Shown here piece by piece: positions 1 through 64,000 of a stretch of 64,000 nt of DNA. The stretch comes from Catajapyx aquilonaris (taxonomy: Eukaryota), in NCBI GenBank assembly GCA_000934665.2, contig KZ537967.1:62001-126000 (forward strand). Reading direction: 5' to 3'. Below the pieces are notes generated by a model. The model did not search any database, was not told the DNA's origin, and was given only the letters and a program-made list of their open reading frames with translations. How positions within the stretch are numbered: position 1 is the stretch's first letter; every line of letters begins with the position of its first letter. Made by a program: the position numbers and the translations under genes.

Positions 1-3000
1 CAAAACAAATGGACAGAAAATAGGCCATTACCCAAATGACTTAGGTTCGCAATGTCCATTATTTCTGCCATGCACATAAATCGAGGTGCCCCAGAAGCGG
101 TCTCAAAATCTTGGAAGCAAAACAAGCGGAAAGGTGACTGCTGGTGTAACGGCTGATCGTGACGTGACGTGACAAAACCCGTACTAGCACAAAATGAGCA
201 TGTTTGCAAAAATAAGTCCAAATCGTAGTGGGACTTTCTGATTGGTCCGCCGGATATTGTTACCGCGACGGTCCGATTGGCCCGGGTTCTACGCATGCGC
301 AGTGGATGGATACAGCGCCTCTGGTGGGTGGGAGGAGGAACTATCCATTCCGTCTGTGGAGATATTTGGCAGTGGCAATAAAAAGCGATATAATCAAGCG
401 GGTCCGGTTGCTCCTGTAATGCCAAGCCTTTTCTCACCCTTTTCTCCCCGGAGAAGTGCGGCTTGCAAGGGGATGAAGCCCGTATTATTGGGGGGCGCAA
501 GGTACAGTTTGCGTGGAGCCCCCGAGCTTTTCCGGAGAAGGATTAGCGAGGAGGTCATCTGGCTTAGGACTCTTTGGGCTTATTTCCCTCGGGGTTTGAA
601 GGCGCCGCGCCCAGTTGGGAGGATGTAGCTCAATCCCATTCATTGCACACAAGGGGGATTTGCTTGCTTGCCGAGCCAGAATGCACTCCTAGTCCCTAAA
701 GGGCACAGGAAACACCCTAGCCTTCTTCACTTTTTACTCTCTGTTCTGCCACTTCTAGGCTGGGATGTGAAGCCAGAAGGATATGATGTGTACACTCAGA
801 GAGGGTCTGATTATTCTGGAGAGTTAGTTGAGGCTGAATATTGTCCCATGAGAAAAAGGTAAACTTTTGTTCCCAGCATTGACCAGCACCCTTGCATATA
901 TTCATGACAGCTAGTGACCAGAAAAGAGTGGTCACTCTTTTTTTCCCCTTGAGTCTCTCTTGGCATATCCCTGGGAGCAGATGTGCCACCTGCTAACTAA
1001 ATCGTGGACTTGGCACCGACAGGCTCCTGATTTGTATTCTATCTGCAGGACTTCTTCAGGCGCTGCAGCTGTGTCACTCCCCCCAATCTCGACACTAGCC
1101 GTGTTCAAATGGATTCCCAGTGGAGCCTTAAAGGGCCTCGAATGCTCTTCAAAGACAGGATTTCCTCAAATCCCGCCAGCAAGGCCTTTCACCCCCATCA
1201 TCTAGAGATATGAAGCACCCGAGCTGCATGCATTTTGATCTTCGATCTTGTTTTCAAACTCTAAAATTGACTCGAGTCGAGCTCTTGCACTACCCCATGT
1301 GCCATATTCTGAGTTACTAACACTATAGATGAATTTTTAGAAACGAGCGCGCGCACCCACACTCGCGCAGTTTTGGCAACGTCACGTCCCAAGCGTAGCG
1401 TTGGAAATCACCTGTCTCATCTAGGCTACTGCACAGATATCATTGACTAGCAGTGGACCTTTGACAAAAATATATAATTCTGCTCCATATTGAAGAGCAA
1501 TTAATCATTTTTGTCATTTCGATGAAGAATCATGGCAGACTGTTGGATGACTAATGAGCCGTTATTAATTACATTGCGGATTACTTTGCTGCTGTACAAT
1601 CTTTGAGAAAAAAAGGGGGGTCGGCCATGCATACTTTCACTTTCAAACAGTATTATCCTGGACATGCGGCGTACCTTGATGACAGGAGTGTCGTTTGGGT
1701 TGCATCCCGTCAGGATGTACACCCGGGGCGATTCCAATTTCCCCTAGGCCCCAGCGACTTTCGCCAATTTTCCCGCTCATTAAGGTCACGCTATTGACGC
1801 TCCGGAATGATATTCCTGTCCGACCAAAGCGGTCTGAAGTAATATAAAGCGCCACTTGGCTAGGCGGTGAATCACGCAAAATGGGGAGGGGTTTTACCCA
1901 AGGCAGAGAGCAGCTTCTAGGGTTAGGCAAAAACCTGGAATGCAAGCCATGCACTAAGGGATATACCCGGAAGGAAGGAAACCGCCAAAATTTATGCTTA
2001 TTGTAGTGACCACAATCGGTTTTGATTCAGGGGACCCATTAAGGTCGGGAGGCTTAATAGTCGGTTATTAGTTTTTTTAAAAAAAAAAGTTGTGCAGTTT
2101 CCAGCTGTGTAAGGAGACTATCCCCCAGTGCTAAATCAGGGATTAACTTTTCATAATCTTGTAATGGGGACTAAGTGCGTGCTTTGCTCTCTGGAGGAAA
2201 TTGCAGCGTCCGGTTTTAATGAGGGTTGGGACACACAAGGCGTTTAAAACTAGGGGGAAAAAACGGCGCGATTTTTCTGCAAAGGGCTAGTTTTTAAGAT
2301 AAGTTTGTGATAAGGGGTGTCACCATGGTGGCGGGTGTCAATCCTCTAGAAATCCTTAAAAATTGACTGGTTTTTTGGGGGGAGGCTTCACACCTGAAAT
2401 GCTATCTTGAGTGGAGGATAGAGTGTCTCAGAATCCTAGTAGTCCCATCATCTTGACGTCCAAAAAGTTTGTTTCTCCGAGGGTCCTGAGAGGCGAGACT
2501 GACGTTTCCATTTTGTGTTCCGTGGGTCTCCTCTCTTCTCATTCTGTGACAACAATTCCCGGACACGCCTTTCGTGACATCATGGGAGACACCTGCTCCC
2601 TCACTTTGCATATATTTCTACTGCTCTCCAATGTAATTTTTTTTTGCACGACAAAAAAATTGGTGGAGGCTGGCCATATTGGCAAGTCCTATGAGGTTGG
2701 TGGGTACAAAAGAGATGGGGATCTATATCCCCGTACTCGTTCATCTAATCCTGTAAAAGCGGGTTTTGTATCGTGGGAAGTCCTTGTCATCTGGATGTAA
2801 TATATCCTGCTCGAAATTTGCCAGTCCCCGGACTTTGATGCATACCGATTATGTGCTTCATCCTTGCAAAAAGAGGCGGCGTATATGGCCACATAAAGGA
2901 AACTTTTCATGTTTACAATTTTGTAGTCCCACTAGCTAGTACGGACTAAAAGCTCGCTAGGTTTTACCTTATTAATGCATTCCGTACGTATTTACACAGT

Positions 3001-5613
3001 AGAGTCCCCATGTGCGGTAAACCATTTCAAGCTACATGTTTGAGTAATTCGCTGGACTAAAGCTGGACGCACTTTGCCCAAAATATGTCTCGAAATTTAG
3101 CAAGCGGTTGACCAAGACATTAATAATTTTGATTGAAAACTGCTACCTATCCACAAAGTACAAAAAAATTTAAAGTAAAAAAAAAATGCAAAACGAGTAA
3201 GTACAAATCAACAAAATGAAGAAAAAAAATTCAAAATAGTAACAAGTATGGTCCGAAATATTTTCGACCATCCGTTATATGGTGATATGCAATTTATAAT
3301 CAGCGAATGGAGTGGACGATGGGCGGCCCCAGGGTCCAGTTTATTTCTCCTCCCCCCCCACCAAAAAAACACAGCTTATCGACATCACCAAAACGAGCAG
3401 TGTCTAAAATAGCCGTCGTATATCACCGTTAATGTTATAACATCTTGGCAGACCAGATTGAAATATGAGCAAAAGAAGAGATTCGACCGAATCATCCCAG
3501 CAGATAACCCCCGCCTTTGGGACAAGTATTTCACGTGTTACTCACACGTATTCACCCACATTTCCGGCTGTCCAAAGCTCCAAAAATTAATCAGATTATC
3601 TTGCAGGAATTTTTTTCGAAAAACCATATAGTTCAAGCCCAATTTACACCCATGCCTTCCCCCCCCCCCCGAAAAACCGTGCTTAATAAATTTCAACTCC
3701 GAATTGCAGCCTTGGGGGATATATCCTACAGCAAACAAGCCCATTTTTCAACCCCAGTTCCTACATGTGATAGGTTAATCCGCTCTCTATTTTTTTTTTC
3801 GAAGATTTTTTTTTCAGAAGGTTTTATCTACTGTGAATGACGCCGGAGACAATTGGGTGGCAGGGGGGCAAGGTGAAGCATCATTTCAAAGTTAGCCATC
3901 TTTGGAATCCAGCCCGCATACCCCACAAAGAAAACTGATGACTTTTTCTCTCCCCCTGCGAGCGAGAAAATGATTCGTATCGGAAACAGATATTTGAAAT
4001 CTATGCCGAATCGATTGACCATGAGGTTGGAACACACATGAAAAAAAAGTGCTGAAATATTGTACAGAGTGAGCCAAAAAAAACATAAAGAATCGAATTG
4101 ACACACCTTGTACATAGTGGAAGGGGGCAAATCGATAGGTTTTGACTCCCATGTGCCTATATAGGGTCTTCTCAAAGGGACAACCCGGGCCTTTACCACC
4201 GCCCCTTCAAAGGCCTTAGGATTCCGCACACCTCAAAGGGTTTTCTGCCGCACCCTTGCTCCTTATTCAAAAGACGCCTATCTGCCCCAGCGATATTGTC
4301 CTAGGAATGTTTAACAATGGCCTGGGACTCCCGGGATGAAGGTAATAATGTCACTCTGACCTCTTCTAAAGGAGGTTCACTCTACGACGAATTTGAACCC
4401 CCCACTTTTTTGGGGGGAGCAATTCGAGTGAGTGCTATGCTAAACAAATGCCTAGCCACAAAAGGTCACAGAGTGCTACTCGGTCATCAATACTAGAGAA
4501 GTAGTAGACAAAAACTAGAAGGTCTCGAAGGACACATAAAAAAGTCGACTCTCGGTGTGTGTGTTTTTTTTGTGTCCATGAGCAAGTAGGATGGGTCGAT
4601 GGACAAGTGGCGGACACGACGAGGTGTTGTCGGACCCTGATCGCTCAACGTCCCGGACTGTTTGCTATTACGCGGAATTGGGACAAAAAAATACGGAAGA
4701 GTTGGCAAAAAAAGGGGACATTTTTCGTCTTCAAATGGAATAGAGACTACCTGTATTGTGTGACCAGATATTGATTATAAATACACCTGAAATGGATGAA
4801 AAATATGTCAATTTGTTCAAGCTATTATTATGCCAATAATTTGCTAGAAAATTTGCTTTCAACAAATCCAATTACAGCACAATCTATCGAATAAGCTGCC
4901 CTTACCGCATAGATGTAACAAGCAAAGCTGCGCATTTTCCACACAGGTTTTAGCCTCCATTTTCACCAAAAAAAAGAGGGGTTGACCGAGGCTAAGAACC
5001 GGCCGGACTCCAATTCCAGTAATGTGAACCAATGGTCCATTTTATAGAGTTTGAAACGGCGTGAAACGGGACACCGCAGGGTTATACCTACTGAAAAGTA
5101 GGATCGTGTCCAATACTACCTCTCCCCCCAAACCCTCTTTGCCCTCCTCCAAAAAAAAATACCCTGGTTCCTCCTCTCAAACACTCCAAAAGCTTTGATT
5201 GCCACAACGACTCATTTTGCCTCATCGAACATGGTCGGACTTTATCCCTGGTGCCCATTCCCCTCATTGATGGACGGCACAATCTTTGGGTGCCTTTTAC
5301 TTTTGCCCAACCCACCCCATTTGACAGACACGCCTTTCAGGGATTGGGCCACCAACGCAAAACTCGGATTATGCGGGATCGGTTCAGAGCTGCGGATCTA
5401 CTCGCGGTCCAGGGTTAAATGAATCACAATCGGATTTCCATATTGTCCTCCTTCCGTTTATTTTCATACCCGGCATATCTGACCTACTTTGGAGACGTAC
5501 AGGGTGTCTCTCAAAAATGATGAACACTTTCAGAACCTCTGTATAATATGTCAAAAAAGGTTTAGGAAAAGTCTAAGCCAAAGTTTAGAGGCCAATTTGT
5601 AGGCAAAGTATAT

Positions 5614-5865
5614 CACTCTAAAAAATTTCGAGTATTTTTCCACTCGTTTTGAGTGAAAATCACTTGATCTCTTTCACTCAGAATGAGTATAATCATTTCA
5701 CTCAATGAAAGAGTAGTCTCTCACTTACTGTCATTCTTTCTTGGAGTAATATTCCACTCGATGCGAGTTAAAGTAAATCTTCGCTGAGGAAAATTAACTC
5801 AAAAAGAGCATTTTGCAAAATCGCTCCTTTTTGAGTGAAGTTTTCCCTCGAAATTTTTTAGAGTG
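5614..5865. mobile_element. Non-autonomous DNA transposon (MITE) with 19-bp perfect TIRs and CAC...GTG termini
   Basis: CACTCTAAAAAATTTCGAG at 5614-5632 and its exact reverse complement at 5847-5865; internal ACTC/GAGT subterminal motifs; AT-rich flanks. Confidence 0.8.
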
Positions 5866-5872
5866 TTATATA

Positions 5873-6250
5873 AGGGATATACATAAGAGGGGCGAACTTT
5901 GGTAATCGCCTTTGATGTCCGCGTGTCTCTGTTTGGGGCCGTTGCCAAGGCTGGCGGCCATTTTGAAGCGGGGGGAACGCCAACGAGGTATAACTAGGGT
6001 ACAGGCAGGCCGTAAGGTCCGCCATCTTTGATGGATTTGGCTGCCATGGCAATACACGGCAAGAACACGCGCGAATTCGAATATTTTTGGGGTATCAAAG
6101 ATGGCGGACCTTATGGCCTGCCTGTACCCTATTTATACCTCGTTGGCGTTGCCCCCGCTTCAAAATGGCCGCCAGCCTTGGCAACGCCCCAAACAGAGAC
6201 ACGCGCGAATCGAATGTTTGCGCCTCTTATGTGTATGTATATGCTCCCTG
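5873..6250. mobile_element. Foldback-type MITE with ~160-bp inverted arms
   Basis: Left arm 5873-6032 and right arm 6094-6250 are near-perfect reverse complements (e.g. GTTGCCAAGGCTGGCGGCCATTTTGAAGCGGGGG vs CCCCCGCTTCAAAATGGCCGCCAGCCTTGGCAAC); flanked by TATA runs. Confidence 0.8.
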
Positions 6251-9200
6251 GTTATATATACAGTATAGACCAACGTTTAGAGCAAAGTCTAGGGCTCTAG
6301 GCCAACTTTTATGCAAGAGTTTAAGACAAATGTTTAGGACAAAGTACAGGCCAACGTTTAAGGCAAAGTTTCAGCATCTCAAGAATGAAACCTGTTTTTA
6401 ACAGCTCATATTTCTCTAAACTCAGAGGTCGTTTAATCCCCCCAAAAAACCGTTGGCCACTTTGAAACCGGAAAAGGGTGAAACAAAAGACTTTGTGCTT
6501 CCGCTTGGCCTAATGGAGGCGCCGCCTGTCAGAAGAAAGTGGCATTAGATCTGATTCCTGATGTTTTCTGCACAACAAAAGATGAAAATCCGGGCAGAGA
6601 AAGATTCGTTTTTTTCCCCTTCCAGTCTTTCCTCACGTTAATTACAGGCGGTGGCTTGGTAAAATTCGTGTAGTCAGATTTCCTCGACTAAATTAAAGCT
6701 CCGGCTCTGGTTCTCCAATTTGGAACAGGGACTCCATATACCTGCAAGACTCAAATATCGTAATTAGTTTCAGTACATGGCGCTGTTTTTCAACGAAAGC
6801 GTAATGAAAATGCGATATGATGCCAGACTGAAAAAAACGATAAATATTCTGACTTTTACCGGACATCAAGTGTCTATACATCCCGTTGCCTGTGTAAATC
6901 CTCAATATATTTTACTGTTGGGAGAAAAGCATCGGCCTTTTTTGGGCCAATGAAGACCAGGAAAGAGGAAGACGGCCATGTAAAATTCAACTGCTGGAAA
7001 GTGGAGAGTCAGTCGGGAATACTCGCGGTTGCATCTGGAAACGGATTTCCTTTCCCTTGCGCTTTCTTCAATTTCCATGCCATTGGCTCACCCAGACTTT
7101 TTATACATAACCCCCACACTATTTCCAGCGATTGTCTGTTAAACATTTCCAGCAATTGTCAGTCAGACACTGTGCCTTATGAAGGTCCATCTCGCAGCGA
7201 AATAATTTGTAAGTCGTACCCTATTCAGGGTAGTGAAAATAACTGCTCCAGAGAAGCAATTTAGTGCTAATTATTCTCATGTGAATATCCTCCATCCTTC
7301 ACATTAATGCACAAACATGCTGCAATTTATGCATTGACCGATAGATAATGTTCAAAAGGATGTTTAAAAAAATCCCCAACGTCGCTCTCGCCATCTCTGG
7401 TCTGGTTGCAATTTTCACAATATTCTCTCACCTTTTCATTGCAAATGTGTTGAGGGTTGGTGGGGTGTGGAAAAGAGGAGGAGGGGAGGGGGGGATTTTG
7501 GAAAGGCGCAGCTGTTGCAGCGGACATGCTTAAAGCTAATTGGCGCTTTGTAACGCGGCTAGTTTAACAGTCCATGCCATAGGCGTTCCTAACCGCACTT
7601 GCTGCCACTGCACACTGCATTATGTACTCGCTTTGCATCAAGTCTCCAGCAGCTTTTGGAAGGGAGCTTTTAGACCTACTTGCTAACACGCTGCATTTCC
7701 CCTATTGCCTAGGACCACTCTCTAACTCTCAATGGGAGCAAAGTTGTCGCCTACGAAATATTGTCGCCTAAATATTACATTAGTTGCACACACTTGGCAA
7801 GGTAATGTCAAATTAAGTAATCAAAATTTTTTGCACTCTTTTCATATATTGGTCCATCCCTTTTGAGCCACTTGCAACTTCTTTCCAGAAAATACTTTGA
7901 GAGAGAGAGAGAAAAAAAAAACGTTGTGCACTTCCCTTGTTGAGTTGACTCTCTCTGCAGGAACTCGGCTGCGATTTACAGGTGAAAATGCATAATGGCA
8001 GCGGGCCCGAAATCGATTTTAAAAGCTATCAAAGGAAATATGAGAAAGAGGGGGGTGTAGAAAAGAGGGGGGGGGGGGTGGTACTGGAAATGGCAGCCGG
8101 GCGAGAAATTGAGGAATAGAGAAAAAAAAAAGATGGAAGTTGCAGCAAGGGGAAAGTCTGCAAGCCGGAATAAAAGGGTTCCACGGTCGTATATGTGAAG
8201 AGTTGAACAGTGAGAAGCTAATGAACGGCCATTGAGCTGCCAGAACTCTTATGGATATCAGTCTGAAAAGTCATCATTTCAAAGAAAAAGAGCTTCTTCC
8301 AAAAGGTGAGAATATACGTGTCCTGAACCATTAACTGATCTTAATTATTTTGCAGCATCTTAGGGTCTTTGATTTTTCAAATATTATGTCCGGTACATGT
8401 CAGTAGAGGATGTCTTTTGAGTCGGAATGGTAGTGCAGCTGGGCAAATGGCGTCGGATCGATCTGCGGGGGAGTGAGGGTCTTGCGTTGGATGGGTGGGG
8501 GTTGGGTTGGGTGGGCTTTTTGGGAGAGAGGCGTCCCGGCGACCTTTCAACCCTGGGCTCGATTCTGCCGCCCATCCAGCTCTGACAGGATCCTGCCATC
8601 TGGGTCCTGATGGCGCCCTGGGAACCCCCCCAACAGGAGATGTCACAACCCTTGCTGGAAAGAAGCTCAACCCTGTTAACACCACCTCTGATCCAGACGT
8701 GTAAGGACCGCAGCGCCATCTCATAAAGATCAACGCTCCCGAAATGAGATCGTGTGGGTCTGCTGGGGGGGAAAAAAAGAAGGAGGGGTGGCTTACAATC
8801 TTTTTCACTTCTGTTCTTAACGGGGGAGGACCTTCAAAAAAAAATACCCGAAGAGAAAATGGTTCCTGAACCACTTGTTTTCCAATCGAGGTCATGTCCT
8901 CTTATTCAGGTTCCTAGTTGTGTCAAAAAGTAAGATATTAGCAACAGGCCACTCTGACATAATGATATGGAAAAGTTTTGCAATATTTTTGTTTGAGAGG
9001 ATGTGCCATACAGTGTGGTTTGATACAGTTTAATAAAAATTCTGGTAATATAATCAGAGATGCATTATTAAAAACTTTTATAACCTTTTGGACTCTGAGC
9101 ACAGGCAGCAAAATAATTTCATTAACATATTAAATCACTGCAAATATGACCACTGCAGTAATAAAATAATAAATCGTTGCACCTTGTACCTGTTGAATTG

Positions 9201-12200
9201 GCTATTTTTTTTTTTTTGCTTTTTCAAAATTGTAACAAGTTCGCAGCACAATCCTTCGCTTCAGTAGCTGCGGTCTTACTCTTGCACACAATTGAGTCAG
9301 CTTTTGAAGCCGTCCAAAATATTGTCGAGTGTTGGCTTGGGCTTCAGTGCTTTCCAATATTCCTGTGCAACTCAATACGCATCACTCAACAAACAAAAAC
9401 ACAAACCACGTTATAAAATTATCGTCCACATTCCAGTAACTCCGGGCCTTTGCACACACACCGCTTCCAACGTTAACTCTCTTTTCAACCAATAATCCCA
9501 CAGGAACAGTTCATATCCAGATATTTTTCAACGCCTCTCTCCCCGGCAAAACCCACTCTAAAAAATATTTGGTTTTTTTTTTTAAAAAAAACTCCCATTC
9601 CAAAGTGCAAACACCCACCTTTTCCACGTGAGATGATACCACAGTGGGATTACAAGAGATTTCCTACATTTTGTTAAGCTTAAATGATCGCATGCTCTCT
9701 CTCTCTCTCGAATTGCCAGGAATGAAATGGAAGCGGTGGGATGAACTGTGACCCCCAAAAAATATATATATGAGAGCACGATTTTTTCCCCCTAAAAAAA
9801 TTGTGCTGTTATTAACGGAATGTGAGCAGGGTTAGAACATAAGCTTGGTGTCTCATAATCCAAAAGGATTATAATGTCTGTTTGTGAGCAAATGCGGATG
9901 CGCCCGCCTTGGGCTTCTGCTGGTTTATTCCGGACAGCCCGGATTTGTCGCTGTGTGAAGACCCCCCGGATTATACTCAAGAGACCCTTGGATCAAAAAC
10001 CTACTTTTTTCCGTGGGATATATCCCCCCCAAAAAATATTGTAACATTGTGAGAAACCAGCCACTATGCACTATGAAAAAATGAATTTGTTATCAAATAT
10101 CTTTGCAACAAAATTTTGTACACTGGAATAAGTGGGTTAGATTTTCTGAGGGATACACGTATTGTATCGTTCATTGCGAATTGAGCCCTCGGTTCTGAGC
10201 GTGTTTGCACTGAGCGAAAATGCATGGCAAATCGAAATTATGGATTCATTTTCCCAGCGACTCTTGTGTAAACAAGTATAAATCAGTTTCAAGGCGGAAT
10301 CGTGTTGACGCTGGAATTTCTGTCTCATTCCGTTGCGTTGTTATGCAAATCAAATTTTATTCCTGTTGACAAAACAATTCCGTTTCGACTGTGGTGTTGG
10401 GGGGGGGGGGGGTCCGGCTTTTTGTTATTAATAGCCTCCAGTAATAACAGAGTAATAATGGTTGCAATTCTAAGTGAGCTTCCCCATCCCCTAAAAACAG
10501 TTTGCGTTACAAATTGACGGAATTGATTGATATTACTTGTGGGGCAATTGGCCGAAATGCGATAAACTATAGGGTAGCTTTTATTCCCCCCACATTCGTT
10601 TCAATAAAACGATACTAAAGCTCTGTAATAATGTGTACATGCATAAATGTCGTTCATTCCCGTAGCATGCATTGCAGCCCCACCGTAAATGAGAAAAGCA
10701 GTTTCTGTAATTGAGCTATTAATTACAGAGCTGAAATCATGCATCAATACAGTTTTTCTCAGTAAAACTTTCAAAAAAAAATCTGCAGAAAATTCAGAAA
10801 AAGCATAATTCGTGAAAATATAGCCAATATAATTTTAGCAAATCCTTTCCCCCCTTTTTTGCATATTTTTTTTGTCGTATTCTTGGCTCGATCCTCTGCA
10901 TCTCATGATGTTTTTTTTTCTTTCAAACTGCACCATGTTAGCCCGGTCTTATTTCTTGCAAGGATTTATATTGATTATAATACCCTACTTGGACTCCATC
11001 CTGGTCATATTGTTTCCCTAGGACTGCAGGGCGGCAAACAATCTTGTTACTGGAAAATGGGATTGTTATTCAGAGGGGGAAAAAAGGGGGGAGGGGGAGA
11101 GGCATACTTATTTGTTTTCCAAAAAAATCTTCCAGCAGAGCTTCCAGCAAAAGCCTTATCTGGATAAGAGTACCCGAAATGTTTCCTTACTACACAAAGC
11201 CCCATTGTTATCGTAACATGCGAATAATATGACAACAATAGGCGCTTTGAATATTGGGTAAAATTCATCTTGCAATTTTTGATGGGGCTTCTAATGTGTA
11301 TAAATAATTTTTGGCCGTTATAATCCTGCTCATTGTTGCATATCAGCTTTTGAACCAAGATACAGTATCACCGAGAGAAAAAAAAACGTTCCGGATCAAT
11401 TACGGTTGCTGGAAATTGGAAAGTTTGCACTGTAATTTTTGCTCGCAAAAACATGACTTTACGCGAAACACCTAATGGATTTTTTAAAAAAGCTCCGTCT
11501 AAAAAGTGCATCATGGCATATGCTACAAGTGCACAAACCAAATTTTAATCTGTTTGCCAACTTCGAATCCCACATTTTTTTTGCGAGACACTGAATAAAC
11601 AACCCACTTGCAAAAGCTACAAATCCTCTACAGCCAATTGCACCTAGAGAGTGGTTTTCTAACATTACCGGTGTGGAACTGCGGAAAAAATAATGATCCG
11701 GATGAGAGGAAAAATAACTGTACTTTTTTTTTGCAGAGTAAAGTAGGAGAGCTGGCCAAGTGGCGATTCTGTTCAATTTTGCAACATTTTTTTGCAAAAA
11801 CAGGGCCTGGGACTATTGATCCGATCTGTATCCGGATCAGATTATTATGTTTGTGACTCTGGCATCACATGTATGACCCCGAAAAAAAATGTGTGCAGAA
11901 TAATACGCACATAATACGAGAAGAGGCGATGACTTTTTTGCGGGGAAAAAATGGCGGCGGAAGCAGCTTGGAATTTATTTGGACAGGTGGAGATATCTGC
12001 GAAATCTGGTGCAAATCCCTGCTCGAGGTTCGCGAAAGGTCGAGATATAAGACGCCATTAGACCTCCCACAATTTTCTTTAGAACGTGGTCAGTGTCAGG
12101 CCATTTCCTCCCCCCCCCCCCCAAAATACAGGGTGTTCCAACAATTTCTTTTTGGCAATATTGCAGATATTCAGATTGATTCCACTTGAGTCAGTTTGGA

Positions 12201-13590
12201 ACTAATTGCGTTCCTAGCAACATTTTAAAAGAGGATTTGGTCCTATACCCTCCCTTTTTGCAAAATTTAGTGCCTTCTGAAAGTTGCCAGCTCGTCACTT
12301 ACTCCCCAATGTCCTCCCCAGCAGTAATGAATGGCTACCGGTATGTGCTTTTCCTGGAGCTTTGGGCTTCCTTCCTATCTGGGGTTCACTTTTCCTGGTG
12401 CTCTTCCAAAGGGAATCGTCGCCTCGCCTGCCTCCACAAAAGCCCCAGGGCACCATTCTCTCATTCTCTCTGCCACACCACCCCCACCCACCCCCACCCA
12501 CCACCAACCCCCTCTGCAGCAGCAAGCACAAGAGATCCAGAGGGACGTCCAAGAGAGGCTTAATTAGAGCTGACGTAATCCTGGCTGCCTTCCACTCCAT
12601 CTGACCATCACAGCACAAGGTGAGTCACAACTGTTGGATTGGCAGACGCTGTTTGTTGATCGCAAAAATACAATCTCCAAATCCATACACACATTGTTCT
12701 CAGTACGTTTTTAGTGTTTGTGGCAATTCAGACAGATGACCCGACCGTTCTGACTCACACTGTACACCGGACTATCGAGTTTTCCAGCGACATTCGACTA
12801 TTGTGCCCCAAACTCTCCCCCCCCCCCAAACTATCTGGGAAAGGAGGAGGGGGGTAAAACGGCACAACTGGGAGAGATAAATGCGCCGTTGACTATTAGA
12901 AGCGGGTAATTAACGGCCTCCAAGGGCTTGCAAATGGCAATTAGCACAAGAGCTGGTATTAAGGACCACGTCGATGGGAAAGACATTATTGAGGCCTTCT
13001 CTACACCCCCCCCCCCCCCCACACACACACAACCAAAGTCCCTGCTTCTGAAAGTGCAGTCGTCCGTGTCTAATTAATTGCCAGCACTTGTGCCAATAGT
13101 AATGAAGACTATTTTTTTCTCTCTCTCTTTTTCCCAAGCGAGGGCCATTGTTGCGTATGTTCAAGTGTGTGGTGGTGGAAATTCCATGCATGAGATGTGC
13201 AAAACGGTGGGTTTAATTACTCGATTCGCGAGCAGGGAGGATCTGTCCCCAGCAACCGACCCTGAGGGTTTGATATAGACAAGAAGAGTGGATGACAAAG
13301 GTTCAATTACATGCATACGAGTCAGCAAAAGATCACTTGTGAACACAGAGACGAGGATGCTTCAAAAGTTTAGGACAAACCTTTGTAACTAGGTTAGCTA
13401 TCAACAATTGATTGAACAACTTACCTTTGGCTGCAAAATGTCGTTGGCATCTACCGATTTCCTTCCCAACTTACCTTTGCCTCCGTCATGTCGTGCCGGA
13501 TTTTTTTTTTTTTGACATAATCTTTCTCCTAATAGGCTTCTTCTCTCTGTCGGATGCTCGTCCAACCCGATAGTATCACTCGCTCTCTCA

Positions 13591-13680
13591 CGACCTGAAG
13601 GTGGCAGGAGTGTGCAGAGGGATGGTGCGACATCTATGCCTGAAGGAAAGTACTATGTGGTAAATCGGTGGGTCATCTTT
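13591..13680 (+). repeat. Short dispersed repeat (~80-90 bp), copy 1
   Basis: CGACCTGAAGGTGGCAGGAGTGTGCAGA...CATCTATGC...GTACTATGTGGTAAATCGG; also at 15108 and 46702, diverged at 32596. Confidence 0.8.
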
Positions 13681-25284: not shown

Positions 25285-27805
25285 AGGTTGTGCAATTAAT
25301 AACAGCAAGCCTTTCAAAAATACTGTAGGAGCATGTGTTAATGCCAGAACAATGTGACACGTAAGTAGGAGCCAGCTCCCATTGTTTCTTCGTCTCCAGA
25401 CTTATGTTTCAAAGCCAATTATCTCCCAATTTTATCCACCCACCTTGCACAACAATGGAATTTATTACACCCTGTTGGACTTGTATAAAACCTTATTCCT
25501 CCTAGCAGAGCTTCCCCCTAAAAATAAATTTCCGATATGAAATTTCTCCCCCTCTTCAAAGTAAAGCCGATCTTCCTTCACTTTATCTTCGCCAGACACC
25601 GCCTGACGACTCCATTCATCGAAAGGAACTCCTCCGGTATTGTTATACCCGGGTTTTTTTCCAGATCAATTCCAGGGGCCCAAGAGCTTGTTTCGCTCCT
25701 TCTCAACAGAAAATGTCTGATGGACCACCTTTTTTTTTAAAAGGCTCGCAAGTTTTTCCTGATTGCCCAGCACCAAAAGCACCGCCAATGCAAATGAAGG
25801 TTACGCCGCTTTTCGGGGAGGTGGCCCAGCTCAGACAAGGAAGCTCCAGCGAGGAATTTATCTGAGCTGGCCTTATAGTGTGAAGGGGGATTACCCCGCA
25901 AATTGGCACTTTGGGGGCCCCAGGGCTGGAAAAGCCCCTCAGCCCAAAAGAGGAAAGGAAGGAATATGCGGCCAGTGCTTGCCTTTCAAATGCTTTCCGA
26001 CGGAACAGGTGACGGGTTTTGTGGGGGTTAAAGAGGGTGCTGAGAATTGGGTAGGAAGAAGAGCAAGGGTATTCTCTTTGGCAGATTTGCAAGGATGCCA
26101 AGGGCTTATTCGAGGCCTGATCTCTTTTTAGCCCAGATGTGTTCTTCGCACCTTTTCCAGCTAGGCCAAACGTGGAACATTTCGGGGGGAGATTTTCCAA
26201 ACTGATTACGCGGCTTTGCGTCTAGGAAAAACTGTGGTTCTGTGGGATTCTACTTCAGCGAGTGGCCTAAATAGGCTCTGGGTTATAGTGTGTACCGTTC
26301 ACTGTTCCTACTTAATTAAGAAGAGTAAGCAAACACCTTAGTTTCTTCCGCAGCCTCCATACAATACAGAAGAGGAAACAGAAGCTACATGATCAACACG
26401 GATTATATTAAATTTATTCAATTTGGTTGTCGGTTTTACTTGTTTCATAAATCCATGAATTGGTCTATTAATTTGTATGTGCATTTTTCTTGCATGTTTT
26501 TATTTTAAAATATTTTTACAATTGTACAGCCAACTTGGCTGAGATGTGTATTAGAAATTAGAGAACGTGTGTTTCGTAGGTACAATTTGGTTAGATTACT
26601 GCGAGTCCTAATATTCCAAACATGTTTGTGTTTCTGACCTAACGAGGCAAGGCTGGTTCTGATTGGCTTTCTTTGAAATTTGAACGCACTTCATTGGAAC
26701 CAAGAGCTGCAGCCCTGTAATTTAAATTGGAATGAAAAAAAGTCGAAATATAACGTAAGCCTTGAGAGTAAAATATGCAATAAAAACCAGTTAGGTCACA
26801 ACCTACTGCAGACATACTATAAACAAAACTATAATTTCAGCCAAATATTGCGCCAATCCCGAAAGTGCAATGACACAATCAGAAGACTAAGCGCATTTCA
26901 ACTCATCACAAACCCCATTTATATTCAGCCCATCACCGGTTGAGCAAACAGTGCAAAGAGATGATCCAACAAAAACACGACGTAATCAAAACTGGTCATT
27001 ACCGCACACAAAACTTTAAGATTCCAACCGCATAAAATTTCCCGCTTTTTTTTCTTTCTTTCTCTGCAAACAAAACATGCAACAATGTGACAACCAACCT
27101 GAATTTATGGCCTGCACGTATTGCAAACAGTGGAAATATGAAGCCTGATAGGTCTATACACGTCGTCGCATCCCAAACGAGTATTAATCCAGAAATCAAC
27201 CAAATGACTCCCAACCACACATTGCAGGTCATTTGCTTTCCCCGGGTTGCCCATTACAACCGGGTGTCACTGCTGGGAAAAAACTTATGCAAGCGGACGC
27301 ATTGTAATCTCGCAATTTTTATGGTTCACCTCCCTCCATCACGTTATATATTAATAAATCGAGGCCCCCCTACTCTTTTTTTTTATTATTCCAAGCCGTC
27401 AGAGTCCGAATCATACTGTTTCATTCGAATCACGTCTCATCAAGCCTCGACAACTTGCATATTTAATCCTGTTTCTAGTTCGCAATTTTTTTTCCTAGGT
27501 GATAACCAGAATGTAGTTTTTTTTGGACGTCGACACTGAAACTCTCTCTCTCTCTTTTTATTATTTCGAAAACCCTGCAGCTTTGCTCTATCTCTAGAGT
27601 GATGAATGCAAATCTCTCGTCCTTGGTCGGCAAATAATGTGCAGATTCGGGCTCTCCATGCTGCCATTTCCCTCCAGGCAACAAAGTCATCAATTTCCTA
27701 TCCACCGGTTCAATGGGCTGAGAGACCCCTAAATTTTAGGCTCCATTCATTCGGCTTGTCCCTCTCTGAAATCTGCAAACCATCAATTTCCTGCCCATTC
27801 CTCCA

Positions 27806-27897
<92 letters not shown>

Positions 27898-27901
27898 TAA
27901 T
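27806..27901. repeat. (AAT)n microsatellite
   Basis: About 32 AAT units; source of the spurious poly-Ile ORFs. Confidence 0.97.
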
Positions 27902-29756
27902 TCGGGGCAAAGTTTAAACAGATGGGAAGCAATTTCGGGGTGGGAACTTGATCAACGATTAGTTCATCGATACGGAATAACTGAAGCTAATCGCTGATCG
28001 GATCGCTGATCACGTAGCAAACCGAACGAATCATCATCGCTTCTCTTGCTATTCAGGTAATGGTGGGTACATGATTAACGCAATATTGTGAAGCTATTAC
28101 AGTGTTCATTCGGGCCAAATTCGTGCCTCAGGAGTCATGTTTAAGTATTAGCCGATATTATAGCCAGAAACGAGGAGATTGAATAATATTTTATTCATGC
28201 ATTTTAATAATTTATAACTAATTTTCTGCTTGTGTTAAAAATCAATAGCTAATATGTTTGATACTTTCCACAAGAGTCACTGCATATAATATCAGCTTCT
28301 TAGGTCAAAAATAATATCTAATTATAAAGTACACCTGCTACTTTCTCAGCCTATAAGAGAACTGTACAACTTTCCAATATTACGTTAACATAAACATATA
28401 GTTATACAAGCTACAGTTCAAATAATATTAGTATCCAAAAACCTCATGCATACAACGTGCCCATATGTTTTCGTTTCCCTCGAGTAAGCTGTTTTAAATG
28501 AACAGACTCCGGCGGCTAATCAAAATTCAAAATAATAGTACCAAAAGTAGCACAACACTATGCGCCCCAGCATGTGATATGTATATAAAACGAGCTGGAA
28601 ACATCGCCCCCGTACTATATATTTATAAAACCGACGAGTGTTTTTTTTTGGAATAAAACCCGGAGAGGTAACGCGACCAACAATCCCCGCAATCAACTTA
28701 TGATCTGGGATTCTGTGCATCCCCCACAGATCCAGCTGTTATGTACACACCATTAATCAACCCAGCTCCAGCCCCCACAGCCAGACTACTCCTTGTTGCC
28801 AGCTTCATTATTGAAAATGCGTTTTAAAAATCAAGCTCGGAAAACCGAATGCGATTACTATGCATTTGTCCATTTACATTGCATCTTCATATGCAACCCG
28901 ATTATTAAAGCGGTCCCCTCCCCCTCCCAAAATTGAATTTAATTCCGCGAACCACAGCAACAAACAAATTAATCTACATTACTAATGCACGCGCGATAAA
29001 GTCGGCCTCCCATGAAAATTAGGAATCGGTTCAGAGGACAAATCGAAATTGGCCTACGTTGCCGACATAATCGCTGAGTGCAAAAATTTACGCGATAAAA
29101 AATGCGCATAACCAGTTCTTCTGAAATAATTAAATCATCATACACTCAGCAACTTACATAAATATATACGAGTACGTATCGCTCAAAAAGACGGACAATA
29201 GCATTTAATTTCAATGAAATGTCATCTCCATATTTTCTGAGCGATCCAGGAACTACATAATGTAATATACAATATTAATCAAATGCCTGAATTTCAAGAA
29301 AAGCCAGAGACATCAAAAATTTATAAGCCAATTTTTTTTTGCTATAGTTACACACCTCGTTAGCAATCAAACAGTCATTGATCAATCAGTCTGTCAAGAG
29401 ATGGTTATATTCTTGTATACGCCTCATCACTCCTAGCCACCGCATATTACGCGAGGAAATCTCTCGTAAACTCAACCTCAAATCCACACCATTTGGAAGC
29501 TGGGTGCTCGTTCATTGGGTTGAAAATGCCGGAAAAAAAGAGAGCAAGTCCAACCCTCCCCCTTTCAAACGTTATTGCCACCCTTTCCTGGCCCCCATAC
29601 CCCTTCTAGATCGAAATCGAGCGGAGGCCACAAAACCGAGACCAAATTGGGTTTCGTCCCCACCACTCACATCTAATCCACCTACTTGTGTCCATATCTG
29701 AATTACGTCTAATGAGTTTACATCGCGGCTGGACCAAAACACACACACACCCACAC

Positions 29757-30015
29757 CTGTTATAATGTGCTATCCTTGTGAGGGTCTGGCAAAAATAAAA
29801 ATTTAAAACTAACCTAACCTAACCTACAAAAAACACACGATATTTTGGTGACCTATTTTTTCACAGTAAAAAGGAGGTCTTGGTTTGATTTTCCGCCATC
29901 CTTGTGAGGACTGTGTACCTTATGAGGGCCTGCAAAAAGTCCTCGTAAGGTTTTCGGTCCTCACAAGGATAGGAAACAAGCGAAAAAAATCCTCACAAGG
30001 ATAGCAATGTCTGAT
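29757..30015. mobile_element. MITE-like element inserted in a (CA)n microsatellite
   Basis: Subterminal 16-bp perfect IR TGCTATCCTTGTGAGG (29768-29783) / CCTCACAAGGATAGCA (29991-30006); identical 13-nt flanks CACACACCCACAC (29744-29756, 30016-30028); internal CCTAA repeats and repeated CCTTGTGAGG motifs. Confidence 0.7.
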
Positions 30016-30527
30016 CACACACCCACACACACAAAAAGTTCATCATATAGTTGCTACAGGGCTACACATAATATATTTTAGAGTGTGTGATAGTTCCGGT
30101 AACTGCTTTTAATATTACTTATGGCCATATGCATTACTGTGTCAGTTTGACTCAACTACGTATCAATCTCACATCCAAGTGTCAAACTCAGGGTGAGACA
30201 GTTCAAGGTACCAGAAACTGTCATATCAAAAGGAAATACTAATTACCATATGCCTAACGCGTATCATTGTGACAGCAGACAGTGACTAGTCAGTACATGC
30301 CGGAGAAGATAGGAATCAGTGAATGTCATATCATCCTAGCACCAATGGGCTTGCGACTAGTATCGTTTTCAGGGACTTGGAAAAGGGTCAGTTTGTTTCA
30401 TCCTGTTAAGAATAGTGGTTACTCTCTCTTGTGATTGTCTCTACAACATACAGTACATAGCCGGAATATCAGTGTGAAACTCTCGTAACACCAACGTAAA
30501 CGCCTTGTAATTGCACATGCGGAGAAG

Positions 30528-32522
30528 ATGAGTTTTCGCGAAAAAGTTATGTCTGTTTTTGCTGCCTTCCTGGCTCTGTCCAATGGGACAAACGTGACCA
30601 TCCAGCCCGATTGTCCAGAGGATGTGACCTTGTCCGACATGGTCTCTAACCTGGACAGAGGACAGTGTGGTCTGGTGGTGTCGACGGACTGGACCCACCT
30701 GAGCCCACCGATGGAGAGACTGGTGATTGGTCGGACGGAGGAGTACAGCCCGATCCTATTGGTACGGATGTTGGACTGGACATTCCCCCACTCCTTCGAG
30801 GACCACCCTGGACTGACGGGACAGGACCAGATGCTGGACTGGAGGACTGTCCCTCCTTCCCTCATGTCCAGGGTGGGGACAGGGACGCACTGCACCGGAC
30901 ACCTGGTGCTGGTCAAGGAGGCCTCGGTCTTCCCAGAGCTGCTCATCCACACCTCCACCATCGCTATGGTACAACCTGGGGAGGACTGGTTCCTCATTCA
31001 CTTCTCATCCTCTCCTGAGGGTCAGAGGTCAGAAGTAAGGAGACACAGAGTCATGACCTCTGTCCCTGCCACTGCCCTCAGGCTGAAGGTGGTCACCAGT
31101 CCCACAGGAGAAGGAGGGATGCTGAAGATGGAGGACACTTGCTTCTTCTGCGGGGATGGGGGAAGGCCACGGGTGAGGACACTGGGGGACTATCAGATGA
31201 ACCAAGGTCACATGCTGAAGGGTCTCTTAAGGAGCAGATTCGAGCACATGAATGGGAAGAAGGTCAGGGCAGGATGCTACTTGGACATGGATTTTCAAGA
31301 GGGAAGGAAGGTCTGGAAGGAGTCTGGGGAAATAGCAGTGAATGCTTACGCACGCGCAATGTTGCTGACCGAAAAACATATGAACATGACACTAGAAGTT
31401 TATGTCAAAGAGCTACGAGGAGATGACTATGATTTTATGCTGCCAAACGGAACATGGGAGGGTATGCTGGGGGACATTCTCTCTGGAAAAGCCGACATAG
31501 CACCTGGTTTGTATCTCTCGGATACGACATACCCTTACCTGCTTCACCCACATCCTTTCCTTTACGGACACGGGACCTTCATGACCAGACACCCCGAGGG
31601 AGTGATCAACTGGCGGGTCATATACAGACCCTACCCTCTGGTCTTCTGGGTCTGCTTCTTGGTCACCCTCGTCCTGGTCACCCTGGCTGTCAACCGACTT
31701 TCTCTGTGGAGATCCGGACTGGATGAGCAGCATCTGCACCGACCTTTGACCTTCCTCCAGTCCATGGGTCTCGTCCTTCGTCACCTCCTGGAGCAGCCCA
31801 TCCACTTCCCTCGCACCAGACGGTTCCTGGTCCTGGCCTCCTTCTACTGCCTCCTCTTCGTGATGGTGGTGGTCACCGGATACAAGGCCAAGCTAGTTTC
31901 ATTCCTGACCTGGCCTCCCAGGGAATTTGTCCCAACAAATATCCACGAATTACATGGTTCTAATTGGACTGTCGAAACAAATTTGTTCCAGTACATGTTC
32001 ATGAGCAAGTTTGTGAAGGATTCTAATGACCCTATTCTGAAAGAAGTTATGCTGGAAAGAATTCAAGTGGCAGACACTTTTCGAAGCTGCTTGTACAAAA
32101 CACGTACAGAGAATGTCGCCTGCGCAGGTGTCAATATCTTAATAGAGCAGGATGAACTACATCGCTTCATGGACACTACTGCCCAACTGACTGTCAGATT
32201 TTCCAAGGATCGTGTGTTGCCATCTTACGTGTCGGCACCCGTGTCTCGAGGAGAAACCTCCCTGTTCTACCTCCTGCAGAACTTATTTCGGATGGGCAAT
32301 GACAACATGGACATGACTCGCAAGTTATTGTCCGACGATCGTTACATGCGTTTCCTTCGTCGACTGAAGGTGATTCGAGCAGAGGAAGAGAATAGAGAGG
32401 CGGAGGTCCTCGCAGAAGAAGTTCTGACAGTTCGCAAATTGTCTTCAATGTTTCACATCTGGCTCCTGGGCCTCCTTCTCTCTCTTGTCTTATTCATATC
32501 GGAAATTTTAAAGAGGAAATAA
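30528..32522 (+). CDS. Divergent ionotropic receptor (IR; variant ionotropic glutamate receptor family chemoreceptor), intronless, 664 aa
   Basis: Signal-peptide-like N-terminus; S1 motif PNGTWEGMLGDILSGKADIA; pre-M1/M1 YRPYPLVFWVCFLVTLVLV; pore-loop LLEQP; gating helix VVVTGYKAKLVSFLTWP (homologous to SYTANLAAFLT); C-terminal TM LTVRKLSSMFHIWLLGLLLSLVLFISE; uninterrupted ORF; AATAAA overlaps the stop codon. Confidence 0.93.
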   Translation: MSFREKVMSVFAAFLALSNGTNVTIQPDCPEDVTLSDMVSNLDRGQCGLVVSTDWTHLSPPMERLVIGRTEEYSPILLVRMLDWTFPHSFEDHPGLTGQDQMLDWRTVPPSLMSRVGTGTHCTGHLVLVKEASVFPELLIHTSTIAMVQPGEDWFLIHFSSSPEGQRSEVRRHRVMTSVPATALRLKVVTSPTGEGGMLKMEDTCFFCGDGGRPRVRTLGDYQMNQGHMLKGLLRSRFEHMNGKKVRAGCYLDMDFQEGRKVWKESGEIAVNAYARAMLLTEKHMNMTLEVYVKELRGDDYDFMLPNGTWEGMLGDILSGKADIAPGLYLSDTTYPYLLHPHPFLYGHGTFMTRHPEGVINWRVIYRPYPLVFWVCFLVTLVLVTLAVNRLSLWRSGLDEQHLHRPLTFLQSMGLVLRHLLEQPIHFPRTRRFLVLASFYCLLFVMVVVTGYKAKLVSFLTWPPREFVPTNIHELHGSNWTVETNLFQYMFMSKFVKDSNDPILKEVMLERIQVADTFRSCLYKTRTENVACAGVNILIEQDELHRFMDTTAQLTVRFSKDRVLPSYVSAPVSRGETSLFYLLQNLFRMGNDNMDMTRKLLSDDRYMRFLRRLKVIRAEEENREAEVLAEEVLTVRKLSSMFHIWLLGLLLSLVLFISEILKRK

Positions 32523-32595
32523 AAATATTATCTCAAATTCCATCCAAAATTATAGACAAAATTATAGCACCAACGTGCACGCAGTACCACTTTCC

Positions 32596-32660
32596 CCTGA
32601 GAGTGGCAGTAGTGTGCAAAGAGCCTATGCGCCAACTGGTAGTGGCCTATCGTACTACGT
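32596..32660 (+). repeat. Short dispersed repeat, diverged copy just 3' of the IR gene
   Basis: CCTGAGAGTGGCAGTAGTGTGCAAAGAGCCTATGCGCCAACTGG...CGTACTACGT aligns by eye to the copies at 13591/15108. Confidence 0.5.
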
Positions 32661-33720
32661 CCAAGTGGGATATGTGCCAAGCAGTGTTTCCAAAATTTGG
32701 TATCGAGTCCGCTACTAGTGAGAGAAATGCTAATATCTGGACAGCCATAGTAACAATTGTGAAAGTGCTTTTGTCCAAGGAACAAGGATCAATTGTTTGT
32801 TCGAGTCTCTGAGGATGTCCAGCATCTGAGATGCTCCAGAAAATGGGTATCCAATGGGCTGCTAGGTTTGGTCAGAGCCCAACGGAACACACCACGTTAA
32901 GCCCCATTCACTGACACTAATTGAGTGCAAGGTGATGGATTATTCAGCTTCCCCAGACAAATGGTTTTCCACTCCTCTCTTCTTGCTTCTTTTGCCTCAC
33001 CCAAAAAAAAACGAGCGACTGGGGCGTCAATGGACTGCCTAAATCGAGATTCAAGAAGAGGGAGACCGGAGACATTTGTGCTGTCGGAAAACGGCGTCGT
33101 TTGTTCCGGAGTCGACGGTCAGTCGGACCACCGGATTATTCCCTAGGGATGTGTCACAGTCGACTTTTCACAATAATCCGCACTGTTTCCTCCAGCATGA
33201 TTTTCAATTATTTCAAAACAGTATGTGATGACTAATTTTTTTTTGCAGTCCTAAAATTTGCGAGACACGGGGACAGGCTGTGGGAGGAATGCAATCGCAG
33301 GGAAAGCTCATTTCCATTAGTTATTTGTCATTTGCAAAAGCCTCCCCTGCTGGCAATGAGAAAGGAGCCGCGATTCCGATCCGCTCTCTTGGCTCATAAG
33401 CTGCTCTTGTATTATTCACCCCCGAACCCTTCAGCCTGGAAACTCCTCCGAAAACCTTTACCTCCCCCTCCCCCCACACAGAAAATCTCACTCACTCTAA
33501 TAAATGGCTGCCACAATTTTGTGCATTTCAAAAAAAAACCTCTGGAGAAAATCGGAAGCAAAGGTCGCACGCTATGTCAACTATCATATAGTAGTCGTGG
33601 TCGGTGATTAGTTCACGTGTATTTGGGCTTCTGGATCAATGTGCCCAAAGTTTCTTCGCCGGATGTTTCACACCCTGCTCTAAATTACAGCAATTTTAAC
33701 CTTCGCGTTGGGTTCAGGAA

Positions 33721-33772
33721 CAGGGTGAATCAGAAATGCCCCAAAAATATACGGAAATTCTGACTCACCCTA
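33721..33772. mobile_element. Minimal Tc1/mariner-like MITE remnant
   Basis: CAGGGTGAATCAGAA ... TTCTGACTCACCCT imperfect TIR pair. Confidence 0.4.
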
Positions 33773-36700
33773 CAATTTTTCACATTTTCAAGCTAATTAC
33801 TCGGTCATGTTACATGTTGTACGGTACTCTAAGTTGATGTTGATGCCAGTTTGTGTTACACGTGATACAAAGGCGCTGTTGCCTACATTTCAGGATCACC
33901 CATATTGAAGGAAAAAAAAATCAGTGCGGGATGATTATTAAAACATAACAATGTGGCCCTCATCTTCATCAATATTATGCAACATCTGGTGCTTTAAATC
34001 TGAACGCATCTGAAGGGGGGATTAGCCTCCCGCCAGGCCTATTTTTTAATCTGAACAAAAAGTCTGCACCCGAGGGCTTTTGTTTAATTACGGAGCGGCG
34101 CAGCTGTAAACTTGGACTCACTTTGGCCGCCTGGATAAATAAGCAACGGAGCAAACACGAACAGTAATTTAATTATTTATCCGCTCTTGGCTTCACGAGG
34201 AGAAACATTAAGTGACAAAAGGTAGCTTACGAGGCTTTTGTCTCTGAGTAGGATTAAGCGTAGTTTTTAGCCGTTGCCGATCATATAGATATTCGTAGAA
34301 AGTAACAATTGCTTTGTGAATAACATTGTTGATGTGGTTGAGTTTGATCAAATTATAACTGACAGATGATTAAATAATAATTCGCTGCGTGAAGGAGAGG
34401 ACACATGCTCGATTTTTTTTTTGTAAGCAATATTAGCACAGGTGCTTTAGAGATTAGGAGTACGAACTAAAGCTGGTAGTTTCTGTTCGAACTGCACATT
34501 ATGCAACTGTGAGTGATATGAATGGATTTGTAAGCGAAGGCAGCAGGTGGTGCAGCGATGATGAGGGTTCATTAAATTATGGGGGGAAGATCTACAATGC
34601 AATTGTCCTAACCGAACCGAATTGCAATTGCAAAAAATGGTAATTGCACCAGATAGCTTCTAACAATATAATTAATCAAAATATTACCTACATTTAAAAA
34701 TAAAGCACGAACACTGTAATGCTAGACAGATATTAGTATGCGACACGTAGCAAAAATATCGGGGTTTTATAGTCTTTTGTAAAACCATGGGGTCGACAGA
34801 TCGGCGGTGCATAAGAGCCATTTAATCTGTTAATAAAATTGGATGCCATCACAGGCTATAATGATACACAGTGCATCAAACACCATGAGCTGTTATTGTG
34901 CTTCAGGTTTGAAAATTAGCTATCCCAAAGAGTTGCATCCAATATGATTACATAATGCATGCTAATATCGCCAAAAATCTGAATTTGGCTGGATTTTATG
35001 GGAAAATATTTGTAGGTCAGGTTTAATATGCGCAGAATTTTGTATCGAATTTTCACGCAGATTAAAACGTGCACTGTAACAATTTCATTTCTGTACAGGT
35101 ACGCATGTGGCTATTAAGTATTTCTTTATTAGTCAAATAATTGCGACTTTTCGTTACTGTACAACGATCAAACATTAACTGTACAACTTTCCAACTCAGC
35201 TCAGCCAATACTGTGCACATGATCCAATCGACTGCAAAGGACGAAATTCCCCGGAAACTTTCAGCAGATTATACACAGCACTGGCGCAACCTGGGGGGAA
35301 AAAAACCGGTTCTAGCGAAAATAAACAATCTCGCTATGGATAAACTTCTGCCAAGTTGGATAGTTAATCTTCCCCCATTCTTTTTCCTGCTTCTCGAGGC
35401 GATATGAAGAAGGAGAAAAAATATATATAGAGAGAGAAGAAGCTCACGTTGTTAAGGTAATAAATAAAACCGGGGAGACCATCGCAGTGACTGGTTCCCA
35501 TGGCGGAAGCCCAACCCCGATTATAACCATCGTCTTTTCCAAGCTCCTAATCCCCAAAACAAGAAAAATAATCTCTTCGGATATAATTTAGAAGGATCTT
35601 AATTCACCATATACTCTGCCATCTCCCATTTTCTTCCAACTCTGCCCCCCCATAATTCCCTCACCGACACTCTGGTTTTTGCCACTCTTCCTCTTTCTCT
35701 ATGGGAGAACACTATGGCCTTCATACAATTTTCAGAGACCGGAGTGCTGTTTAGCTCTCAGGAGCTCCTCGACTTGCAACATTCAAGAAGTGGGTGGTTG
35801 GGTGAGGATGAAACATTCTTCTTCTTTTTTAAAGCTGTTGTTGGGTCTGCTGCTAAAGAGGCACGGAGCTACCTGTAATTGCCCTTATCAGAAAAATGCG
35901 ACGTCTCTACAGCTAGGGAGAAGCCTAGAAGCCACTTTGTGCTCGTTAGTGATCGCATCGTACCAAAAAAAACTGTTCATCTTTCAAATTGTTATGTATG
36001 CCTTGGAGTCACAAAACCTAACGAGCCGTCAAAAAATGGCAAATGCAAATGCGCAAAATTTCACGCTCATATCCTTAAAGGGGCTAGTTCCGCGTAATTG
36101 CACGATGTGCAAGGTAATCTGGTAAAATTCAGGGTGTGCAGTACAATTTTTTCTGTCAGGATAGATCCAAAAACATGGGTCTCTTTTGGCTTGCAAGTCT
36201 GGTGAGAAGAGGACAGTAGCAGAAGGGACGATGGGGACAATATCCATAAACTCTCTTGCTGAAACACGTAACAGGCTAATTAAACGGGCAAAAGGCCCCG
36301 GATCTTAATACCTACTTTCTTCCTCCGGATTTTACGCTGCTGCAAGGACTAATAGAAAGTAAAAGGCCTCTCCTTATAGTACGAGCTCGTTAAGGGAAAT
36401 TACGTATTATGCTTCGACTTAACATACAAGAATGAACTTGGGAACCAAACGAGTGGGATTTTAGTCCCTCCCTCAACATGAAGCCGGGCTTGAATACCAA
36501 AAACCGGAGTCTCATTTGTCCTCCATATTCATTACCGTGTCAATTCAAGAGGAAAGGACTTCTTCTTTTAATTCGGAACAGACGGAGCACTTTAAGTAGT
36601 TTCGATGAGCGACTCCAATGTTCCACCTGGCCGAACCTTTTGTCAACTCCCGAGGAAGGGTTTATTTTCCTCCCGATCTCTTCGCCACATGGCACCGAAA

Positions 36701-37008
36701 ACTTGGGAGGCTCATAATTAGAGGAGATGAAGCGTTTATCGGAAGCTGCTGCAAACAACATTCTACTAATGCGCCATGATTGAGCGAGCGAACCTTTGCG
36801 CAAAATTATTTATCAACAAAATATATTGGATAGAGATAGTTTTCCAAAATTTAGGGGGAAAAAACACTATATAGGTACAACAGGTAGAACTTTCAGGAGC
36901 AAAGTAGGGTCGATGGAGACTAATGCAGCGGAAGAATGAATGAAAAGACTGGAGGCGCCAACGTTTCCGAGAGAAAAAATATTCAAAAACTTTTTTTTCA
37001 AACGAGAT

Positions 37009-37385
37009 GTATCGATATGTATCGATATATCGATATTCACGGGTAGCGTTTTGGACAAACATCCGGAAGGAACTTCCCATTTCTACACGAAGATTTCCCC
37101 TTCCGCGATATATCGCTATAGCCCGTCCTCGATATATCCTTTCCTCGATATATCATGTCCTCGATATATCGATATATCCTTTCCTCGATATATCGATATA
37201 TCCTTTCGCTCCCTCGATATATCATGTTCTCGAGATATCGATATAGCCTGTCCTCGATATACCATGTTCTCGATATATCGATATATCCTTTCCTCGATAT
37301 ATCCTTTCCTCGATATATCATGTTCTCGATATATCGATATAGCCTGTCCTCGATATATCCTTTCCTCGATGTGATATGTCGATAT
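37009..37385. repeat. TCCTCGATATATC / TATCGATA-rich minisatellite array
   Basis: Mixed 16- and 24-nt units built on CTCGATATATC; several TATCGATA palindromes. Confidence 0.9.
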
Positions 37386-39517
37386 TTATGGGTGTCTTCG
37401 ACAGCCACCAGGAAGGAATTTCCCCCATTTTATACAGCGAGATGCGTAGGGGCTATCAGTGCCTGAAGAGGAAACATGGGAGGGTAAACACATCTGTGGA
37501 CATTGCAAGGTGCTGACTCGGAGTTAGGGCGCGGCTCGAATTTGTAGCCCTGCGTTTCCAGGGTGTTATTACGCTGCCGGAATTACGGGCGGGCCCAGGT
37601 AATCATTCATTCTCAGCCGACTGCAGTCGTTAAGGGTGCGCCCTAGAGACATGCCCTGGCTACCAGTACTACTCGACCTCTGCAGTACAAACTTGGAGAT
37701 GAAAACAAAAAGAGGTACAGACAGGGGAGGCTGAACCGTGTCGAAGGTGCCATGTCCCAAACATTTTGCCGACCTATAAGGCCACGTCTTGAGCCATGAA
37801 TAATATACAGGCTTGGGAGGCATGCGCCATACAACGTTGTAGTTTTGTTGGTATCAGCAAACATAACGTCAGTAGGTTAAAACAAGGGTCGAAATCCAAT
37901 GCAATCGGTGCCGACCAGATGGCAAACCTCATCCTGGCCAATCACTATTCCAGCCGTTTGCCACTGCTAAATTATGCGACCGGCATGCATCTATTTCCGA
38001 GCACTTTAAAAAGGTTGCAGCTCTAATGCATATTGACGTGAAGGACCGGACTCGTTAGTTAGATATTGGTACGAATGATTTAAAAAAAAAGTATGTCGTG
38101 CATACTGCACAAACATCATGTCCTGAAACAAATAACACCGATGAACCCTGGTGAACTCACTGTCAGACGTTATATAGCATACTGTAGAAAGGTAAGCCCA
38201 AAGGCGACTAGAAATGTATGGGACGCAATGGAGATTAAAAAGTTTTCATGGGAGGGGTTCAGACGTACGTTGCATGCACTAAGTATGCAGAGAATGATTT
38301 CAGACAAAGCAGGTCTTTGCAAAACCGAAACGAGCCCTGAAGGATACAACGCACTCGGGCAGAAATGCGATGAAATGCGTCACTGAGTTCCACCCAAAAC
38401 TTCTACATTATATGATGTGATAACCAACCGGGTGTAACGAAAGGATTAAACAATTGGACTCGGAAAGCGTCTATGAATTTTCTCATATTTATACACACAT
38501 GTGCACATATATTTTCTTCTGGTGTAACATTCTCCATTTTTTAAAGCTCCATTTTAGGTACTTTCACCACTTGAAACATTGTAGCCAAGCCCCTGCCATA
38601 GTTCTTCAAAGGGCTCCAAATGAGCTGGAGTTCGTGCTGGTCCAGAATACTGATGACTTTTCCCTTAGTTCTCTTTTGCTCCATTCATGCACTCCATTTT
38701 ATCCATTCTTTTTTTACCCCCTTATTCCTTTTTATCATTTCCTATATACCAGAGTCTCTTGAAGCATTTTTCCTCCACATACACCCAGAGGGACAATACA
38801 CGACCGATTTGGCACTGCAGCCACATTCCTAATGCAATTTTGCAAAGTGCGTCCACTTCCTCAATATAAAAAAAAATTGTCCATTTCGAATATTACTCAT
38901 ACACAATTGTAGCCCGATAGCAGTGTGGAAATAAAGAAGAATCTCATAAAAATTGTGCATCCGGGGATCGTAAACCTTCCCTGCATTTCCTTATCATCCG
39001 GAAAGAATTGTACGGGACCGGTCCGGGTCGTAATGCATCATCGGGGGGAGTGGGGGTATCCTGGAGGACCAAATTCGAAACAGCTCAGAGTTAAACCTAG
39101 GCAATCGAGCAGCCACATCACCTTGAATCCTTCTCTCTCTTTTTTTTGTACCTCCCCATATACCCTTCCTCCTCTCTCCATCTTTACTCAGAGCAGTCTT
39201 GGGTATTTACTGGAGAAGCTTGCTCGGAGAGTCTCCCCCGGATAAACGCCGACAGGGTCTCTCCATAAAGCCTCACTTGGGCCTCCATCCAGAACCCAAA
39301 CTCGTCTCTTTCCTGCCCCCCCCCCCCTTCCAACTGCTGCAACAATCGATTGGCAGAAGGGGGGGCGAAAAGGGCTATATGTCCTGCCACCTACATTCCT
39401 AGGGTCTCCTCTAATGGTCAGACCTATAGTTCAAAACATGTGAAGTGTTGGACATGAGGTCTATCAAAAAGCTTGCAAAAAAATATTACATAATCTGCCA
39501 CAAATTTCGAGTGGTTG

Positions 39518-39710
39518 ATTTTTTTCCTCAAGAGACAATAAGTCAAAAAAAAATTCGACCACACAAAATTGTCCCTTGTAAAAACCAGCAACATCTACTA
39601 AAATATTTGCCTGATAGAAATTTTTCGCAAGAGACAATTAGTCAAAAAAATTTGACCACATGAATTTCGATATTTGGACCCAATATTGTCTCTTGCTAAA
39701 AACAGCAACT
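39518..39710 (+). repeat. Short diverged tandem duplication (~100-bp period)
   Basis: CAAGAGACAAT.AGTCAAAAAAA..T.GACCACA...ATTGTC.CTTG..AAAA..CAGCAAC occurs twice. Confidence 0.7.
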
Positions 39711-42700
39711 CGTGCAAAGTTTCGTAAAGTGTCCGATGCGAATATCACACAACCCTAATGTATCATGGAATTATTATTTTTTTCGCCCCGGAACTACATT
39801 TACCTTGTGAAAGCTCCACTCGGAGCATTATCATAACCCCAGAGTGGACCAGGTCTCTTTTTTGTTGTTGTGTGAACCCCATTGCATGATGCTACAAATA
39901 TATCACTTACATACACTGCGTTGCTGTGAAAGTAATGTAATATTTTATACGCAGTGTGTCCTTGAACTGGCTACAAAAAATGAATTGGACTTGAAATATT
40001 AGTAACATTATGCACATTTTTGGCATATAAGTCCCCGTTGCCTTTATTTTTAGTTAATGTACTAGTACAGTATACTTTGGTGCAGGTTAGGTGAATAACT
40101 AGCGTTGAAGTCTCCTGTGTGTGCACCCCAGTATTTTGAATTAGTCCGTTTCAAGTGCGTCGCAGTTAGAGTGCATATATGTACACGTTTCCAAACGTGC
40201 CTAATATTAATGTTGTACATGCATAATTATTGTCATGTTATTTTTATGGCAATGGACCCGGTTGTGGTCGAAGTGAGCACTACACAAGTTTGGTAAATAA
40301 TGCAACTGGAGCCCAGGGGAAACACTCACTTCCCTAGCTGGTATTATGCAAATATGCTATCCATTGCATATTAAACTCACTCTAATGCTCGCTTAGGGTT
40401 TATTTATTAGGTTTTCTACCCCACTCATGTTGCTCGTTCCAAAGTAAATACGAGTACACCTAAACTTTTGTAGACCGAAAACCTAGTCCAGCAGCATTAT
40501 GCAATGAGCCCCAGCAGAGAGTCAGTCATTAATATGCTACCGCAGCACATTGCCGACAGGTGTAATACGTGTAGGTACAGTACAATATAAAATATAGTCC
40601 TTGCCGTATTGAGCTATATCCTTTGCGTTACATGCAGAAGTACAGACAATAAACGCGAATCCAGTTGTGCAAATCAAACCGACACTGACAGTGTTGATTC
40701 GTTTGTTATTCCAATCCGAGGGGGATTATTTCCCTTTTCATCAACTCATCAAACTCCGGATCCACACGGCGCTTAACACGGACCACTGACAGCCATCATA
40801 CGCTACGAACTGATAACATACAATGACAAAGCAGACATCCACCATCAGTGGTCTGACATAAAAGCATACTGAAGTTCTCTCTCCCCAACCCACCCATTCC
40901 TATCCAACCAGAAAAAATATATAAAGAGATGCAGAGGTGGTCAAAATTTTTGGATATACATCATTGACCTTACTTGACTTGAATCCTGTTAACATCAGTT
41001 GGCTAGTCAGATAATTATGTAAAAGCACTGCATAATTCTGTGTACATATTATCAGGAATTGTGAATAAAATTAGTTGAAATGGCGAAGAAAATTAGTCAG
41101 AATTGTGAATAATATTGGTGCATCAATTTATGCATAAGAATTTTTTTTCAGTGATAGTCTCCTAGCGATCTCGGACATAGTTTTCCTGATAGAAAAAAAT
41201 AGTGGTTCTGTTCTCCGGCAGGCGTCCGTCTAGTCCAAAGAACCTTCATTTCTGGGTTGGTCTGAAAAAGGGGGTCCTTACGAGGCCCGATCGAGGCCCG
41301 CTGTTCCGTAACCGAGTTCCGGGGACAACACTTTGCGTCCGATTAGTTCCCGAAAACAACCCCTTTTCCGGGTGATCGATAGCCCACCAGGAGCTGCTGC
41401 CTAAGAATAGAGGCCTCAGGAGAGAAGAGGTTTTTTTTTCTTTCTTTCTGTTTTTAAGTTCCGAAGCTGCATGTCCTGTAACTACCGGAACATTTAGTGG
41501 GATCGGTTTAGTGGGCCGTATGTTTCAATCTGCAACGACATTCCTTGCTGTGTACACCACCTTTGCCTCAAACTCCGGATCATGATTTATCTAGGCCTTT
41601 CCATCCCCACCATCCGGTAGATTGCAAGGAGAGAAGATGAGCTATGAAGTTTTAACAGATTGAGACGTTAGACGCCGCGAGGAGAGAATAGGAGAGCTTC
41701 ACAATAGCCTTACGTGGCCGGGAAGGCCTATTGTGTGAAATATGTTCATTGTTTGGAGCAGACACCTTTATGGGAAGCCAGTTTTTCCCTGCGGTGCGTT
41801 GTGTGTTCAAGTGTACTTTATCGGATTTTGTAATTAGTTTAATGCATGCAGCAGCGCATATTGAAATACCTGGGGATGCGATTATGCAATACTCGGCTGA
41901 TATGCACAACATTATGTTCCACATATTGGGTGTAGCCATTGAAAAATAATATGGTCAAGCATGCAATCCGCGATCAAAAAGACTCCAGCTCATTAGCGGT
42001 CAGCTTAACCCGTCCGCGCACGTACCCCGTACGTGTACCCCTGTCCGAATAGTACGACGTGTCCAACAATGGTTCTCGTAATCATTTTTCACCGCCTTTT
42101 CTTTACTCCCGGAGTTGAAGGGCAGGCAACGCGTCGATACATCTGCGCAGTATACCCCCCCTGCAGCCTGTGGGCGTCGGTGTCGGCGGGCTAAAACGAC
42201 GTCGACGACGCCAGTTTCCCCCCGCGCCTCGAACTGGGAACCCTCAACCTTCTCTGTCTCCATCGGACCACGAGGGTTTTATCTTTCAAATTTGTTTAAA
42301 AAAATCCGTCGCGGTGTTACATTTTAAAAGTGTGACAGACACTAAAGATGGACGTCGTGTGGTGTGCGACACTGTGGGTAGCCCATGGTGGAGGAAGAGA
42401 GATTCAGTGCAAAGTTTCTAGTGCGGATTTGGCTAAGCGTTTGAGATAGATTCGACCCCTTGAGTGATTCTGTGGTAAGTCATCTTCTCTACATTGAGGA
42501 GTAACTTGTATGAAAATGAGCATTGATCGCAACCAGTGAATTCTTTCTGGTCTGTTCGGTAGGGTGAAAAGTTGTGACCGGTTTTATGTAGATCAACACT
42601 ATCAAAGGTTCTTGAAAGAAAGCTGGAGCGTAAGGTGTGAGTTTTAATTTTTTTTTAAATAAAAAATTATTAATTAATTCTGACCAATCGCCTTAGTCTG

Positions 42701-42750
42701 CCTTAGTCTCTCATAGTCTAGCTTAGTCTGGGACTAACTTTTGTCCGTCC

Positions 42751-42805
42751 TGGACATCTCTTGGACATCTCTTGGACATCTCTTGGACATCTCTTGGACA
42801 TCTCT
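42751..42805. repeat. 11-bp tandem repeat (TGGACATCTCT)x5
   Basis: Five perfect units; preceded by CTTAGTCT repeats at ~42691-42730. Confidence 0.95.
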
Positions 42806-43507
42806 GAATACAATATTCGTTCTTGAATTAATACCACCCGGCGACTTGTTATTGGTCACTTCCGCTCACACTTCCGGTGTATTATTCCGCTAGATGTCCT
42901 TCCAAAACTGGGATTAGATAAGGCCTTCCTGTTTTGGATTCGGTTCCTTCGCCCGGTGTTGCTCAATTCCCAGCACACGTCCCACAGCGTTTTGATTTAT
43001 TAATCCCGCCTCGCTTATATTCGTTCCTAATGTGACTAAACAGAATCATTAGCTGACTCGGTGAGAATTAAACAGGCAAGATACTCCGTTTCGTATATGA
43101 AGATGGCTGCGGGCCAAAAATTCGCAACAAAAAAACAATGGCTGAAAATATTTTTCGGAGACTTTATGATTAAACCTTTTGTTTATATTTAATACGATAT
43201 TGCAAGGACAAAAGGAATTGCTCCTCTTGCAAGCGTGTTTAACGGGCCTGTACACGAATCATCCGATAGATTACCCAGCACCCAAAAAACTGGTTTTTTA
43301 ATTACGTCACTTTCATTACCGCAAAGTCTGGGGCAGCCTGGTTAATGTTATCTCATTAAAAGGGCTTATTAACTGCCAGTCAAAAAAGGGTATGAGGTGT
43401 ACATTCCATATTTTTTTTTTTTGGGGGGGGGGCAGAGTGTTACAGGATATCTCTCATATCAGTGGCTTGTAAGCTGGCCTGATAGTCGCTGAAAATTTTG
43501 GCCAATA

Positions 43508-43835
43508 ATCGAGAAACTACAATATATCGAGGAAATGTGATATATCGAGGAAGTGTGATATATCGAAGAAATTCGATAGACCGAGAAACTACGATAGACC
43601 AAGAAACTACGATAGATCGAGAAACTACGATAGAACGAAAATTCAATATATCGAGGAAGTGTGATATATCGAGGAAGTGTGATATATCGAGGAAATTCGA
43701 TAGATCGAGAAACTACGATAGAACGAGAAACTACGATAGAACGAAGAAATTCGATATACCGAGGAAGTGTGATATAGCGAAGAAGTTCGATATATCGAGA
43801 TGCTTCGACAGATCGAGATTCTACGATAGATATAG
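43508..43835. repeat. 18-bp minisatellite with alternating unit types (GATATATCGAGGAAGTGT / GATAGATCGAGAAACTAC)
   Basis: About 18 units of 18-nt period arranged in blocks; shares the GATATATCGAGGAA core with the reverse complement of the 37.1-kb array. Confidence 0.9.
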
Positions 43836-45733
43836 ACATTACGATTATTTATTCACTGCTTCTGATATCTATCCTCGCGAACTCAGGTCTCAGGATTCCT
43901 ACACTATATTTATCTCCAACATCTCAGCCATACGTTGCAATCTCCCAGCAGTTAGTGTCTGTTTCTAAGTCTCCCGAATTATTAAAAATGTACACAACAC
44001 TTAAAGGCATTACCCCGAAGCCTTGCACTCCTGAATCGATGCTGGCTATATCAAGGTGAGGGTAAACAGGAACATTGGCGGCTCTAGAAATCGCAATCGG
44101 ATTTGAAACTGGAGAAGCAACGTGGGCAACCAGGATTTATCTGCCCTGCTTCTTCTTTCTTTTTCTTTTTTTTTATCTATCTCCTCCTCCTTTCTCTCCC
44201 CCCCCACTAGATCCTCCCCACTACTACCCATCCAGCTTCCCCAGCTGCCTTCTACAGCAAAGTGGGTCTGTGATCGTGAATCGATGTCGCCCAACTTTTG
44301 CACTTCAAATCCAAAGCCAGCTAAAAATTGCTGATTCCAAGAGATCCTTCCCACCCACCTCCCACCCACCCATACCACCCCCACCTCTTTTACTTATATA
44401 GGCTCATCCATTCGTTTTCATCGTTTTGGAGAATCGATGACTGAGGACTACGCTGGGGTCATTTCCCGACCTGAGGATTTTCATGACGCAAGGGAGAGGT
44501 GGGTCATTTTCGTTCAAGTGATCAATACATTTTTTGGGGCAAAGCCACGTTTTTAGACGGCTCCAAATGGAGAGAGAAAATGGTAGAAAAATCGGACAAA
44601 ATTTTCTTGCGGGAAATAGGTGTAGCCTAATTATTGGCAAATTCACACATAATTCACGTCCACACTGCTCTTAGCTGCAATTGGGCCCAGAGAAATCAAT
44701 CTTTGTGCGCTGAATTATAAAGGAAGGAAATTCCCTGACGCAACTGCGGAACGCTTTTGTGCTAATTTCCCAACGCGTACATTCATCTATTGAATACAGA
44801 AACAAAAATGCGCCATGTTGTCTGCTCCACCTACCTATAAAAAAAACTGGGGTTGAAGAATAGGCATGTCATATATAGCACCAGATTTCCAACAAACGCA
44901 CAACGCTAAACACAACTCTACCCCATTCATGACGTTCATATCTGCATTCAAGCTCTCATTGTACAGACACTAGTGATGCTCCAATGGCATAATCTTCATC
45001 CTGTAGGACCACAGGGGCATAGAGGAAAACTCGATAGCTATGAATTATTCCAACTGTAGACTACAATCTATTTAGACCACCAAACTAGCCCTTCCGGAAT
45101 GTAAGCATTTTTTTTGCTTCTCTTTTGAGAGATACCGCTCAAAGTTTGATTATCTTCTGAATTATTAAGGTACCTTTCGGAGTGCAAATACCACGTCAGA
45201 GAGATGCATCGTTGAAATGCTACGATGAATTAATCACCAAGCTTCTGTTTGTGGCTCGGACATTATATTTTCCCTTTTCGTCTACTGCCATTCGAAATAT
45301 TTTATGAACCTCTCTTCGGGTGATTGCCCCTGTAATACGCCGCTTTTATATCCACCCATTTGCATCCATGTAAATCATGCACGATTTTAAAATTTTATCA
45401 TAATTATGCCCATCAGTTGACGTCTTCTCAAAGAGTCTGAAATGTCAAGCGCTTAATTATTGACAAGAAATGCGTCATGTAATGCTGATATTTTTTTGTA
45501 ACCATATAATGCTGATTGCACATTTTTTTTAAATTTTTAGTATAAATTTGAAAAATACTTCTCTCGACTCATCTGACAGTATTACTATGCAGATTGCATC
45601 GTACCCTAACCGCAGTTGCCAATTATGAAAACCGCGCATTGCAATAAGCCAAAAGCTTTAGAGGCCAAGAATTCCAAGCACTTGACAAGGATCAAGCAGG
45701 CTAACAAGCTCAGCAAAAAAAATAATCAATGGC

Positions 45734-45743
45734 NNNNNNNNNN
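45734..45743. other. Assembly gap (10 N) followed by poly-C
   Basis: Run of n characters. Confidence 0.99.
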
Positions 45744-46701
45744 CCCCCCCCCCCCCCATGTACAACAATCCTCACCGAGAGAGAGAAACGTCTATTCTAA
45801 CAGCTATAGGCACAAAGTGATATTTTTCAAAACCGGGCCCGGAAAAAAAAAACCCGGAGCCGGAAATGAATATTAATTCCGGCGATTACCGGGCTTAGAC
45901 ATCCGCAGCCGGAGATGAGGGATGCGATAGAACGTGAATTTGGTATGAAAAGCTGCATGATTGATGAGAGTCCAACTTGGAGGGGCGGAAATCGAAACAC
46001 ACCTCCCCCCAACTGCCATGGGGGGTTTGGGTGTAATGTACCCCCCCAACTGTGTTGGCCCATTACATGCTGGGTCAAACTTTTTCACGAAACGCGCCGA
46101 TTAGCTGCGAAAATCACTCACCCATCACGCTGCAGTGCTGCCCCATGGATAATGCGGATACAAAAACCTGCAATGAAAACGTTACGTTTAGTACAGTCCA
46201 CTGAACCGAAAATTGGCACCGCTTATTATGTAAAGAACACTGATGTGTATAGTACACACACACGGTGGCGACACCTGGGGGCAAGTTCAATATCTCTTTC
46301 CATCCTCCCCAAAATACGGATCCAATTCCGGTCTGATCCGGAAGACAAAACCTTTGCCAATATTCGGAGGGTAGCAGAAACCGCCGGCAGTGCCGGTGGT
46401 GGCAGTCCAATGTCAATTCCAGCCGAACCACTTCTCAGTCATGGCCAAAAACCCCTCCTCCCCCCTCAGTTTCCCAGGAAGCCATTTGGCCAATGGATTT
46501 CCCGGAGCTTGTCTCCACACAAACTCATCAAGGCGGCAGATAGTGATACAGGTGAAAAGAAAAACACACCTCAACAGGTCGAACTCAATTGGCAGTAGAT
46601 GGCGCACGCTGCTACATTCCGAAATCCGGACCGACATGACGGATGCATTTTAATATTCCTCCTAAGTGGCTTATTCTCTCCGTCGGTTGTTTGTCCGCAT
46701 T

Positions 46702-46998
46702 ACCTGAAGGTGGCAGGTAGGTCTGTGCGATATTTCGATACATAGATTGTCGATACGATATTTTCATAATATCGAAGTTGCGATATCCGACGATGTATCG
46801 AATATCGTGATTTTTCGATGTCGGTTTTCGATGTCAGTTTTTCGATTTTCGATATATCGACTTCGATTCGATATGTTTTAGTATCGAAAGTCGATATGCA
46901 ATTTCGGATATCGCACAGCCCTAGTGGCAGGAGTGTGCAGAGCGCCATCTATGCGTGAAGAAAAGTACTAAGTGGTAAATAGGCGGGCCATCTCATTA
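46702..46998 (+). repeat. Short dispersed repeat, copy interrupted by a hAT MITE
   Basis: Removing 46718-46931 restores ACCTGAAGGTGGCAGGAGTGTGCAGAGCGCCATCTATGCGTGAAGAAAAGTACTAAGTGGTAAAT. Confidence 0.85.
46718..46923. mobile_element. hAT-superfamily-like MITE (206 bp)
   Basis: TIRs TAGGTCTGTGCGATAT / ATATCGCACAGCCCTA (15/16 match); exact 8-bp TSD GTGGCAGG at 46710-46717 and 46924-46931; interior rich in CGATA/TATCG. Confidence 0.9.
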
Positions 46999-48733
46999 AT
47001 GTTGTTTGATAGTCATATTTTTGGCAGTATGTTCCTGACGCAACGTGCTACACATTCCCAAAAAAAATCCAGTCTTAAATAATGCGACATTAACTTACTC
47101 CGAACCGACGCGGAACGTGACATTGACAGTTACAATTAACGTCAGCATTAGGCTTTTTATCCGCGCCGTTTACAACACTTTATTGCGGTTATTTAATCCC
47201 GTGGCTTGAGTATCGGTCATAAATAGGGCTGAAGGAATAATTTTTTTAACGCTCTTTTTTTTTTCAGGCAACATAAACGCGGGGTCTGCAACGTCTCCAT
47301 AACGTTACACCGCCACATTTTCAGCGACATGGATTCTCAGAAAGAAGACGCTGCACATTCCTTCCATTTTTTAAAAAAAGAACAGGAGGACAAAGTGGAA
47401 TTCAGGCTGTCCCCCCAAAAAAAACAAAGACTTTGGTGGAAACACCCAACAACTCAAAAATTCCTAGGGAGCAATAGGGATCGTGCACATGCCCGCAAAA
47501 ATATCGAACGCCTGAGAGGTCACTCACACCGAAAAAAAAAGAGCGCACATCTATAAAAATGCACTATCAGGCTAGGGCAGATTTACTGCCTAAATACGCT
47601 GAAAATGTCAAAAAACAGCTGGCGTGCTGACAATATCAGACAGGTGGCAGTAATAATGCGAGGGTGTGGAGGGAAAACTTGATAACCCTCTAAACAAATG
47701 GCACAGTGATCAGGATGTAAGTCAAAATATTTTTCACTGACCAAAAAAGTAGAGTCAATAGCAGCCAGGTAATAGATTGATGCTATCGACCTCCATAAAT
47801 ATTTTATATGCGGCATGCCAGTTGGTGTAGTTGAATTCATTGTTTGGCAGGTATCATCAAGCTGCTGCAAATAGATTATTTAAGAAGCCTTGATAGTAGT
47901 AATCTACGCCCAGTGGGTCACTAATACTTCCGGTTCTATTTTTGTCCGTATTATGTTTATTATTTATGAGACCTTTTCCGGAAGTGGCGTCCCTCGTTAA
48001 TGCTCATAAGGAAGTAAGGTACTTTGCAAAGCCTCATCCAATAATTAGACCTAGGGGGTTATTCCACGTTAAAAAGATGAGGATTTCCCACGAGTGTGAA
48101 AAAACGGTAAAAGTGCACGTGTAAGCCTCGCTCATGAAAATACAGCCCCAAAGAGAGCAGGATAGGGTGAGGTTAATGGGAGTTTACGGCCAGGCCCCCA
48201 AGAACCACTACAGGATTCTTGATCACAGTAGATAGAGCTATTGCATGGGCGGGGTAGTGTAGAGAGAGAGTGTTGGTGCAATGGCAGGGTGACAAATGTT
48301 CAGAGGGGCCAATTGTTCCCGGGGACTCTCGTCCAAGGCTACGTAATTAGGCCTTTCCACAATAGGGGCTAGGGTGTAAGTTGCGGCTTGTTGGAAACGG
48401 AGAGGGGGGGGGGGGATATGACAAACTGGAGTTAGTTGGGCGATAAACAACGCATACCTTACCCCGCCCTTAGCCTTGGATTTATGAATGAGAATTGTGT
48501 GTTGGAAGAAAAGTTTGGTGAGAAAGTGTTGAAAGTGCCAAAACTTTGCACACTGGACACCACGGCCATTAGGCGATTCTTAACGCGAGTTTTCAAGTGA
48601 GCAGTGCATTTTACACTGGAAACTTTTCTTTTTGTTCACAAACTGAACATAGACATGTCCTACCATCACTTTTAAAACTACTAGCAAGGAACTTCTCACG
48701 TGATTTATAAATAAAAAAAATCTGTGCCCCCAA

Positions 48734-48943
48734 TGTTATGCAATAATGTGTCAACCCACAAAAATGTCGAACCCAAGAACATATACCCATATGCTTCATT
48801 CAATTAAAATCAAGCTGGCGAAATCTGCCATAAATGACCGAAAAGGACACCGAATGAATTCCAAAGGTGTGACATTCAAAGTCATTTTTCTCAAAACTGG
48901 TCTCGTGTGGGTTGACTCATTATTGCATAACACCGTCCAATTG
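48734..48943. mobile_element. MITE family X, copy A
   Basis: IR TGTTATGCAATAATGTGTCAACCCACA (48734-48760) / TGTGGGTTGACTCATTATTGCATAACA (48906-48932), 1 mismatch; interior homologous to 63638-63790. Confidence 0.8.
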
Positions 48944-48987
48944 CCGCAGATGAGACACCAAACTTCATTTTTAAAAATGAAATTCTA

Positions 48988-49345
48988 AATTTTTGGTATT
49001 TATAGTCAAAGAATTGCAATTTCCCTAAATCAGAGGCACGTAAGACGTCAGTGTGCCAAGTTTCAGTACTCTCAGTACTCCAGAAGTGGTTTAGGTAGCC
49101 ATGACATACATATATGCCAACAAACTTTCCGCTTTATACTATGTCAGACAAACAAAACTCCTGGAGACACAAAAATGCGAAATTTTGGGTATTTAGACGC
49201 AAAAAAGTGCGGTTTTCAGACCTTTTCATCAATCAGCGGCAGGCAAGACATCACTGTGCCAAGTTTCTGCAGTCTCAGTAATCAGAAAGTGTGTTAGGTA
49301 GCCGGGACATACAAACAAAGCGAGAAACTTTCTGTTATATGTAAG
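48988..49345 (+). repeat. Two tandem diverged copies of a ~160-190-bp repeat (possible non-autonomous Helitron/Helentron-like ends)
   Basis: AAGAC.TCA.TGTGCCAAGTTTC...TCTCAGTA...AGTG..TTAGGTAGCC..GACATACA...AAACTTTC present at ~49043-49130 and ~49246-49332. The family assignment is only a guess. Confidence 0.6.
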
Positions 49346-52300
49346 TTGCAAACTTACCAAAAACAGGAGCAATCTGAAGGTCATTTAGTCGAAAATAGCG
49401 TGGACCTCGAGCGTGTGCATTACCTGACATGAATATTCTCGCTTGGACTACAAATAGCCTTTACAGTATTTACCCTCACCATTTACTTCTGAGGACAGCG
49501 TTGTTTTAATTGTCACGTGAAATTGGACTCCTTCTTCCAGTTCTATCCCCCCCTTCCTCCTCCTCCTTCTCTCTCTCTCCCCCTCCAGCTTTTCTTATCT
49601 CCACACGCAAGCCGAGACATTTCCAGGGAAGTGGAAAAGAGACGAGGCCTTGCGTTTATCTGGGGGCCTTTGGGAGGCTCGTATCGTAGCCACGGCACTA
49701 CGGGATTTGGACTCTTGGCCTATTGTATTAGCCTTGCAAGAAAAGGCAGGGGGGTGACAAAAAAAAATTATTATAAAAGCAGGGTGGTATAGAACACTTG
49801 GCTATTCAGTACGAAACTGTGTGTATCTCGAGCCCAAGTTGAACTCTTAGCATTGCGAGGGAATGACTTGCTTGGCGGCACCTTGCTGAATTCGTTACCG
49901 GGTATTATGACTACGGGGGTTTTGTGTACACGTGTTTGGCGGAGTTTGCGGATTAGCAAACATTCATGCCTAATTGCAAAACTGAGAGTATAAAACGACG
50001 TTTAGTGCAAGCCGGTTTGAGGAGAGATGCAGGTGGCTTACTCATGAGAAGTACAATTGTTTAGAGGGAAAGTCCAAACAGATGACGATGAAATTGCAAA
50101 TATGTCGAGAAAAGCCCTACACAGTATAAGGCAGCAATAAAAATAGTTCGTAGCGGATACTACCGCAGTTGCATGGCTTCTCATTAAGTAAAAGTGGATT
50201 AGTACAGTCCAACCCCATATTATTATGCCTGGAAGCATCATGAAGTTTCACTACATTTTTTTTCTCGTCCTATGTTTCACGACTGTTGGTGTATACAGGG
50301 GGCAGCGGCCAATATGAAACCACGGGGCAAAGCACAGATGGACTGCCGACAGTTCTCGGTTAGTTGCCTCGTAAAGGTCACAATACGAGATTACAAGCTC
50401 CACAAAAGCTGCATCAAGCTCTTGCTACCAAACTCCATTACACTTCGTAAACTTTCATTCCGGATTCCTCCAGTAAATGGGGCAGGAGGTTCAAATTGCA
50501 ACACTTGCCCACCAGGCACATCTGAGCGAAAAAAAGGGACGCATATGCTCCAAAAATTACCCCAAAAATCATCAAATCGAAGCAGCTCAGAAAATTTGCT
50601 GAAAACACTTTCAATTTAAATGAAAAATTAGCTGTACTTTCACAAATATTGGTGTGTTTCAGGAAAATGATTTATTGACAGAATTATTGGAGCTTTTGCT
50701 CAAGTTTTAAATACACACAAAACAATAGTTGCGTCTTACTCATGCTTACAGGAATACTCATATAGTGAGGAGGAAGAAATAATTAAGTCTGTCATTTGCA
50801 CCATTTTCAACGAGGTGCCTCAGGCCCTTGCAACTTCGTAGTCACCATGTACTTAGTCCAAATTATATTTTTTTTGTCGGGCTTCAAAAAGGAGGCGGAA
50901 TTTTTTTTGTTTCATTTTCGGCTGTGCCAAAGGGCACGTTGCACACAGTAAAGGGTTATTGCCCCCCTTCTGCCGTCTTCTTCGCATTTAGCATATCATT
51001 TTCCGAGGGGAAACCTCTGCCATTCAGAAATTAATATTTTTGCATTCTGAGCGAAATGCTGTTGTTTAAAAGTATTATATCGGGCTGCTTTGAAAAGGTC
51101 GGTTGGAATTTGACGAGCGCAAACAAACAACCACTGCTGATTGAAAGATAATAGAATATGCAAAGCTACAATAATAAAAAAACTGGTATTCAAAACATTG
51201 CCCCGCTTGTTATTGAAAAACAACAAAAATTATTGCAGATTCCAACTCTAAGCTGGATTTGCTCACTTTGTGCTGTTAAAATTCAGCTTTCAATTGTATA
51301 AAAAAAATCATTTTTCAATTAAAAATCCCAGTTAACAAGTACATAGAAAGCCAATAATTTTTATCAGAGCTGATTGGCTGCCTGTAATTGTAATTGCTAT
51401 TTTGCATAGCTACCGATTTTTTCAAATTTTTCTCCTTGAAATTGTGTTCATATTTTAAACTAATTTTGAGAGCGAGATTTATTGCTCCAGAACATTCGTG
51501 CACTGGGGCCATTTCAGCAAAACCGGGAGCATGGAATGAGCACAACTTGCAATTCCCTTTCGAACCCAAGCGATATTTACGAGGCGGTGAGAATCATTCG
51601 CTGCTTCCATGCTCCCCCAAAAAAAAACTCGCAAGAGGGCCTTTAATGATTTTTTTTCTCTTTAAAAACCAGGGTGAAATCTTCTTCTGTTCCGCACGGG
51701 AGGTGGGCCAAAACTCACCCCCACACTTTTTCTCAAAAAAATAGGATTCTCGCCATTTTCCTTTTCAGCAAGAGCCTCGGACCGCCCAGAATAAATTGAA
51801 GAAGACTTGTAAAAGCTAGGGCTAGCCTCCACCCCCCAAAAAAACGTGAGATCGACGTCCTTTTGTCCGTTTTTTTTTTCATCCCCCCGGCTACTGACCA
51901 GAAATGAAAAGAAATCGCTTCGGATAGTTAGTCCAGCCCCCCCTGAAAATCCACCATCGGAAAATAGCAGTTTGGCTGAGAGCAGATGGTCCTAATGACG
52001 TTAGGCCGTTGTGTCAGATGCGAATTGGCGCAGATTTAAAGAGCTTTAAACGCGGCAGGCTTCTCTTCGTTTAAATGGGAATCCCAGGGGAGCAAATAAT
52101 TTATGGAGCCGAAACAAGGGCCTAATTCCCTCGGCTGAGAACAACGAACTGGCAGCACACCAGCCCCGGAATTCCAGGTTTGGTTCAGGAGGGGGGGACT
52201 CCTTTCAGTATTTCTGAATGAAAATAATTGGGGAAAATTATTAGAGAAAATGTGATCAAAATATTTCATCCATTTTCCCGCCCACCAGAGGCGCTGTTGT

Positions 52301-53517
52301 CCCATTGCGCAGGCGTAGAACGACGGCCAATCCTAAGCGTTGCGGTTACAATATACAGCGGGATTTGCCTCGTAAAGCGAATTATTTTAATATTATACCG
52401 GTAGATACATTTTAAACCCATTAATCTTGCTGACACACTGATTAGAAGCCTTCAGATAGTGCAAGCCTTTGAAATAATTTATTGGGGAGGATAATCCGGT
52501 TTTGAACAATACAATCCGGACTATTGATAATATTCTCAGCTTTATCGATATTTTTTTCATGGAATTTACATGCTAAAGGCATGTTTTCTTCAATTCCTCC
52601 TGAAGAACTAGCGTTATCGACATTGTTTTTTTTGTGCACAAGAAAATGCAGGGGTTTTTGAGACTATGGAATCTGCGGGAGTCGATTCACCTGCTCTCAA
52701 TCTCCTGGAAAGCTCTTCCTCCTCTCCGAGCATTTCTGCCCGGTTTTCCAACCCAAACTCCGGGCAGCTGACTATCGATCCTATGCTTTCCAGCCCGGAT
52801 CGTAATTTCACCCTAAGAAATTACAAACGCGGCAGCTTGTCATTAGGTTTTCCGACCGGCTAACCAGAGAGCCTTGTGATATAAGAAAGTCCTTTGTGTC
52901 GAGGAATCAACAATCCGGTTTACCAAGTAGGGGTATACACAGCAGAAAGTGATGACGCTGATTTTTTGGGGGTTTAAAAGAAAAAGATCGATTTTTTAAA
53001 AGTCGAGTTAAGCTAATTGATACCTCAGAGGAGGAGCTACTTCTTCATGCAAAGATAACCACAGATCGAGTCAAACTTTTTGAAGCGAAAAAAAAAAGTT
53101 CAACAACTTTGGGGGGTCTAATCTGATACTCCCACTTTGTGGAGACCAGGCGAGACAGCTTCCAACTAGTGATTGGCTGCGACGAGTCTTTTCAAGATGC
53201 CACTTGGGTTCTGTCAACCATTTTTCAAGATGTCACTTGCTGATTGGGATGCTCCGGAAATTTGGTGGGGTGGGAATGCACATCGGTGAGATTTAACCAT
53301 TAAATTGAAGGCAGATTGAATCAAAAACCATGCCTGTACATGGCACGAGTCTGAAGCTGTGAAGCCTACTACATAATGTTGAACTACGAATAATGTCAAA
53401 ACATTTATCAACCATATTTCAAGTATATTTTAAAAAATGTTTGAACACATTCGTTATAACAATGTGTTTGCTTGTGTCGTAATGAGATTAATCTAAAGAA
53501 GTATTTTAATTTTTTTT

Positions 53518-53527
53518 AAAAAAAAAA
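53518..53527 (-). terminator. Pol III oligo-dT terminator of the minus-strand tRNA
   Basis: A10 on + strand (T10 on -), 6 nt downstream of the tRNA 3' end. Confidence 0.7.
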
Positions 53528-53533
53528 CGAAGC

Positions 53534-53605
53534 TAGCAGAGCGTGGTTTCGATCCACGGACCTCTGGGTTATGGGCCCAGCACGCTTCCACTGCGCCACT
53601 CTGCT
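53534..53605 (-). tRNA. tRNA-iMet: Initiator tRNA-Met (anticodon CAT)
   Basis: Exact reverse complement of the 53729-53800 copy. Confidence 0.97.
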
Positions 53606-53728
53606 CCTCTTGTGTAGACTAGCTCTTAGATTTGCAGTCAAGATGCAATAATTGAACACATTCGTTATAACAATGTGTTCAATTATTGCATCTTGACTGC
53701 AAATCTAAGAGCTAGTCTACACAAGAGG

Positions 53729-53800
53729 AGCAGAGTGGCGCAGTGGAAGCGTGCTGGGCCCATAACCCAGAGGTCCGTGGATCGAAACCACGCTCTGCTA
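53729..53800 (+). tRNA. tRNA-iMet: Initiator tRNA-Met (anticodon CAT)
   Basis: AGCAGAGTGGCGCAGTGGAAGCGTGCTGGGCCCATAACCCAGAGGTCCGTGGATCGAAACCACGCTCTGCTA; A1:U72 pair, three G:C pairs in the anticodon stem, ATCG in the T-loop instead of TTCG: eukaryotic initiator hallmarks. Confidence 0.97.
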
Positions 53801-53806
53801 GCTTCG

Positions 53807-53814
53807 TTTTTTTT
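53807..53814 (+). terminator. Pol III oligo-dT terminator of the plus-strand tRNA
   Basis: T8 run 6 nt after the tRNA 3' end. Confidence 0.7.
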
Positions 53815-54560
53815 AAAAAAATAAAATAAAATACTCCTTTAAGATTAATCTCATTACGACACAAGCAAACAGGTAGTGCTTCACGAATTACTTTGCTTTT
53901 GTCGTAGATGTCGCGTCAAAGACAAGGTTTGCTTTGTGTCTAAAAGTGTGCATAGTTTATTCATGTCAAAGAGGACGGCATTTTCTTCTAATGTATACGG
54001 TATGAAGTGTGCATTAAAAGAAGCTTAAAAAATGCAAGTCTCAGTCCTGCTCATTTCCTAAATATTTTCATAAAAAGCAAGCTTCTATTCCACTCATCTC
54101 TCGAGAACTCCGCCAAAAAAAATTCCAGATAAGATATACATTTTTCACCTATACCAAAAGTCTGGCCTTGTTCCATTATTTTCCCTTAAAGCAAGAGGAG
54201 ATAAAACTTCAAGTTGTGGCCAAGTGTACAATATCAAACGCATTCCTAGAACGTTTAGTTTATGACGTTTTATGTGCATTGCTTTTGAGTTTCAACTGCA
54301 AATGACCGGTTCATTTGGAGCTATTATGTGAGCTTATATTTTATTCGCGACGTAGTGTTGGCGTTGCTATTGCTAATTAGCAGCGTTTCACGCACTGCCG
54401 AATTGAACGGTTGGATTAGAAATATTAATGAACACCATTTCGTGACTCATTTCCGCAACAAATATTGAACAATTTGAAACGTTACATGCATAATGTACGG
54501 TTAGGAAATATGAAAGGAATATGAGATGACATCGTGCAAATTACGTTTGATCTCCGTCAT

Positions 54561-54761
54561 GGTATCCCGACTTTTCGCCCCCGCCGTTTCGCCCCCGGAC
54601 TTTTAGCCCCCTGCATATTGGCCCCCGTGACATAGTCCACTTTGAAGCATTCGGCTGGGCATTTCTAGAGAAGTGACCTGGCCTTGTGTGTCTTGGGGAT
54701 GCAGCGTAGCGTGGGAGAAATTGTCACGGGGGCCAATATGCCGGGGGCTAAAAGTCCGGGA
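54561..54761. mobile_element. MITE-like element with ~39-bp inverted repeats and TTT(C/A)GCCCCC subterminal repeats
   Basis: CCCGGACTTTTAGCCCCCTGCATATTGGCCCCCGTGACA (54594-54632) vs TGTCACGGGGGCCAATATGCCGGGGGCTAAAAGTCCGGG (54722-54760), 1 mismatch. Confidence 0.75.
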
Positions 54762-56965
54762 GGCCTCAGTCATACAACGTCCAACTAAAACCAAGCTCAG
54801 TGACACGAGTCCTACAATTTGTTCCCAATTCGACAACACAAACACACAAACAAGAGCATTCAACTCTTTCCAATTTCACGAGTCAACAACGCCATTGATT
54901 TTGATTGCATGTGTTCTGTGGAAGCTTGTACCACATTTATTTTATGTCTTTAACTTTTTTGCCATTTCAGATAAGGTTTTTTTTCCCAATACCTACACGT
55001 GGATGCATAGAACCTGGGAGCGAATAAAATATTTCTTGTCACGCTATGGGTAATAGCAATCTTGCGTCCACCTTTTGCGATTGTCAAGTTCAATTAAGGC
55101 TTCTAATCTGGAAAAGTTTTATAGGCGGTACTTGGCATACCATTCATTTCACCCCTGATTTATGTGAAGCGAAGGAGTAAAAAAGAGAGCTTGCCCCGAG
55201 CTATATAGGAAGAGAGCTAGAAGGGAGAAAAAAGAGTTACGACAGTTACATTAGCAAAGGAGATTAAAGCCAATATTGCGACGCCTTTGATGTAGTCGTA
55301 AAAATCGCCGCGAAACCTCTCTCCTCTGGGCTACATGATTACTTGACATTTTACATGGAATGAAAAAAAGATCGATCTATTTCGATCCTCCCTGTAGTCT
55401 TTAATGAGATCAGTCAAACACATGCAACCCCCCTCCAAAAGTCTTATGATGCAAAGGTGGAAAAAAGGGCCTCTTTTTCTCACATTGACGTTCATTAAAA
55501 AAGAAGCGCGACAGTCAGTCGAGCGCGTTGAGCTTTAAAAAGGCGCCATTTATACTTCACCTCGGCAGGTTTTTTAAGAGGCAACGACTAATGAACCCAT
55601 CAGACCGGTAGGGGCTTCAAAGGGGAAAAAGGTGTGGGCATGCGTCAAAAGTTCAGGAATCATCAACACCTTTGGTAAAATTCGTGCAATTTTGGACACA
55701 GTCTGAGGCGATGCAACTGTCGTAGGCTCTCTGTAAGCCCCCAACGAATAGCGTTGGAAATACGTGCAGCACTTTTATACTTGTTTACCAGATATTGATA
55801 ATGCCAACCGTGCACTCTGCGCCAATTGTACTGCGCACTCGGTTTCGCTTTTTAAAAATTCTTCTAGAACATCACACCTGTGTTCAACGCTGATAGGGTG
55901 TTTTCCAAAATGGGCTGTCAGGACACAGACCGTGCTTTGCTGGCATGACGTCCGTTTCAAGCTCCAGCTCTAATCTAATCGCCAGAGGAGGAAGTTCATT
56001 TGGGCAGCAGCCTTTCCCTCCGTTTAGACCACCTACCTACTCTTTCGGGGTTGTCGCCTAATTTCTTGGTGACAACCTCAAGGGGGTCTTGGTCCTGTTC
56101 ATGTGCTGCCGCTACTCAAACCATGACGGCCTGACATAGTGTAACTACGTTTGGAAACGTGATTTTGTATGCAAAATGCCTCTCAACACGGGGAAGGCCA
56201 GTCATGTTTCATTAGAACTGAAAGTCAGGCCATTAAAGCAGTGGTGACGTACTCTCTGGAAATCTTAGCGGCCGCTTCTGAATGCCGCAAAATTAGTTAC
56301 TGCGGGTTGTGTGGGGACATACAGTGTGCACCATTGTGGGTGACACTCATTAGAAATTGTACCCTCATGCCGGAGACAGGGTGTGTCATAACAATTCAAA
56401 CGTGAGGATGTGCTCTTGAGCCCTATAGAATCACTTTCACATACTAATGTTGAGATGTCAACTTTACTTCCTAATAATTAATATACGGTAATATATTAAA
56501 TTGCAAGCAATTCAGTAGTGTCAAATATGAGCATTGAATAAGAAAATTATTTACTACTAGTACTTTGACATGTTGCAAATCACCAGCTACAGCAAAATGT
56601 AGAAATATCTGAACAGCAAGCACACACCAGCAACAATGGTGATATTCCAGATGCAAATTTAATAAAGTTAATTAAAATTTTATTTGAAACACATGTGATA
56701 TGAAATAATATTGTGATTGCATGTCATTACACGATTTCACTGCGCAGGTTTGAAACGTAAATATTTTCTGTTCCTGACATAACTCGTAAAATGAAACTCA
56801 AAAGCCCCCCCCCCCCACATCATTCGAGCCTAGTAGGCACTAATTAAAATTACAATGAATTCAGTACATCAGGAAAACTGCATTTTCGCATCATGTTACA
56901 AGGTCACCAAGGTTAACTGTGACCTTCGAAGGCATCCCTACAGTTTATTGTAACGCTATACTTAC

Positions 56966-57250
56966 AGCCGTGGTTTCAAGCTCGCGAGAACGACCTTTTT
57001 GGATTGAGCGAGAATTATTAGCTTGAGCGAGAATTGAAGCTTGTGCGAGAATTGTTAGCTTGAGCGAGAATTGTTAGCTTGAGCGAGAATTGTTAGCTTG
57101 AGCGAGAAGCCATGTACCAATAAAGTTAGAGAATTCGCTTCTCGCGAGAACGAAAATATTTATAGCGTGAGCGAGAAGCTGCGGACCAATGATCTTAGAG
57201 AATTTTCTCGCTCTCGCCACGACCTATTCTCGCTCGCTTGTGAACACACC
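56966..57250. mobile_element. MITE-like element with an internal 19-bp tandem array (TTGAGCGAGAATTGTTAGC x~5.5 at 57004-57110)
   Basis: The tandem array is read directly; ends GTGGTTTCAAGCTCGCGAGAA / TTCTCGCTCGCTTGTGAACAC form an imperfect IR; GCGAGAA motif flips orientation toward the right end. Confidence 0.6.
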
Positions 57251-60200
57251 TTAACTAATCGCCCCTGCAACATCACCTAATGAATTATCACCCGGTCTGA
57301 AATGAGCTTAATTAGAGAGTCGTAATTGCCTTGTCGAAACCCAAATCCAAGGCAGTGCGAATAAAAGGAGTCCACCAACCCGCGTTTTCTCCTCTTATCT
57401 CACAAGCCCTCTCTTCTCGAAGTGCATAATTTTATTTTCGCGAATCTTACTTGCCGACGACGCCTGTTAAGTGCTTTTCTTCCTGGAGGTCTGCGACACC
57501 AGTTCCAAGCTAACTGAATTTCTGTTTGTTCTTGTCGCCTTGCAAAAACAAGCCAGTGAGTTTCCTCTCAGAAACTGTGCAAAATTTCTCCTCAAGACTT
57601 GAAGCTGGTCCGAATCAAGTCAGCAAAACGAAGAAACACTCTCATAATAATTGTCTATCTCCCAGAAAATTAAAAGCAAAAAAAATAAGTCGATTGTAAA
57701 CAAAAAGGGACAATTTTCACCCGACCTGATAAGAAAATGGAAAATTTTGCCGACCTCGTTAAAGAAAGTGCAAAGGAGTCATTAACATGCTAATGTTTTG
57801 TAAATCCAACCTCCATTCTGCATGTTTCGTCCCTATTTTCTTTTTTGCCCTGGCGACGCTCCACGACGCCTCCAAACGCAGGTGTGAATTATAATGGCAT
57901 CGGAGTACTTGGAACCCAAGATGAGTAAATCAGCTAACTAACTAAAAGTAATTGCTGAAACGCATTAGAAACGGATGAATTTTTGTACAAACGCAACCGA
58001 GTGCGCACCACAGTTTGTGCAGCGTGCACTGTTAGAATTATCAGTGATAGTGCACTTAATTCCAACGCTAGGTTAGGGAGGGGGAACAAAATGGCAGACG
58101 TTTGAGACGTCTCTGGAACGAACCTCAGAGGCTGCGAATTTAATTAATTAATTAATTAATCATCTCGTATTCCCTTATGGATGGTTTTTAATATTCATCT
58201 ACACAAAAGTTTCTTACATTGTTCTTTTTTGTTGACATTGTTTACTCATACTGTTGTGCGAGGGTATTTCCATGGAAACCCTGATCGTCGTTTCGTTTTC
58301 CGCTCTTTATTAATAAAAATTTATTTATTTATTTATTGGTCCCTGGGGACATTGTTGTCAGAACAATGTAGGTGCGCACTGTATAAATCTTCTCTTAGAC
58401 GCGAATAATTTTTCTACCACCTTTCAAGTGCGACTTTTCCTGAGACATGGCACTGAAAGGTAACAGACATATCGATTGTGTCCACTTATATATATATATA
58501 TAAAAGAAGTAAGAAGCAAGCGACATCAACAACAGGAATCAAATTCAATATATCTCCTGCATTTGACGCTTTAATGGTCCTGTCACCAGAATCCTCCCCA
58601 ATCGAAGAGATACACAGATGTTGTGATTGGCCACGATGCCTTTTCCATGCCATTGTTTTTACTTAAAGGACATCAGAAGCAGAATGAACTTTAACCGCTG
58701 CGTTAGATGAAAACAAATTAAATGAAAGGGGGAAAAAAGAGAGAGACCTTATAAGAACCCTGTAGACAACCAGGAAGAGGCTTCAACAATTGATCCCACT
58801 TTCTCCCCAAGAATTAAATTGGGGCCCGTCAGTGCAGTATATAACAAGTCTCACGCAATACGTCGCGAAAAAAAAAATGGGCGGAGCCACGGGGGGAAAA
58901 AATAGGGGGGAAAAGAGGCAGGAATTTTTTTCCAGAGAGAAAATCTGAGACAAGAATTTCTCTCTCTCTTTTTTCTGTGAGTGCGCGTAATGGGAGGAGT
59001 TCCAACAAAGGTCTCTGGATTTGCAGATTCTTCAGCTTAACGATGGAAGTCTGGGAGGGGCCTTGAGTGCGGAGTGGGCACAAGTGGCTCCGCCTTGAGA
59101 AGACAAAACTACGGGGGCCTTTTCCAGCAGCCCGGAAATAATGGCTGATGCTCTGTTGCGAACCAAGCTTCTCTCGCGAATTTCTCTCTCTCTCTCTTTT
59201 CGCAACGTGCAAAAAAAAGAAGTGGGAGATACAAGGTGATTCAACAGAACAGACACGTTCATTACAGTAATATAGCTGTTTTTTTCATGAAGCTGAAAGT
59301 ATTCTGTTGCTATTGTAGCAGTTAAAATAGCAGCTACGTTATATGTTCCAAAATACAGAATTTCCGGCGCAGTTTTTATTTTGTCCGAAAAATAATAGTG
59401 ATAATAATAAACTTTGAGAAAGAAATGGCAAATCATATCTTTGATCAAGATAGACTGTCTAATCAGGATTTCACTATACTGAGGTAAAAAAAATTGTTCC
59501 AATAATAATTGATATAATAATTAACAGTAATTATCAAACCTTGATACAAAAATCTGTATAGTCAATAGTATGCAGCAGACATTATAAAAATTGATGGAAT
59601 TGAAAACGCTTAAAAACACAAGTATACTGTAATAATGATCCGATTTATGAATTCACTTAGTTGTACGTACATCTTAATTAAGCTCACTTTGTGCTTAAGT
59701 GCCATAAATTACATACCGTATACAATGGTTAAGAATTTCTCTTCGAGTGTATAAAAATCCCGGAACAGTTTGAACTTCTGTCATACTTTTTTCTGCTCCA
59801 GCGCAAAGGGTAGCAGCTCCTTTCAACTATTAAAATAACCTAATACTTTCTGTTATAACTGAAACACATATATAAAGAAGCGATTTTTGGCAGAATAGTT
59901 CCTTTCTTTTTGGATCACACTGTAGCTACCATGTCGTGCAATATTGCAGGCTATTCCTTGCACAAACAGTGCTCTAACCTTGAGCCAATACTAGATTCGC
60001 TCACCAGATCAATTGTTGAGGAAAAAAAGGCAAATCCCAGAACAATCGCGGATTTATATGGGGAAGGGAGGAAAAGCAGCGCCTGTTTTTCTTCTCTCGT
60101 TGGTTGGAGGGGGGGGGGGGGGAAAGATTCCGTTTCATAACCTAGAAAACGCGAACATTTCGCAGGGAATCGGCTGAATAAGAATGACGGGGGCTTTTAC

Positions 60201-63200
60201 ATCTTTCATGGTGAGCGAAAAGCTGCCGGAGCTTTTAGCAAACGAATTCTGCAAATTTTTTTGGCCTCCAAAAATGGCATTTCCACATTTTTGCATGGTC
60301 CGATCGGCACAAGTGTAGTTATCACGTAATCGGTTAATCGGCGATTCAAGAGTGTACTGCATAGTACTTGTTCCGAGGGGAGGGTATGGTCCGGGCATTA
60401 CACCCCATGCATTAAATTCTCTTTTGTGCATGCCGCCTCGCTAGATTTTTCAAAAAACAGCACTCTGTCATTATTGCTCGATATAGGCTGCTGTATTGAC
60501 ATTAACGCAATTTGATAGGTCCCACCAAAAACAACAAAATTCGACGGAAATGTGACGTCACATGCCGTACTCTGGCGACGTGTATGCCAATAGTGCTTGC
60601 TATGGGGTCAGTCATGGTCAGTCACTGGAACCATACGTGTTATGGCCAACATTCCAACGAGTAATGGATACGTGGTTGATATAGAGAGCAAGGATGAACC
60701 TTTTTGCGCGCGCATGTCCTGTCAGTAAAAGTAACAACTTCCAGACAATACTCGATTGTTTCCTCCTCTGTTATTCACCCGTCTCAATGTGAAGTGAGAT
60801 ATTGAGAGCTTCAGAAAGCCAGTCCTCTCTATCCCCCGTCAATCAATTCCTGTATCCGGCTTAAAGTGAACCCACCCTCGTCTCTCTCCTCCGGGCTGTG
60901 TGCGAGGATTGATTAGCCCTGGATCCCCCGGGACAAATCTCAGGAAGCCAGTGGATCGTGATAAGTCCGCCCACAATCATCATCGGGCCAGCCACATCAA
61001 CGTCCCATCAGACGATGACAATGATGGATCCTTGGGCCCTCAGCAAGAGAACGGGCGCCAAAGGCCGTTCAATTAAAAGGAAACCGCTTGAAGCCATAAG
61101 CTCCTTTCTTTTTTAAAAAAGTAGATTACACCCATTTTGTGTTCGGGATAGTACTATCAAAATATGTCCATTTGATTTCAGATGGTATGCTGCAGCCCTT
61201 ATTGGCACAAGCACATGCACATTGTCGCCGATTAAGAGAATCTGAAGTGTAAGATGATTAAATTGTCATCCTAAGCTGTAGGCCAGTCCTGCAGCTTGGA
61301 TTTATGAGGCCGCACGCTCTAGCTCGCAGTGAATCGCTGACAAAAACGACACACCAGAGAGCGCTGGTGCCACGCTACCTCCTCCATTATTAATCCCCCA
61401 AAAAAACCTTCTACTTTTTTCTCTTCTCTACTCACACTACCTTTCTTTTTTTCAGAAGCTGCCACTCACATAACTCTGCCGGACATCCAGCATGAAGGAA
61501 ACGTGAAACGCAATGGCAAAATAGCATGGGCACTCAGCATGCGATGGAGGTAAGTCCATAAAAGCTTTCTCGCCAATTCAAGGTGTGCTCCCTAGATTTT
61601 TGTGTGTGTGTGTGTGCAAAAGGCCCTGAGTATAACTGATGTGGGAGGGGAAAAGGTGGGGGTAAATAATTCGCAGGATTTGACAGGTTAAAAAAAAGTG
61701 TACAAATGTCACAAGGTGGCAAAATTGGAGGTTGTTATAATTTTTGGAGTGATTTATAAGCTGTTTTGTGCTAATGCAGCAATAGGCAGTTTTTGGAAAT
61801 CTACTAGCTGTGGTCACGAAATGCTTGACAATAATTTTTAAATTACAGTAATTACGTTTAGGATTTAGTACAATGGTTTATCCTAACTGCTATGGGTCCC
61901 TCCACACAGGAGAGGATAAATGGTTGCGTTGAAGAGTCAGGATACCAATAATTGTGACAAACTTTTCGCCATTTTGTCTTACATGATCAGGTGTCCCCGA
62001 ATATTTTTTTGGGGACACCATCACCACTAGAGTACACAAGTGTGGGAGAGTGTCCCCTAGTAGGATTGTGTGTGCTTGGTACAAGCCTCTAATGTAGTAC
62101 AGGGCAGGGAAGGCAGCCGAGTGCATCTAGAATACCCGCTTATCACGCTTCGTTAGTCTCTGCGGTCTCTCCTGGCGTCCTTTGTCTCTTCCGGAGCAGA
62201 TTGAAATCAAACAGGGGCATTTGCAGACAAACAATCATTTCCACTCGAGCAGAAGCAGAAGAGAGATGTTCAATAGAGAGAGAGAGAGGCCTTGTACTTG
62301 TAAGGCAGGCCCGTTTTCTTTGGTAAAGGGGGGGCCGAATGGCTGCAATTATGGGCTGCCAAATCGGCATTCACTCGGAAACGGAAAATTAAGACCTCCG
62401 CAAAGCATAATGGTTGTCAGGCGGTGCTAATAAAGACTATTATCCAGTACCGGGGGCATATTGCAAGGCGGTGTTTTCCACTCTGCAGAGGGTTGTACCA
62501 ATCTACCCAGAAACACCAATTAAACGACCCGATTGTACTAACGAGCCTATCTGAATAGGACACGCATTCTAGTTTTGATGGGAAACGCAACTGTTTACTT
62601 CACTAATGTTGTTCGCGTGGGGGGCTCGACTGGTATATAAAACAGTCGTGTTTGATCCAGGCTTAAACACTAAAGCTCATGTTTTTCACAATGATAACAA
62701 AAAAATTATTATACCGATAACTACCTCCAAAACATAGCTAGTAACCACCTAATAAATCTTTCACGCCTAATATTATCAGAGCAAGATAAGCCGTTCGAGC
62801 ATGGTGTAGCATTCAAGAAAATGAAGACTACAAGCTTGTAATAAAACATCGGTTGCTGCCATGTTGTTGGGGGTCGGGACAAAAACCAGGCCTCTGATAA
62901 ACTCTGGAGCTTTTCCGTCAATAGAAATTCGGCTCACGCGAATGGCTCGCAACTCGCGTTAATCCTGATTTAAGACCAGGCAACTCCAGCCGACGCCATG
63001 AGATGCATATTTTTGCCAAACCCACTTTTATAACCGACAGTAAAAACCGCAGCTGGAGCCGATATTTTTCCTTACTGTTACCATATTTTTTTTCATTCGG
63101 AGGGGTGAGGGTTTTGGGGTCCCACCTTTGGTTTCAAAAAATTTGTTTCAGTTACAACCCGACTGCTGGTCCTAACCAAGACATACAGCCTGCCTAAAAT

Positions 63201-63320
63201 CCCGAAAGAGCCTGAACCGCATTTATCAGCTGAGGATTCGCGGTTTCTTTTTGGCCATCTCAAAAAAAGTGCATGTGCCTAAGGGTGGTTTGCTAAAAAC
63301 AGAAAATGTTAGTAGAATAA

Positions 63321-63794
63321 CAATTGGACGTTGTTATGCAATAATATGTCAACCCAAAAAAATATCACAGGGACATATGAGGGGTCTCACATCAAAAGCG
63401 GCTAAGTCCATTTTTGGCGGGTGTAACACAAATACGTCCAGCAATATTGTACGACGTATTTTAATGTCATTGGGTATTAATTGCACTTTTGAGTATGTAG
63501 CTGAGTCGTGGCAGCATATGAATGCAAAAAGTTTCACGATTGTACCAGTGAAAGTTAAGTAATAAGCAGTTTTTTCTCATTTTACGACCCGTTTTTTTGG
63601 ACTTAGCCGCTTTTGATCTACCCAAAGGATCGTACTTCTTCATTCAGTTAAAATCAAGCTGGCAAAATACTGTATGCATACTTCTGCCATAAATGATCGA
63701 AAAGGACACTGAATTAATTTCACAGTAAAAAGCCATTTTTCTCAAAACTGTTCTCATGTGGGTTGACTCATTATTGAATAACACCATCCATTTT
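63321..63794. mobile_element. MITE family X, copy B, interrupted by a second MITE
   Basis: CAATTGGACGTTGTTATGCAATAATATGTCAACCCA at left, TGGGTTGACTCATTATTGAATAACACCATCCA at right; interior matches 48794-48939. Confidence 0.75.
63382..63623. mobile_element. Nested MITE with 20-bp perfect IR core
   Basis: ATCAAAAGCGGCTAAGTCCA (63391-63410) / TGGACTTAGCCGCTTTTGAT (63598-63617); GGG...CCC outer ends; absent from family X copy A. Confidence 0.75.
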
Positions 63795-64000
63795 GCTTCA
63801 GGTCATTTGAACATAGTAAGGCTAATATTACCTATACCAATTGGAATTTCGGCCAGAATTGTCATGGTTGGACCACCATGTATAGATTCAGATAGGAAGT
63901 TGTTGTAGTATAATAAAACCGACGACTCCATCCCTTGGTCTCGTCGAGTCTTGTAAATCCTCCAAAACAAGGGACTGAACGACATATATGGCGGTTCTCC

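Follow-up and report, generated by a model that had tools for sequence, protein, structure and literature searches.

The window, meaning the whole 64-kb stretch of DNA that was analysed, carries a gene of the ionotropic receptor (IR) type, for which the following features were recorded (GC3, GC at the third position of synonymous codons; o/e, observed to expected ratio; X1 to X4, the four DNA runs whose contigs are described below).

30528..32522, plus strand: single-exon divergent IR gene, an open reading frame of 664 aa in one uninterrupted frame
30528..30590, plus strand: signal peptide-like helix (model helix 2–18), of background composition, GC3 7/19
30591..31322, plus strand: GC-rich block 1, the short N-terminal domain and the first ~23 codons of S1; GC 0.57, GpC o/e 0.39, CpG 0.30, TpA 0.31
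30648..31196, plus strand: core of block 1, matched by one collapsed multi-copy contig, whose end lies at 31156 in X1 and X2
31323..31568, plus strand: block of background composition, most of S1; GC3 0.39; contains 31369–31444 and Thr334
31569..31892, plus strand: GC-rich block 2, the end of S1, pre-M1, M1, the pore helix and most of the next helix; GC 0.59, GpC o/e 0.44
31893..32429, plus strand: block of background composition, S2; GC3 0.48; contains 31969–32052
32430..32522, plus strand: last transmembrane helix (M4) and tail; GC3 14/28; 13–15 paralogue contigs align at 32445

The left edge of GC-rich block 1 is uncertain between 30561 and 30591.

The gene product matched Pfam Lig_chan with an E value of 1.2e-5 at 25.5 bits, against a curated cut-off of 30.8, and the IR family profile matched GluD1 at E 1.6e-60. 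A structural model of the product, built on 100 aligned sequences (pLDDT 82.3), was assigned by Foldseek to the iGluR fold with a best E of 1.3e-20, GluD2 and AMPA receptors being found at 1e-20 to 1e-17. The S1–M1–pore helix–M3–S2–M4 architecture was present in the model, with helices at residues 371–398, 409–420, 432–461, and 635–663, and the segments were set from it as signal helix (1–21), N-terminal domain (22–242), S1 (243–355), pre-M1 to M3 (356–461), S2 (462–634), and M4 plus tail (635–664). The N-terminal domain is short, with ~220 residues ahead of S1, and the helix that precedes it is probably a signal peptide, judging from its position and hydrophobicity. One frame spans positions 6–620 of the family profile, so that the gene has a single coding exon. 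At the near-invariant arginine column of S1, where 94 of 99 relatives carry Arg, the studied IR carries Thr334; departure from the glutamate-binding residues is a feature of divergent IRs.

The best HMMER matches were 21–34% identical to the IR, save three fragments of 98–151 aa at 42–50%, and among the ten top matches that were looked up the named ones were Orchesella dallaii proteins with 24–28% identity. A word search of full-length proteins yielded one match in 6216 candidates, a vertebrate GluD1-like protein; the search for close relatives among shorter proteins gave 0 of 1528, and an identical sequence was not found in the protein collection. Eight metagenome-contig loci that a single-protein scan had caught through one 8-residue word were rejected, since the family profile showed no relation to IRs for any of the eight, which look like GMC-type oxidoreductases. 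Within the 64-kb window, neither tblastn nor the family profile detected a second IR or a donor piece. Judged by sequence, the gene is a divergent IR of arthropod type, with low identity to the proteins of other species.

The sequence-only reading of this DNA had estimated a third-position GC of about 75% in the N-terminal domain and in M1-pore-M2, and of about 40% in S1 and S2. Counted at synonymous codons within the borders used there, GC3 was 161/227 (0.71) in the N-terminal segment and 85/110 (0.77) in M1-pore-M2, in agreement with the estimate; the value for S1 (28/72, 0.39) likewise agreed, whereas S2 was higher than claimed, with 78/160 (0.49) in these borders and 0.48–0.49 overall. The last helix and tail had 15/31 (0.48). 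At four-fold sites, GC was 76/119 in the N-terminal segment, 14/39 in S1, 50/68 in M1-pore-M2, and 34/72 in S2. With the structural borders, GC3 was 146/205 (0.71) in the N-terminal domain, 51/104 (0.49) in S1, 78/101 (0.77) from pre-M1 to M3, and 79/163 (0.48) in S2, the last of which holds an internal patch of 0.63–0.67 at 32193–32327. M4 plus tail stood at the background level (14/28, 0.50), so the earlier description of the scaffold segments as GC-rich applies to the N-terminal domain and pre-M1 to M3, but not to M4 and the tail.

With the structural borders, the contrast in GC3 between scaffold and lobes was 0.245, against a null of 0.009 ± 0.038, and none of 10,000 amino-acid-preserving shuffles reached it; the difference thus outlasts the control for amino-acid composition. 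Unsupervised segmentation placed change points at 31323, 31569, and 31893, with the best BIC at three, and the likelihood gain for one to four change points was matched by 0 of 200 within-amino-acid codon shuffles. When the resulting blocks were compared, the Mantel-Haenszel odds ratio was 4.1, and 17 of 18 amino acids moved in the same direction. The 2-lnL intervals of the breakpoints covered codons 247–282, 343–351, and 449–467, with structural borders at 243, 356, and 462; three random points matched the domain borders equally well in 2.7% of 100,000 draws. Switches at the domain boundaries had been proposed from the sequence alone, and breakpoints near 31330, 31560, and 31915 that paralogues have in common had been named as possible support. 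The change points do lie near these positions and near the borders, but two of the three sit a few codons inside S1.

These results showed that the GC3 mosaic is genuine. Amino-acid composition was rejected as its cause, since the mosaic persists in the within-amino-acid shuffles, and so was an effect of hydrophobic segments, the GC-rich N-terminal block being soluble and M4 being at background. Exon shuffling via introns, which the sequence-only reading had also excluded, does not apply to a gene in one uninterrupted frame. Overlapping antisense genes were likewise discarded: the minus-strand frames at 30419–30997 and 31416–31892 lie opposite the blocks with little TpA and are probably mere by-products.

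The composition of the window was then compared with that of the blocks. Window GC is 43%, and both S1 and S2 resemble this background, while the GC-rich blocks have 57–59% GC with strand-symmetric o/e values of 0.40 for GpC, 0.36 for CpG, 0.32 for TpA, and 0.64 for AA/TT, against 0.83, 0.78, 0.60, and 1.05, respectively, in the rest of the gene. Only nine 300-base windows in the 64 kb (windows with N omitted) combined a GC of at least 0.53 with a GpC o/e of at most 0.65, and all nine lay over the two blocks. At synonymous-variable steps inside the blocks, 28 GpC were counted vs. 53.3 ± 4.4 expected (0 of 2000 shuffles), and 23 vs. 24.8 outside. The glycine codon GGC was used at 0 of 27 positions in the GC-rich blocks, and the share of alanine was 2–3% there and 7% in S1. 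The deviant segments are therefore the GC-rich blocks and not S1 and S2; with the lobes at background and the blocks exceptional, an explanation has to be sought for what affected the N-terminal and channel blocks.

To characterise the paralogues, contigs of the four DNA runs (X1–X4, all from one sample, possibly the window's own source) were aligned to 30001–33000 at 80% likeness. Since summed contig depth does not equal copy number, depths of single contigs were used; rare variants are dropped in contigs. The sites and pieces cited as listed below are 40 of 325 difference rows and the 32 longest of 2205 pieces, so zones derived from them are approximate. Exact-match contigs, taken as the gene's own copy, had depths of 26.5–42.7 in X1 over 30004–30641, 31133–31326, 31318–31494, and 31824–32357. 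Those listed end at 31494 and start again at 31824, and the one over S2 is unbroken (31824–32357/32392).

From 30648 to 31156 (31196 in X3 and X4), a single contig was found instead, with depths of 354.8, 250.8, 309.5, and 202.1 in the four runs, that is, 8.0–11.0 times the median of the exact-match contigs. It differs from the gene by 32–41 other letters plus 18 gap letters, being ~93% alike, and all listed sites at 30764–31126 are covered by this one contig. The N-terminal block is thus multi-copy and near-identical, and each 31-letter word of the collapsed path is probably common to ~10 copies, hereafter the pool. The shared path splits gradually, from one contig up to 31156–31196 to two or three contigs at 31283–31292. 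Over the channel block, 4–7 paralogue contigs per listed site with a summed depth of 232–540 were present in X1, and a single collapsed contig was not evident.

Likeness was lower in the lobes. At the listed S1 sites 31390–31429, X1 had just 1–3 paralogue contigs with a summed depth of 48–150, and of the S2 paralogue pieces listed for X1, one differed at 40 of 217 letters (depth 33.7) and another at 40 of 289 (depth 46.6). These S2 pieces are 82–86% alike at about single-copy depth and are not tied to particular members of the pool. Two paralogue contigs matched both flanks of 31369–31444 (residues 281–306) or 31969–32052 (481–509) and were less than 80% alike in between. As pool S1 and S2 sequences under 80% likeness stay unaligned, these values describe likeness to the studied gene and not that among the pool members. 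No multi-copy S1 or S2 contig occurred among the listed rows. The suggestion from the sequence alone that S1/S2 cassettes had been swapped in from other paralogues therefore gains nothing, the two segments being at background composition and having no multi-copy source in these rows.

One contig of X2 (record 10), 1483 nt long and of depth 34.5, leaves the end of one IR, crosses 1227 other letters, and reaches the start of the following IR, sharing 30 bases with the collapsed contig. Because a single-copy spacer here runs into the shared block, this contig is not what a recent duplication of whole units is expected to give. The pool thus includes tandem IR genes with private spacers elsewhere in the genome, and such a tandem arrangement is absent at the studied locus.

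When zones were drawn by contig ends, blind to composition, GC3 was 226/332 in shared vs. 149/288 in unique zones (p 3.8e-5). Taken singly, two of the shared zones gave 122/170 and 86/124, and the unique ones 47/91 and 77/148. The third shared zone (32328–32444), ahead of M4, was not GC-raised (18/38). As a separate observation, M4 itself aligns many paralogue contigs and yet shows no rise in GC.

The polarity of differences between gene and pool was assessed on the 27 listed N-terminal differences, one row having been set aside as a second way of aligning the adjacent one; the collapsed contig carries 32–41 in all. At 21 of these sites, A/T in the gene stood opposite G/C in the pool, at two the reverse held, and four were G/C exchanges (p 6.6e-5). 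Without the indel zone, the weak/strong differences were 16:2 (p 0.0013), and in the channel block they were 3:1 at four listed sites. Across all 3 kb, weak-to-strong differences exceeded the reverse by just 125:96 (p 0.059). At the steps touching 24 listed differences, GG/CC numbered 18 in the pool vs. 2 in the gene, and GpC 1 vs. 1. Compared with three outgroup protein fragments of 40–47% identity at 11 changed residues, the pool matched at four and the gene at one, six being uninformative. The pool thus has an excess of G/C, and these small, weakly polarised numbers favour decay toward A/T in the solitary copy. Simple GC bias leaves both the GpC deficit and the like-base placement of the pool's extra G/C unaccounted for.

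Further, conservation among 99 distant relatives is lowest in the N-terminal domain, with a mean pairwise identity of 0.168 vs. 0.23–0.27 in the other segments, and of the 20 listed N-terminal differences outside the indel zone 13 are non-synonymous and seven synonymous (pN/pS about 0.6). Protein constraint therefore does not explain the identity among the copies.

The reading that we prefer, with a probability of roughly 75%, is GC-biased, region-limited gene conversion among tandem paralogues, the now-solitary copy decaying toward background. The gene would come from a divergent IR subfamily of which some members stand in tandem elsewhere in the genome, and repeated non-allelic conversion would keep the N-terminal domain and pre-M1 to M3 alike among ~10 copies. 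If heteroduplex repair favours G/C, the shared stretches could reach a GC3 of about 0.75 vs. a background near 0.4–0.5. Spacers would fall out of exchange as they diverge, and S1 and S2 would have passed the likeness limit for conversion, probably since selection for different ligands removed conversions there, although divergence beyond that limit might suffice by itself. A copy outside the array may retain the GC imprint and slowly lose it to A/T. The absence of a GC rise in M4 may be due to its shortness and to the divergent sequence on either side. That scaffold segments are homogenised by GC-biased conversion from which the lobes escape had been suggested from the sequence alone, and the contig of 8–11-fold depth, the single-copy S2 pieces of 82–86% likeness, and the 21:2 polarity now speak for it; selection as the barrier is a part that we infer. 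The further idea that this is a segmental mechanism for diversifying chemoreceptors does not hold for conversion as such, which makes the blocks alike and does not itself diversify the receptors.

Three other origins of the mosaic were weighed against conversion. An unlikely one is a one-off chimera, formed by crossovers between a GC-rich parent subfamily, which gave the N-terminal and channel parts, and a background parent, which gave S1 and S2; it corresponds to the cassette swap of the sequence-only reading. The sharp composition steps near the domain borders would fit such an event, as would an N-terminal part ~93% like the pool beside an S1 less than 80% like most pool copies. However, at least three exchanges are required, and the GC-rich, GpC-poor state of the donor is left unaccounted for. 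A chimera also agrees poorly with the single-copy spacer that leads into the shared block in X2 record 10, with a shared path that splits gradually (31156–31196, 31283–31292) and has no one junction, and with the absence of a multi-copy S1 or S2 contig from the listed rows. For programmed cassette exchange, a further possibility that would call for donor cassettes for the variable parts and for fixed, recurrent junctions, the search covered the 64-kb window, which holds no donor; the end of the shared block is graded.

Somewhat less probable still is a composition unrelated to paralogues, set by codon selection, by a membrane-segment effect, or by a local footprint of mutation, methylation, or recombination. 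In its favour, CpG, TpA, AA/TT, and GpC are all scarce in the blocks, a dependence on sequence context that goes beyond plain GC bias, and M4, with its many aligned paralogue contigs, lacks the GC rise that sharing might be thought to bring. Against this, one block is soluble and the other transmembrane while M4 is at background, glycine is encoded by GGC at 0 of 27 positions in the blocks, the blocks coincide with paralogue-shared sequence, and the pool is GC-richer than the studied locus. Very unlikely, finally, is a recent whole-gene duplication after which the copies exchanged nothing and S1 and S2 diverged very fast under positive selection. The stretches of less than 80% likeness do fall in S1 (residues 281–306) and S2 (481–509), and the S1 arginine is lost in the studied IR. 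However, the contrast is synonymous, and synonymous GC is not governed by selection on amino acids; nor does such a history predict the pool's excess of G/C, and the flanking and spacer DNA is single-copy.

Region-limited conversion of this kind has known counterparts. In fugu protocadherin exons, a block more than 99% identical among paralogues has a GC3 of 54–69%, against 38–45% in the divergent part, according to the conversion section of Yu et al. (2007; PMC1852091). Like the clustered protocadherins as described there, the IR case involves tandem single-exon paralogues in which part of the exon is near-identical and the specificity-bearing part divergent, for the IR as far as the aligned pieces indicate, and GC3 is higher in the converted part, at 71–77% vs. 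39–49% in the IR gene. Selection against conversion has been proposed for the variable part of protocadherins, as here for the IR lobes (Noonan et al., 2004, as cited in PMC3966226; PMC1852091, in the passages on conversion). The 'undescribed system' of the sequence-only reading was therefore too strong a term, region-limited conversion with raised GC3 within one exon being known from the fugu genes (PMC1852091, same section). Unlike protocadherins, the IR is a chemoreceptor ion channel of an arthropod-type genome, its two blocks are interleaved with the halves of a split ligand-binding domain, and it shows a fading trace in a solitary copy; a GpC deficit is not mentioned in the section of PMC1852091 on conversion.

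In primate L/M opsins and in RHCE/RHD, conversion keeps duplicates alike save around sites with a selected difference, and selection against conversion is reviewed for opsins and protocadherins (PMC3924837 and PMC3966226, in their relevant passages). In contrast to these two-gene systems with known selected sites, the IR case comprises ~10 copies, and its selected sites are not pinpointed. For human non-allelic conversion, 10.1101/135152 gives 48.9% GC in converted regions vs. 39.6%, and 61% weak-to-strong changes vs. 44% expected; the human tracts are of intron scale and the effect is milder than in the IR blocks. A study cited there denies, by its title, any such GC bias of non-allelic conversion for Drosophila or primates.

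The studied IR shares with divergent arthropod IRs, as presented in the main texts of Croset et al. (2010; PMC2924276) and of the report on the Campodea augens expansion (PMC6938034), the single exon, the short N-terminal domain, the S1–channel–S2–M4 order, the low cross-species identity (22–28% to Orchesella dallaii proteins), and the occurrence of tandem and solitary copies. The word 'conversion' is absent from these two main texts. Likely conversion was found in 8 of 14 orthologue groups tested in Drosophila chemosensory families, IR groups included, and its effect was called negligible (PMC4122928); domain-aligned blocks do not figure in the passages concerned. In the literature searched, most subscription papers and supplements being outside it, no paper was found on domain-aligned conversion blocks in IRs, and in the same scope none that describes converted tracts as depleted in GpC.

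The mosaic is thus well supported as a trace left in an IR subfamily by conversion that is GC-biased and limited to certain regions, a process known in itself elsewhere, and the age of this class of mechanism limits the surprise. The studied locus contributes an imprint preserved in an orphan copy, a polarity of 21:2, and a GpC deficit that is unexplained but measurable as a signature. Arthropod IR families are usually read as products of birth-and-death, with trees and dN/dS taken from entire genes. Should conversion maintain the likeness of two of the four main segments, whole-gene trees, ages, and selection tests would mislead, and S1 and S2 need separate analysis. Comparison of the pool with the orphan is also a direct test of GC bias in arthropod non-allelic conversion, on which the literature, in the parts cited above, disagrees.

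A wider and only tentative proposal is that the expanded IR repertoire of this lineage forms a constant/variable system within single exons. Repair biased by sequence context, with G/C added next to a like base and GpC avoided, would rewrite the N-terminal and channel blocks and alter their amino-acid use. Selection would keep each receptor's lobes private, and S1 and S2 might be recombined between receptors by crossovers within the shared blocks. If so, the base composition of one gene would reveal which of its segments specify the ligand and when it left the array, and the case would strongly support a GC bias of non-allelic conversion in an arthropod. The bias is taken to depend on context because the GpC deficit is confined to the blocks and the GG/CC steps number 18 in the pool vs. 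2 in the gene.

Within 31004-31049, the IR gene was 18 bases longer than the collapsed contig of its multi-copy paralogues, with the reading frame kept. A short patch of the S2 half-domain (32193-32327) had a GC3 of 0.63-0.67, and is possibly a third, weaker converted tract. At codon 334 (31527-31529), the IR gene encodes a threonine, while 94 of 99 distant relatives carry the S1 arginine at that column. The gene is otherwise intact, and this replacement may indicate an altered ligand or early decay.

On the opposite strand, the two GC-rich blocks of the gene are overlapped by open frames:
30419-30997, minus strand, open frame of 192 codons, antisense to the first GC-rich block
31416-31892, minus strand, open frame of 159 codons, antisense to the second GC-rich block
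These frames are probably a by-product of the scarcity of TpA and AA/TT.

A repeat lies on one side of the gene and a repeat-like stretch on the other. Downstream, a high-copy dispersed repeat at 32596-32750 starts about 75 bases past the IR stop codon, with a summed depth of 6664 over 32601-32700 in the contigs of X1 (one of four DNA runs from one sample, aligned at 80% likeness), a sum that does not represent copy number. Pieces related to this repeat, as other copies within the window, were located at:
13591-13674
15108-15191
46923-46989

Upstream, 5′ of the gene, the stretch 29700-30100 is repeat-like and contains several cctcacaagga / tccttgtgagg words; the summed depth of the X1 contigs over 30001-30100, likewise not a copy number, was 645.

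Other repeats in the window were as follows:
5933-6193, long inverted repeat, 100-base arms, 95% complementary, 61 bases between arms
24821-25290, compound trinucleotide repeats laid out as nested inverted copies
37090-37415, minisatellite with a unit of about 16 bases, rich in CGATAT-type words
43495-43868, minisatellite with a unit of about 18 bases, rich in CGATAT-type words
53510-53824, long inverted repeat, 153-base arms, 98% complementary, 9 bases between arms
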